NCBI GenBank assembly: GCA_013288985.1
Contig: JABDAT010000003.1
Coordinates: 4,183-68,182, forward strand
DNA: 64,000 nt
Direction of reading: 5' to 3'
Source: Alphaproteobacteria bacterium
Lineage (GTDB): Bacteria > Pseudomonadota > Alphaproteobacteria > Rickettsiales > JABCZZ01
Shown here: positions 1-64,000 of the stretch, one piece after another
Numbering within the stretch: position 1 is the first letter of the stretch
Layout of the letters: every line of letters begins with the position of its first letter
The notes under the pieces: model-generated
Told to the model about the DNA's origin: nothing
The model's database searches: none
Seen by the model: only the letters and a program-made list of their open reading frames with translations
Position numbers and translations under genes: made by a program

Positions 1-1
1 T

Positions 2-442
2 AATCTATTTTTGGGACAATGCTCAGACTCAAAAATTCTAGAGGATGAATTTATGAATGATACGCATGACGAAATAGAAGAAGGATTACTATATAAGGAT
101 TTATCTGTAGCTCGTCAGAATCTTATAGATATTAAAATTATTCTTTCAGAAATTGATCTTCCTATAGACCAAAGAACTATACTCAATGATCCCAAGATAT
201 TGAATTCTATGAGAGATGCGGCTGCTGGAAATTTTGATGAGCTTGAACTGGATAAGGTGTTTTTGATTGCTGAAGCCCAAACTCGCGGTATTGATATTAA
301 TAATCCAGGCAAATTTATAAAAAGACATGCCACTATTTACAATGAACTAGCGAGTATGGGGCAAAAGATTGAAATTGATGAGAGTGGTAGACGTACTCAA
401 GCAGGACGCCTAGTCAAGGGATCACGATCACGAGAAGAGTAA
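2..442 (+). CDS. C-terminal part of an orphan protein (frame open to the left window edge)
   Basis: Frame is open from nt 2 to the TAA at 440-442, so the listed TTG at 11 is probably internal. The sequence is visibly AT-rich and D/E/I/L-rich, with no motif I recognise. Its stop abuts the stop of the convergent gene at 443. Confidence 0.35.
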   Translation, partial: NLFLGQCSDSKILEDEFMNDTHDEIEEGLLYKDLSVARQNLIDIKIILSEIDLPIDQRTILNDPKILNSMRDAAAGNFDELELDKVFLIAEAQTRGIDINNPGKFIKRHATIYNELASMGQKIEIDESGRRTQAGRLVKGSRSREE

Positions 443-1666
443 TCAAAGCAAATCCAGAAACGTAAACCGGTCGCGGATGAAGCGGGCATGGGTGACGGCC
501 TTATTGTAATCCTCTTCGCTCCAGCCTAAGTCGCTTGCGGTGGTGGGCGCGCCCGCTTTTACTAATACTTCGCGTAAAGCGGCTTCGGGCAGGCTGATGT
601 GCTTTATGGCTGTGCGTATCTCCTGTTCATGCGTTTTTAAGCGCTCATTCATGGCTTCATAACGTTCGTACAGCATATGTTTGCTGGAACTGGCTTCGCC
701 TATGCTCTTGCTAAGCGGGGCGCCGAAATAATCAACAATGGTTTTTTCCCAGTCGGAATATTTAGGCAGGCGCAGTTTTTGCGAAAGCAGAGTCTGCTGG
801 ATCTTTGCCATCGTGAGTGTTGTCACGCCAATCTGCTCGCCGTGATAGCTTTCAAATAAAGTATTTGCGTGCTTCATTTCCATCGTGTGGGCAATAAGAT
901 GCTCGCCCTGGCTTGCGGGGTAGCTGCCGCCGGCAAGCGTCATGCCGAGCCCTGATACTAATAATGTTTTAATGAGCAGCTCAATCACGCTGCCATCGCC
1001 GGAGATTAATTTATCCGCCTTGTCAAATAGCTCGGATTCATAAGGCTTAAGCATATCAAAGGGCAGTGAAGTATAGGCGGTGTCCCACAGTAAATGGGAA
1101 AGCAGCCAGTCTGCCTGCGCGGTGGAGCGGCAAAGCGAGTCGCCAAGGCCGCTTCGGATAAGCCGTTTGGGGGCGCGGGCCAACACGCCCAAATCGCAAT
1201 ATACGGCTTGCGGCAGATGCGCCGCCAGGGTTTTCTTGTGGCCGCCTATAGTAATAGAGGCGTTGGCCGACAGATATCCATTCATGGAAGGAGCGGTGGG
1301 GAACACCACATAAGGCTTCTGGGTTTTAAAGGAAGCGTATTTGCAGATATCATTAATAGTGCCGCTGCCCACTGCTATGAGCGCATCGGCGTTTCTAGAA
1401 CTAATGCTATCGGCTGTTGCTTCATCGGCATGGGGAGTGCCGGCCAGTATGAGTAGATCGGTGTTTAATTCCCCAAGTTCCTGAGAAATCCTTTCTCCAA
1501 ACGCGTTATGGGTTGCTTTATCGCAGACAATTAACAGGTGCGATTCTGCGAATCCGGCGCGTGCAATCAGCGCTTTTATTTCGCCTGTAAGTGTCGGTTC
1601 AATAACGATTTCAGCGATATTGCCTTTGATGGAGGACGGTATCAGTTCAGCAAGGCGGTTCTGCAT
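443..1666 (-). CDS. sn-glycerol-1-phosphate dehydrogenase-like (AraM/EgsA family, Fe-ADH/DHQS-like superfamily)
   Basis: Blocks match B. subtilis AraM from memory: AVGSGTINDICKY..., FPTAPSMNGY, GLGDSL...ADW, LLVSGLGM, PASQGEHLIAHTMEM and HGEQIGV. I start at the ATG at 1666 (MQNRLAEL). The 88 extra upstream codons in the track overlap the divergent mltB-like gene. Confidence 0.75.
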   Translation of the reverse strand: MQNRLAELIPSSIKGNIAEIVIEPTLTGEIKALIARAGFAESHLLIVCDKATHNAFGERISQELGELNTDLLILAGTPHADEATADSISSRNADALIAVGSGTINDICKYASFKTQKPYVVFPTAPSMNGYLSANASITIGGHKKTLAAHLPQAVYCDLGVLARAPKRLIRSGLGDSLCRSTAQADWLLSHLLWDTAYTSLPFDMLKPYESELFDKADKLISGDGSVIELLIKTLLVSGLGMTLAGGSYPASQGEHLIAHTMEMKHANTLFESYHGEQIGVTTLTMAKIQQTLLSQKLRLPKYSDWEKTIVDYFGAPLSKSIGEASSSKHMLYERYEAMNERLKTHEQEIRTAIKHISLPEAALREVLVKAGAPTTASDLGWSEEDYNKAVTHARFIRDRFTFLDLL

Positions 1667-1751
1667 AATTCCATTTCTTTGACGGATTGAGCTTGTCAAA
1701 TTAATACAAGCTATAGATAAACACTTAAGTGCGATTTGGGAAAGGGTCATA

Positions 1752-2717
1752 ATGCGTGTCATAGTGTTTTTATTCTGCGTGATGTTAGGCGGCCCTGTTT
1801 TTGCTGAACAAACGCAAAGCTTCAGCAGCTGGCTGGATGATTTCAGGCATGAAGCGCTGGAGAAGGGCATATCGCAGGATGTGCTGGCGGATGCGTTTTC
1901 CGGTATTGAAGAACCATCGGATGACATCATCGAGCATGATCAGACGCAGCCGGAAAAGACCAAATCATTCCTCGAATATTTAAGCGGCTTCAGAACGGAA
2001 AAGAAAATTGCCGCAGCGCAGGAGCACTGGCAGGCGCATAAGGCATTATTTGCAAGACTCAAAAAAACATATGGCGTGCCGGTGCCGATCTTATTGGCGT
2101 TATGGGGCGTGGAAAGCAATTTCGGCGAGCGTCAGGGCAGCTATTCCATTATCGAATCCCTCACCACGCTTGCCTATGACGGGCGGCGCAGCCAGTTTTT
2201 CCGTAAAGAATTACTGGATGCATTGACTATCCTTCAGCAGGAGCATAAACCAGCGGAAGAATTAACCGGCTCCTGGGCGGGCGCGATGGGACAGATACAA
2301 TTCATGCCGTCGAGTTTTCTTGCCTTTGCGGTGGATTTTGATGGCGATGGCAAAAAGGATATATGGAACAGTGATGACGACGCGCTGGCCTCTATGGCCA
2401 ATTATCTGCATCAGAAGGGTTGGGATGCCGGCAGCGGATGGGGTGTGGAAGTACAGCTGCCAGATAGCGATAACGAGGATTGGGATGCTATTAGGGATGC
2501 TAAATCGCTCAGGGAATGGCGCAAGCTGGGAGTGCGGGCGATGGACGGAAAGAGCCTGCCAGCAACCGTTCAGACGGCGCGCCTTGTCTTGCCCGATAAT
2601 GATCCGGAAGTGGCATACCTGGTTTTTTCCAATTATGATGCAATTATGGATTGGAATCATTCAACGTATTTTGCGACCAGTGTCGGGTTGCTGGCGGACG
2701 CGATAGGAAATCAATGA
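1752..2717 (+). CDS. mltB: lytic murein transglycosylase (MltB family)
   Basis: N-terminal signal peptide. Motifs LWGVESNFG and GAMGQIQFMPSSF are typical of MltB-type transglycosylases. Confidence 0.85.
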   Translation: MRVIVFLFCVMLGGPVFAEQTQSFSSWLDDFRHEALEKGISQDVLADAFSGIEEPSDDIIEHDQTQPEKTKSFLEYLSGFRTEKKIAAAQEHWQAHKALFARLKKTYGVPVPILLALWGVESNFGERQGSYSIIESLTTLAYDGRRSQFFRKELLDALTILQQEHKPAEELTGSWAGAMGQIQFMPSSFLAFAVDFDGDGKKDIWNSDDDALASMANYLHQKGWDAGSGWGVEVQLPDSDNEDWDAIRDAKSLREWRKLGVRAMDGKSLPATVQTARLVLPDNDPEVAYLVFSNYDAIMDWNHSTYFATSVGLLADAIGNQ

Positions 2718-3790
2718 GACATTTGCATACTCTAATAGGCATAGGATTATTGCTGCTGTTTTCTGCCTGCGGTGGCGGAACGGCGGAAAAACCGCCTTAT
2801 GAAGGCATCAAGCTTGGCAAGCCCTATGAGGTATATGGGCGCTGGTATAAGCCACATTACGAAGCGGATTATGACGAAATCGGCAAAGCCTCCTGGTATG
2901 GCCCGGGCTTCCATGGCGGCAAGACTGCCAGCGGCGAGCAGTTTGACCAGAATGCTCTGACGGCGGCCCATAAAACGTTGCCGATGCCTTCGATTGTGCG
3001 CGTCACCAATCTGGATAATGGCAAAAGCGTGCTCATTAAAATTAATGATCGCGGACCCTTTGCCCGCGACCGTATTCTTGATTTATCACGCGCGGCCGCT
3101 GCAAAGCTTGGGGTGATCCGCACAGGCACCGCCAAAGTACGCGTGCAATTCCTTGACAAGGAAACGCGCGACTATGTGCAGAACCTGCAAAAGGGCAAGC
3201 AATATGCCATGCAGTCGCTCAAAAAAGTTGATCCTGATGAGGCTGCCTTAAGGGAAGAGGCGCGTCAGGAACAAATCCAGCAGGCTTCTAAAGCGGCGGC
3301 TGCTTCGGACGGGCAGGCAATACCGGCCGAAGGTGTGGTGGAAAACGGTGCTGTTGTCGATCCGGTAACGCAAGCCGTTGTCAACAAACCCGAAGCACAA
3401 GCTCAACTGCCCCGGTCCAAAAAGATGCAGAGGGAAGAAATACAGAAGGAAGAACCGGCGGATCCTTTTTCAGTGGTGGATGCAAATGGTGATTCTGCCA
3501 ATCTTCAACAGGAAAAAGCGATACCGGTTGCGGCGACCACCGCTGCAATGCCTGCAAAAACGGGTGGCTTCTTTGTGCAAGCGGCTACCTTTAAGGCAGA
3601 AGAGAACGCACAAAGATTGTGCCATAAGCTTAATGGGCTGGGCGCAACGCAGGTAATAGAGATTACCATGAACGAAAGAAAATTATACCGCGTGGTGCTG
3701 GGCCCTTACGTCGAGCAGGAAGATGCAAGAAAACAGTTGAGTAAACTTGCAGCGCTCGGTATTTCTAACGCAACCATTTTCCGCAACTGA
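2714..3790 (+). CDS. rlpA: septal ring lytic transglycosylase RlpA with C-terminal SPOR domain (lipoprotein)
   Basis: ATG at 2714 overlaps the mltB stop (ATGA). Lipobox LLFSAC. DPBB block ASWYGPGFHGGKTASGE...INDRGPF. SPOR-like C-terminus FFVQAATF...YRVVLGPY. Confidence 0.85.
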   Translation: MRHLHTLIGIGLLLLFSACGGGTAEKPPYEGIKLGKPYEVYGRWYKPHYEADYDEIGKASWYGPGFHGGKTASGEQFDQNALTAAHKTLPMPSIVRVTNLDNGKSVLIKINDRGPFARDRILDLSRAAAAKLGVIRTGTAKVRVQFLDKETRDYVQNLQKGKQYAMQSLKKVDPDEAALREEARQEQIQQASKAAAASDGQAIPAEGVVENGAVVDPVTQAVVNKPEAQAQLPRSKKMQREEIQKEEPADPFSVVDANGDSANLQQEKAIPVAATTAAMPAKTGGFFVQAATFKAEENAQRLCHKLNGLGATQVIEITMNERKLYRVVLGPYVEQEDARKQLSKLAALGISNATIFRN

Positions 3791-3800
3791 TAAGTATCCC

Positions 3801-4940
3801 ATGCAAAACACATCTTCACGCTTTAAAATCATGCTCTGCGCCTTGGGCGGCTTGTTATTAGCCGCGCCTGCCATTGCTATCGAAACAGCTGCCAAGCAGG
3901 CCATCGTTATGGATGATATGACCAATACGGTCTTATTTGAGAAATCCGCCGACGAAAAAATGCACCCCTCATCCATGAGTAAGCTCATGACGGTGTATAT
4001 TGCTTTCAAACATTTAAAAGACGGCAGCCTTAAGCTTACGGATGAATTGCCGGTGAGCGAAAAGGCCTGGCGCACGCAGGGCTCCAAAACCTTTGTCGAG
4101 ATTGGCGGGCGCATAGCGGTCGATGATTTGCTGAAGGGGATTATTATTCAATCGGGCAATGATGCCTGCGTGGTGATAGCAGAAAATCTGGCGGGCAGCG
4201 AAGACGCCTTTGCCGAGCAAATGAACGATATGGCGCGCCAGCTTGGCATGAATAACACGCATTTCAGCAATGCCACCGGCCTGCCCAATGATACGCATTT
4301 GATGAGTGCGCATGATCTGGCGATATTGGCGCATCATATTATTCATGATTTCCCTGAATATTATCATTACTTCTCGGAGAAAGAATTCGTCCATCACGGT
4401 ATCAAGCAGGACAACCGCAATTTGCTTTTATATAAGGATATCGGCGTAGACGGGCTTAAAACCGGTCATACAGATGCTGGTGGATTTGGTATGGTGGTTT
4501 CTTCCAAAGATAAAAGCGGGCGGCGTATAATTGTAGTGGTTAACGGTCTTGGCAGTGAAAAAGAACGCGCCGAAGAAGCCGAGCGCCTGCTTGATTATGG
4601 ATTCAGGGATTTTGAGAATGTAACGCTGCTCCATAAGGGCGATGTGGTGGATAAAGCCGATGTTTGGTTTGGCGCGCAGCCCAAAGTAGGCCTTACGGTT
4701 GCCGATGATCTGGTGTTGACGCTGCCAAAAACGGCACGGGATAAGATGAAATTCACCTTATCCTATGAAGGACCCGTTCCTGCTCCGGTAAAGGAAGGCA
4801 CACATATCGCCGATTTAACGATTGAATCTGTGGATGCGCCTGCCCAAACCATACCGCTGGTTGCTGCTGAAACGGTGGACGAAGTGCATGGCTTCGCACG
4901 CATCGAAAGAGCCCTGAAACATTATATCCTAGGGCAATGA
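3801..4940 (+). CDS. D-alanyl-D-alanine carboxypeptidase (PBP5/6 class)
   Basis: Signal peptide. SxxK (SMSK), SxN (SGND) and KTG (LKTGHT) motifs are present in the right order. Confidence 0.85.
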   Translation: MQNTSSRFKIMLCALGGLLLAAPAIAIETAAKQAIVMDDMTNTVLFEKSADEKMHPSSMSKLMTVYIAFKHLKDGSLKLTDELPVSEKAWRTQGSKTFVEIGGRIAVDDLLKGIIIQSGNDACVVIAENLAGSEDAFAEQMNDMARQLGMNNTHFSNATGLPNDTHLMSAHDLAILAHHIIHDFPEYYHYFSEKEFVHHGIKQDNRNLLLYKDIGVDGLKTGHTDAGGFGMVVSSKDKSGRRIIVVVNGLGSEKERAEEAERLLDYGFRDFENVTLLHKGDVVDKADVWFGAQPKVGLTVADDLVLTLPKTARDKMKFTLSYEGPVPAPVKEGTHIADLTIESVDAPAQTIPLVAAETVDEVHGFARIERALKHYILGQ

Positions 4941-5551
4941 GCGGACGTTTCATCACGCTTGAAGGCGGTGAGGGGAGTGGCAAAACCACTCAGATTCAGT
5001 TGCTGCATGCCGTCTATAAGGAAGCGGGACATGCTTGCGTGGTGACCCGTGAACCTGGCGGCGGAGCAGGCGCGGATGCCATACGGCAATTGCTCCTTAC
5101 CGGCGTGGAAGATAAATGGCATAAAGTATCGGAAACCCTGCTTTTTCAAGCTGCACGTGTAGAGCATGTGGAGCACGTTATAAAGCCGGCGCTGCATCGT
5201 GGCGACACAGTACTATGTGATCGCTTCCTGGATTCCACGATTGTCTATCAGGGAATCAGCAAAGGGCTGGGTGCGGATTACGTGCGCGCGCTGCATCAGT
5301 TGACGCTGGGTAATGTGCAGCCCGATGTTACACTTATTCTGGATATTGATCCTGCGGTGGGGCTCACGCGCGCCAAGGCGCGCGCGGGCGATGAAACCCG
5401 CTTTGAGAATATGGGTACTGGTTTTCATAGCCAGGTGCGCGAAGGATTTTTATCCCTGGCAAGGATTGAACCTGAGCGTTGCAAGGTAATTGATGCGTCA
5501 CAATCAGCAGAAGAAGTACATAAAGCAATCAGAAAAGCGGTGGGTTTATGA
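4937..5551 (+). CDS. tmk: thymidylate kinase
   Basis: P-loop ITLEGGEGSGKTTQ and a DRF...S block. ATGA overlap with the preceding gene. Confidence 0.9.
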   Translation: MSGRFITLEGGEGSGKTTQIQLLHAVYKEAGHACVVTREPGGGAGADAIRQLLLTGVEDKWHKVSETLLFQAARVEHVEHVIKPALHRGDTVLCDRFLDSTIVYQGISKGLGADYVRALHQLTLGNVQPDVTLILDIDPAVGLTRAKARAGDETRFENMGTGFHSQVREGFLSLARIEPERCKVIDASQSAEEVHKAIRKAVGL

Positions 5552-6198
5552 GCGATGAATCATTTGAATATCTGGTGCAGGGGTACCGGCGTTTCTACCA
5601 TAAATATCTGGGCGATCATTACGAGGAATACCGCCAGGAAGCAACCGTAAGGCAGGCGCCTAAGGTGATGATGATCGCCTGCAGCGATTCGCGCGTGAGT
5701 CCCTCCATCGTGACACACTCCAAACTCGGCGAAGTGTTTATTGTCTGCAATGTAGCCAATATCGTGCCGCCCTACCGCCCTGACAAGGGCACGCATCATA
5801 GTACCAGTTCCGCGCTAGAATTTGCCGTGGGCACGCTTGATGTCGAGCACATTATCGTCATGGGGCATAGCGGTTGCGGCGGCATTCGCGCGCTGCTTGA
5901 CGGCGCTCCGGTAGCGCTTGACGGCGAATATAGTTTTATCAAGCCCTGGGTGGAAATTATCGCCGAAGCGAAAACCAAAGTGTGCCATCTGCATAAGGAT
6001 GAGCAATATCAGGCCTGCGAGCAGGAAGCGCTGAAGATATCCATGGAAAATCTCAGGACCTTTCCGTGGATTGAAAAGCGCATTACAGAAAAAACGCTCG
6101 CCATTCACGGCTGGCACTTTGACATAGCAAGCGGAGTGATGACCGCGTATGATAAAACAAAAGACCAGTTCGTAACGCTACTTGATAACAGTATTTAA
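5548..6198 (+). CDS. beta-class carbonic anhydrase
   Basis: Zinc-ligand motifs CSDSR and HSGCGG. Translationally coupled to tmk. Confidence 0.85.
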   Translation: MSDESFEYLVQGYRRFYHKYLGDHYEEYRQEATVRQAPKVMMIACSDSRVSPSIVTHSKLGEVFIVCNVANIVPPYRPDKGTHHSTSSALEFAVGTLDVEHIIVMGHSGCGGIRALLDGAPVALDGEYSFIKPWVEIIAEAKTKVCHLHKDEQYQACEQEALKISMENLRTFPWIEKRITEKTLAIHGWHFDIASGVMTAYDKTKDQFVTLLDNSI

Positions 6199-6201
6199 AG
6201 C

Positions 6202-7269
6202 ATGGCGCGCCGCAGCAGTACCGCAGAGCAGGCTGAAGAAGCCGTACCGTCGCTTCACCCCAAGAACAGTGAATATCTGGTTGCGCACGGCGCAATAGAA
6301 AAACAGCTGCTTGCGATGATCAATGCGAACAAACTGCCGCATGCATTGCTGCTGACCGGCCCGCGCGGGATTGGCAAGGCGACGCTTGCCTATCGTATTG
6401 CCCGTTTTTTGCTTACCCCTGCGGAGGCAGCGGGCGCCAGTCTGTTTGGTGAAAGCCTGCCGCCGGAATCCCTGCATGTATCTGCGTCCCATTCCATCTT
6501 CAGGCGCATTGCCCAGAACGCCCATCCGGATTTACTGGTGCTGGAAGCCGACGATATTAAAGTGGAGGAGGCGCGCACTGTTGGGGCATTTCTCTCACTC
6601 ACACCTGCAGAAAGCGCATGGCGGGTTGTGATTATCGACAGCGCCGACGCCATGAACCGCAGCGCCGCCAATGCACTGCTTAAAATACTTGAAGAGCCGC
6701 CAGCCCAGGCGATATTGATATTAGTGAGCCACAATCCGGGCGCGTTATTGCCGACTATCTGCTCGCGCTGCCGCACGCTACGCGTTTCGCCTCTTAGTGA
6801 ATCTGATTTTGCACGTATACTTAGCACTATTGCGCCGCAGGTGGCACCCCAGGAATGCCATATGCTGGCTTTGCTGTCAGGCTATTCGCCAGGCGTTGCG
6901 CTGTCGCTCATTGAGTGCAAGGCCGATATATTATACCAGGAAATATTTGAGCGCATTACGGTGCCCGATACGCTTAAGCTGCACAGCTTCGCCGAACGGT
7001 TTGCCCGTAAGGAAAGCGACAAGGAATGGCGGGTATTTACGCGGCTGTTCTTATGGCTGCTGACCCGTATCTCTACGCAGGAAGCAGGCATCAAGACTGA
7101 GATTTTTCCTGGCGAGAAGCAGGCCTTAGAGCGCATTTTTGCTGCCAAACCCCTTGATTTATGGACCGAACTGTGGGAAAAAGCGCAAACGCTGCTCAGC
7201 GATACGCAGCGCCTTCACCTTGATCGCAAACAGGCAATTCTGACGTTATTTCGGGCGATTGCCGAGTAA
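6202..7269 (+). CDS. holB: DNA polymerase III subunit delta'
   Basis: HALLLTGPRGIGKATLA P-loop-like block, a SAANALLKILEEPP block, and conserved tmk-holB-metG order. Confidence 0.85.
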   Translation: MARRSSTAEQAEEAVPSLHPKNSEYLVAHGAIEKQLLAMINANKLPHALLLTGPRGIGKATLAYRIARFLLTPAEAAGASLFGESLPPESLHVSASHSIFRRIAQNAHPDLLVLEADDIKVEEARTVGAFLSLTPAESAWRVVIIDSADAMNRSAANALLKILEEPPAQAILILVSHNPGALLPTICSRCRTLRVSPLSESDFARILSTIAPQVAPQECHMLALLSGYSPGVALSLIECKADILYQEIFERITVPDTLKLHSFAERFARKESDKEWRVFTRLFLWLLTRISTQEAGIKTEIFPGEKQALERIFAAKPLDLWTELWEKAQTLLSDTQRLHLDRKQAILTLFRAIAE

Positions 7270-7279
7270 AAGAAAAAAT

Positions 7280-8830
7280 ATGACCCAGAATTTTTACATC
7301 ACGACCCCCATTTATTACGTCAATGATCGCCCGCATATTGGTCATGCCTATACTTCGGTTGCGTGCGATGTATTGGCACGGTTCATGCGGCTTTCAGGAC
7401 GGAATGTAAAATTCCTGACCGGCACGGACGAGCATGGCCAGAAGGTGGAAAAATCAGCGGCCCAGGCAGGCACTGCGCCTAAGGCGTTTGTCGATGAAGT
7501 GTCGCAGCATTTCCGTGACTTGACCAAAACAATGAACATCAGCAATGATGATTTTATCCGCACCACCGAACCCCGCCACATCAAAAGCGCGCAAGGCTTA
7601 TGGCAGAGAATGCAGGAAAATGGTTTCATCATACTTGGCAGTTATGCGGGCTGGTATGCAGTGCGCGACGAAGCGTTTTACGGCGAGGCCGAACTGGTAG
7701 ACGGCAAAGCGCCAACAGGCGCGGATGTGGAATGGGTGGAAGAGCCCAGCTATTTTTTCAAGCTTTCCGCTTTTGGCGACAAGCTGCTCGCATTTTATGA
7801 GGCACACCCTGATTTTATCATGCCCGCAAGCCGCCGTAATGAAGTTATCAGTTTTGTCAAAGGCGGCCTGAAGGATCTCTCGATTTCGCGCACGACGTTT
7901 AAATGGGGTATTCCCGTACCGGGCGATGAGAAACATATCATGTATGTTTGGCTGGATGCGTTGGCTAATTACCTCTCAGCAGTTGGGTATCCTGATACGG
8001 ATGCTGCCGGATACAAGAAATTCTGGCCTGCGAATATCCATATGGTGGGCAAAGATATATTGCGGTTTCATGCGGTGTATTGGCCCGCGTTTTTAATGGC
8101 TGCGGATTTGCCATTGCCAGAGCGCGTATTCGCGCATGGCTGGTGGACGATTGAGGGAGAGAAAGTATCTAAATCACTCGGCAATGCAATACCGGCTGGC
8201 GAATTGGTGGAGAAATTTGGTCTCGACCAGACACGATATTTCCTTATGCGGGAAGTGCCATTTGGCAATGACGGTAATTTCTCGCGCGAACGCATGGGCA
8301 TTGTCATTAACTCCGAGCTTGCCAATAATGTGGGTAATCTCGTGCAGCGCACGCTCAGCATGATTCACAAAAATTGCGGGGGCATTGTGCCCGACTCGCA
8401 GGGAGTCGCTAAGGACGAGCTTGATTTGGCATTCCTGCAGAAAGTACAGGTGACGGATAAAGCAACGCCGGAGCATATAGTCACGCGTTATACGGATTGT
8501 AAATTTAACGAGATACTTGCCGACATCATGGCGATTGCCAGTGAAGCAAACATGTATATCGATACTAAAGCGCCATGGAAGCAGAAGAAAATCGACGAGA
8601 AACTGATGCAGGCGACGCTTTATCATCTGGTGGAAGCAATACGCTGCATTGCCATTATGCTTCAGCCATTTATTCCTGACAGCTCATCAAAAATCTTAAC
8701 CATGCTCGGCTATGGTGAAAGCCAAATAAAGGCCGGGGTTTCTTTTAACGAGTTAACGCCTGAATTTGCCATTAAACCTGGTACGGTTATTTCCGAGCCG
8801 CAACCCCTGTTTCCCAGAATCGAATCCTGA
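7280..8830 (+). CDS. metG: methionine--tRNA ligase
   Basis: Class I HIGH region (PHIGHAY) and KMSKS-type loop (KVSKSLGN). I start at the ATG at 7280 (MTQNFYITTPIYYVN). Confidence 0.92.
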   Translation: MTQNFYITTPIYYVNDRPHIGHAYTSVACDVLARFMRLSGRNVKFLTGTDEHGQKVEKSAAQAGTAPKAFVDEVSQHFRDLTKTMNISNDDFIRTTEPRHIKSAQGLWQRMQENGFIILGSYAGWYAVRDEAFYGEAELVDGKAPTGADVEWVEEPSYFFKLSAFGDKLLAFYEAHPDFIMPASRRNEVISFVKGGLKDLSISRTTFKWGIPVPGDEKHIMYVWLDALANYLSAVGYPDTDAAGYKKFWPANIHMVGKDILRFHAVYWPAFLMAADLPLPERVFAHGWWTIEGEKVSKSLGNAIPAGELVEKFGLDQTRYFLMREVPFGNDGNFSRERMGIVINSELANNVGNLVQRTLSMIHKNCGGIVPDSQGVAKDELDLAFLQKVQVTDKATPEHIVTRYTDCKFNEILADIMAIASEANMYIDTKAPWKQKKIDEKLMQATLYHLVEAIRCIAIMLQPFIPDSSSKILTMLGYGESQIKAGVSFNELTPEFAIKPGTVISEPQPLFPRIES

Positions 8831-9432
8831 TGCTTGGAAAAGATGCTTTTGGCTACCTGTCGTTAGTATTTACAGTATTGTCTTATTCGCCTTATGTCTG
8901 GTCGATGCTGCGGGGGAAGACATGCCCCCATATCTTTTCTTGGATTATCTGGGCGCTGGTATCGGCTATTGTTTCCATTGCGCAATTCATAGCGTATGCC
9001 GGGCCGGGGGCATGGGCGCCGGGCTTGACTGCCGCATTCTCGCTGGGCGTCATTTTTTTATCGTTCTCGCAGAAGGCCGACTGGAGCATTACGCGCAGCG
9101 ATTGGGTTATGTTTATCGGCGGGCTTAGCATTATTCCTTTATGGTATATTACTTCCAGTCCGCTGGTGGCGGCAATTCTGGCGACTTTAATTGATGCAAT
9201 CGCCTATTATCCGACCTTCCGGAAATTCTACCATAAGCCCCATGAAGAAATGATTTTCATGTATGTTATTGCCAATATGAAACATGTCGCTTCCATTTTT
9301 GCGATCGTCGAATATTCTGTAACGACGCTTGTTTTTCCGGTTTGTATTTTTGCCATGAATATTTCATTGATAGCGATGCTGGCTTATAGAAGGCGCGTTA
9401 TAGCGCAGGAAGTGCCCCATGTTTCTGGTTGA
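8830..9432 (+). CDS. polytopic inner-membrane protein, unknown family
   Basis: About six hydrophobic segments. The ATG overlaps the metG TGA, and the 3' end overlaps the tatD start by 14 nt. No motif recognised. Confidence 0.55.
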   Translation: MLGKDAFGYLSLVFTVLSYSPYVWSMLRGKTCPHIFSWIIWALVSAIVSIAQFIAYAGPGAWAPGLTAAFSLGVIFLSFSQKADWSITRSDWVMFIGGLSIIPLWYITSSPLVAAILATLIDAIAYYPTFRKFYHKPHEEMIFMYVIANMKHVASIFAIVEYSVTTLVFPVCIFAMNISLIAMLAYRRRVIAQEVPHVSG

Positions 9433-10222
9433 TTCACACTGCCATTTAAACTTCCCTGACTTCAAGGACGATATTGAGGCGGTCATTGCGCGCGCGCATG
9501 CGGCAGGCGTGGAGGTGATGCAGACGATTTGCACAGAGATGGAAGAGTTTGATGAAGTGGCGGCAATCGCTGAGGTGCATGAAGGGATTTACTGTTCGGT
9601 AGGCGTTCATCCCAATGAATCGGGTGAAAAGCAGATGGCAAATTTGGCCGGATTATTAAGCAAGACCAGTCATCCTAAGGTTATCGGTGTAGGAGAAACG
9701 GGACTGGATTATCATTATGAACGCAGCGATCGCGCGGTTCAGCAGGAGAGCTTTCGCATTCATATTGGGGCGGCGCGTGAAAGCGGTTTGCCATTGATTG
9801 TCCATACGCGTGAAGCCGATGATGACACGGTCAACATTCTCACTGAGGAGATGAAAAAAGGCGCATTTAAGGGGCTCATCCATTGCTTTACCTCTAGCAA
9901 ATATCTGGCTGAAAAATCTATAGAGTTGGGATTTTATATTTCACTCTCCGGCATCCTCACCTTTAAAAGCGCGCAGGATATAAGGGATACGGTAAGGGAC
10001 CTGCCGCTTGAGCGATTATTGGTTGAAACCGATGCACCGTATTTGGCGCCCTTGCCGCACCGGGGAAAACGCAATGAACCGTCTTACGTGGCAATCACTA
10101 ACCGCAAGCTTGCGGAAATCAAACAAATATCGGAAGAAGAATGTGCGCGCGCAACCACAGAGAATTTTTTCCGGCTATTCGATAAGGCTAAAAGACCTTA
10201 TAAGGGTGAGGTTCCATGCTGA
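9419..10222 (+). CDS. tatD: TatD-family metal-dependent hydrolase/DNase
   Basis: N-terminal DSHCHL motif and ETDAPYL near the C-terminus. Usual neighbour of metG. Confidence 0.88.
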   Translation: MFLVDSHCHLNFPDFKDDIEAVIARAHAAGVEVMQTICTEMEEFDEVAAIAEVHEGIYCSVGVHPNESGEKQMANLAGLLSKTSHPKVIGVGETGLDYHYERSDRAVQQESFRIHIGAARESGLPLIVHTREADDDTVNILTEEMKKGAFKGLIHCFTSSKYLAEKSIELGFYISLSGILTFKSAQDIRDTVRDLPLERLLVETDAPYLAPLPHRGKRNEPSYVAITNRKLAEIKQISEEECARATTENFFRLFDKAKRPYKGEVPC

Positions 10223-10992
10223 AAGTAACTGTACTGGGGTGCGGGTCTTCCGGCGGCGTGCCTGTGATAGGCTGCAAATGTCCTGTTTGCATATCGCCCA
10301 ACCCCAAAAACAAGCGCACACGCGCATCTATTCTGATTGAGTCTCAGGGAACTACGATACTTGTGGATACTTCCCCTGATATGCGCATGCAGTGCCTTGC
10401 CAATAATATCGGCAAAGTGGATGCGATAATTTATACCCATGCCCATGCCGATCACCTGCATGGTATTGATGATGTGCGTTCGTTCAACTTTGCTAAGAAT
10501 GCGCCCGTCGATACGTATTGCGATGAAGAAACATTAGAGGTGCTGAAAAAGCGTTTTGATTATGTGTTTTTCCCTCCCAAACCTGCAGATACGGGCTGGT
10601 ACCGGCCTTGCCTTAATCCCATACTGGTGAAGCCGTTTACTGCATTCACTATTGGGGCTATTGAAATACTGCCCTTTACGCAACAGCACGGCCAGGGCAA
10701 AACCATTGGTCTGCGTATAAGTAATTTTGCTTATTCCACTGATACTAACGGTCTGCCGGAGGAATCGCTTGCGGCGCTTGCGGGCATAGATGCCTGGATT
10801 GTGGATTGCTTAAGTTATGTTCCCATGCCCACCCACGCGCATCTGGCGATGACGCTGGGCTGGATAGAGCGCATTAAACCCAAGCGCGCTTACCTTACGC
10901 ATCTTAACCATGAGTTTGATTACGAGACATTTGCCCGCGAATTGCCCGCGAATGCATTTCCCGCCTATGACGGGCTGGTGGTGGAAGTTTAA
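10216..10992 (+). CDS. MBL-fold metallo-hydrolase (PhnP-like)
   Basis: Contains the HxHxDH motif (THAHADHLHG). Confidence 0.8.
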   Translation: MLKVTVLGCGSSGGVPVIGCKCPVCISPNPKNKRTRASILIESQGTTILVDTSPDMRMQCLANNIGKVDAIIYTHAHADHLHGIDDVRSFNFAKNAPVDTYCDEETLEVLKKRFDYVFFPPKPADTGWYRPCLNPILVKPFTAFTIGAIEILPFTQQHGQGKTIGLRISNFAYSTDTNGLPEESLAALAGIDAWIVDCLSYVPMPTHAHLAMTLGWIERIKPKRAYLTHLNHEFDYETFARELPANAFPAYDGLVVEV

Positions 10993-10995
10993 CGT

Positions 10996-12105
10996 ATGCA
11001 GAATTTTTCATTCACGCTCAAAAATCAATGCGGGCTTGCGCGCACCGGGCTTATCACTACCGCGCATGGAGACATAAGAACGCCTGCGTTCATGCCGGTG
11101 GGAACGGCAGGGACGGTGAAAGGCATGCTGCCGGAGTCGGTGAAGGCGACAGGGGCGGATATATTACTCGGTAATACCTATCACCTGATGCTTCGCCCTA
11201 CGGCCGAAGTGGTGGCGAAGCTTGGCGGATTGCACAAGTTTATGAACTGGGATGGACCGATTCTGACGGATTCCGGCGGGTTTCAGGTGATGTCGCTTTC
11301 CAAGCTGCGCAAGATTACGGAACAAGGCGTAACGTTTCAGTCGCATCTTGACGGCAATAGTTATGAACTGACGCCGGAGCGCGCGATGGAGATTCAGCAT
11401 CTGCTGGGCAGCGACATCACCATGGTGCTTGACGAATGCACGCCTTACCCGGCAACGGAAGCACAGGCGGCAACGTCCATGCAGCTTTCCATGCGCTGGG
11501 CGGAGCGCTCCAAGGCAGCATTTAAAGAACGCGCTGGGTATGGCTTGTTTGGCATCGTGCAGGGAGGAATGCATCAGCATTTGCGCGAAGAATCAGCAAA
11601 GGCATTGCAGGCGATAGGCTTTGACGGTTACGCGGTTGGCGGGCTGGCGGTGGGCGAGGGCCAGGACATCATGTTTGAAGTGCTGGATTATACTGTGCCC
11701 GCACTGCCTGAAAACAAGCCGCGCTACCTGATGGGTGTTGGCAAACCCAGTGATATTGTGGGTGCGGTGTTGCGCGGTATTGATATGTTCGACTGTGTTA
11801 TTCCCACGCGTTCAGGGCGTTTTGGCCGAGCCTATGTTGCTGAAGGCGAGCTCAATATTAAAAACGCCTGCCATGCAGAGGATGCATCGCCTATTGAAAA
11901 TAACTGTACATGCAGGTGCTGTGCGCATTACAGCCGCGCTTACCTCCATCATTTATTCAAAGCTGAGGAAATGTTGGGGCCGATTTTACTCACTTGGCAT
12001 AATTTACAATATTATCAGTCTCTTATGAGCGGAATACGTGCTGCCATAGATGCGGGGAAACTCCAGGAATTTGCCGCTGATTTTCTGGAAAGACAGAAAG
12101 ACTAA
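10996..12105 (+). CDS. tgt: queuine tRNA-ribosyltransferase (tRNA-guanine transglycosylase)
   Basis: Blocks [27 protein letters not shown] and LMGVGKP, plus a C-terminal Zn motif CxCxxC...H. Confidence 0.92.
11842..12105. repeat. direct repeat copy 1 (last 88 codons of tgt)
   Basis: Hand alignment with 13186-13449 gives equal length, no indels and about 21 mismatches by my count. Confidence 0.9.
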
Positions 12106-12168
12106 GCCATTAAGAAGAAATTAATAATAATCACATAATATAGACGCTTATCTTAGAGGAGATAAGGT

Positions 12169-13167
12169 ATGAGTGTAAATATACAGCAATATGCCGAACT
12201 AAGACATGCTCTGAGCAGTGAACAGCCGCGCCAATACACGGAAGGCGAGCTTCGCCTTTTGATTGATGGAATATTCGCAGAAGGGGCAGAGATAAGCGCT
12301 TTTTTAGGAGATGATGAACGAAAAAAAACAGTCGAAAATACCCCTTTTTATCAGGATAGATCCTTTTACGATAAATCATTGGCTGCCGCCTCTAGTTTCG
12401 AAGGCAAAACGTCAGCCGGGAAAATGTTTGAGAGTCTGCTGCTGCGGCAGGGAATAGGAAAATATCGCCGCTCTGGTAATGTAAAAGAAGATTTGGCGAA
12501 CCCTTTTAGAGGTACGGCTCGAAATGATAGGGGTGGATATATTAATGTACCTACAAACTTTGCTACAGTACAGGGGCATTTGAAGGTGGCAATCCATCAA
12601 ATGGCAGGCATTATAGAGAGAAAACATAATGAATTACCCCTTACCCCGCGCAGCAGTGAAGCCATCGAATCTGCCTATGCAAATAGGTTATGTTTAGATG
12701 GCCCTATTCGTTCAGCATGTGCAGAGCTTGATGATGGTGTGCTTTACCAAAATATTATCTATCAGGATACGTTAAAGAGAGTTGAGCAACTCGCTAAGGG
12801 GGAGGATGTAACTAAAACTCGGTATGTGGAGGCATCTGCTAACGTTAATTACACGCCCAACCGAGATTTAGAAGCGCTTTCGGCAATGTCAGATGTTATG
12901 AGTGGGCAAGAAGTCTTCAAACAGACAAAAAATATTCGCTACTCTGACCGGCCATCTACACTTACCCCAGATGATTATACTAGGGCTGGTTCAATAAATC
13001 CGGAATACTTGATATATAGAAGTGTGGTTAATACAGAACGCAATAAAACGCGAGTTACTGCAAGTGAGATGGCTAATATTGAACAAAGTATTGAAAAAGG
13101 CAGCGGGAGTGCTGGTAACAGATTAGACAATAGGCGGGGTTCAGGTTCAGACAGGCAACTTCTATAG
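12169..13167 (+). CDS. orphan protein, cargo of the tgt-3' insert
   Basis: Good SD (GAGGAG) 8 nt upstream of the ATG. The ORF is visibly AT-rich relative to tgt and recG, has no recognisable domain, and ends in a Gly/Ser/Arg-rich tail. Confidence 0.55.
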   Translation: MSVNIQQYAELRHALSSEQPRQYTEGELRLLIDGIFAEGAEISAFLGDDERKKTVENTPFYQDRSFYDKSLAAASSFEGKTSAGKMFESLLLRQGIGKYRRSGNVKEDLANPFRGTARNDRGGYINVPTNFATVQGHLKVAIHQMAGIIERKHNELPLTPRSSEAIESAYANRLCLDGPIRSACAELDDGVLYQNIIYQDTLKRVEQLAKGEDVTKTRYVEASANVNYTPNRDLEALSAMSDVMSGQEVFKQTKNIRYSDRPSTLTPDDYTRAGSINPEYLIYRSVVNTERNKTRVTASEMANIEQSIEKGSGSAGNRLDNRRGSGSDRQLL

Positions 13168-13185
13168 TTCTGTCCATAATTTACG

Positions 13186-13449
13186 GAAGGCGAGCTCAAT
13201 ATTAAAAACGCCTGCCATGCAGAGGGTGCATCGCCCGTGGATAAAGACTGCACATGCAAGTGCTGTGCGCATTACAGCCGCGCCTATCTGCATCATTTAT
13301 TCAAAGCTGAGGAAATATTGGGGGCAATTTTACTCACTTGGCATAATTTACATTATTATCAGTCTCTTATGAGCGGAATACGTGCTGCCATAGATGCGGG
13401 GAAACTCCAGGAATTTGCCGCTGATTTTCTGGGTAAACAGAAAAACTGA
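13186..13449 (+). pseudogene. displaced 3' fragment of tgt (direct repeat copy 2)
   Basis: Encodes [37 protein letters not shown]...FLGKQKN, homologous to the tgt C-terminus. The 5' three quarters of the gene are missing. An in-frame TAA lies at 13177-13179. Confidence 0.85.
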
Positions 13450-13534
13450 GTTTTGTTTACCAAATTTTAATAAAGTTCCGCTTTACTGCCAAACCCGCCA
13501 CCCAAGAGCGGTACTACAATTAACAGGAGAGATT

Positions 13535-13675
13535 ATGCAAATTATAAGCGACAAGCTGGATAATATTCCGGTGCGCGAAATCGTTACCTACCGCTACGAC
13601 GATATGATGGTTTATTTAAGTGCGACGGCGTTTTTTGTCATGGGTGTTATATTTATGGTGATTCTGTCGTTGTAA
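13535..13675 (+). CDS. small single-pass membrane protein (46 aa), hypothetical
   Basis: AGGAGA lies 5 nt upstream of the ATG at 13535. C-terminal hydrophobic helix ATAFFVMGVIFMVILSL. No family recognised. Confidence 0.35.
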   Translation: MQIISDKLDNIPVREIVTYRYDDMMVYLSATAFFVMGVIFMVILSL

Positions 13676-13706
13676 TTCCTGCCTTCCCCACGTTACACTG
13701 CCGCCC

Positions 13707-15827
13707 ATGCGGCCAGACAAGCTGTTTAGTTTATTTTCCGATGTTACGCGGCTCAAAGGCGTAGGCCCTGGTGCAAAGAAAGCGCTGGCGCGACTTTTCC
13801 GCGGCGATGAGTCATTGCCTGTCACTGTGCGCGATATGGTGTTTCATTTGCCGGTGAGCGTCGTTGATCGCAGGAACAGCCCTTCGCTCGCCTCTGCCAG
13901 GGAAGGCGATATTGTAACACTGATTATCACAGTGGAAACGCACGAGCCACCAGCGCGCAAACGCGGCGCCAAGCTGCCTTATAAGGTTGTCTGCCATACA
14001 CCTGAGGGGTACCTTACACTGGTGTTTTTCCATGCCCGCCCGGATTATGTTCAGCAGCATCTGCCACTGGGCGCTAAGCGCGTAGTCAGCGGCAAGTTTG
14101 AACGTTACGGTTACGGCGCGCAGATTACCCATCCTGATATTATAGCGCCTGTAGAAGAGTTAAAAAAGATTCAGGCGTTGGAGCCGGTCTATCCTTTAAC
14201 GGGCGGGCTTACCAATCGGCACTTAAGCAAAATCATGGCATCAGCGTTGGCATTGTTGCCGGATTTAGCGGAGTGGATTGATCCGGCGTATCTCGCCCAG
14301 CAGCAATGGAAGAGCTGGAAAGTTTCATTGCTTGCAGCCCACCATCCTCAGGCGCTGGCGGACTTATCTTTTGCAAGCCCTGCGCGCATGCGGCTTGCTT
14401 ATGATGAGATTCTTGCCAACCAGCTGGCGCTGGCATTGGTGCGCGCGCGCGTGCGCAAGCGCGTAGCATCCCCCATTGGCGCTAATGATGGCTTGCGTAA
14501 CCGGGTGCTGGAGATATTGCCTTATGCACTCACGCAAGGGCAGCTAAAAGTTATTCAAGAGATTGATGAAGATATGGCAAGCGGCAATCGTATGCTGCGG
14601 CTGCTCCAGGGTGATGTCGGCAGTGGTAAAACCATCGTGGCGGTCATGGCCATGCTGCACGTCATTGCTGCGGGCAGGCAAGTGGCGCTGATGGTGCCGA
14701 CCGAACTTCTGGGCAAGCAGCATTTTGCCTTTATAGAAAGATTGGCCGCTCCTTTGGGCCTGAAGACTTTGCTGCTTTTGGGAGGTATGAAAGCTAAAGA
14801 ATATAACGATGCCCTGACAGGCATTGCCTCCGGCGACGTATCCATTGTAATCGGCACGCATGCCCTGTTTCAGGGCAAGGTGGTATTTAAGGATCTGGCG
14901 CTTGCCGTCATAGACGAACAGCACCGTTTTGGCGTGGTGCAGCGTCTGGCGCTGACTTCCAAAGCGCAGGATACGCATGTGCTGGTGATGACGGCCACGC
15001 CTATTCCGCGCACCCTCACCATGACGGCGTTTGGCGATATGGATTGCTCGGTGCTGGCGGAAAAACCGGCGGGCAGGCGTGAGATTGCCACTAAAGCGAT
15101 ACCGCTTTCGCGGGTGAATGATGTGCTGGAAGGCATTGCGCGCGCCACTGCCAAGGGCGATAAAGTCTACTGGATATGCCCGCTGGTGGAAGAAAGCGAC
15201 GACGAGAATCTTCCTAGCGATTTGGCGGCGGCGCAAGCGCGCTTCGTGGAATTCACCCATCGTTTCGGGCCGCGCGTGGGAATGGTGCACGGACGGTTGC
15301 CAGCCGAAGAGCGCGATAAAATTATGACCGGTTTTGCCGGGAATGCGTTTGATATCCTTGTGGCTACGACAGTGGTGGAAGTCGGAGTGGATGTGCCTGA
15401 CGCCACCATTATCGTTATTGAACATGCTGAGCGGTTTGGACTTGCTCAGTTACATCAGCTGCGCGGACGGGTAGGGCGCAGCGATAAACCTTCCAGCTGC
15501 ATCCTGCTTTATACGGACCGTTGCAGCGATATTGCCAAATCGCGCCTACGGGTGATACGCGAAACGAATGACGGGTTCCGCATTGCCGAGGAAGATTTAA
15601 AATTGCGCGGTGCGGGGGATATATTAGGCACGCGCCAGAGCGGCCTGCCGGATTTCCATTTTGCTGATTTATCCGAGCATTATGATTTGCTACGCACGGC
15701 GCGCGACGACGCCAAGCTGATCTTGCACAGGGATGCGGCACTTACATCGGTCCGCGGACAAGCATTAAAAACGCTTTTATATTTATTCGGCTATGATGAG
15801 AATGTAAGGTTCCTGGGAGCGGGCTAA
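13707..15827 (+). CDS. recG: ATP-dependent DNA helicase RecG
   Basis: Helicase motifs GDVGSGKT, DEQHRFG, MTATPIPRT and QLHQLRGRVGR, with an N-terminal wedge domain. Confidence 0.93.
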   Translation: MRPDKLFSLFSDVTRLKGVGPGAKKALARLFRGDESLPVTVRDMVFHLPVSVVDRRNSPSLASAREGDIVTLIITVETHEPPARKRGAKLPYKVVCHTPEGYLTLVFFHARPDYVQQHLPLGAKRVVSGKFERYGYGAQITHPDIIAPVEELKKIQALEPVYPLTGGLTNRHLSKIMASALALLPDLAEWIDPAYLAQQQWKSWKVSLLAAHHPQALADLSFASPARMRLAYDEILANQLALALVRARVRKRVASPIGANDGLRNRVLEILPYALTQGQLKVIQEIDEDMASGNRMLRLLQGDVGSGKTIVAVMAMLHVIAAGRQVALMVPTELLGKQHFAFIERLAAPLGLKTLLLLGGMKAKEYNDALTGIASGDVSIVIGTHALFQGKVVFKDLALAVIDEQHRFGVVQRLALTSKAQDTHVLVMTATPIPRTLTMTAFGDMDCSVLAEKPAGRREIATKAIPLSRVNDVLEGIARATAKGDKVYWICPLVEESDDENLPSDLAAAQARFVEFTHRFGPRVGMVHGRLPAEERDKIMTGFAGNAFDILVATTVVEVGVDVPDATIIVIEHAERFGLAQLHQLRGRVGRSDKPSSCILLYTDRCSDIAKSRLRVIRETNDGFRIAEEDLKLRGAGDILGTRQSGLPDFHFADLSEHYDLLRTARDDAKLILHRDAALTSVRGQALKTLLYLFGYDENVRFLGAG

Positions 15828-15865
15828 CCTTGACCCGCTAAGCACATTCCTTTATCTCTGGACGT

Positions 15866-16807
15866 ATGGACACCCCCTTCATAGCCTGGGCCGGATTTTT
15901 TGCTGTTGTCATATTTTTGCTGGTACTGGATTTAGGTCTGCTGCACCGCAACGAGCGCGACATTGGCGTACGCGAGAGCCTGTGGCTTTCTGCCGGATAT
16001 ATTTTTGTATCGGTATGTTTTGGGTTTGCCATGTATCACTTTATCGGCGCCAAAGCGGGCAAGGACTTCTTTACCGGCTATCTGGTGGAAAAAAGCCTGT
16101 CGATGGACAATATTTTTGTCATCTCGCTGGTATTTAATTATTTTGCGATTCCTCAGCGTTATCAGCATCGGGTTTTATTTTGGGGGATATTAGGGGTCGT
16201 ATTGCTGCGCGGGGTAATGATTGGAGTGGGGGCGCTCCTGATTGAGCAATTCCATTCCATCCTTTATGTGTTTGGAGCGTTTTTAATTTTTACCGGCATT
16301 AAAATGTTGTTTTCTGCCGGTAAAAAAGAAGCCGATCTTGAAAATAACAAACTGCTTTCCTGGCTTAAGCGTTCCATACGGGTGACCAATAGTCTGCATG
16401 GCAACAAGTTTTTTATCTATGAAGGTGATTCCACGTTGGCGGGTAGAATGGCGCGTAAAGCCACGCCGCTTTTTCTTGTGCTCATATTCATAGAATTAGC
16501 GGATATTATTTTTGCGGTGGATAGCGTGCCTGCGGTCTTTGCCGTCACCACGGATAGTTTTATAGTCTATAGCAGCAATATTTTTGCAATTTTAGGATTG
16601 CGCGCCCTTTATTTTGCATTGGCGGCGATGCTGCATCGTTTCTCTTATCTTAAATATGCTCTTGCCCTGGTGCTTGTATTTATCGGCGGTAAAATTTTGT
16701 TCGTCCCTTTTATCGGAGTCATTCCCTCTACGATTTCGCTAGCAGTAACCCTGGTTCTATTAATGGGCGGTGTTGTGGTGTCGCTTTATAAAACACGGGC
16801 TCCATAA
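15866..16807 (+). CDS. TerC/Alx-family integral membrane protein
   Basis: Contains LSMDNIFV and ELADIIFAVDSVPAVFAVT, the duplicated TerC signature. Confidence 0.85.
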   Translation: MDTPFIAWAGFFAVVIFLLVLDLGLLHRNERDIGVRESLWLSAGYIFVSVCFGFAMYHFIGAKAGKDFFTGYLVEKSLSMDNIFVISLVFNYFAIPQRYQHRVLFWGILGVVLLRGVMIGVGALLIEQFHSILYVFGAFLIFTGIKMLFSAGKKEADLENNKLLSWLKRSIRVTNSLHGNKFFIYEGDSTLAGRMARKATPLFLVLIFIELADIIFAVDSVPAVFAVTTDSFIVYSSNIFAILGLRALYFALAAMLHRFSYLKYALALVLVFIGGKILFVPFIGVIPSTISLAVTLVLLMGGVVVSLYKTRAP

Positions 16808-16810
16808 AAA

Positions 16811-16838
16811 AACGGCCCCACAAATGTGGAGCCGTTTT
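16811..16838. terminator. bidirectional rho-independent terminator hairpin
   Basis: AACGGCcCCA-loop-TGGaGCCGTT is flanked by an A-run on the left and a T-run on the right. It lies between the convergent TerC gene and the repeat-protein gene. Confidence 0.6.
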
Positions 16839-16857
16839 CATTCCGATAAAATCAGAT

Positions 16858-17379
16858 TTATTGACGATGCTCGTCGCGGCGGATCTGACGGCCTTTTTTA
16901 TTATCCTGGTGGCGGTCCTGGTGGATCTGGCGGTGATCCTGGCGGATATTGCGACGGTCCTGGCGATCCTGACGTTTGTCCTGGCGCATTTGGCGGCCGT
17001 CTCTGCGATCCTGGCTGTGGTCCTGGTGGATTTGTGAGCGATCCTGATTGATCTGGTGTTGTTCTGCGCGGGCACCGGCATAATTACCGCTGGCGCGATC
17101 CTGTCTTTCAATCTGGCGATCCTGGCTGATTTGTGAGCGATCCTGGTTTATCTGCTGATGATTTGCCTGAACCTGCTGGCGATCCTGATTGATCTGCTGA
17201 TGGTTTTGGTCAATCTGCTGGTGATCCTGAGAAATCTGGTGGTGATCCTCGTTTATCTGCTGATGATTATCATGGATCTGCTGCTGATCTTGCTGGATTT
17301 GACCGGCATCTTGTGCAAAGACCGGTGCCGCAAAACACACTGTGGTAAGCAGTGCGACGAGTGATAATGTTCTTTTCAT
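16858..17379 (-). CDS. secreted His/Gln/Asp/Arg-rich heptad-repeat protein
   Basis: I start at the ATG at 17379 (MKRTLSLVALLTTVCFAAPVFA, a signal peptide). The mature part is almost entirely H/R-Q-Q-I-N/S-Q-D heptads, followed by an R/D/Q-rich tail. Confidence 0.7.
   Translation of the reverse strand: MKRTLSLVALLTTVCFAAPVFAQDAGQIQQDQQQIHDNHQQINEDHHQISQDHQQIDQNHQQINQDRQQVQANHQQINQDRSQISQDRQIERQDRASGNYAGARAEQHQINQDRSQIHQDHSQDRRDGRQMRQDKRQDRQDRRNIRQDHRQIHQDRHQDNKKGRQIRRDEHRQ
17111..17301. repeat. about nine tandem 21-bp coding repeats
   Basis: Units resemble ctgctgRtgatcctgattgat read on the + strand. They are the DNA basis of the heptad repeats. Confidence 0.8.
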
Positions 17380-17760
17380 AAAAAACCCCTTGTTAAGTTG
17401 ATGTGCAGGCATCATGACCTTGCAGAAAAATAGTAGCATAAGCGATATTAAGGTAAGCTTCCTGCAATATTAATTTTTTGCAATGAAGAATCCAATTATT
17501 AACATATTGTTATTTATTTATAGTTAAAGCATGGGTTTTCGGATGTTTGCATACCCCTAAAAGGGATCTTTCCTATAATTTATAACAAAATGATGTTTCC
17601 AGCACAAAGAGGGGAGCTTTGCCTTTTCTTTTCATTGTGCTATAATGAATCTGGTAGTTATGCTCATTCTTTTTTCCTTGTCTTTATTCATAGCTTCTAT
17701 CAGAACAGCGCCACGCGCTGCATTTTCAGTTGTTCAAAAATAAAATAAAGGCTTTCGCAT

Positions 17761-18342
17761 ATGAAAATAATGATTTCCGGTAAGCATGTCGACGTTGGTG
17801 AATCCCTGCATGCCCATATAGAACGCCGTCTTGAAGACGGTGTGAATAAGTATTTAGAACGTGTTACCAGCATCAATGTAGTAATAAGCAAAGAAGCGCA
17901 TCGTTTTAAAGTCGATATTAATGGCAATATGGGAACTTCTTCCGGGATAATACTGAAGAGCAGCGCACAGGCGGATGATGTATATGCCTGTTTCGACGCT
18001 GCTGCAGATAAGATTGAAAAGCAACTGCGCCGTTATAAACGCCGCTTGACCAATCATCATAAACAAAGCCACGGCCAGGGGAATACCGTTTTGGTGAGCG
18101 CAAAGAAATATGTGCTCAAATCAGATAATGAAGCTGAAGCGCAGGATGAAGCGCCTGTCGTTATTGCCGAGAAGGCGACGGCGGTAGAAACGCTTACCGT
18201 CAGTGAAGCCGTCATGAAAATGGATCTGGCGGATTTGCCGGCGCTCATGTTCTTTAATTCGGCAAGCGGCCGGATAAATGTAGTGTACCGACGGGTGGAT
18301 GGCAATATTTCCTGGGTCGATCCTGAAGGCAAGGCAGCTTAA
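17761..18342 (+). CDS. hpf: ribosome hibernation promoting factor, long form
   Basis: The N-terminal block MKIMISGKHVDVGESLHAHIE...KQLRRYKRRL matches the S30AE/RaiA family. There is a C-terminal dimerisation extension. Confidence 0.88.
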   Translation: MKIMISGKHVDVGESLHAHIERRLEDGVNKYLERVTSINVVISKEAHRFKVDINGNMGTSSGIILKSSAQADDVYACFDAAADKIEKQLRRYKRRLTNHHKQSHGQGNTVLVSAKKYVLKSDNEAEAQDEAPVVIAEKATAVETLTVSEAVMKMDLADLPALMFFNSASGRINVVYRRVDGNISWVDPEGKAA

Positions 18343-18387
18343 TTTAAGTTTTTAGCTACGCCTTAATCCTAAGCAGAAAGCGAAGTC

Positions 18388-18840
18388 ATGGATATATTAC
18401 GGCTTCATGCGACATGCGTTGTAGTCAAATCACGCGGTGTTTTGCTGCTGGGAGAACCAGGAGCGGGAAAGTCTGATTTAGCGCTGCGTCTGATGGATCG
18501 TGGTGCAAAGCTTATTGCCGATGATCAGGTTGAGCTAACTAAAAAAGGCAGAACAATCATTGCCACTGCGCCCAGACGCATATACGGGCTGCTGGAAGTG
18601 CGCGGTGTGGGAATTTTTAAAGTGAGGTCGCAGAAAAAGGCACGTGTATTGCTGGTGGTGCAGCTGGTGAAGCAGGAATGGATTGAGCGCCTGCCGTATC
18701 CGGAGCCTTATGAATGCATGCATACTCATATTGCCCAGTTGCGCCTGTCTCCTTTTGAGCCGTCTGCTGCAATTAAGGTTGAAAAAGCAGTCGCCGCGTT
18801 GCAGGATGGCTCCATGACGGTTGGGGCACTGAAAGAATAA
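18388..18840 (+). CDS. hprK: HPr kinase/phosphorylase, short alphaproteobacterial form
   Basis: P-loop GVLLLGEPGAGKSDLALRL and a LEVRGVGI block. At 150 aa it lacks the N-terminal domain, as is usual in Alphaproteobacteria. Confidence 0.85.
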   Translation: MDILRLHATCVVVKSRGVLLLGEPGAGKSDLALRLMDRGAKLIADDQVELTKKGRTIIATAPRRIYGLLEVRGVGIFKVRSQKKARVLLVVQLVKQEWIERLPYPEPYECMHTHIAQLRLSPFEPSAAIKVEKAVAALQDGSMTVGALKE

Positions 18841-18841
18841 T

Positions 18842-19702
18842 ATGCGTATATTGCTGGTGACGGGGCTTTCCGGCGCGGGTAAGTCGGTAGCGCTTAAGAC
18901 ATTGGAAGATATTGGTTGTGAGGCGGTGGATAATGTTCCTCTGTCACTCATTCCCTCGCTTGTAGCTTCCGGCGGCGGCGCTGAGCATTGCCTGGCCATT
19001 GGTGCCGATGCCCGCAGCCGCGATTTTTCACTGGAGCATTTTCACGAGATGCTGCAGGCGCTCAAATCCAACCGTGCTCATGAAGTGCAGGTGTGGTTCT
19101 TTGACAGTGATGATGAAGTGCTGCAACGCCGCTTTACCGAAACCCGCCGCAAACACCCGCTTGCCCTTGATCGCCCGGTGATGGACGGCATTTTGCATGA
19201 ACGCAGCCTGCTGGCTCCTCTGCGCGATGTGGCGGATGTTACATTTGATACAAGTGAATGGACTGGCGGTGATTTGCGCCATGCCATACGCGAATATTAT
19301 GGCAATGAAAACCGGGCTTTATCGGTGTTTGTGACCTCTTTTTCCTTTAAACGCGGCTTACCCCGCGATGCAGACATGGTATTTGACGTCCGGTTCTTAC
19401 GAAATCCTTTTTACGATGAACAATTGCGCGATATGACGGGACTCGATGGCCCCATTGCCAGGTTTGTCGAATCTGATCCTGGATTTTTTAGTTTTTTCAA
19501 TCAGTTGACACTATTAATTGAACCTTTATTGCCGCGATATCTTCAGGAAGGTAAGAGTTATTTGACGGTAGGAATTGGGTGTACGGGGGGGCGTCACCGC
19601 TCTGTATACGTTGCTGAAAAGCTTGCTGGATTTTTAAAACAAAAAGAGTATAAGGTGGGCATTCGTCACCGCGATCTCGCGGCTGAACACAAGAAAAGCT
19701 AG
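18842..19702 (+). CDS. rapZ: RNase adapter protein RapZ (YhbJ)
   Basis: MRILLVTGLSGAGKSVALKTLEDIG...VDNVP and a C-terminal GCTGGRHRSV block. Confidence 0.9.
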   Translation: MRILLVTGLSGAGKSVALKTLEDIGCEAVDNVPLSLIPSLVASGGGAEHCLAIGADARSRDFSLEHFHEMLQALKSNRAHEVQVWFFDSDDEVLQRRFTETRRKHPLALDRPVMDGILHERSLLAPLRDVADVTFDTSEWTGGDLRHAIREYYGNENRALSVFVTSFSFKRGLPRDADMVFDVRFLRNPFYDEQLRDMTGLDGPIARFVESDPGFFSFFNQLTLLIEPLLPRYLQEGKSYLTVGIGCTGGRHRSVYVAEKLAGFLKQKEYKVGIRHRDLAAEHKKS

Positions 19703-19725
19703 GTCTTACTAAGCTCGGGGAATAT

Positions 19726-20136
19726 ATGATTGGTCTGGTCGTCGTCTCTCACGGAAAACTCGCTTTGGAATTTATTGCGGCTACGGAACATGTGGTTGGC
19801 AAGCAGAAAAATATCAAAGCGGTATGTATCGAACCTGAAGATGATATGGAAAAACGCCGTGAAGATATTCTTGCGGCAGTGAGGGAAGTCGATACGGGAA
19901 GCGGTGTTGCGGTGCTTACCGACATGTTCGGCGGCACGCCTTCCAATCTTGCCATTTCCATCATGGGAAAAGTTCCGGTCGAAGTGGTGGCAGGGATTAA
20001 TCTTCCGATGATGGTCAAACTCGCCACTATCCGTTCTGTGAAACCCTTGGGGGAAGCCGTATTGATTGCTCAGGAAGCGGGCAGAAAATATATTAACGTG
20101 GCAAGTAATCTATTGTCCAAAGAACCTGCAGCATAA
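19726..20136 (+). CDS. PTS EIIA component, mannose family
   Basis: MIGLVVVSHG (phospho-His region) and TDMFGGTPSN. Confidence 0.85.
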   Translation: MIGLVVVSHGKLALEFIAATEHVVGKQKNIKAVCIEPEDDMEKRREDILAAVREVDTGSGVAVLTDMFGGTPSNLAISIMGKVPVEVVAGINLPMMVKLATIRSVKPLGEAVLIAQEAGRKYINVASNLLSKEPAA

Positions 20137-20148
20137 GGTTTTGCTCTT

Positions 20149-20454
20149 ATGGCAGGTGAAACAGAAATCAATGTCTGCCTTGCCAATAAAAAGGGCCTGC
20201 ATGCGCGTGCAGCGGCAAAATTTGTTAAAGTGACGGGCCAGTTTTCTGCACAAGTGGTGGTGGGAAAAGTAGCAGGGGCGGGCGTTATCCCGAATGCGCC
20301 TGTTGTAGAATCCTCCGGCGGTTCCATATTGGGGCTCATGATGCTGGGTGCTGAATGCGGCTCAACCTTGCGCCTGCGTGCAAATGGCGCGCAAGCCGAC
20401 GAAGTCATAGCAGAACTTAAAAAGCTTATTGAGGAGCGTTTCGGAGAAGAATAA
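20149..20454 (+). CDS. ptsH: HPr-family phosphocarrier protein
   Basis: NKKGLHARAAAKFV active-site His region. Length 101 aa. Confidence 0.85.
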   Translation: MAGETEINVCLANKKGLHARAAAKFVKVTGQFSAQVVVGKVAGAGVIPNAPVVESSGGSILGLMMLGAECGSTLRLRANGAQADEVIAELKKLIEERFGEE

Positions 20455-20485
20455 AGTCTTTTTATTCTAAATAAAGGAATCCTCT

Positions 20486-22432
20486 ATGTCCGAAACGCTT
20501 ATTCCGATAGATCCTGCCGTTGCCCGTAATGCGTATATTACGCAAGATGAATATACAAAATTATACAAAGAATCCATAGAGCATCCCGAAGCATTTTGGG
20601 CAGAGCAAGCGAAACGTTTGAAATGGATATCCCCATGGAAAAAAGTAAAGAATACGCGCTTCCAGCCCAATGTTTCCATCCGCTGGTTTGAAGGTGGAAA
20701 GCTCAATGCCAGCGCCAACTGTATTGATAGGCATCTGGCAAAGCATGCCGATAAAACAGCCATACTATGGGAAGGCGATAATCCTTCCGAGTCGCGCCAC
20801 ATCAGTTACCGCGAACTGTATGAGCAGGTATGCAGACTTGCCAATGTACTCGCTGCACATCAGGTCAAAAAGGGCGATCGCGTTACTATCTATATGCCAA
20901 TGATTCCCGAAGCCGCCTATGCGATGCTGGCATGCGCGCGTATTGGCGCAGTGCATTCCGTTGTATTTGGCGGATTCTCTCCTGAGGCGCTGCGCGGGCG
21001 TATAGAAGACTGCCAAAGTGATTTCATCATCACGGCGGATGAAGGGCTGCGTGGTGGTAAAACTATTTCCCTTAAAGCCAATGTGGATGCAGCGATTAAG
21101 AATATATCACAGGTGCGCAAAGTCTTGGTGGTAAAACGCACCGGCGGAAATATCGCATGGCAGATGGGCCGCGATCTTTGGTATCATGACGAAATGGCCA
21201 AAGCCTCAGCCGAGCACACGCCTGCTGTAATGGATGCGGAAGATCCGCTTTTTATTCTTTATACTTCCGGTTCAACAGGAAAGCCCAAAGGCGTATTGCA
21301 TAGCACGGCGGGCTATCTGCTTTATGCTGCCATCACCCATGGATTGATTTTTGACTATCATGAGAATGACATTTATTGGTGCACGGCCGATGTCGGCTGG
21401 GTGACGGGGCATAGTTATATACTCTATGGCCCGCTTTGTAATGGCGCCACTATCTTGATGTTTGAAGGCGTGCCCAATTATCCCGATCATTCGCGCTTCT
21501 GGCAGGTGATTGATAAACATAAAGTGAATATTTTCTATACGGCGCCCACGGCGCTGCGCGCCTTAATGCGCGAAGGTGATGATTATGTGACTGCGACATC
21601 ACGCAAGTCACTGCGTATTCTCGCAAGCGTAGGCGAACCGATTAACCCCGAAGCATGGCTGTGGTATTATAATGTCGTAGGCGATAAACGCTGCCCGGTG
21701 ATTGATACATGGTGGCAGACGGAAACCGGCGGTATCATGATTGCGCCGTTGCCTGGTGCCACAGCCCTCAAGCCCGGTTCTGCAACGTTGCCATTTTTTG
21801 GTGTTCAGCCGGTGATTGTCGATGAGAAAGGCAATGTGCTGGAAGGGGAATGTGAAGGATTATTATGTCTTGCCGATTCCTGGCCGGGTCAGGCGCGTAC
21901 CGTATACGGCGATCATGCGCGGTTCGAGCAAACCTATTTCAGCCAGTTCAAAGGATATTATTTTACAGGTGATGGCTGCAGACGCGATCAGGATGGGTAT
22001 TACTGGATAACCGGCCGCGTGGATGATGTTATTAATGTATCAGGCCACCGGTTGGGCACTGCCGAAATTGAAAGCGCGTTGGTAGCGCACCCACATGTTT
22101 CAGAAGCAGCAGTAGTAGGCGTGCCGCATGATATTAAGGGGCAGGGCATCTATGCCTATGTGACGCTTAAGGCTGATGCATCAGAGAATGAACTGTTGCG
22201 TAAAGAGCTCACCAAATGGGTACGTAACGTTATCGGTCCCATTGCTACTCCCGATTATCTACACTTTACTCCATTGCTGCCTAAAACACGTTCAGGAAAA
22301 ATTATGCGCAGGATATTGCGTAAAATTGCAGAAGGTAGTGATAGTGCGGGTTTGGGAGATACATCGACGCTGGCGAATCCTGATATTGTTAATGAACTTA
22401 TTAAGAACAGATTAAAATGCTTAAATGCATAA
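20486..22432 (+). CDS. acs: acetyl-CoA synthetase
   Basis: AMP-binding motif [11 protein letters not shown], then WWQTETGG and a C-terminal [11 protein letters not shown]. Length 648 aa. Confidence 0.93.
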
Positions 22433-22543
22433 TTTTTTCTCCTTGCTAAGACATTTTTAATAATTACCGTGATACAACGCTTGTAAGCGTGGCAAAGTTG
22501 TGTCCACACAATAGTGATCTGATAAAGGGTAATGCGGAAATAT

Positions 22544-22915
22544 ATGAGCAAAAAGATTCTCATCGTTGAAGATAATGATCTCAATCTCAAGCTGTTCAAG
22601 GATCTATTGGAAGCACATGGATATGAAACCGTAGAGATTAAGGATGGCATTGACGCGGTTGCGGTTGTAAAGCGCCATAAGCCGGCACTTATCCTGATGG
22701 ATATACAATTGCCTGAAATATCTGGCCTGGATGTCACCAAGAAAATCAAGGCTGATAAGGAAATAATGCATATTCCTATTATTGCCGTCACAGCGTTCGC
22801 TATGAAAGACGATGAAGAAAAAATCCTTCGTGCGGGTTGTCAGGCCTATATCTCCAAGCCTATTTCCATAGTCAGCTTCTTAGAGACTATCCGTAAATTC
22901 CTAGGTGAGAATTAA
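22544..22915 (+). CDS. divK: single-domain response regulator, DivK-like
   Basis: REC domain only (ILIVEDN...ILMDIQLP...YISKP), located immediately upstream of pleD. Confidence 0.8.
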
Positions 22916-22918
22916 TTC

Positions 22919-24295
22919 ATGTCCGCATTGGTGCTGGTTGTTGACGATGTGCCTGCCAATGTCAAATTGCTTGAGGTAAAACTCGCCAATGAATATTACG
23001 ACGTCATTGTTGCGAAAGACGGATATGAAGCGCTGAGCCAGGCTCAGCAGCATAAGCCGGATTTAATTCTGCTCGATGTCATGATGCCCGGCATGGACGG
23101 ATTTGAAACCTGCAAAAAGCTTAAAGAAGATGCGGAGCTATCTCATATTCCTGTGGTCATGGTAACCGCACTTTCTGACATTGCCGATCGGGTGCGCGGC
23201 CTGGAGGCAGGCGCGGATGATTTTCTTACTAAGCCTATCAATGATATAGCCCTGTTTTCACGTGTGAAATCGCTGGTGCGCATTAAAGTGCTGCTCGATG
23301 AATTGCGCCTGCGCGATCAAACCGGATTGCAGATGGGTGTGTTGACCGAGGGGCAGAATACCTTCACCCAGGACGTATCGGGTTCAAAAATATTAGTCAT
23401 TGATGATGATGTAATACAGCTCAAGCGTTTAACGGAACGTCTGGCGCAGGATTATAAGATAGAAGGCGTATCCAAGCCAGAAGGAGCAATCAATATTGCG
23501 CTGCACGGTAATTTTGATTTGATTATTGTCAGCACGCAACTGGCGGATACAGACGGGTTGCGTCTTGCCTCGCATTTTAAAAGCCAGGAAGAAACACGCA
23601 GCGTCCCCATACTGATGCTGGTCGACGAAGATGATTCGCGCGCTATGCTCAAAGGGTTAGAGCTGGGCGTGAATGACTATATTATTACGCCGGTGGATTA
23701 TAATGAAATGGCGGCGCGCGTTAAAACCCAGATACGGCGCAAGAAATACCAGGATGCGCTTAAATCCAACTACCAGCAGACTATTTCGCGGGCGATTACC
23801 GACGGGCTTACAGGCCTCTATAACCGCCACTATCTGGATGCCCATTTAGACAATATGGTGCGCCAGGCGCTTAACAATAATAAGCCGCTTTCCCTTATGA
23901 TTATGGATATGGATCATTTTAAGGAGGTAAACGACACTTACGGCCATGATGTTGGCGACCAGGTGCTGAAACAGCTCTCTGATGTTGTTATCAGGACGAT
24001 ACGCAGTGCTGATTTGGCGGCGAGGTTTGGCGGCGAGGAATTTGTGGTGCTCATGCCGGAAACGGATGCAAAACAATCCAAAGAAGGTGCTGAGCGTTTA
24101 CGCAAAGTGGTGGAATCGACCTCATTGAAAGTGACCCATTCCGTCGGGCAGATAAACAAAACGGTAAGTATAGGAATCGCATTTCTCAATGAAATGGGCG
24201 ATTCAGGGCAGGCGCTTTTAAAACGCGCTGATAAAGCGCTATATCAGGCAAAGCATGATGGCCGTAATCGTGTGGTAAGTGCTGACTCTGATTAA
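22919..24295 (+). CDS. pleD: response regulator-diguanylate cyclase PleD (REC-REC-GGDEF)
   Basis: Two REC domains are followed by a GGDEF domain with a GGEEF active site and an RxxD-type region. Confidence 0.88.
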   Translation: MSALVLVVDDVPANVKLLEVKLANEYYDVIVAKDGYEALSQAQQHKPDLILLDVMMPGMDGFETCKKLKEDAELSHIPVVMVTALSDIADRVRGLEAGADDFLTKPINDIALFSRVKSLVRIKVLLDELRLRDQTGLQMGVLTEGQNTFTQDVSGSKILVIDDDVIQLKRLTERLAQDYKIEGVSKPEGAINIALHGNFDLIIVSTQLADTDGLRLASHFKSQEETRSVPILMLVDEDDSRAMLKGLELGVNDYIITPVDYNEMAARVKTQIRRKKYQDALKSNYQQTISRAITDGLTGLYNRHYLDAHLDNMVRQALNNNKPLSLMIMDMDHFKEVNDTYGHDVGDQVLKQLSDVVIRTIRSADLAARFGGEEFVVLMPETDAKQSKEGAERLRKVVESTSLKVTHSVGQINKTVSIGIAFLNEMGDSGQALLKRADKALYQAKHDGRNRVVSADSD

Positions 24296-24316
24296 TGGAA
24301 ACGCCCTAAGCAGCTA

Positions 24317-24607
24317 TCACCGGTATGAATAGTAAAGCAGCGTATCCTGCACAAAATGCATCAGCAGAATAAGAATGATGGGTGAAATATCCAGTCCGCC
24401 TAAATCAGGCATATATTTGCGTATGGGGCGCAACAAAGGCTCCGTAAGCCTGAAGAGCGCAAAGTTCAGCCGCTGCACTATAGGCTGGTGCCGGTTGATG
24501 ATGTTAAATGAGATAAGCCAGCTCATTATGAACCAGGCCCATAATACATAATTATAGATCTGTATAACGGTCAGAAGCAGTTGAATAATCGGGTTTGGCA
24601 TAAGCAT
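24317..24607 (-). CDS. yggT: YggT-family membrane protein
   Basis: Two hydrophobic helices and a TEPLLRPIRK...GGLDISP block. The start is ambiguous (24607 or 24601; the track extends to 24646). Confidence 0.75.
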   Translation of the reverse strand: MLMPNPIIQLLLTVIQIYNYVLWAWFIMSWLISFNIINRHQPIVQRLNFALFRLTEPLLRPIRKYMPDLGGLDISPIILILLMHFVQDTLLYYSYR

Positions 24608-24810
24608 ACTCCACGGCGATTTTGCACTTTCTGTAAGGCTTTGCAATGAGAATTGCGAAACCTCTTATCAGTTCAGATTAATCTGTATTTGTTGCTATAG
24701 CTGTATATCTTTATTATATTTTTAACATATTGCGGCGAAAAGATTTTTAAATAAAGAAATACCTTACCCCCCAGAACAGCAATGCGCATCACAATATTAA
24801 ACGCAAGATT

Positions 24811-25503
24811 ATGCAGGTGATGGGAGCTGATACAAGCGGTGCGCTGCCATCCGTAGAGCTTGCGGTCATTATTGCATGCCGGAATGAGGGTCCTACAATC
24901 GGAAAAATGGTTGCGGAGATTCGCAGAACGATTCCGCAGATTCAAATATGGGTCTTTGATAATTTGTCTACGGACAATACCGCCTCTGCTGCACTTGAAA
25001 ACGGCGCTCAGGTAATACCGATAAACTCCGGGGGAAAAGGATTTGTTATTCGCAGCGGGTTAACGTTGGTCAGGGCAGAATATGTGGTGCTGATTGATGG
25101 AGACGCAACCTATCCTGTTTCCGATATGCCGCGATTGCTTGCGCTTGCCCGTAATCATCAGGATACGATGGTGGTCGGATCACGCATTACCAGCCTTCAA
25201 TCCATGACCCTGATTAGAAAAATAGGAAACTGGATATTCACCTATTTGCTTAAAGTACGTACAGGGGAGAAATTGACCGATGCTCTCTCGGGCTATCGAG
25301 TGCTGCCGCGAAGCCTTATCGATAAATTGCACCTAACGGCGAATGGCTTTGAGATTGAAGTAGAGCTGATATTGGAAGTATTTCGTAATGGCGGAAAAAT
25401 TATTGAAGTTCCAGTGGCATACTATGCACGGGAAAAAACAACGCACTCAAAACTCCATGCATTTCGTGATGGATGGTCTATTTTACTCAGAATTGTCCGG
25501 TAA
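24811..25503 (+). CDS. family-2 glycosyltransferase (polyprenol-phosphate sugar synthase-like)
   Basis: LAVIIACRNE..., DNLSTD and a LIDGDATYP (DxD) block, giving DPM1/ArnC/GtrB-like architecture without C-terminal TM helices. Confidence 0.75.
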   Translation: MQVMGADTSGALPSVELAVIIACRNEGPTIGKMVAEIRRTIPQIQIWVFDNLSTDNTASAALENGAQVIPINSGGKGFVIRSGLTLVRAEYVVLIDGDATYPVSDMPRLLALARNHQDTMVVGSRITSLQSMTLIRKIGNWIFTYLLKVRTGEKLTDALSGYRVLPRSLIDKLHLTANGFEIEVELILEVFRNGGKIIEVPVAYYAREKTTHSKLHAFRDGWSILLRIVR

Positions 25504-25506
25504 AGT

Positions 25507-27378
25507 ATGGAAGCAGGGAAATCAAGAATTTCTGCCGGTTCTCGAACTATTCTGGCTAATCTGGCAGCTGTGGTTGTTAGTGTGTTGTCTGTGGGGTTGT
25601 TTTTATTTTTCTGCCAATTAATTCGCAGCCCCTTGCTCGCCTATACCGGCGGAGCGTTGAGATGGCAGACGGATGCATTTTTTCATGGTGACTTTGCGCT
25701 TAATCGGGCGCCGATCGGAATCATGCATGATCTTGCATGGGCTAATGGGCAACTGTCGCAGGTGTGGGGCCTTGGAGTTCCGGCACTGAGAATGCCGTTT
25801 GAATTCTGCGCACGAATTTTGGGCTTGTCTGCGTTTCCTGATCGCTGGGTATTTGGGTTTTACATACTCCTGGTGCTTGGCCAGGGAGTTCTCTGGGCAA
25901 TGGGCTCGCGGGAAAGCACTACATCCCGGTTCGAGCGGTTCTATATCGTTTTCCTGATGGTATTTTCTGTGCCGCTCGTCCGGATTTGCCGGACGCGGTT
26001 TTTTGTATACGAAGAGGTGGTTGCATACACGATTCTGTACTCTACGGCGCTCTATTTTAGTCTTATCTGCTTTTGGGAAGCGCCTACGCGGAAAAGCTAT
26101 TGGCGGCTTTCGTTTTTAGCGGGATTGGCCGGGTTTCTTCGCCCCACTGCTTTGGCGTATGGCGGAGTAAGCCTTGTATTGGCCGCCATCAAGGGGAAGA
26201 AAGCGGGCTGGGGCGTTAAACCACTGATGGGTGGATTGGGTGCATGGCTTCTGGGATTTGCCATGCTTTTGTGGACCAATCAGATTCGGTTTGGCTCTTG
26301 GCTTGAATTCGGCCACCGGATTAATATCAGCCGGATTCCTGACTCGGCCTATGTAACGCGATTCGAGAATCCGATGCTGTCTGTTTCCTGGCTGCAGTCG
26401 CTGCATGAATTATTGTATGCATTATTTTTTCGCCCCCCTTTAAATGGAGCAGATTATTTCCGTCCGCATTTTTTTCCTGGGCAGGTGAATATATTGCGCT
26501 TCCGGGAGTTTTATTTTTCAGTCTTTGATGAGACGATGCTCATATGGATGCTTATTGCTGCTGTACTCGCATGCTTTCTTTTGGTTTTACGATCCAACAA
26601 AGCTGCTTCTTTGGAGGCAAAGCGCTTGACCATCACCTTTATATGGTCCCTGTGCAGCACGATATTACTGACGGTGTTTTACGTTCGCTATCCTGTCATT
26701 ACTTCGCGTTACTTTGTGGATTTTGCCCCTGCCATGGCGGGTTTTCTGGTAGTGGCCACAGGATTGATGGGCCGGGATTTATGGGGTGATCGGTGGGTGC
26801 GGCTGCGCAAAGGCGGACTGTTTTTATTAATTACAGCATGGTGGATAAGCCAGTGGGCAACGTCGGAATTTTCACCGAATGCGGAAAGTTTTGGCGCTTT
26901 TTCTAAGGAGCAGGCACTTCAATCCATTCAACGTCATGATCCGCGCCCTCTGAAAAACGAGTTAGTCCTGGGTGATGGAAGTTCAGTGGAAGGCGATAAA
27001 TTATTGGCAGAACGATCCTGGGATGCCGAAATCCTTCAGACGCTTGGCTGGAGCAGCCAGACGGGCGCCGTAGAGGACTGTGTTATGATTTTATTTCAGA
27101 ATCCGGGACGAATTATGATTGAGGTCCAGTCTTCAGGAGCTGCCTTGATTCAATCCGATCAACTCAAATCAATTCGGGCAAAAGTTGAAAATGAGTTGCT
27201 TGATGTGGAAAGCATAACACCATTGAAAGATCGATGGAGAATTCAATTCAAACCTCCTGTCCAGGCGGCACATCGCTTTGGAATTCAGACAGTCTATTTT
27301 GCATTCGCCAATGCAGAAATGATTCTGCGGCATCAGCAGATATTTAAGCTTATTCGCATTGTAAATCAGTCTGATTAA
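25507..27378 (+). CDS. large polytopic membrane protein with C-terminal soluble domain, GT-C-like (putative polyprenol-sugar-dependent glycosyltransferase)
   Basis: About 11 or more hydrophobic segments over roughly 450 aa, then a roughly 170-aa hydrophilic domain. It starts 4 nt after the GT2 gene. The family assignment is inferred from architecture and context only. Confidence 0.45.
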   Translation: MEAGKSRISAGSRTILANLAAVVVSVLSVGLFLFFCQLIRSPLLAYTGGALRWQTDAFFHGDFALNRAPIGIMHDLAWANGQLSQVWGLGVPALRMPFEFCARILGLSAFPDRWVFGFYILLVLGQGVLWAMGSRESTTSRFERFYIVFLMVFSVPLVRICRTRFFVYEEVVAYTILYSTALYFSLICFWEAPTRKSYWRLSFLAGLAGFLRPTALAYGGVSLVLAAIKGKKAGWGVKPLMGGLGAWLLGFAMLLWTNQIRFGSWLEFGHRINISRIPDSAYVTRFENPMLSVSWLQSLHELLYALFFRPPLNGADYFRPHFFPGQVNILRFREFYFSVFDETMLIWMLIAAVLACFLLVLRSNKAASLEAKRLTITFIWSLCSTILLTVFYVRYPVITSRYFVDFAPAMAGFLVVATGLMGRDLWGDRWVRLRKGGLFLLITAWWISQWATSEFSPNAESFGAFSKEQALQSIQRHDPRPLKNELVLGDGSSVEGDKLLAERSWDAEILQTLGWSSQTGAVEDCVMILFQNPGRIMIEVQSSGAALIQSDQLKSIRAKVENELLDVESITPLKDRWRIQFKPPVQAAHRFGIQTVYFAFANAEMILRHQQIFKLIRIVNQSD

Positions 27379-27381
27379 TGT

Positions 27382-28470
27382 ATGGATAAAAACCAGAACT
27401 CAGGCTCAGGAAGTCTGCCTTATATTCCTTCGCTGGATGGATTGCGGGCATTGGCAGTGCTGATGGTTATGCTTTACCATGCCTGGCTGCCTGCCTTCCA
27501 AACAGGTTCAATTGGCGTAAATATTTTCTTTGTATTGAGCGGCTATCTGATTACCTGCCAACTGATGCGTGAGTATAGGCGCAGCGGCAGCATCAAATTA
27601 CGCAATTTTCTAATGCGCCGCGTGCTGCGAACATTTCCTGCATTATGGCTTTTGTTGCTTGCAAGCGGAATCACTGTCTTAATCTTGCCCTCCTTTCTTG
27701 GAGGCAGGCCTGTTCTGCATCTCTTATCAGGGCTGTTATTTTTTGCCAATATCCTCCAGTTTAATCATGTTTTTGAAGGGGGATCGGATTTAGGTGCGCT
27801 CACCCATCTCTGGTCTATTTCCCTTGAGGAGCAGTTTTATGTGATCTGGCCTCTTATTCTGACGCCTGTCTTGTGCCGCGAGAAAACAAGAAAATGGATA
27901 GGTCTTGTGCTTTTAGCCGCCTCATTGGTGCTTTTCCTGTTATCGCCATATCATTCCAGCAGAATTTTTACATCCTGGGTTAAAGTTTTCCAGATATGGG
28001 GTGATGGCGCGTCGGGCCTGCTGCTTGGGTGCTGGCTGGCCGTAATGATATGTGGCCGCCCGGCATTGGGGAAGGAACATTTTCTTCAAAGAATCTCTGG
28101 AATCTTTTCTGGAGGATGCAGCCTGATTTTAATCCTTCTTATTGCCCAGGTGCCGTGGAAATTAGGAGATGGCTGGACAGGAACGTGTTCTGCCGTACTT
28201 ACATGCAGCCTGATTTACTCGTTGCTGAAGGAATCGCAGCATTCTTATATAAGTCGTTTTTTAAGTTCAGACATTCTTGTGTGGATCGGCAGGCGCTCCT
28301 ATGGGATTTATCTTTGGCATTGGTGGTGGAACGAAATTGTAAGGGAATGTGGAATCAGCGGGGTCTTTTTTTATTTCATATATGCGGGCGGAACTATAGC
28401 GTGTGCAGCTCTATCCTTTTATTTTGTGGAAGAACCCATGCTCCGTTTAAAGGAACGGTTTCACAGTTGA
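27382..28470 (+). CDS. acyltransferase family 3 (OafA/NolL-like) membrane protein
   Basis: N-terminal LDGLRALAVLMVMLYH motif. Polytopic. WSISLEEQFY block. Confidence 0.8.
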   Translation: MDKNQNSGSGSLPYIPSLDGLRALAVLMVMLYHAWLPAFQTGSIGVNIFFVLSGYLITCQLMREYRRSGSIKLRNFLMRRVLRTFPALWLLLLASGITVLILPSFLGGRPVLHLLSGLLFFANILQFNHVFEGGSDLGALTHLWSISLEEQFYVIWPLILTPVLCREKTRKWIGLVLLAASLVLFLLSPYHSSRIFTSWVKVFQIWGDGASGLLLGCWLAVMICGRPALGKEHFLQRISGIFSGGCSLILILLIAQVPWKLGDGWTGTCSAVLTCSLIYSLLKESQHSYISRFLSSDILVWIGRRSYGIYLWHWWWNEIVRECGISGVFFYFIYAGGTIACAALSFYFVEEPMLRLKERFHS

Positions 28471-29601
28471 GCTCGAAACGATATTGAGTAAAGGTTGGAG
28501 TTCTGCTGGAACAGAAGTAACTGTGGGCGCCAAATCCCCTGACAGTGTAGAAGTTGTTCTGAATTTTCTATGTCGGAACCGGGCGATAGGGTGTTCTATA
28601 AGCAATATCATGCAAATGCCCATCACTATGGATAAGGCAATGCTGCTTAAGAGATAGAGGTGCGGATTGGTGATATATTGCCCTAGAAAGGCGATGACTA
28701 GCAAATGGTTCAAATAGACAGGGTATGAGAGTTCTCCTATCCACCTGTCGATATAACTATTGCAGGTGGCGGCATAGACAAAAGGTAAGAAGCAGAAAAC
28801 ACTCAGGATGAGCAGTTCATCTGGTTCGGCAATAAATGCAATTTGTTTATAATTCCATGCTATAAAATAAAATATTCCGGAGACGGCCAAATATTTTTTC
28901 AGCGGGTTCAGCCTGGATGAATCCATAGCGATTCTTGCAGCCAATGCTCCTAGCAGAAATGTATGGATTTCAGCCGGAAAGAAGGCGTTGTACCAAGTGT
29001 TGCTATTATCGTAGCCATGCATTGCCAGAAAAATCTTTATCGCAAAAGAGCATAAGGCAATGATTATAAGTGTGCTTGAGCGCCTTTTAAGAATAAAAGG
29101 CGCCATACAGTAGAAATATAGTTCAATGGCAAGTGACCATGCCTGTCCTACTATTTCCATATTCGACAGCCAATAACTCGGCCGGGTAATATTCGGATCA
29201 AAAGAAAATGACCCGGTATTGTAATGGTATGTCAGAAACCGGACGATACTTTGCCCGACGATAAAAAAATTGGTGACGTAGTAAATAGCCAGCGATGACA
29301 GGGAGTCGTTAATAACCATGTTGATGCAATAGCGATTGCAGCTGGTGCCGCTCCATATCATGGTCAGTATTAATATCAGATAGTAGGTGGGAAAAAGCCG
29401 AAAAATACGGCTCAGGTAAAAATTTCTTTTCCAGTGTTTCTGATGCTCATACTGTGAAATGATGAGCTGAATATAGAAACCGGAAATAACGTAAAATACA
29501 CGTACGGCAAGCTCACCTGATATCAATGTATTGAATTTTTCTATATTGCCAAAGTGGCTGATGAACACAGTGATTGCAAGGAAGAGACGCAGGAGCCCCA
29601 T
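28447..29601 (-). CDS. acyltransferase family 3 membrane protein (AT-rich paralogue)
   Basis: LLRLFLAITVFISHF..., an AWSLAIELYFY block, polytopic. I start at the ATG at 29601; the track TTG is at 29637. The 3' end overlaps the convergent AT3 gene by 24 nt. Confidence 0.7.
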   Translation of the reverse strand: MGLLRLFLAITVFISHFGNIEKFNTLISGELAVRVFYVISGFYIQLIISQYEHQKHWKRNFYLSRIFRLFPTYYLILILTMIWSGTSCNRYCINMVINDSLSSLAIYYVTNFFIVGQSIVRFLTYHYNTGSFSFDPNITRPSYWLSNMEIVGQAWSLAIELYFYCMAPFILKRRSSTLIIIALCSFAIKIFLAMHGYDNSNTWYNAFFPAEIHTFLLGALAARIAMDSSRLNPLKKYLAVSGIFYFIAWNYKQIAFIAEPDELLILSVFCFLPFVYAATCNSYIDRWIGELSYPVYLNHLLVIAFLGQYITNPHLYLLSSIALSIVMGICMILLIEHPIARFRHRKFRTTSTLSGDLAPTVTSVPAELQPLLNIVSSSTVKPFL

Positions 29602-29705
29602 GTATTTCCTGATTGTAAATAACAATAACCGTCCCAAATTAATACTAACGCAGAGGTTGTGTCAAGCCTATGGATTCACGAGTAATATAATGGGATAGCG
29701 AGGCT

Positions 29706-31106
29706 TTAAATGCTGAGACCAATCTTTATATTATACTTGGTCATCCAGCTCAATAACGCCTGGGCAAGCTCTTCTTTTACGCCACGACTGCAGAACGCCG
29801 CTTTTAGTGCATGCATGTTGCACAGGGCCAGTTCTTCCGCAGACAGGGGTAGAAAGCCGGATGGAAAGTTGCTGCCAAACCCTGCCAAAAGTTTCACCTG
29901 TTCCTTATAGGTCATGCCGCCCATTTCCGGATTATCGGTTGCCAGAGCAATAGGCACGCTGTGATCACGCATAAGTGTAAAAATAGGATGTTTGGTCAAA
30001 TCAAGAATATGTTTGGTATGCACCGAAGGATCACGCATGCCGTCCTGCATTTTTGCATGCGGTATTTCTCCTTGTGTCGTTTCTTTTACATGCAGCGGTG
30101 CGCCGAGCGTCACGTTGATATAAGGCATCATAATAAGGGTGATGCCGCGTCCCAGCACCTCATTAATGGCAGCTTGTGATTCTATAACCTGGACACCGTG
30201 GGCAATGCGGGTTACCGGCAGACACTGCATAGTATCAAGCATATGTTCGACGCCAATACCTTCGCCGGCATGGGCTTCGCAGCCAAAGCCGGCATTTTTG
30301 GCGTTCTCATAGGCTTTCTTCATGGCAAAGGGGCCGCCGTCTAACCGTTCCTGCTCTTCATGTCCGGCAGAGTTAAGCGCTACGAAGACGTTGGGGGCTA
30401 TGGAGTTTGCTTCCTTCAGCCATTCTGGCCATTCCAGTGACCGCTCCGCCAGCGCGCCCGGGAGGTTCGACTTGCTGGTTTTATTGGGACAATGATGAAA
30501 CCTGAGATGAACGTTTTGCTGTGCAAACTGCTTTACGATATCGCGGCATAACCGGAAAAATTGCGCGCGTGCTTCTTTAGGGGGAAGGTCGGGGCGCAGC
30601 ACATGGGCGATATGAATATTCTGCAGCGCTTCCGTATAGCGAACATTCTGCCGGACGCAGCTTTGCAAATAGCGTTCCATGATAAAACGGTAATCCTCTT
30701 CCGTCTGCAGACCGCCGGGGGGATGGCGATGACCCTGCACGGTAGCCATAACGGCATCAAATCCGGTGAATTTATCATGCCCGTCGCCTACGCAGTTATA
30801 GTTATAGGCCAGATCGATTGGGGCGCCGTTCTCGTCCAGGCTTATTTCAAACCCGCCGCGGCTACAGAAAATATTGGAATATCTTTTTGCCGGATCACCC
30901 TTGCCTATATGTAGGGGGCCATCCTGCAGTTGCCATGTGCCGTCCGCCTGCTGCGACACCGTAATGAGCTTATTGCACAGCCCTAGTTCCCATGCCGTTT
31001 GCGGCGATATGGTTCCCTGCGCATGGACATGTATGTCGATTGCAGGGCATTCGTCTATCATCGTTTCCGTAAGCGGTGTGCGGATCTGGGCGGATTGTGA
31101 TTTCAT
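29706..31106 (-). CDS. adenosine/adenine deaminase-family metallo-hydrolase, enlarged and divergent
   Basis: Contains HxH (IDIHVHAQG), HAGE (EAHAGEG) and a late ATDNPEMGG where canonical ADA has TDDP. At 466 aa it has large inserts. Confidence 0.65.
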   Translation of the reverse strand: MKSQSAQIRTPLTETMIDECPAIDIHVHAQGTISPQTAWELGLCNKLITVSQQADGTWQLQDGPLHIGKGDPAKRYSNIFCSRGGFEISLDENGAPIDLAYNYNCVGDGHDKFTGFDAVMATVQGHRHPPGGLQTEEDYRFIMERYLQSCVRQNVRYTEALQNIHIAHVLRPDLPPKEARAQFFRLCRDIVKQFAQQNVHLRFHHCPNKTSKSNLPGALAERSLEWPEWLKEANSIAPNVFVALNSAGHEEQERLDGGPFAMKKAYENAKNAGFGCEAHAGEGIGVEHMLDTMQCLPVTRIAHGVQVIESQAAINEVLGRGITLIMMPYINVTLGAPLHVKETTQGEIPHAKMQDGMRDPSVHTKHILDLTKHPIFTLMRDHSVPIALATDNPEMGGMTYKEQVKLLAGFGSNFPSGFLPLSAEELALCNMHALKAAFCSRGVKEELAQALLSWMTKYNIKIGLSI

Positions 31107-31110
31107 GGTG

Positions 31111-31719
31111 CTAACGCATTATTTCTCTGATGGCTTCGGGATTACGCAATTTATTTTCTTCACCTTCCTTAGGCAGGGTAGCAAGCTCCGTTTTGCAAAC
31201 GACATCTCCCAGCGTGGCTTTTTTTCCTTCGAAGAAGACTTTGCCTGCGCACAATGTATCGGTATAGAAGCGGACATTTGCCCCGGTGCCTGCATAATAG
31301 GAAATGCCGTCGCCCCATGCGGTTTGGCTGAAGGTCAGATCGGCTGATTTTTTATCATCGCTGAGTTTGAATTCCTGTACCTCGGCACTATAGGCATAGT
31401 CCTGCAGGGAATATAATATATTATCAATGAACGCAGCGAAGCCTGCTTTATCAAACTCTTCCACCATGGGTTTTGCACCTTGCTGCAAAATGGAAAAATA
31501 GCGCACTTCGAGGCGTATATGAATGGGATCAGCCAATAATTTTTTTAAGCCATCGCTTATTTTTGCGCGGTCTTTGGTTGCAATGGCGCGGCCAAAATCA
31601 TCAAGCGCATGCTGTGCGATGCGTTTATAAAGGGTGGGGGGATATGCAAAATAATAATAGCCCCCGGCAGCAAGCGCCAACATTGTAATCACAGCTATAA
31701 TTATGGATTTCACTGACAT
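31111..31719 (-). CDS. N-terminally membrane-anchored hypothetical protein
   Basis: One TM helix (IIIAVITMLALAAGGYYYF) followed by a roughly 170-aa soluble domain. Its stop lies 4 nt upstream of the deaminase-family gene. Confidence 0.55.
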   Translation of the reverse strand: MSVKSIIIAVITMLALAAGGYYYFAYPPTLYKRIAQHALDDFGRAIATKDRAKISDGLKKLLADPIHIRLEVRYFSILQQGAKPMVEEFDKAGFAAFIDNILYSLQDYAYSAEVQEFKLSDDKKSADLTFSQTAWGDGISYYAGTGANVRFYTDTLCAGKVFFEGKKATLGDVVCKTELATLPKEGEENKLRNPEAIREIMR

Positions 31720-31789
31720 GCTTTCTAAGGATTATAGCGTTTTTTGTGCAGCCGTGGTATGAAAATCAGTGAAGCGGGGAAGGAAAATT

Positions 31790-32194
31790 ATGCTAAAAGG
31801 CTTTTTAATTGCTTGTTTAATAATGCTGCCTGTGGGCGCAGTTTATGCCCGCACGGATTTTCTGATTGTTACGCAAACGGCTCCGGCTCCGGCTGGCGTG
31901 CAGTTTGTCTCCTCTTCACCCCGCGATAACGAAGCGTTTGATACACTGCCGCAAACTATTACAGTAACGTTCTCGCAAGGCATTGCGCCAGATGGCAACA
32001 CAATCACTCTTTATGACCCTTATAATAATGCGCTCAATGATGGCAAAGCCACGACTAATGTTAACGCTATGGTGATCAGAATGCCGTCATTGAAGCAAGG
32101 CAGCGCAGGTATTTACCGGGCGGAATGGAAAACAAAATGCCTGTGCGGGGAGGATAAGGATTTAAGTGGAACGATTCATTTTGTGATTCATTGA
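31790..32194 (+). CDS. CopC-domain-like periplasmic protein
   Basis: GGAAGGA lies upstream of the ATG at 31790. Signal peptide. The pattern SSSPRDN..LPQTITVTFSQ...ITLYD...GIYRAEW...GTIHFVI follows the CopC/YobA beta-sandwich template. Confidence 0.5.
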   Translation: MLKGFLIACLIMLPVGAVYARTDFLIVTQTAPAPAGVQFVSSSPRDNEAFDTLPQTITVTFSQGIAPDGNTITLYDPYNNALNDGKATTNVNAMVIRMPSLKQGSAGIYRAEWKTKCLCGEDKDLSGTIHFVIH

Positions 32195-32209
32195 AGAAGA
32201 GAGATGGGC

Positions 32210-32731
32210 TCAGTGCCCCAACTGCAGAATCATATTCACCGCTTTTTCGTTGGCGCGTTTGAATTCTTCAATTTCATATTTATGCATGATGCGATCGAGC
32301 GATATCTCGGTGAGCTGCATGAAGATGATGATGATTTTTTCTGCCTGCTTGCGGATTTTGTCGACGATAGGGTCGGCGATATTGGCAAGTGCGGCAAGCA
32401 TCTTCTTGCTGCGCATGCCCAGGCCGTTGCGGTATTCTTCCAGCGCCATGAAGATTTTGCGAAGCGCTGATTCAATGCGGCCTTTTGCCGATTTCTTGCG
32501 CGAAGGGTTTTCAAATAAATTGATGAATTCTTCGCTCAAAACATCAGCCGAATCTGCCACCTGAGTAAGGAGCGGCTCCACAAGCGCCAATTGCGCTTCA
32601 GGATTGGATACAAAATCACTTTCTACCGTATTGGCAAGTTCTTCTGCCATGTCATATAGGGAAGTAATCTGACGATAGTGTTTTTCCAATGCATCTTTCT
32701 TCATAACGTCGCTCGCTTTGTCAGTGAACAT
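32210..32731 (-). CDS. hypothetical all-helical cytoplasmic protein
   Basis: GGAGA SD lies about 6 nt upstream of the ATG. The 173-aa product is charged with a helical pattern, and no family is recognised. Confidence 0.55.
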   Translation of the reverse strand: MFTDKASDVMKKDALEKHYRQITSLYDMAEELANTVESDFVSNPEAQLALVEPLLTQVADSADVLSEEFINLFENPSRKKSAKGRIESALRKIFMALEEYRNGLGMRSKKMLAALANIADPIVDKIRKQAEKIIIIFMQLTEISLDRIMHKYEIEEFKRANEKAVNMILQLGH

Positions 32732-32759
32732 TAACTGTCTCCAGTCTAGCGTAAATCTA

Positions 32760-32774
32760 TTAATTTCTTGTTAA
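32760..32774. promoter_or_regulatory. CtrA-type box TTAA-N7-TTAA
   Basis: The sequence ttaatttcttgttaa sits 29-43 nt upstream of the start codon at 32731. The region is AT-rich, so a chance match is possible. Confidence 0.3.
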
Positions 32775-32935
32775 AAGAATCTATAGAATTGGTTAATAAT
32801 ATATTCATTATGGGAGAGTATAGGGCAGTTATGTGAACATACGATGACAGATATGTGAACATTATTTGAACATTGTATATATTAAATTATATATTTATAT
32901 CAGTATATTATGTTTTATTGCTAACGTGAGCCTCC

Positions 32936-33958
32936 TTAAAAGCTGGTCTGCAAGACCTCCGATACAAAGGGGCGTTCTAAAAGCTGCCCGATTGCCACAT
33001 CAATGTCTATTTCCTCATATAAGATATCCCGCACCGTTTTGCAGATAGGCATGGAAATGCCTATTTTTTTAGCAAGCTCGGTCACAGAGTCTGATGTGGT
33101 AATGCCTTCCGCCAGGCGTTTCTGCCAGCTTTCCACCGTTTCTTTGATGGAGCGCGTCTGCCGTCCTATATCAAGTCCCAGCGACATATTGCGCGATACT
33201 TCGCTGCCGCAGGTAAGCACCAGATCGCCGATGCCTGAAAGCCCCATTAACGTCTCTGGCCTGCCGCCTTTAACATGGCATAAACGGCCCATTTCTGTAA
33301 TGCCGCGAGTGATGATGGCGGCCCGCGCATTCTCACCAAACCCTTTGCCAAGGGCGATGCCGCAGGCAATGGCTATGACATTTTTAATCGCGCCGCCAAC
33401 CTGGGCTCCTATTATGTCGTCGGTATGATAGGGGCGGAAATATTTTCCGCCGATGCCGTAAATAATCTGGTTGGCAAGTGTTTCATCGGCGCAGGCGATA
33501 GTGGTGGCGGTGGGAAGACCGCGTGCGGTTTCTTGCGCAAAATTGGGGCCCGTCAGAACGGCCAGCGGGTTTTTGGGCAATATGGCGGATACAACTTCGC
33601 TCATCAGCGCCAGGCTGCCGCGCTCGATGCCTTTAGTGGCAATGACAATCGGCACGCTGGGATCTATTTGGTCCGACATCCATATGCAGGTGGAGCGCAT
33701 ATGCTGCGAAGGAATGGCAAGCAGTAACATGTCGGAATTGCATATCTGGGCAAAATCATCGGTAATGCCGATATGCGGATCGATAAAGATTCCCGGCAGA
33801 TAGGCGTCGTTGGTGCGTTTGCTGCGCACGGATTCAAGCACATTGGGATTACTTGTATATAATGTAACCTTGCTGCCGGCGCGGTTTGCGACAACACCCA
33901 GCGCCGTGCCCCAGCCGCCGGCGCTGACGATGCCTATATGTGTGGGTGTAACCGTCAT
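32936..33958 (-). CDS. gpsA: NAD(P)H-dependent glycerol-3-phosphate dehydrogenase
   Basis: IGIVSAGGWGTALG Rossmann motif and a GAIKNVIAIA block. ATGA overlap with ileS. Confidence 0.9.
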   Translation of the reverse strand: MTVTPTHIGIVSAGGWGTALGVVANRAGSKVTLYTSNPNVLESVRSKRTNDAYLPGIFIDPHIGITDDFAQICNSDMLLLAIPSQHMRSTCIWMSDQIDPSVPIVIATKGIERGSLALMSEVVSAILPKNPLAVLTGPNFAQETARGLPTATTIACADETLANQIIYGIGGKYFRPYHTDDIIGAQVGGAIKNVIAIACGIALGKGFGENARAAIITRGITEMGRLCHVKGGRPETLMGLSGIGDLVLTCGSEVSRNMSLGLDIGRQTRSIKETVESWQKRLAEGITTSDSVTELAKKIGISMPICKTVRDILYEEIDIDVAIGQLLERPFVSEVLQTSF

Positions 33959-36900
33959 GCGGCCGCCGCCTGTGTTGAGAAGCCGATGGAGACTTCTTCG
34001 TTCTCAATCGTTTCGTTGACAATAAAGCTGCAGCCCTTCATATCGCCTTGCGTCAGCGAAGCGGCAAGCACCTGCTCGGCGATATAATCGTGGTAGGTCT
34101 GTACGGCGCTCTCTAAGCTCTTGGACACGCGCAAACGTAACTCAATACGGTCTGTCATGTGCAGCTTGGCATCTTTGCGCGCCTGCTGGATAAGGCGGAC
34201 CAAATCACGCGCATAGCCTTCCTGTTCCAAATCGGGTGTTACCCGCGTATCCAGAATCACCAGCGCGTCATTGCTGGCAAGCGGCTGGGCGCTGGTTTTA
34301 TAGGCGGGCTTGGGTTCAAGCAGCAGGGCGAATTCTTCTTTCTGCAATATCTCTCCGGCAATTTCTATGCTTCCATCCGCCAGCTTTTTCCAATCACCCT
34401 TTTTCGAGGCAGGGATAATCTGCTTGATTTTTTCCGGCAGGCGCTTGCCCAGCACGGGAAAATGAATTTGCAGTTTAAGCGTCGCCACTTCATCAAAATT
34501 CTTCGATATTTCGACATGCTTCACATTCACCTCATCTTCAATAATCGAGGTATATTCCTCTGCAAAGCCTTCCGCCTGAGTGACAAGCGTCAGTTTGGCA
34601 AGCGGCAGCCTTACACGCAGGTTTTGGGCGTTGCGAATAGCGAGTGCGGCATTGCAGATGTCGCGTATCGTGTCCATCTGCTGCATATGGCGGATAGTAT
34701 CGGGGAATGCTGAAACATCAGGGTAATCCTGCAGGTGCACGCTTTTCTCGCCCGTCAGGCTTTGAAAAATTTCATCCGTTGCAAGAGGCAGTAAAGGTGC
34801 TGCTGCGCGGCACATCACCACCAGCACCGTGTATAAAGTATCGTACGCTGCCTGCTTGTCGGCATCTTTTTCTTTTTTCCAGAAACGTTCCTTGTTGCGG
34901 CGGATATACCAATTGTTGAGCGCTTCAAAAAACTGGGTTACGGCTTCCGTTGCGCCGGAAGCATCGTAGGCATCAAGAGACGCGGCAATTTTATCCACCG
35001 CATGTTTGCATTTGGTCAGGATATAGCGGTCCATGACGTCTGTGGAGTCCACAGCAAATTTTGCCTTGGCATTGTCGGCATTGGCATAAAGGCAGAAGAA
35101 ATTATAGGCATTCCATATCGGGCGGATGGCAAGGCGCACGACATCGCGGATGAATTTGCCGTCCGGATCGACCATCAGGTCCTGGCCGCGCATGACCGGC
35201 GAGGCGATCATCAGCCAGCGCAGCGCATCAGCGCCAAACTGGTTAATAACTTCGAGCGGGTCCTTATAGTTTTTAAGGCGCTTGGAATATTTAAGCCCTG
35301 TTTCTGCATCAAGCACGACGCCGTGGCAGATGCAGTTTTTAAACGGCGGTTTGTCAAAGAGCGCGGTGCTGAGCATGATAAGCGTGTTAAACCAGCCGCG
35401 CGTCTGGCCCACATATTCCGTAATGAAATCCGCAGGAAAATGGCTTTCAAACCAGTCCTTGTTTTCAAACGGGTAATGCACCTGCGCAAACGGCATGGAG
35501 CCGGATTCAAACCAGCAGTCGAATACATCTTCCACGCGGCGATATTCTTCGCCGTTTTCGGTCACGATAATATCGTCAATTACCGGCCGGTGCAGATCGC
35601 TTACTTTCTGGCCGCTGGCTTTTTCAATCTCGGCGATGGAGCCGAATACTTTTACTTTGCCCGATTTGCTGCGCCAGACCGGAATAGGGGTGCCCCAGAA
35701 ACGGTTGCGCGAAATGCTCCAATCAGGAGCGGTTGCAAGCATATGCCCCATCTGGCCGTCGCGTATATGATCAGGAATCCAGTTGATTTGCTTGTTAAGC
35801 TCCACTGCCCGGTCGCGGAACTTGGTCACTTCCACATACCAGCTGGGCATGGCGCGGTAGATAAGCGGCTGGTCGGTGCGCCAGCAATGCGGATAGTTAT
35901 GTTTTATCTGTTCCTGCTTGATGAGCTGGCCGCTGGCTTTCAGATAGTCGATGATGCGGTCATTCGCCAAACCAAATTTACTGCCGCCTGGCTCGGCGAT
36001 GACATTGAGGCCTTTGAGGCTTAAATTCGCCAAATCATACACTTCATCGGTGAATTTGCCTTGCCCGTCTACGGGCACGACCAGTTCAATGCCGTTAGCT
36101 TCGGCCACGCGTTGATCGTCTTCGCCAAAGCCTGGCGCAATATGCACAATCCCGGTGCCGTCGGCATCGGTAACGAAATTACTGCCGTCAAGAATCTTGA
36201 ATGCATGTTTGTGATTGGCAAAATAAGGCAGGAGCGGGTGATAGGATAGGCCGATGAGAGCGCCTTTCAGAAGAAAGAATAAATTTCTATCCTTGGTATA
36301 TACGAACACATCTCCATTTTTTTCGGTGAGTTCTTTGGTTAAATTATTTGCCGACCGCTCACTCAAAATATAACCGATCCCATCTTTGACAACACACACA
36401 TACTCAATCTCTTTATTCACCGCCAATGCCAGATTGCTGGGCAGTGTCCAGGGCGTGGTCGTCCAGGCGAGCACGTAATATTTATCTGCCTTGGGCGCGC
36501 CTGTGGGGGGTGTATTAAGCTCAAACGCCACCGTTATGGCTTTGTCTTCACGTTCGCGGTAGGAGTTATCGAGCTTGGTTTCAAAATTGGAAAGCGGCGT
36601 CTCCGCAGCCCAGCTATAGGGCATCACCCGGTATGCCTCGTAGACCAGGCCTTTATCGTAAAGCTGCTTGAATGCCCAGAGGACGGATTCCATGAAGTTG
36701 GTATCCATCGTCTTATAATCATCCTTGAAATCCACCCAGCGCGCCTGGCGCGTGACATAGCGCTCCCATTCATGGGTGTATTGCATGACCGAGGTGCGGC
36801 AGTAATCATTAAACTTGCCGATGCCGTATTTGATGATGGCCTGGCGGCCGGAAATGCCTAAATCCTTTTCCGCACCCATTTCCGCTGGTAGGCCGTGGCA

Positions 36901-37191
36901 GTCCCAGCCAAAGCGGCGCTCTACGCGCTTGCCCCGCATGGTCTGGTAGCGTGCAAACAGATCTTTGACAAAGCCGGTGAGCAGATGGCCATAGTGCGGC
37001 AGGCCGTTGGCAAAAGGCGGGCCGTCATAAAAAATGAATTCATTATTATGATTATTGAGAGTGGCCTGGCGATTGTTGACTGACGATTCAAAAACGCCCT
37101 CTTTTTTCCAGCCGGCAAGAACGCGCTCCTCAATTTTTGCAAAATCGGGATTGGGATCAATGTCAGGATAATGTTTGGGTGAAGTGCTCAT
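33955..37191 (-). CDS. ileS: isoleucine--tRNA ligase, long (type 2-like) form
   Basis: PPFANGLPHYGHLL (HIGH), KYSKRLKN (KMSKS-type) and a CP1 editing domain. I start at the ATG at 37191 (MSTSPKHYPD). Confidence 0.92.
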   Translation of the reverse strand: MSTSPKHYPDIDPNPDFAKIEERVLAGWKKEGVFESSVNNRQATLNNHNNEFIFYDGPPFANGLPHYGHLLTGFVKDLFARYQTMRGKRVERRFGWDCHGLPAEMGAEKDLGISGRQAIIKYGIGKFNDYCRTSVMQYTHEWERYVTRQARWVDFKDDYKTMDTNFMESVLWAFKQLYDKGLVYEAYRVMPYSWAAETPLSNFETKLDNSYREREDKAITVAFELNTPPTGAPKADKYYVLAWTTTPWTLPSNLALAVNKEIEYVCVVKDGIGYILSERSANNLTKELTEKNGDVFVYTKDRNLFFLLKGALIGLSYHPLLPYFANHKHAFKILDGSNFVTDADGTGIVHIAPGFGEDDQRVAEANGIELVVPVDGQGKFTDEVYDLANLSLKGLNVIAEPGGSKFGLANDRIIDYLKASGQLIKQEQIKHNYPHCWRTDQPLIYRAMPSWYVEVTKFRDRAVELNKQINWIPDHIRDGQMGHMLATAPDWSISRNRFWGTPIPVWRSKSGKVKVFGSIAEIEKASGQKVSDLHRPVIDDIIVTENGEEYRRVEDVFDCWFESGSMPFAQVHYPFENKDWFESHFPADFITEYVGQTRGWFNTLIMLSTALFDKPPFKNCICHGVVLDAETGLKYSKRLKNYKDPLEVINQFGADALRWLMIASPVMRGQDLMVDPDGKFIRDVVRLAIRPIWNAYNFFCLYANADNAKAKFAVDSTDVMDRYILTKCKHAVDKIAASLDAYDASGATEAVTQFFEALNNWYIRRNKERFWKKEKDADKQAAYDTLYTVLVVMCRAAAPLLPLATDEIFQSLTGEKSVHLQDYPDVSAFPDTIRHMQQMDTIRDICNAALAIRNAQNLRVRLPLAKLTLVTQAEGFAEEYTSIIEDEVNVKHVEISKNFDEVATLKLQIHFPVLGKRLPEKIKQIIPASKKGDWKKLADGSIEIAGEILQKEEFALLLEPKPAYKTSAQPLASNDALVILDTRVTPDLEQEGYARDLVRLIQQARKDAKLHMTDRIELRLRVSKSLESAVQTYHDYIAEQVLAASLTQGDMKGCSFIVNETIENEEVSIGFSTQAAAA

Positions 37192-37289
37192 ATTGCCTAT
37201 ATAGTAGTGAGCCAGCACACTAGACGAAAAATGGCACATTATTCAACGGAAAACTTGACCAATCGGCCATGATATGTCGTTCTATATCC

Positions 37290-37730
37290 ATGAAAGAAAA
37301 TCGTCTTACCACCCGCCTTACCGATTACTGGAACCGGCTTCGTAAAGATAACATCCTTCCGCAATGGGAGCAGTTTAACACCGTGGCTTTCCAGGATTTA
37401 TGGAAATCCTGCTGTAAGTGGCGCGTTGAGCCGGGCCAGAGCGAATCCATTGTCTATACCTATGAATATGTGGGCAGTGCGGTGAAGGAAGCGTTGGGCG
37501 CCGATCCCACAGGAACCGTTTTTACAGGGCAACTTCGTGGATTTGCAGGTGCGCAGATTGTGCATAATATTGATAAAGTTGCAAAAAACCCTATGCCGCT
37601 TATGGACGAGGGGCGCTTCATCAATGATAAAAGTAAAATTGTAAAATATCGCAGCTGCATGCTGCCTTTTGGCACCAAGAAAGGTAAAATCACCCATATC
37701 GTACTGGGCCTTTCCTGGAAAGAAGGTTAG
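37290..37730 (+). CDS. PAS_5 (DUF1457)-type small PAS protein
   Basis: The pattern L..YW..LR..N.LP.W..F...... matches a family common in Alphaproteobacteria. Recalled from memory. Confidence 0.55.
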   Translation: MKENRLTTRLTDYWNRLRKDNILPQWEQFNTVAFQDLWKSCCKWRVEPGQSESIVYTYEYVGSAVKEALGADPTGTVFTGQLRGFAGAQIVHNIDKVAKNPMPLMDEGRFINDKSKIVKYRSCMLPFGTKKGKITHIVLGLSWKEG

Positions 37731-37748
37731 TGCTATGGAATTTTTGCT

Positions 37749-38555
37749 ATGAAACCTTTTCTCAAATGGGCCGGGAATAAATACGCCATCATTGAACGCA
37801 TCAAGCGGCTGCTGCCGGAATCGCCGCGCCTTATTGAGCCTTTTGCTGGTTCTGCCGCTGTCTTTCTGGGCACGGATTACCCTTCTGCACTTCTTGCCGA
37901 CAGCAATGCCGATTTAATTCATTTATATCAGCTGCTACAAAAAGAAGGCGATGCGTTTATCGCCTATGCTTCTGAACTTTTTACGCTCGAGAATAATCGT
38001 GAAGACAATTATTATACCCTGCGCAGCGAGTTTAACAGTACGGATGATATCTGCCGTAAATCAGCGCTTTTCCTTTATCTGAACCGGCATGGCTATAATG
38101 GGCTGTGCCGTTATAATGCGAAAGGCGGTTTCAATGTGCCTTTCGGGCGATACGGCAAACCCTATTTCCCGCGCAAAGAGATGGTAGAGTTTAGTGCCAA
38201 GGCAAAACATGCGGAGTTTCGCGTGGCCGATTTTCGCTCCGTCATGATGGAAGCCAGGGCAGGGGATGTGGTGTACTGCGATCCGCCTTATGTGCCGCTT
38301 TCACGCACGGCAAATTTCACCAGTTATGGAACAGGTAAGTTTGGCGAAGCAGAGCAGGCTGCGCTTGCCATTTTGGCAGAATCGCTTGCAGCGCGCGGCG
38401 TTACGGTGGTGATTTCCAATCACGACACGGAATTTACTGTTCAGGCGTACCGCAATGCTGCGCTTAAACGGTTTGATGTGCAGCGCAATATCAGCTGCAA
38501 TGGCCAGAACCGCGGCAAGGCAAAAGAACTGCTTGCTTTGTTTACAGCAGCTTAA
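37749..38555 (+). CDS. dam: DNA adenine methyltransferase, Dam (GATC) family
   Basis: Collinear with E. coli Dam from memory: FLKWAGNKY, EPFAGSAAVFL, ADSNADLI.LY, LFLYLNRHGYNGLCRYN..G.FNVPFGRY.KPYFP, VYCDPPY.PLS.TANFT.Y and VISNHDT. Confidence 0.88.
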   Translation: MKPFLKWAGNKYAIIERIKRLLPESPRLIEPFAGSAAVFLGTDYPSALLADSNADLIHLYQLLQKEGDAFIAYASELFTLENNREDNYYTLRSEFNSTDDICRKSALFLYLNRHGYNGLCRYNAKGGFNVPFGRYGKPYFPRKEMVEFSAKAKHAEFRVADFRSVMMEARAGDVVYCDPPYVPLSRTANFTSYGTGKFGEAEQAALAILAESLAARGVTVVISNHDTEFTVQAYRNAALKRFDVQRNISCNGQNRGKAKELLALFTAA

Positions 38556-39373
38556 GCACCCTCGCTGCCCCATTCAGCCCAAGAGCCGTCATATACGGCA
38601 ACCTGCGTCTGGCCCAACTCATACAAGGCAAGCGCCAGGATGCAGGCGGTGACACCGGAGCCGCAGCTAGCGGCAATGGGCTTGCTATAGTCAATATTCT
38701 TACCGGCAAATAATACTTTCAGTTCCGCATTGGATTTAAGCATATTATAGGGCGGCATTAGGCATTCTTTATAATGGACATTCACGCTGCCTGTAATATG
38801 GCCGCTCGCAAGCCCAGGGCGCGGTTCGGGTTCGCTGCCGTCAAACCGGCCTTTGGAACGGGCATCTATCAGTTGTTCGCGTTGTTCTTTGACGTTGGCG
38901 CGCACCTGATCCAGCGAGCGTAAAAGTTCGGGGCGAAAAGTCGTTTTGAAAGATGCGGCTTTATGAGAAGGGCTGCCTGATTCAATTGGTCTGTCTTCCG
39001 CTTGCCATTTTGGCAGGCCGCCATTTAGCACTTTAATATTGTCATGGCCAAAAATACGGAACATCCACCAGACACGCGCGGTGCTGAATAATCCATTGCT
39101 GTCATAGACGACGATTTCATGATTATTGCCGATACCTAATTTTGCGACGGCATCGGCAAACGTATCAGCGTTGGGCAACATATGAGGGTAGGGGCTTTTG
39201 CTATCGCTTATGGCGTCAATATCAAAAAACACGGCGCCGGGAATATGCGCGGTCTTATATTCTTCGTAAGCATTACGCTTTTCCGAAGGCATATGCCAGG
39301 AAGCATCGATAATGCTGAGATGGGGAGAACCCAGTTTCCCTGCAAGTGCATCAGTGGAAACGAGCGCAGTCAT
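38552..39373 (-). CDS. sseA: 3-mercaptopyruvate sulfurtransferase (tandem rhodanese)
   Basis: Two rhodanese domains. Active-site CGSGVTA, and HIPGA in domain 1. Confidence 0.85.
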   Translation of the reverse strand: MTALVSTDALAGKLGSPHLSIIDASWHMPSEKRNAYEEYKTAHIPGAVFFDIDAISDSKSPYPHMLPNADTFADAVAKLGIGNNHEIVVYDSNGLFSTARVWWMFRIFGHDNIKVLNGGLPKWQAEDRPIESGSPSHKAASFKTTFRPELLRSLDQVRANVKEQREQLIDARSKGRFDGSEPEPRPGLASGHITGSVNVHYKECLMPPYNMLKSNAELKVLFAGKNIDYSKPIAASCGSGVTACILALALYELGQTQVAVYDGSWAEWGSEGA

Positions 39374-39376
39374 GGG

Positions 39377-40219
39377 TTAAAAATGGCGGTAGGGGTTTTT
39401 GCCTTTAAGCGAAATATCCCACTCGGCATTAAGGCTCTTATCTTCGTCTTTGGGATCATGCGGCGTTACTTTCGCCATGAGCAGAGGCTGTTGATCGGCA
39501 GGTACTTTGCTCAAGCCCGGATCCTTGGCATTGCGCCAGTCTCCTTCAAAATACATCTGCGTATCAAGCGTCGGGAAATCTTCCTGCACGATATGCACAT
39601 TGATATGCGGCGCGCGGCTGGCACGGGGACCGGGAAAGAGCGTCACGAAGCTATAATGCCCCAGATTGTCGGTAATGGCGCGGCCTGAGCCGGTGAAATG
39701 CGGGTCAGGGCTCACGCGATCGCCTAAGGTTGACTTCACATATTTTCCTGTCGGGTCGGTCTGCCATATATCGACAATGGCGCCGCTTACCGGCACGCAA
39801 TTCTCATCAAGCACCCGGCCGGAAACATACACTAATTCCCCGGGCGCATAGACTGCCTTGCCTGCCGGCAGCGGAAGCTTGTTCGAGGGAATTATCGCCT
39901 CTCTTCCGGGATATTTGCTGTCGCTTTGTGTCACTGCGGCCGTGTGCGCGGCGGTTTTATGGACAGGCTTCTGCACCGCTTTAGCCGGGGTGGCGGAGGG
40001 TTGCGCATCAGAGGGCTTGGCCTTGTGTTTTTTATGCACGGTTTTAACGGCTGCAGTTTTAGAGGTGATGCCTGGAGTGATGTGGCAATTGCATTTGAGA
40101 TATTTATCTTTTGCAACCGGAGGATTGGCAGGGAACCCTGCTTGGGCCAATACGGGAATGAATAATAAAAACGCTATAATTATGCTTCGCATTGCGCACC
40201 CTGGCTTATGATACTTCAT
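39377..40219 (-). CDS. secreted intradiol ring-cleavage dioxygenase-domain protein
   Basis: Signal peptide (MRSIIIAFLLFIPVLAQA; an alternative start is at 40192), then a K/A/P/T-rich linker, then GRVLDENCVPVSGAIVDIWQTDPTGKY...APHINVH, typical of the intradiol dioxygenase fold. Confidence 0.7.
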   Translation of the reverse strand: MKYHKPGCAMRSIIIAFLLFIPVLAQAGFPANPPVAKDKYLKCNCHITPGITSKTAAVKTVHKKHKAKPSDAQPSATPAKAVQKPVHKTAAHTAAVTQSDSKYPGREAIIPSNKLPLPAGKAVYAPGELVYVSGRVLDENCVPVSGAIVDIWQTDPTGKYVKSTLGDRVSPDPHFTGSGRAITDNLGHYSFVTLFPGPRASRAPHINVHIVQEDFPTLDTQMYFEGDWRNAKDPGLSKVPADQQPLLMAKVTPHDPKDEDKSLNAEWDISLKGKNPYRHF

Positions 40220-40234
40220 GAAACAAGCATTGCG

Positions 40235-41113
40235 TTAGTCATGCGTAATGTCAAGCCAGTCGATGATTGTATGAATTTGCACATCGTTAAGCAGTGCGGG
40301 CGCATGGCCGACGCCATCAAATTCTTTGAGAGTTGTGGGTATGGGGCGGTTCAGCATTGCGGCGGCGGTTTCATGCGTCAGGATATCGGATTCCTTGCCG
40401 CGCAGCACTAGAACAGGGCATTGCACTTGGCTCCATGCGGCCGATAAATCAATATCAGCGATGGCATCGGCTTTGCTTGCTGCATCCCTGAAAGGCTGGC
40501 TGATGTCGGGATCGTAGGCAAACGCATAACGCCCGTCCGGCAGCCGGTTAAAACTAATTTCAAACATGAATTGCCACTCCGCTTCCGACGCAATGCCAAA
40601 TGGTCTGAGGATGGATTTAAGATGGCTTAAGGCCTCTTCAGCGTTGGCAAATGGTACTGATGAACCTACATAGCCAAGAATGCGCGTAAGGCCTTGCGCC
40701 GATACGACGGCGCCAATATCATTGAGCACCATGCGTTTGATGCGCTGCGGCTGCTGGGCTGCCAGCATCATGCCGATAATGCCGCCCATGGACGTGCCTA
40801 GCCATGTCACTTTCTCCAGCTTCAACCCATCCAGCAAAGCGCAGCAGTCAGCGATATAGGTAAGATAGTTATAATCGGTCTTGTTAGTGAGCCAGTCGCT
40901 TTTTCCGCGTCCGGCCATATCCATAGCAATGACGCGGTAGCGAGATGCAAGGGCTTCGGCAAGGAAATCAAAATCACGGGCGTTGCGCGACAGGCCATGC
41001 ACGCAGACGATGATGTCGGGATTTTCGACATCGCCCCACTGGTAATATGCCAGATGCCTGGGCCTGGCAGGATTGCCGGGATCGGTAAGCGTAAGGTAAT
41101 GGAGAGTGGACAC
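40235..41113 (-). CDS. alpha/beta-fold hydrolase
   Basis: HG oxyanion region (VCVHGLSRN), nucleophile elbow GTSMGG, and a late GHAP His. Confidence 0.8.
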   Translation of the reverse strand: MSTLHYLTLTDPGNPARPRHLAYYQWGDVENPDIIVCVHGLSRNARDFDFLAEALASRYRVIAMDMAGRGKSDWLTNKTDYNYLTYIADCCALLDGLKLEKVTWLGTSMGGIIGMMLAAQQPQRIKRMVLNDIGAVVSAQGLTRILGYVGSSVPFANAEEALSHLKSILRPFGIASEAEWQFMFEISFNRLPDGRYAFAYDPDISQPFRDAASKADAIADIDLSAAWSQVQCPVLVLRGKESDILTHETAAAMLNRPIPTTLKEFDGVGHAPALLNDVQIHTIIDWLDITHD

Positions 41114-41115
41114 GG

Positions 41116-42363
41116 TTAGTATCTATCCAGCGTCAGCCCGTCGAGGCTGATTTCGGTGTTATGGCCTTCAATCACGTCGGTAATCAGGGCAGCGCTGCCT
41201 GCAGCCTGCGTCCAGCCGAGAGTGCCGTGTCCGGTATTCATGTAGAGGTTGGGATATTTGGTTTTGCCGATGACGGGAGGACCGTCCGGCGTGGAGGGGC
41301 GCAGACACGCCCACTCGCTTAAGGGAGCATCATATTCGCATTTGGGCAGCAGCTCTTTCACGGCGCGCACGATGGGGGCAATGCGCTCCGGGCGTATATC
41401 GGTATTATGTCCTGCGAACTCGGCAGTTCCGGCAACGCGAAGGCGATCGCCCAGGCGGCTGTAGACAATTTTATGCTCGCCGTCCGTCAGGCTCATCTGC
41501 GGGGTATAGTGATTGGTCGGAAAGGTGATGCTGTAGCCTTTCATGGGGTAGATGGGCACGTGAATGCCCAGCGGCTTTAAATAAATCGGGCTGTAAGAAC
41601 CCAGCGACACAATATAGGCGTCAGCCTTGAACACGCCTTTATCGGTAGTGACCGAAGTTATTTTTCCACCTTCCTGATCAATAGAATGTATTGTCGTATT
41701 ATAATGGAAAACAGCTTTGTGTTCTTTTGCGGATAGTTTTGCAAGTTCCTGGGTGAAGATAAATGCATCGCCGCTTTCATCCAGTGGCTGGAATATTCCA
41801 CCGACAATCGGCTTGCCGGCATGTTCAAGCATGGGCTCCAGCTGAATACATTTTTGCGTATTCACGATGTCGGCCCTGCAGCCCAGTTTTTCCTGAAAGC
41901 GCGCCTGTTCGCCTGCATGATCAAAATCTTTTTGCTTTGAAAAGATATGAAGAATGCCCTCGCGGCGATTATCAAATTTAATGCCGCTATAGGAGCGCAG
42001 CTGCTCAAGCTTCTTTTTGCTGTAAAGGCCGAGGCGCAAAAGGCTGACGCTGTTTTTCTGCGTGCGCGCTGCCGTGCAATTCATGATGAATTTGAGGCCC
42101 CAGTTTATCATGTCGAGATCGGCGCGCGGACGAAACACCAGCGGAGCATCGTCTTTAAACATCCACTGTGCGGCTTTGGGAAGTGTGCTGGGGTTGGCCC
42201 AGGGCTCGGCATGGCTGAAGCTCAGCTGACCGCCGTTGGCATAACTTGTCTCGCGCCCGCTTTCACTCTGGCGATCAATGACTTCCACTTCATGTCCACG
42301 CGAGCTCAGAAAATAGGCGGCACTTACGCCGATAACGCCGGAACCAAGAATAAGAATTTTCAC
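41116..42363 (-). CDS. dadA: FAD-dependent D-amino-acid dehydrogenase
   Basis: Collinear with E. coli DadA from memory: MKILILGSGVIGVSAAYFL, YPMKGYS, LRPSTPDGPPVIG and NTGHGTLGWT. Confidence 0.85.
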   Translation of the reverse strand: MKILILGSGVIGVSAAYFLSSRGHEVEVIDRQSESGRETSYANGGQLSFSHAEPWANPSTLPKAAQWMFKDDAPLVFRPRADLDMINWGLKFIMNCTAARTQKNSVSLLRLGLYSKKKLEQLRSYSGIKFDNRREGILHIFSKQKDFDHAGEQARFQEKLGCRADIVNTQKCIQLEPMLEHAGKPIVGGIFQPLDESGDAFIFTQELAKLSAKEHKAVFHYNTTIHSIDQEGGKITSVTTDKGVFKADAYIVSLGSYSPIYLKPLGIHVPIYPMKGYSITFPTNHYTPQMSLTDGEHKIVYSRLGDRLRVAGTAEFAGHNTDIRPERIAPIVRAVKELLPKCEYDAPLSEWACLRPSTPDGPPVIGKTKYPNLYMNTGHGTLGWTQAAGSAALITDVIEGHNTEISLDGLTLDRY

Positions 42364-42456
42364 ATCAACGCCTTATTGCAGATTTATTTTGCGCGATGCT
42401 ATAACAAGTCATCTTTCATCGCAACAAGGTTTGCGATGGGAATCTATTCCACTATT

Positions 42457-44832
42457 TTAATGTACAGTGTATCCTTGCGGCACTGTTATATCCTGGGGTT
42501 GTTTCATTGCATCATGCTGTGCTGCCCAGCTTGGTTGGCGCGGCCTGGTGAGAATGGGGTCGGACGGTTTGCCCGAGGTCGGGCGGGGCACGGATTGTTC
42601 AAGCGATACAGGACCCTCCGCTCTTTTCATCATTTCATGATTTCCCCAGTTCGTGGGAACAGTGGGATTGCGGAGCTCATTATACGTAGGACGCTGGGCT
42701 TTAAGTTGTTCAGTGGTAAAAAGCTTCTTTTTCTCGATGCGGCTTTCCTGTTTATCGTTAAGTTCTTCCGGCACATCATTAAGCTGATGGGCTTCGTTTG
42801 AAGCGCGGGCGCCATAATCCCACATTTTTTGTTTTGCTTCTTCTTCGCGCACTGGATCGGTAAATGGTTCATGGCGGATGGTTCGAAATACCTCACTGCA
42901 GCCTGCTCTGAATTCACCCCAACTAAAATGCGCTGCACCAATCAAGCCGCGCCTGATGCCCATATCCATACGCGGAATATCCCAGAACTCAGACAATATG
43001 TCGGTTTTTAACATGAAATAGGGAGTGTATGCCGTTGCCGCATCGGCATAGGTATGGGAAAATCTTTTGAGCTTATCTAAACGCGGCGTGTCTGTAATGC
43101 CAAGTTTCTCATACATGGGCGCAAGAAAGCCATCATTCAGTTTCTTGCCGAACTGATAGCATTTTAGTCCGATTGGATTAATAAATTTGTCATGCCAGGG
43201 GGCTACTGCACTGTTTTTGTAATAATTGTTAGTTTCATTTGAAAAGGCAGATTCACGGCCCTCTTGAAAGGGATTTGCAATAGAATCAGGATTATTTTTT
43301 ATGGAACGCCAAATATTCCTGTATTCTGCTTTGGTAAGTTCTTCATCCCCTTTTTTGAAAAAGAATTCCTTTCCGCGACGTTCTTTTGATATATTAGGAC
43401 GTTCTGTTGATACCCTCGAACCTGGCTTTACCGCTTTGAATGTATATTTTTTACTATCTTCAGGAGAATTGTCGGGAGCATTTATGCCTGGATCTTCAGC
43501 TTCGCTTTCACGCGTCATCCTTCCCAGAACACCTTTTTCAGCATTGATTGCCAATCCCCTGGTTTTGCTTTGCGAGGTGCGTATCGCTGCAAATGTAAAA
43601 GACGCAGGGATCATATACATCATCGTTTTAATGGTGGTGCTCAACGCATATAAAACGCCATCACCTATCTTGTGCACTCCAGCTCTCAGTATATCGACCC
43701 AGCTCTTGGAAGGATCAAGCGCGGGCAATGCAATCTTGTGATCGCCGTTCTGCCATTGCAGCAGTTTTCTTTCTCCGGTTGTGTAGGCATCACGGAACAT
43801 TTTGGTGCCGACGTTATACCAGCTGAACCTGCTCATCAGATCGAGCATGCCTTCCGCATTGTAATTGCCAATGATGTGGCCATTGCCATCGATTTTATAA
43901 CTGCCGCCGTTAAGGCCTTTATCCGCGTCGTATTTAAATCCCGGGCTGAGCTTATCAAAAAAGTTACGCTGTTTGCGCATGAGGAACACATAAGGGATGG
44001 CTACCGCCATATCTTCACCCGCAGCGTACGTAACGCCTCTGAAAACATTTTTAAGCAAATCCTTGAGGGCTTCGGGGAAAACAATATGGCCATCCTTCAT
44101 CCATTTATCGCGTGCATTGGGATCAAGAAGGCCGATAAAATAGCGCATCATGTAGTCGAAAAAGCTCATAGTGGCAAAGTCGAATGTGACGGCCATGGCT
44201 TCATGCCCCAGGCTGCGTCCCATCACGGCTTGCGTTGTGCCATCGGCAAGTTTAATGACGTTTCCGTAATTGCGGGTGTCGCGGAACAGAGTGAATTTCT
44301 GTGCTCTTACCTCATCGCCCGTGACTGCCTTCACTACCTTCTGGATGCCTTTGCCGGCGGTATTATCGATGAACCGTGTAATATGCTGGAGAACGTTTTC
44401 AGGATCTTTCTGGAGATCGTAATTTCCCAGCTGTTTGCTGCCGTAGATATTGGCAAGAGAATAAAATGCGCAGCCTATGATGCCGCGCGATACACTGCGT
44501 ATGGCCAGCCTGCCTGTGTAGGACTCAGACCATTTGAGATGTTTCTGATGATCGGTATAGTGTACGCTGCCCCAGGCATTACGGAAATCAAGCGGGGTAG
44601 TGGTGGTAACACCAAGCTCTCTGAGCCAGCGTTTATCTTTATCGGCAAAATCAAGCGAGCCATTCACTTTGGAAGCGGGTGGTTTATCGATCGCATCGAT
44701 AAGGCTTTGCTGCACGCCCATATTATCTCCGTACGCGCCAAAACCCGCAGGCTTCGATACCTCCGTGGTGGTCTTGCTGTGCAGCTTCTTATCCAATGTT
44801 GCAGTTGCCACGATTACACTCATTCCAATCAC
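42457..44832 (-). CDS. large orphan protein (791 aa), no recognisable domain
   Basis: A long uninterrupted ORF on the same strand as, and 93 nt upstream of, dadA. It has several hydrophobic or amphipathic stretches and a K/E/R-rich middle and C-terminus. The start is uncertain: GTG at 44832, ATG at 44823, or the ATG at codon 38 preceded by GGAGA. Confidence 0.6.
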   Translation of the reverse strand: MIGMSVIVATATLDKKLHSKTTTEVSKPAGFGAYGDNMGVQQSLIDAIDKPPASKVNGSLDFADKDKRWLRELGVTTTTPLDFRNAWGSVHYTDHQKHLKWSESYTGRLAIRSVSRGIIGCAFYSLANIYGSKQLGNYDLQKDPENVLQHITRFIDNTAGKGIQKVVKAVTGDEVRAQKFTLFRDTRNYGNVIKLADGTTQAVMGRSLGHEAMAVTFDFATMSFFDYMMRYFIGLLDPNARDKWMKDGHIVFPEALKDLLKNVFRGVTYAAGEDMAVAIPYVFLMRKQRNFFDKLSPGFKYDADKGLNGGSYKIDGNGHIIGNYNAEGMLDLMSRFSWYNVGTKMFRDAYTTGERKLLQWQNGDHKIALPALDPSKSWVDILRAGVHKIGDGVLYALSTTIKTMMYMIPASFTFAAIRTSQSKTRGLAINAEKGVLGRMTRESEAEDPGINAPDNSPEDSKKYTFKAVKPGSRVSTERPNISKERRGKEFFFKKGDEELTKAEYRNIWRSIKNNPDSIANPFQEGRESAFSNETNNYYKNSAVAPWHDKFINPIGLKCYQFGKKLNDGFLAPMYEKLGITDTPRLDKLKRFSHTYADAATAYTPYFMLKTDILSEFWDIPRMDMGIRRGLIGAAHFSWGEFRAGCSEVFRTIRHEPFTDPVREEEAKQKMWDYGARASNEAHQLNDVPEELNDKQESRIEKKKLFTTEQLKAQRPTYNELRNPTVPTNWGNHEMMKRAEGPVSLEQSVPRPTSGKPSDPILTRPRQPSWAAQHDAMKQPQDITVPQGYTVH

Positions 44833-44987
44833 TATAAGACACAGTACACCTACTATATCCCATCTAAACTATAACATCTCATGCTGAAATTGCGCATGAA
44901 ACTTTTGTTACAATGTCATATATTTCCGTAGGTTAACACAAGGTTAATGCCGGACAGCCTTTTTGATTAACATGCTGTAATATATTA

Positions 44988-45785
44988 TTATATTTCCAGC
45001 TCTGTGATGACGGGCACATGATCGGATGGACTTTCCCATCCACGCGTTTCACGCAAGATGACCGAAGATTTAAGGCTGGGCAGTAATTCAGGCGTAATCC
45101 AGATGTGATCGAGCCTGCGTCCGCGATTGGATTTTTGCCAGTCCTGATTGCGGTAGCTCCACCAGCTATAGAGCTTTTCTGAATGCGGTACAAAATGGCG
45201 CGAAGTGTCAACCCAGTCGAGGGTTTTCTGCAATCTATTCAGCAGATCCGTTTCGACAGGCGTATGGCTTACCACATTTAAAAGCTGCTTATGGGACCAT
45301 ACATCATGCTCAAGAGGAGCGATATTGAGATCGCCCAATAATATCATGCGCTTTTTCTTTTTATGCGCTGCTTTTGACCACTCCACAAGCGCGTCAAAAG
45401 AGCGTAATTTAAAATCAAATTTATCATTGAGGAGGCGATCGGGAATATCACCTCCCGCTGGCATATAAAAATTATGAATTTCAGTTCCGTCTTTTAATTT
45501 TGCGCTGATATGGCGCTTGTGATCGCTGTCCACCAGGTTCATGCTTGTCACGTCATAAAGCGGAACGCGCGAGAGAATCGCTACGCCATTATAACTCTTC
45601 TGGCCGGTGAAATAAACATACTGAAATCCAAGTTTTTTGATTTCTTCCACGGGGAATAAAGCGTCTTCCACCTTGGTTTCCTGCAGGCAGAGTATATCGG
45701 GCTTAGCCTCTTTCACGATCCGTTTGAGGATGGGCAGGCGAATGCGGATGGAGTTAATATTATAGGTGGCGATGCGCAGTGTCAT
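44988..45785 (-). CDS. xthA: exodeoxyribonuclease III
   Basis: ATYNINSIR, CLQETK, a SDHKR... block, and a C-terminal SDHVPV. Confidence 0.9.
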   Translation of the reverse strand: MTLRIATYNINSIRIRLPILKRIVKEAKPDILCLQETKVEDALFPVEEIKKLGFQYVYFTGQKSYNGVAILSRVPLYDVTSMNLVDSDHKRHISAKLKDGTEIHNFYMPAGGDIPDRLLNDKFDFKLRSFDALVEWSKAAHKKKKRMILLGDLNIAPLEHDVWSHKQLLNVVSHTPVETDLLNRLQKTLDWVDTSRHFVPHSEKLYSWWSYRNQDWQKSNRGRRLDHIWITPELLPSLKSSVILRETRGWESPSDHVPVITELEI

Positions 45786-45877
45786 AATTTATTGCATAAT
45801 ATTCTGTTGCGGGCGGGCAAAATAATGTAGAAAATAACCATAATAACATGCCCTAACATTAATTCTCCTGCCATGCC

Positions 45878-46315
45878 ATGAAATATGCATTCCTGATTGT
45901 AGTTATTGCACTTGTCTTGAGGGTAGGGGGGGCCTGTGCGGAAGAGGAAGGCGGCCATGAACATAAGGCAAAACCGCCTGATAAGCCAAGGCCCGACTCC
46001 GCTATCAGCTCCGTGCTCCAGCTGCCCATCGTGAAAGGATGGCAAAAATGGCTGTTGTCTGAAAAACATAGCGCCCTTACCGCTTGGGGCGAGGAGGTGA
46101 AGGAGATGGACGGGCATAAATGCTGGGATATAGCGGTGGGCGTAGAGACGGCTGACGGCGTGCATGTCTGGCGGCGTTTTTGCGTCATGCAGTCGGGCAT
46201 TGAGATATTTGTGGAAAGCATTCCTACTGATCCTCTGGACGAAATCCATTACATCACGTATGACGATTGGCTCAAACATTGCAACCCAACCTATAATTCG
46301 CCCGGAACTTGTTAA
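45878..46315 (+). CDS. secreted hypothetical protein
   Basis: Signal peptide MKYAFLIVVIALVLRVGGACA. Co-directional with lpdA and ends 8 nt before it. No family recognised. Confidence 0.5.
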   Translation: MKYAFLIVVIALVLRVGGACAEEEGGHEHKAKPPDKPRPDSAISSVLQLPIVKGWQKWLLSEKHSALTAWGEEVKEMDGHKCWDIAVGVETADGVHVWRRFCVMQSGIEIFVESIPTDPLDEIHYITYDDWLKHCNPTYNSPGTC

Positions 46316-46323
46316 GGAACTCT

Positions 46324-47724
46324 ATGACTGAAAATAATTTTGATATCGTTATCATCGGCGGCGGCCCTGGCGGCTACGTTACGGCCATTCGCGCATCGCA
46401 GCTTGGTCTCAAGACGGCTCTTGTGGAGCGCGAGCACCTGGGCGGCATATGCCTTAACTGGGGATGTATTCCTACCAAGGCGCTGCTGCGCTCGTCAGAG
46501 ATAAACCATCTTTTGCAGCATGCCGACCAGTTTGGCTTTAAAGTTTCAGGCGTGTCGTTTGATCTGGATAAAGTGGTAAAGCGTTCGCGTGACGTTTCCG
46601 CCCAGCTTACGCGCGGTGTGGGCATGCTCATGAAAAAGAACAAAGTCACGGTGTTTGACGGCCACGGCAAGCTTGCCGGTAAAGGCAAGGTGAAGGTGGA
46701 AAAGGACGGCAAGCTGGTGGCTGAACTTTCAGCCAAAAATATTATTCTGGCAACCGGCGCGCGTGCGCGGTCATTGCCCGGCCTTGAACCGGATGGCAAA
46801 TTGGTGTGGACATATAAAGAAGCTATGATTCCAGATGTCATGCCAAAATCCATGCTGGTCGTGGGTTCGGGCGCAATCGGCATTGAGTTTGCGAGCTTCT
46901 ACCGCAATATGGGTGCGGAAGTGACGGTGGTGGAAGTGATGGATCGCATCCTGCCGGTGGAAGATGAAGAAATATCCAAATTCGCTCACAAGCAGTTTGA
47001 AAAACAAGGCATGAAGATTCTCACCGCCACGCAGGTGAAGGCACTGAAGAAAGGCAAGAATAACGTTACTGCCACGCTGGAGACAGGCGGCAAAACGTCG
47101 GAAATCATCGTGGATCGCGTGGTGCTCGCAGTGGGTATTGTCGGCAATACCGAAAATCTCGGACTTGAGAATACCAAAATTAAAGTCGATAAAACCCATA
47201 TCGTCATTGATAAATGGTGCGCTACCGGTGAACCCGGTATCTATGCCATCGGCGATCTGGCCGGTCCGCCCTGGCTTGCGCATAAAGCCTCGCATGAAGG
47301 AGTGATTTGTGTCGAGAAAATCGCCGGCGTAAAAGACGTGCATCCGCTCAATACCAAGAACATTCCCGGTTGCACGTACTGCATGCCGCAGGTGGCAAGC
47401 GTCGGCATGACCGAGAAAGCCGCTAAAGATGCAGGATTTACAGTGAAAGTCGGCCGATTCCCGTTCATCGGCAATGGCAAGGCGATTGCGCTGGGTGAGC
47501 CCGAAGGATTAGTCAAGACAGTGTTCGACGCCAAAACCGGCGAGCTGTTAGGCGCGCATATGGTGGGAGCTGAAGTGACCGAAATGATCCAGGGCTACGC
47601 CATAGCGCGCACATTGGAAGCTACGGAAATTGAGCTAATGCACACTGTGTTTCCGCATCCGACCTTATCGGAGATGATGCATGAATCGGTGCTCGATGCC
47701 TTCGGCCGCGTGATTCATATGTAG
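46324..47724 (+). CDS. lpdA: dihydrolipoyl dehydrogenase (E3)
   Basis: GGGPGGY, redox disulfide CLNWGCIPTK, and a C-terminal HPTLSE block. Confidence 0.92.
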   Translation: MTENNFDIVIIGGGPGGYVTAIRASQLGLKTALVEREHLGGICLNWGCIPTKALLRSSEINHLLQHADQFGFKVSGVSFDLDKVVKRSRDVSAQLTRGVGMLMKKNKVTVFDGHGKLAGKGKVKVEKDGKLVAELSAKNIILATGARARSLPGLEPDGKLVWTYKEAMIPDVMPKSMLVVGSGAIGIEFASFYRNMGAEVTVVEVMDRILPVEDEEISKFAHKQFEKQGMKILTATQVKALKKGKNNVTATLETGGKTSEIIVDRVVLAVGIVGNTENLGLENTKIKVDKTHIVIDKWCATGEPGIYAIGDLAGPPWLAHKASHEGVICVEKIAGVKDVHPLNTKNIPGCTYCMPQVASVGMTEKAAKDAGFTVKVGRFPFIGNGKAIALGEPEGLVKTVFDAKTGELLGAHMVGAEVTEMIQGYAIARTLEATEIELMHTVFPHPTLSEMMHESVLDAFGRVIHM

Positions 47725-47774
47725 GATGCAATAGTTTAGATTTTCTATCGGTTCTTTAGATTTTCTTAATCTTC

Positions 47775-47809
47775 TCCTCTGATAATATCCTCATGAAATT
47801 ATCAGAGGA
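47775..47809 (+). promoter_or_regulatory. 12-bp perfect inverted repeat enclosing the start codon of the 299-aa ORF
   Basis: tcctctgataat (47775-47786) pairs with attatcagagga (47798-47809). The 11-nt loop atcctcATGaa contains the ATG at 47793. Confidence 0.5.
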
Positions 47810-58203: not shown

Positions 58204-58659
58204 ATGCCCGTTCATCATATAGATTCTCTTAATGATTCCCAATTTTATTCACAATTTAAACCCACACTTAGGAACGGTACACTTATTTATGCCATATCGA
58301 CTAATGATGAAGGGAAGATGCGTATAGCAACAAGCAATCCAGCGTGGTTACAAAAAGAATTGGCCATTTATGGGGTCAGCAGTACACAGGGCAGAAAAGA
58401 GCAAGAGCAAATAAATATTACTACTCACTCTGGTCGTACGGAAATAACGCCTACAGGGATAACGTTTGGCTATGAATATATAGATTCTACCTCAGATAAG
58501 ATAAGTATAGCACTTGGTGTATTAGTAAAAGAAGGGCTTTGCAGGGAAAAAGCCAATAAAATCGCCCAACAAGAAAATGTTGCAATACCCAACTCAGTTA
58601 AACTCCGAGGCATAGAGATATGCGCTGCTGGATTTAGACGAGGTATGGGAAGGTATTAG
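58204..58659 (+). CDS. orphan protein inserted between rplT and pheS
   Basis: AGGAG lies 4 nt upstream of the ATG. Visibly AT-rich, on the opposite strand to the flanking operon, with no recognisable family. Confidence 0.5.
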   Translation: MPVHHIDSLNDSQFYSQFKPTLRNGTLIYAISTNDEGKMRIATSNPAWLQKELAIYGVSSTQGRKEQEQINITTHSGRTEITPTGITFGYEYIDSTSDKISIALGVLVKEGLCREKANKIAQQENVAIPNSVKLRGIEICAAGFRRGMGRY

Positions 58660-58703
58660 AGACGAAGAATAATCTTTCGATCATCCCTCGTCTAATATCA
58701 ATA

Positions 58704-59072
58704 TTAAGCCGCTTTTTTGGTGAGTGCGGATTTTACCTGTTCAACAATGGCTTTGAACGCGTCGGGCTGGTGCACGGCGATGTCGGCCAGCACTTTGCGA
58801 TCAAGTTCGATGCCGGCATGAATCAGGCCGTTAGCGAACTGTGAGTACACCAGGCCGTGCTCGCGCACTGCGGCGTTGATGCGCTGAATCCACAGAGCGC
58901 GGAAGGTGCGCTTTTTATTGCGGCGATCGCGGTAAGCATATTGCAGGCCTTTTTCGACCTTTTCAATTGCGATACGAAAGCAGTTATTGGAACGTCCGCG
59001 ATAGCCTTTTGCCATCTTGAGGACTTTTTTGTGACGTGCGTGCGTGGTGACGCCGCGTTTAACATGTGCCAT
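58704..59072 (-). CDS. rplT: 50S ribosomal protein L20
   Basis: Begins [24 protein letters not shown]. Confidence 0.95.
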
Positions 59073-59084
59073 GAGGGATTCTCC

Positions 59085-59285
59085 TTAACCGTTGGGTAAA
59101 AACATTTTTTTCACCACTTTTGCATCTGCGTCGCAAAGAATGGTGGTGCCGCGTGCGTCACGGATAAAGCGCTTGGTGCGTTTTACCATGCCGTGGCGTT
59201 TACCGGCTTGACCAGCTTTTACTTTGCCGCTGGCGGTCAGGGAGAAGCGCTTTTTGGCGCCGCTTTTGGTCTTCACTTTTGGCAT
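59085..59285 (-). CDS. rpmI: 50S ribosomal protein L35
   Basis: Begins [14 protein letters not shown]. Length 66 aa. Confidence 0.95.
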
Positions 59286-59501
59286 TTTCTTATCCTCTTA
59301 CAAAGAGTTAACGAATCAAGTCGCCAAGGTATGCCAATACCCGGCCACTTTAAAGGAAGGGCTTTATACTCATCTCCCATAGGATATTCAAGCAAAAACT
59401 CATGGCAAACGCGCTATTGTAACGCGCTAGTAATAGCACTATATTATTATCCAAGTCTGGGCTATGCCCCACAACCAGATATATCCAACTAGGAGAATGC
59501 A

Positions 59502-60245
59502 ATGAATTACAACGAAAACAACCCTATGTCTTACTCAACAAGCGCCGATGCGGTGTCTTATGATGCAGGACTTCGCTCTTATATGCTGGGTGTCTATAAT
59601 TATATGGCCAGCGCCTTGGTGTTGACCGGTATTTTTGCCTATCTGGCATCGCATTGGGCGCCGCTGGTCAGCGCGCTTTATAATTTTGACGGGCGCCATT
59701 CTGGGCTCACCGGCCTTGGCATGTTAGTCGCTTTTGCGCCGTTTGCTTTCGTAATCGCTTTAAGTTTGGGGATTAACCGTTTAAGCCTGCCCGCCATGCA
59801 GGCGACGTTCTGGGCGTACTCAGCAGTAATGGGGCTTTCCCTGTCTTCTGTCTTCTTTGTCTATAGCGGGCAAAGCATTGTGCGCGTGTTTTTCATTACA
59901 GCGATTATGTTCGGCTCCATGAGCATGTGGGGTTACACTACCAAGCGTGATCTCAGCGGTGTGGGAAGTTTCATGTTTATGGGCTTATTCGGCGTCATAA
60001 TCGCTTCGCTGGTCAATATGTTTCTGCATAGCTCCGCGCTGCAGTTTGCCTTCTCGGTTGTGGGCGTGTTTGTGTTTATCGGCCTTACCGCTTGGGATAC
60101 GCAGAAGATTAAGGCGCTCTATTATCAGACGCAAGGCAACACGGTCGCTGCAGGTAAATCCGCCATCATGGGCGCGCTTAGCCTCTATCTGGATTTTATC
60201 AATCTTTTTTTGCTTATGCTGCAGTTCTTCAATGATCGCCGCTGA
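59502..60245 (+). CDS. Bax inhibitor-1/YccA-family membrane protein
   Basis: Seven hydrophobic segments. N-terminal YM..VY..M and a C-terminal GAL.LYLDFINLFL block. Confidence 0.85.
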   Translation: MNYNENNPMSYSTSADAVSYDAGLRSYMLGVYNYMASALVLTGIFAYLASHWAPLVSALYNFDGRHSGLTGLGMLVAFAPFAFVIALSLGINRLSLPAMQATFWAYSAVMGLSLSSVFFVYSGQSIVRVFFITAIMFGSMSMWGYTTKRDLSGVGSFMFMGLFGVIIASLVNMFLHSSALQFAFSVVGVFVFIGLTAWDTQKIKALYYQTQGNTVAAGKSAIMGALSLYLDFINLFLLMLQFFNDRR

Positions 60246-60270
60246 GAAAGTAATGAGTGGTTTGTGCTTA

Positions 60271-60293
60271 GTGCCTAGAAAAAATCTAGGCAC
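60271..60293 (+). terminator. perfect 9-bp stem hairpin (GTGCCTAGA-aaaaa-TCTAGGCAC)
   Basis: Lies 26 nt after the BI-1 stop. No T-tract follows, so terminator function is uncertain. Confidence 0.35.
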
Positions 60294-60319
60294 GAGGCAC
60301 TAAACACTTAGCAGTCCTC

Positions 60320-61084
60320 ATGACTCCCGACGACATAGAACATAGCCGTGCGCCGCTTATCAATCATCTGGTGGAATTCAGAAACCGCCTGATGAAGGCG
60401 TGCGTTGCGCTCGTTATTGGTTTTGGCGTCAGCTATTATTTCTCGGAAACTATTTACGCATTCCTGGTGCAGCCGCTTGCTAATTCCTACCCCAATCCCG
60501 AATCGCGCCGCCTGATCTATACGGGCCTTACCGAAGCGTTCATGACCTATGTGCATTTATCGTTGTTTGCCGGGTTGTTTCTGGCTTTTCCGGTGATTGC
60601 CTATCAGCTCTATATGTTCCTTGCGCCCGGCATGTATAAAAAGGAGCGCAAAGTGGTGATGCCTTATTTAGTTATTTCCCCTTTGTTATTCTTTGCGGGT
60701 GCGGCGCTGGCCTATTATTATATTTTTCCGGCGGCGTGGAAATTTTTCCTGAGTTTTGAAACCAATGCTCCCGGCGGCTTGCCCATTCAGCTGGAAGCCA
60801 GGGTGAGTGAATATCTCTCGCTTGTCATGCAGGTGCTGGTTGCTTTTGGTTTGGCGTTCCAGCTGCCGGTGGTGCTGACGCTTATGGCGCGTGTGGGCAT
60901 GGTAACATCGGTTCAGCTTGCGCGCGGCAGAAAATATGCCGCGCTTGCGATTGTAACCGTTGCCGCATTCCTGACGCCGCCGGATGTGTTAAGCCAGATC
61001 GGTCTTTCTATTCCGCTTTACCTGCTTTATGAAATCAGCATTATAGCCTGCCGCCATATAGAGAAGAGCAAACACGATGCATGA
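60320..61084 (+). CDS. tatC: twin-arginine translocase subunit TatC
   Basis: PL..HL.E.R.RL N-terminus and six TM helices, upstream of and overlapping serS. Confidence 0.9.
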
Positions 61085-62351
61085 CATTAAATTTATCCGC
61101 GAGAACCCGGCCGCTTTTGATGAAGGCCTTAAAAGGCGCGGACTGCCACCGCAATCTGCGGAGATACTGAAACTCGACGAAGAAAAACGCGCACAGCAAA
61201 CGGAATTGCAGGAAGTGCAGAGCAAGCGCAATGGCTTTGCCAAGGCGATAGGGCAGGCCAAAGCCAAGGGTGAAGATGTAACGGCGATTATGGCGGAATC
61301 CAAAGCTATCAATGAACGCATTGCCGCGCTTGAGGCGCAGGTGAGTGAAGAAGGCGCGCTTACCCAATTGCTTTCTTCCATTGCCAATCTTCCTGCCGAC
61401 GATGTGCCGGTGGGCAGCAATGAAACTAGTAACGTGAAAGTCCGTGAACATGGCAATAAACCTGCTTTTGCTTTTACTCCTAAAGAACATTTCGATTTGG
61501 GTGAAAAACTGGGGCTGATGGATTTTGAACGGGCAGCCAAAATGTCCGGTGCGCGCTTTGTCGTGCTCAAAGGCCAGTTGGCCAGGTTAGAGCGTGCACT
61601 GGCGGCATTCTTTCTTGATACGCACACACAGGAGTTTGGCTATACTGAAGTGGCACCGCCATTTATGGTACGCGACAACGCTCTTTATGGCACGGGTCAG
61701 TTGCCAAAGTTCGGAGAAGATTTATTCAAAACCACCACCGATCATTATCTTATCCCCACTGCCGAAGTGCCGCTTACCAATCTGGTGAATGATGAAATAC
61801 TGAGCGAAGCCGATTTACCTTTGCGCTACACTGCTTATACACCTTGTTTTCGCTCGGAAGCGGGTTCAGCGGGCAGGGACACGCGCGGCATGATCCGCCA
61901 GCATCAATTTTCCAAAGTGGAAATGGTCAGCATCACCCATCCCGATGCATCGGACGCAGAACATGAACGTATGACGAAATGTGCGGAGGCATTGTTGCAG
62001 CGCCTGGACCTACCTTACCGCGTGATGCTGCTTTGCACCGGCGATATGGGATTTGGCGCGCGCAAAACCTATGATATTGAAGTATGGCTGCCCGGCCAGA
62101 ATGCCTACCGCGAGATTTCCAGCTGTTCTAATTGCGGTGATTTCCAGTCGCGGCGAATGAAAGCGCGGTTCCGTCCTAAAGACAGCAAAGCCACACAGTT
62201 TGTCCATACGCTAAATGGTTCAGGCTTGCCGATTGGCCGCACGCTCGTTGCTATTTTAGAGAATTACCAGCAGGCAGACGGCAGCATACTTATTCCCGAA
62301 GCGCTGCGGCCTTATATGGGCGGGGCGGATAAGATAGGCATTGGGCAATAG
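61077..62351 (+). CDS. serS: serine--tRNA ligase
   Basis: [10 protein letters not shown], a coiled-coil arm, and class II motifs (FRSEAGS and [13 protein letters not shown]). Confidence 0.93.
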
Positions 62352-62379
62352 GGATGAAAGATTTTAGCATCATTATTGT

Positions 62380-62470
62380 GTCATTCCCGCGCAGGCGGGA
62401 ATCCATCCTAAAAGAGATCATATCGCGCCGGACAGCGCTCTTGATGGATCCCTGCTTTCGCGGGGATGAC
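62380..62470. repeat. inverted pair of 28-bp GC-rich palindromic elements with a 35-bp spacer
   Basis: gtcattcccgcgcaggcgggaatccatc (62380-62407) versus the reverse complement of 62443-62470, gtcatccccgcgaaagcagggatccatc. Each copy is itself a hairpin (cccgc-n4-gcggg). Confidence 0.8.
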
Positions 62471-62489
62471 AATTATGAATTGAGCCCAT

Positions 62490-63278
62490 ATGCCTAATGC
62501 CTCAAGCCCATTGCCTAGAATACTTATCACCAATGACGACGGAATAGATGCGCCGGGCCTGGCCCTGCTTGAGAAGATTGCGCGCGGTTTTTCCGATGAT
62601 GTTTGGGTGATCGCACCCGAAACCCAGCAGAGCGGCATGTCGCATTCGGTAAGCCTTAATAAGCCGCTGCGCTTTACTGAGCTTGCGCCCAAGCGTTTTT
62701 CCGTTTCAGGCACGCCGACCGACTGCGTGATAACCGCCATCCGCGCGATTATCCCTGAGCGGATTGATCTGGTGCTATCGGGCATTAACCGCGGGCCCAA
62801 TGTCGCTGACGATGTCACTCATTCAGGCACTGCCGCTGCTGCAATGGAAGGCGCACTCTATCATATTCCCTCGATTGCATTCTCGCAGGCCATTGATTTT
62901 GAATCCGACGACCCGTATGTTTATTGGGAAACGGCAGAGAAATATGCCGCTGAAATCATCGCTAAATTGCTCAAAAATCCGTGGGACAAAGAAACATTTT
63001 TTAATGTAAACTTTCCCGACTGCAAGCCCGAAGAGGTTAAAGGCATAAAATGCGTAGCCCAGGGCAAGCACCATTTTTACAAGGAGCTGTTGAAAACGGA
63101 AGAGAAAGACGGGCATCATTCTTACTGGGTCAATTGGGCGGATGCCGGTGCTGACCCACGCCGGCCCGATGTTGATATTCACTGGCTCGCCGAACATTAC
63201 GTTACGGTGACGCCTTTATGCCTGGATTTAACGCATTACACTACGCTGGAACGCATTAAGAAAACCATTGAACTATGA
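62490..63278 (+). CDS. surE: 5'/3'-nucleotidase SurE
   Basis: Contains ILITNDDGIDAPG, a GINRGPN block and a SGT...A block. Confidence 0.92.
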   Translation: MPNASSPLPRILITNDDGIDAPGLALLEKIARGFSDDVWVIAPETQQSGMSHSVSLNKPLRFTELAPKRFSVSGTPTDCVITAIRAIIPERIDLVLSGINRGPNVADDVTHSGTAAAAMEGALYHIPSIAFSQAIDFESDDPYVYWETAEKYAAEIIAKLLKNPWDKETFFNVNFPDCKPEEVKGIKCVAQGKHHFYKELLKTEEKDGHHSYWVNWADAGADPRRPDVDIHWLAEHYVTVTPLCLDLTHYTTLERIKKTIEL

Positions 63279-63928
63279 AATCCGCGCTCAATGCCGATAA
63301 TCTGCCAAACCGCATTCGCCTGCTCATGAAACTGCGTACGAGCGGCGTGACGGATACGCGCGTGCTTTCCGCCATGGAATCGATCCCGCGCGAGATGTTC
63401 GTGCCCGAAGCATTTCACGATAAAGCCTATGAGGATACCGCGCTGCCGATTGATTCCGGCCAGACCATCAGCCAGCCGAGTGTGGTTGCCTGGATGAGCT
63501 GGGCGCTGCAGGTGAGCGACCGCATGCGCGTGCTGGAGATTGGCACGGGGTCGGGTTATCAGGCATCCATCCTGTCGCGCCTTGCGCGTATGGTCTATAC
63601 GGTGGAGCGCCACAAGGATTTACTGCGCGTGGCCGAGGAGCGCTTCAAAATGCTGGGACTCAATAACATTATGACCCACGCCGGAGACGGCTCAAAGGGG
63701 TGGAAAACTGCCGCTCCGTTTGACCGCATTATTGTAACTGCAGCAGCCCATTCGGTGCCTGCAACCTTGCTTGAGCAACTGGCCGAAGGCGGGATTATGG
63801 TGATTCCCGTAGGCAGCGACACCGAGCAGATACTCCTCAGGATTGAAAAAACCCCTCAGGGCATTGTCCAGCAACATCTTATGATGGTGCGCTTTGTGCC
63901 TTTAGTCGAAGGCAAGCTGCCGAAGTAG
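63275..63928 (+). CDS. pcm: protein-L-isoaspartate O-methyltransferase
   Basis: QTISQP, SAM motif VLEIGTGSGYQ, and coupling to surE. Confidence 0.92.
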   Translation: MKSALNADNLPNRIRLLMKLRTSGVTDTRVLSAMESIPREMFVPEAFHDKAYEDTALPIDSGQTISQPSVVAWMSWALQVSDRMRVLEIGTGSGYQASILSRLARMVYTVERHKDLLRVAEERFKMLGLNNIMTHAGDGSKGWKTAAPFDRIIVTAAAHSVPATLLEQLAEGGIMVIPVGSDTEQILLRIEKTPQGIVQQHLMMVRFVPLVEGKLPK

Positions 63929-64000
63929 AAAGGCCTAATATATCATAGTGTTGCCTGTGTTAACCGAAAGGTAACCATTATGGGGTATTGTATGAGCTCA

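Follow-up and report, generated by a model that had tools for sequence, protein, structure and literature searches.

The window (the 64-kb stretch of DNA that was analysed as a whole) carries a full-length tgt gene of 369 aa (10996..12105 (+); Pfam TGT E = 9.8e-162), followed by an insert of 1,080 nt (12106..13185 (+)), a second, orphan 3' end of tgt (copy B, 13186..13449 (+)), a small ORF of 46 aa (13535..13675 (+)) and recG as the native right-hand neighbour (13707..15827 (+)). The last 87 codons and the stop of tgt (copy A, 11842..12105 (+)) are contiguous with the gene, which is intact through them. In the closest relative, represented by L082/L083, the order is metG-tatD-lactamase_B-tgt-46-aa ORF-recG and the insert is absent, which provides the empty tgt-recG site that had been sought in the nearest genomes. 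Tgt is 83.6% identical to the protein of this relative and the flanking genes are 74-83% identical; no tgt above 84% identity was found in protein databases, metagenomes included. The flank of copy B aligns with the downstream sequence of the relative's tgt whereas that of copy A does not. A terminator-like hairpin of 11 bp lies over the stop codon of copy B and is followed by a T-rich run (13432..13461 (+); -11.9 kcal/mol, z = -2.4 in one calculation and -1.9 in another), with no equivalent after copy A, and the 46-aa ORF, a native neighbour of tgt, shares 57% identity with the L082 ORF in the same position. Copy B has thus retained native downstream sequence, namely the hairpin and the conserved ORF, and by this context it is identified as the putative displaced native 3' end of tgt.

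A repeat search returned one family, 11837-12106 / 13181-13450, at an offset of 1344 and with 91% identity over 270 nt. Trimmed to 11842-12105 and 13186-13449, the copies are 264-nt direct repeats, 92.0% identical, differing at 21 nt and 12 aa with zero indels; the first-pass annotation had counted 264 nt, about 21 nt, about a dozen aa and no indels, and alignment bore this out. Identity begins at GAAGGCGAGCT and ends one base past the stop codon (TAAG vs TGAG), in line with the earlier statement that the repeat reaches the stop. The tgt frame is uninterrupted in both copies and each retains CxCxxC and the downstream His (WHNL), the zinc motif that had been claimed for both. Each also matches Pfam TGT, copy B by itself with E = 6e-33, and the two peptides, representing the Tgt C-terminus, are identical at 75/87 aa. 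GC of the repeats is 0.44-0.46, and the same region is equally low in the relative. Copy A stops with TAA and copy B with TGA, as in L082. Copy B lies in the frame of the ORF of the insert (ORF332), but behind TAG (13165) and TAA (13177); an intein or self-splicing intron in tgt was rejected on these two stops before copy B, along with the lack of any Rfam match.

The dN/dS of the two copies is 0.44 (13 nonsynonymous and 7 synonymous differences). Copy B carries D14G, M44I and P47A, all at near-invariant Tgt positions (D conserved in 115/119 homologs, M in 119/119, P in 91/119), while copy A keeps all near-invariant residues; as these residues are changed in B and not in A, copy B appears to be drifting. 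When polarised on L082, ten changes are derived in B, six of them nonsynonymous. The eight derived in A comprise four synonymous changes, one stop-to-stop change and three nonsynonymous changes at variable sites, and three adjacent synonymous changes in A (GCT TAC CTC) count as derived against B as well as against L082. The differences are clustered, with an identical run of 79 nt (P = 0.008) just where Tgt varies most; this suggests partial gene conversion between the copies. Nearest-neighbour analysis per gene segment and nucleotide identity to L082 (0.72 for A vs 0.71 for B) were tried for picking out the foreign copy and gave no discrimination. The proposed check of which copy groups with the host lineage could thus be carried out but returned both as equally close; as the two are equidistant from every relative, neither can be called foreign. 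The earlier view of two alleles diverged under purifying selection is weakened by the dN/dS of 0.44, the altered near-invariant residues of B, the 79-nt run and these equal distances. Copy A is probably the incoming replacement end.

The insert has a GC of 0.42 and opens with an AT-rich leader (12106..12206 (+)) that holds weak promoter-like hexamers at 12110-12139, a Shine-Dalgarno AGGAG at 12157-12161 and the start of ORF332, with a spacing of 7 nt between the AGGAG and the ORF. ORF332 (12169..13167 (+)), of 332 codons, is the only cargo and encodes a soluble 37-kDa ORFan protein. Its GC3 is 0.35 as against 0.51-0.62 in neighbouring genes, and its codon positions are ordered GC1 > GC2 > GC3 (0.52/0.42/0.35). 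Across the whole insert the coding frame contains five stops, none of them within ORF332, and the other frames contain 12-38. AlphaFold2 run without an alignment reached a pLDDT of 35.8. A word-indexed search of 5.8 billion proteins and a full phmmer search of 1.84 billion representatives returned self-matches only, and nothing significant was found in Pfam, PHROGs, PADLOC, NCBIfam or PDB. No relative of ORF332 was detected in 86 fetched loci or in the rest of the 64-kb window, and the insert matched nothing in phage and plasmid collections. These results support a compositionally foreign insert and an ORFan status for ORF332, and they agree with the description in the first-pass annotation of a low-G+C insert with one orphan ORF preceded by a Shine-Dalgarno. 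The related suggestion that ORF332 might be met beside a recombinase in relatives was followed up, and neither the databases nor the 86 fetched loci held a homolog of the ORF. The leader was also considered as decayed native sequence and rejected, both as the tgt downstream region (844/1000 shuffles scored as well) and as a tgt 3' end or repeat (125/500 shuffles were as good, not significant). A likeness seen by eye between the Shine-Dalgarno region and GCAGAGGAT in tgt was dropped, the similarity of leader and tgt not being significant.

Apart from the two repeats, a third piece that appears to be derived from tgt lies inside ORF332, a new observation that the earlier annotation had overlooked. 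This patch of 45 nt (12207..12251 (+)) is chimeric: its first part, 12207-12235, is similar to repeat positions +76 to +102, its second, 12225-12251, is similar to tgt positions -17 to +11 and so spans the left edge of the repeat, and the two parts overlap on GCCGCGCC(A/T)AT. Against the L082 tgt it is identical at 23/26 positions (score 34 vs 21.7 +/- 2.1 in shuffles, reached in 0/400), and against copy B at 13261-13287 at 23/29 alignment columns, a 2-nt gap included (1/1000 shuffles). It carries the allele shared by B and the relative (GCCGCGCCTAT) and not the A allele. Sequence derived from tgt is thus part of the first 28 codons of ORF332.

The patch ends on GAAGGCGAGCT, which also opens both repeats, so that the core is present three times in direct order: as GAAGGCGAGCT at the left edge of repeat A (11842..11852 (+)), as ACGGAAGGCGAGCT within ORF332 (12238..12251 (+)), where it is read in frame as T-E-G-E-L, and again as ACGGAAGGCGAGCT at the left edge of repeat B (13183..13196 (+)). 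The 14-mer is exact at 12238 and 13183 and agrees at 11/14 bases at 11842. With up to 2 mismatches allowed (<=2), the core has four matches in the window vs 0.28 expected, a number reached in 0/100 shuffles. Between the identical 14-nt direct repeats lies segment F (12252..13182 (+)), the body of ORF332 with an 18-nt tail, and the distance from core 2 to core 3 is 945 nt, or 315 codons. A hairpin of 10 bp (AAGGCGA-GCT-TCGCCTT; 12239..12261 (+)) can form between core 2 and the opening bases of segment F, and the 51-nt stretch 12225-12275 that holds it has an MFE of -15.7 kcal/mol (z = -2.1, 8/200 shuffles). At the right end of the insert, CATAATTTAC (13175..13184 (+)) recurs without mismatch inside the repeat, at 11998-12007 / 13342-13351, and might conceivably be junction filler; such 10-mers are expected about once by chance. 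The triple core implies nested events at the tgt 3' end, and a middle core with a tgt-like left arm has the form expected of an att-type site.

Logan contig L001 (run SRR8422950) matches window positions 12059-13215 base for base, so that the joint of A with the insert and that of the insert with B both lie within it; a second Logan contig begins at about 13403, where the B-specific differences resume. An assembly chimera of two co-occurring strains with different tgt alleles is extremely improbable. The source is apparently one sequencing run and the species has no further genome to compare, but the unique junctions (A-specific 3' end with leader, end of F with core) recur in the independent assembly and a mixture of strains cannot yield 1,080 nt of unique sequence between both alleles. 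The same contigs bear on a distinctly improbable alternative in which the insert and one repeat exist, wholly or partly, as a free circle of 1,344 nt, either an excised form or a tiny replicon, beside a chromosome with a single tgt. The deposited arrangement would then be one of two ways to resolve the assembly graph where the copies are identical for 79 nt. The contigs, built at k = 31, break where this predicts (12059-13215; from about 13403), and the 79 nt identical in A and B cannot be phased by short k-mers, which counts in its favour. However, the deposited 69-kb contig has the integrated order, 79 nt is bridged by reads longer than about 100 nt, and a 1.3-kb circle without a recognisable replication protein is unlikely to persist; two diverged tgt ends are in the sample either way.

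Taken as a whole, the locus reads as a real but non-autonomous scar of integration or 3'-end displacement at tgt, as judged from sequence. Mobile elements that target a gene end and leave a spare gene end behind are a textbook phenomenon. Our favoured explanation, to which we give about an even chance, is that window positions 11842-13185 (1,344 nt) are the non-autonomous remnant of DNA integrated at the tgt 3' end through the short core (ACG)GAAGGCGAGCT. The first-pass annotation had likewise read the locus as an insertion that brought a replacement 3' end, and the layout, the empty site in L082/L083 and the native context of copy B all fit. The incoming DNA would open with its own last 87 tgt codons (copy A), so that tgt remains intact, and would bring one foreign gene, ORF332. 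The original 3' end (copy B) would have been shifted 1,344 nt downstream, where it remains as a presumably unexpressed relic, with the native terminator, the 46-aa ORF and recG still attached to it. The crossover may have been site-specific, the work of a recombinase whose gene lies elsewhere or has been lost, as for e14/phage 21 at icd. At least two events appear to have piled up on one core: identical 14-nt cores flank segment F (945 nt), and the 399-nt segment of copy A, leader and patch looks like a replacement-end unit. Several orders would fit, with F first and a rescue later, with the replacement-end unit first and then F, or with a single circle carrying two cores. Copy B may later have drifted and been partly homogenised with A through gene conversion. 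As copy A has no terminator, ORF332 could be transcribed by read-through from tgt, and it may be translated from its own Shine-Dalgarno and ATG.

A number of observations count against this integration model. The lack of an integrase, excisionase or tRNA, which the earlier annotation had noted, holds for the 64-kb window: there is no tRNA or tmRNA, and neither ORF332 nor 40 other window ORFs have a recombinase or transposase match in Pfam. A second tgt 3' fragment was not present in any of 84 related tgt loci, and two viral matches in IMG/VR were full-length tgt genes beside phage structural genes rather than att fragments. The arrangement is known from one draft genome, and since ORF332 has no relative, neither another copy of the element nor its excised form nor a further host can be pointed to. 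The equal closeness of A and B to the host lineage means that a foreign origin of A is not demonstrated. Within the insert, the part of the patch that resembles +76 to +102 is not predicted by a simple att model, and the in-frame passage of ORF332 across the middle core would be coincidental if the core joins two separate units.

The missing recombinase would be accounted for by homology-facilitated illegitimate recombination, which is a possible though doubtful explanation. DNA of a close relative carrying ORF332 just after the tgt stop would have paired homologously on the left and been joined through microhomology on the right; a right joint upstream of the end of the pairing would duplicate the 264 nt without any site-specific recombinase. 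The two copies belong to one lineage, since they share 92% identity but match the nearest relative at only 71-72%, tgt is native-like throughout, which makes a long homologous left anchor plausible, and the right-hand joint shows 3-14 nt of identity (ACG and the core, possibly with the 10-nt filler). Patchwork tgt snippets at junctions suit untidy events. An origin of this kind has been put forward for the orphan 3' ends of T6SS and Rhs loci; such events are reported to be rarer, by orders of magnitude, than plain homologous replacement, from which no duplication would result (PMC5361080). This explanation shifts the origin of an ORF332 located after a tgt stop to an unseen donor, does not predict a tgt-like patch that ends on the same core 945 nt upstream of the joint, and leaves a leader without similarity to native intergenic sequence, even with a donor that differs by only about 8%.

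The whole structure could also have arisen in place, in one complex repair or replication event. A break or stalled fork at a quasi-palindromic tgt site, followed by template switching or end joining, would duplicate the 3' end and capture foreign fragments; the short tgt snippets would be templated filler. The tgt site does lie within an imperfect palindrome, AGGCG...CGCCT, centred on AATATT, there is a hairpin at the junction of core and F, and the junction snippets (the 45-nt chimeric patch and possibly CATAATTTAC) come from within about 170 nt of the site. We regard such a repair origin as unlikely. A random staggered break would end at the stop in about 3% of cases, an estimate that uses the 86-nt intergenic space and allows for selection for an intact tgt, and an intact, expressible foreign gene of about 1 kb is not typically captured. 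The 8% divergence of the copies also makes the event old, so that fine details are blurred.

A further reading, in our judgement quite unlikely, takes the 3' end of tgt in this lineage as a capture site at which tiny recombinase-less units stack in tandem at the 14-nt core in an integron-like or CIME-like manner. An unseen integrase acting in trans would move the units, or else host RecA would do so through the portable 264 nt of tgt homology. The upstream unit would supply a replacement tgt end, promoter, Shine-Dalgarno and ATG in frame across the core, and ORF332 would be a fusion product expressed from a platform inside a housekeeping gene.

If the favoured integration reading is true, tgt joins the few protein-coding att-site genes used by elements that leave a spare end, and the locus shows an element whittled down to 1.3 kb and one gene with its att scars still legible. 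The locus is also a case study for annotation, in which labelling the orphan fragment of tgt as a gene should be avoided. ORF332, without a relative among about 15 billion proteins, is a clean ORFan whose foreign origin is arguable from context. The wider impact of this one draft genome is limited unless more genomes of the lineage show the site to be recurrent.

Among known systems, integron cassettes resemble the insert in having a single tightly packed ORF of about 0.9-1.3 kb, a short core at unit boundaries and upstream expression signals. Unlike them, the insert lies within a protein-coding gene and has a 264-nt coding repeat as part of the unit; a cassette was rejected, there being no attC-type structure or RNA-family match, no inverted-repeat pair at the ends and no IntI or other recombinase in the window. 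An IS or transposon was likewise rejected for want of a transposase and terminal inverted repeats, the repeats being 264 nt and 14 nt. Loci for Rhs, CDI and T6SS effectors share with tgt the direct order of a full gene, a cargo gene and a start-less orphan 3' end, and displacement of C-termini in these loci needs no dedicated recombinase (PMC5361080). In those loci, however, the new and old ends are different toxin domains with matched immunity genes and the arrays recur across strains, whereas here both ends encode the same Tgt C-terminus (75/87 aa), tgt specifies an enzyme of tRNA modification, and only a single case of the arrangement was found. CIME-type elements (Streptococcus thermophilus ICESt1/CIME) are recombinase-less remnants that are bounded by att sites and undergo tandem accretion. 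The tgt insert is like them in being short, flanked by att-like repeats where a housekeeping gene ends, without an integrase of its own and with several units apparently stacked at one core; it differs in that no helper element or integrase is known for the genome and the units are only 399 and 945 nt.

The closest comparison is with e14/phage 21 at icd, where the direct repeat is also the 3' end of the target gene and reaches the stop codon, with the gene-contiguous copy inside the element and the orphan copy just outside. In the literature searched, no account turned up of tgt or its product serving as a site of attachment or integration. In E. coli K-12 we measured the repeat of the icd 3' end and icdC at 165 nt and 92.7% identity, with no indels and an end exactly at the stop codon, close to the 92.0% found here, also without indels. 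The 12 nt differences of icd/icdC cause only 2 aa changes, as against 21 nt and 12 aa with conserved residues changed in the orphan at tgt, and the dN/dS of 0.44, unlike the mostly synonymous e14 differences, counts against the integration model. Element e14 is 15.2 kb and carries intE and xisE whereas the tgt repeats enclose 1.08 kb with no recombinase, and a third tgt-like patch with the same core inside the insert is unlike e14. Set against what defines an e14-type element, ORF332 has no match to a tyrosine or serine recombinase in Pfam, PHROG or NCBIfam, none of 40 other window ORFs has one either, and the element was not seen elsewhere, but the locus does have the 3'-end repeat with one completing and one orphan copy, the sharp crossover to the coding end and the unoccupied site in a relative.

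This part of the window holds a single long repeat, at tgt (11837-12106 and 13181-13450, offset 1344), and the 264-nt duplication recorded in the first-pass annotation proved exact. Copy A (11842-12105, contiguous with tgt) and copy B (13186-13449, an orphan 3' end) are separated by 21 nucleotide substitutions and by 12 replacements in 87 residues, with no indels, both retain an open frame and the CxCxxC...H motif, and the identity runs from GAAGGCGAGCT to one base past the stop codon (TAAG vs TGAG). With copy A as its end, tgt encodes a complete protein of 369 aa (Pfam E = 9.8e-162), and copy B by itself still matches the family (E = 6e-33). The 369-aa form agrees in length with homologs (369-373 aa); the publicly annotated form (P0003, 337 aa) omits the first 32 codons from the ATG at 10996 (window 10996-11091). 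The 1,080 nt separating the copies hold, as had been noted, a single ORF of 332 codons (ORF332, 12169-13167) preceded by AGGAG at 7-nt spacing. In a separate assembly of run SRR8422950 (k = 31), one contig equals window 12059-13215 exactly and crosses both insert junctions, and a second begins at ~13403, where the B-specific differences resume; these contigs support both junctions but do not phase the 79 nt over which A and B are identical. The feature is real, and its earlier interpretation was sensible in outline; an assembly chimera is hardly credible, and it is very unlikely that the assembler mis-resolved a free circle of 1.34 kb.

The window derives from an uncultured alphaproteobacterium; among sequenced genomes, MAGs labelled Rickettsiales or Alphaproteobacteria stand closest to it. 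In database searches the best tgt match reached 84% at the amino acid level and no second genome of the same species exists, the feature being known from one genome. The closest relative (loci L082/L083) has the order metG-tatD-lactamase_B-tgt-46-aa ORF-recG and runs uninterrupted from tgt to the small ORF, thereby supplying the empty site that had been proposed for comparison. The downstream flank of copy B aligns with the region downstream of the relative's tgt, including the conserved 46-aa ORF between tgt and recG (13535-13675, + strand, 57% identity to its counterpart in the same position), and that of copy A gives no alignment to this region. An 11-bp terminator-like hairpin spans the stop codon of copy B and is absent at that of copy A. 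These flanks, the hairpin and the uninterrupted relative show that copy B occupies the ancestral right-hand context and copy A the left-hand one. The inserted unit measures 1,344 nt. The C-terminal half of the 46-aa ORF is hydrophobic, and the ORF has no family match. A 200-aa ORF (8830-9432, + strand) with no Pfam or NCBIfam match and no flanking duplication sits precisely in the interval from the stop of metG to the start of tatD; in L082 tatD directly follows metG. This makes two lineage-specific insertions of a single gene, the one at tgt lying 3 kb further downstream.

GC3 of ORF332 is 0.35 vs 0.51-0.62 in the adjoining genes, its codon positions follow the coding-type pattern GC1 > GC2 > GC3, and across the whole insert its frame holds 5 stops vs 12-38 in the other frames. 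Neither a homolog in any resource tried nor a confident predicted fold was obtained. The GC3 contrast, coding pattern and absence of homologs mark it as a genuine, foreign ORFan, the predicted product being soluble (37 kDa, pI 6.5). Since copy A has no terminator and the leader (12106-12206) holds weak promoter-like hexamers only, ORF332 probably shares the tgt transcript, which would end at the native hairpin behind copy B, with translation starting from a Shine-Dalgarno sequence and ATG of its own.

Elsewhere in the window, Pfam matches were absent for a Q/D/R-rich 193-aa protein made of 21-nt repeats (QQINQDR-type heptads; 16858-17439, - strand) and for a 710-aa ORF (52428-54560, - strand) with at least 4 tandem 66-nt (22-codon) repeats of 81-86% identity at 53311-53643. 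An intergenic GC trough (0.32, 17450-17750) lies upstream of a ribosome hibernation factor gene (17761-18342). ORFs of 623 aa (25507-27378), 202 aa (31111-31719), 791 aa (42457-44832) and 299 aa (47793-48692), with no Pfam domain at E <= 1e-5, sit among otherwise ordinary housekeeping genes.

The first-pass annotation read the two copies as alleles that diverged under purifying selection in different lineages. At three near-invariant Tgt positions, which read D in 115/119 homologs, M in 119/119 and P in 91/119, copy A retains the common residue, and copy B has G, I and A, respectively. With L082 setting the polarity, 10 differences arose in B (6 nonsynonymous) and 8 in A (4 synonymous, 1 stop-to-stop and 3 replacements at variable sites), 3 being unassignable. 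By Nei-Gojobori, A vs B gives dS 0.147, dN 0.065 and omega 0.44, the comparison values of omega against L082 being 0.27 for the repeat region and 0.09 for the remaining tgt. As to which copy groups with the host lineage, both are equally near and neither is singled out, A and B being at equal distance from each relative (nucleotide identity with L082 of 0.72 and 0.71); the whole tgt is as native-like as its neighbours. The altered residues of copy B, the omega value and the equal distances therefore leave the two-allele claim unsupported and its selection argument wrong, and indicate a constrained copy A and a drifting copy B, both from this lineage. The differences are clustered, with the 79-nt identical run (P = 0.008) falling in the part of Tgt most variable among homologs, which points to partial gene conversion after duplication.

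The earlier description, correct in what it gave, missed a tgt patch within ORF332 (12207-12251), for which no counterpart was found elsewhere. Positions 12225-12251 (GCCGCGCCAATAC-ACGGAAGGCGAGCT) match tgt of the relative at 23/26 positions, over a stretch that spans the repeat's left edge (score 34 vs 21.7 +/- 2.1 for shuffles, 0/400 as good) and encode the ancestral R-A-Y-T...E-G-E-L motif, whose Thr is found in 103/119 homologs; the resident tgt has Val-Ala. The leftward extension 12207-12235 resembles repeat +76 to +102, equalling copy B in 23/29 alignment columns (1/1000 shuffles), and overlaps the former on the 11-mer GCCGCGCCTAT, present twice in tgt. The core GAAGGCGAGCT thus has three copies in direct order, at 11842, 12241 and 13186, the last two with an exact 14-mer in common. 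Two segments lie between the cores: one of 399 nt, comprising copy A, the leader and the patch, and one of 945 nt with the body of ORF332. The initial bases of the 945-nt segment form a 10-bp dyad with the middle core. The patch and the three cores argue for more than one recombination event; equivalently, the 945-nt segment lies within tgt-derived sequence, flanked by 14-nt direct repeats. Several orders of events are equally compatible with the data, and it appears quite unlikely that one complex event of repair or template switching produced the locus.

No integrase was detected in the insert or in the 40 other ORFs of the 64-kb window, nor any tRNA in the window, bearing out the absences noted earlier. 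The main alternative, and a rather doubtful one, combines homologous recombination on one side with an illegitimate joint, a mechanism that has been proposed to explain the orphan 3' ends of Rhs and T6SS effectors (PMC5361080). Full-length 381-aa tgt genes occur on two IMG/VR viral contigs (L087 and L088, 3131-4276 in each), ~240 nt from the end of opposite-strand ORFs of 427-466 aa and 464-468 aa, presumed to be terminase-/portal-like, and slightly overlapping the start of an ORF taken as QueF-like; they were rejected as att fragments, being queuosine-pathway genes, phage-carried or on a prophage flank. The layout at tgt is that of an element integrating into a gene 3' end and bringing a spare end, the scar that had been suspected. 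Prophage e14 of E. coli K-12 lies between icd and icdC, with a repeat that we measured at 165 nt, 92.7% identical, without indels and ending at the stop codon, its icd-contiguous copy being annotated as part of the prophage. Unlike e14, the tgt insert lacks an integrase and a tRNA, spans 1.08 kb instead of 15 kb, and its repeats differ mostly by amino-acid-changing substitutions. On this geometry and these three differences we favour, at about even chance, a non-autonomous remnant of site-specific integration: a unit would have entered the tgt 3' end bringing a spare end, probably two units would have stacked at one core, and the displaced end, copy B, would then have decayed and undergone gene conversion. 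The tgt locus, a target without precedent in the literature searched, is a further case of an already known scar type, resembling e14 at icd in every geometric respect.
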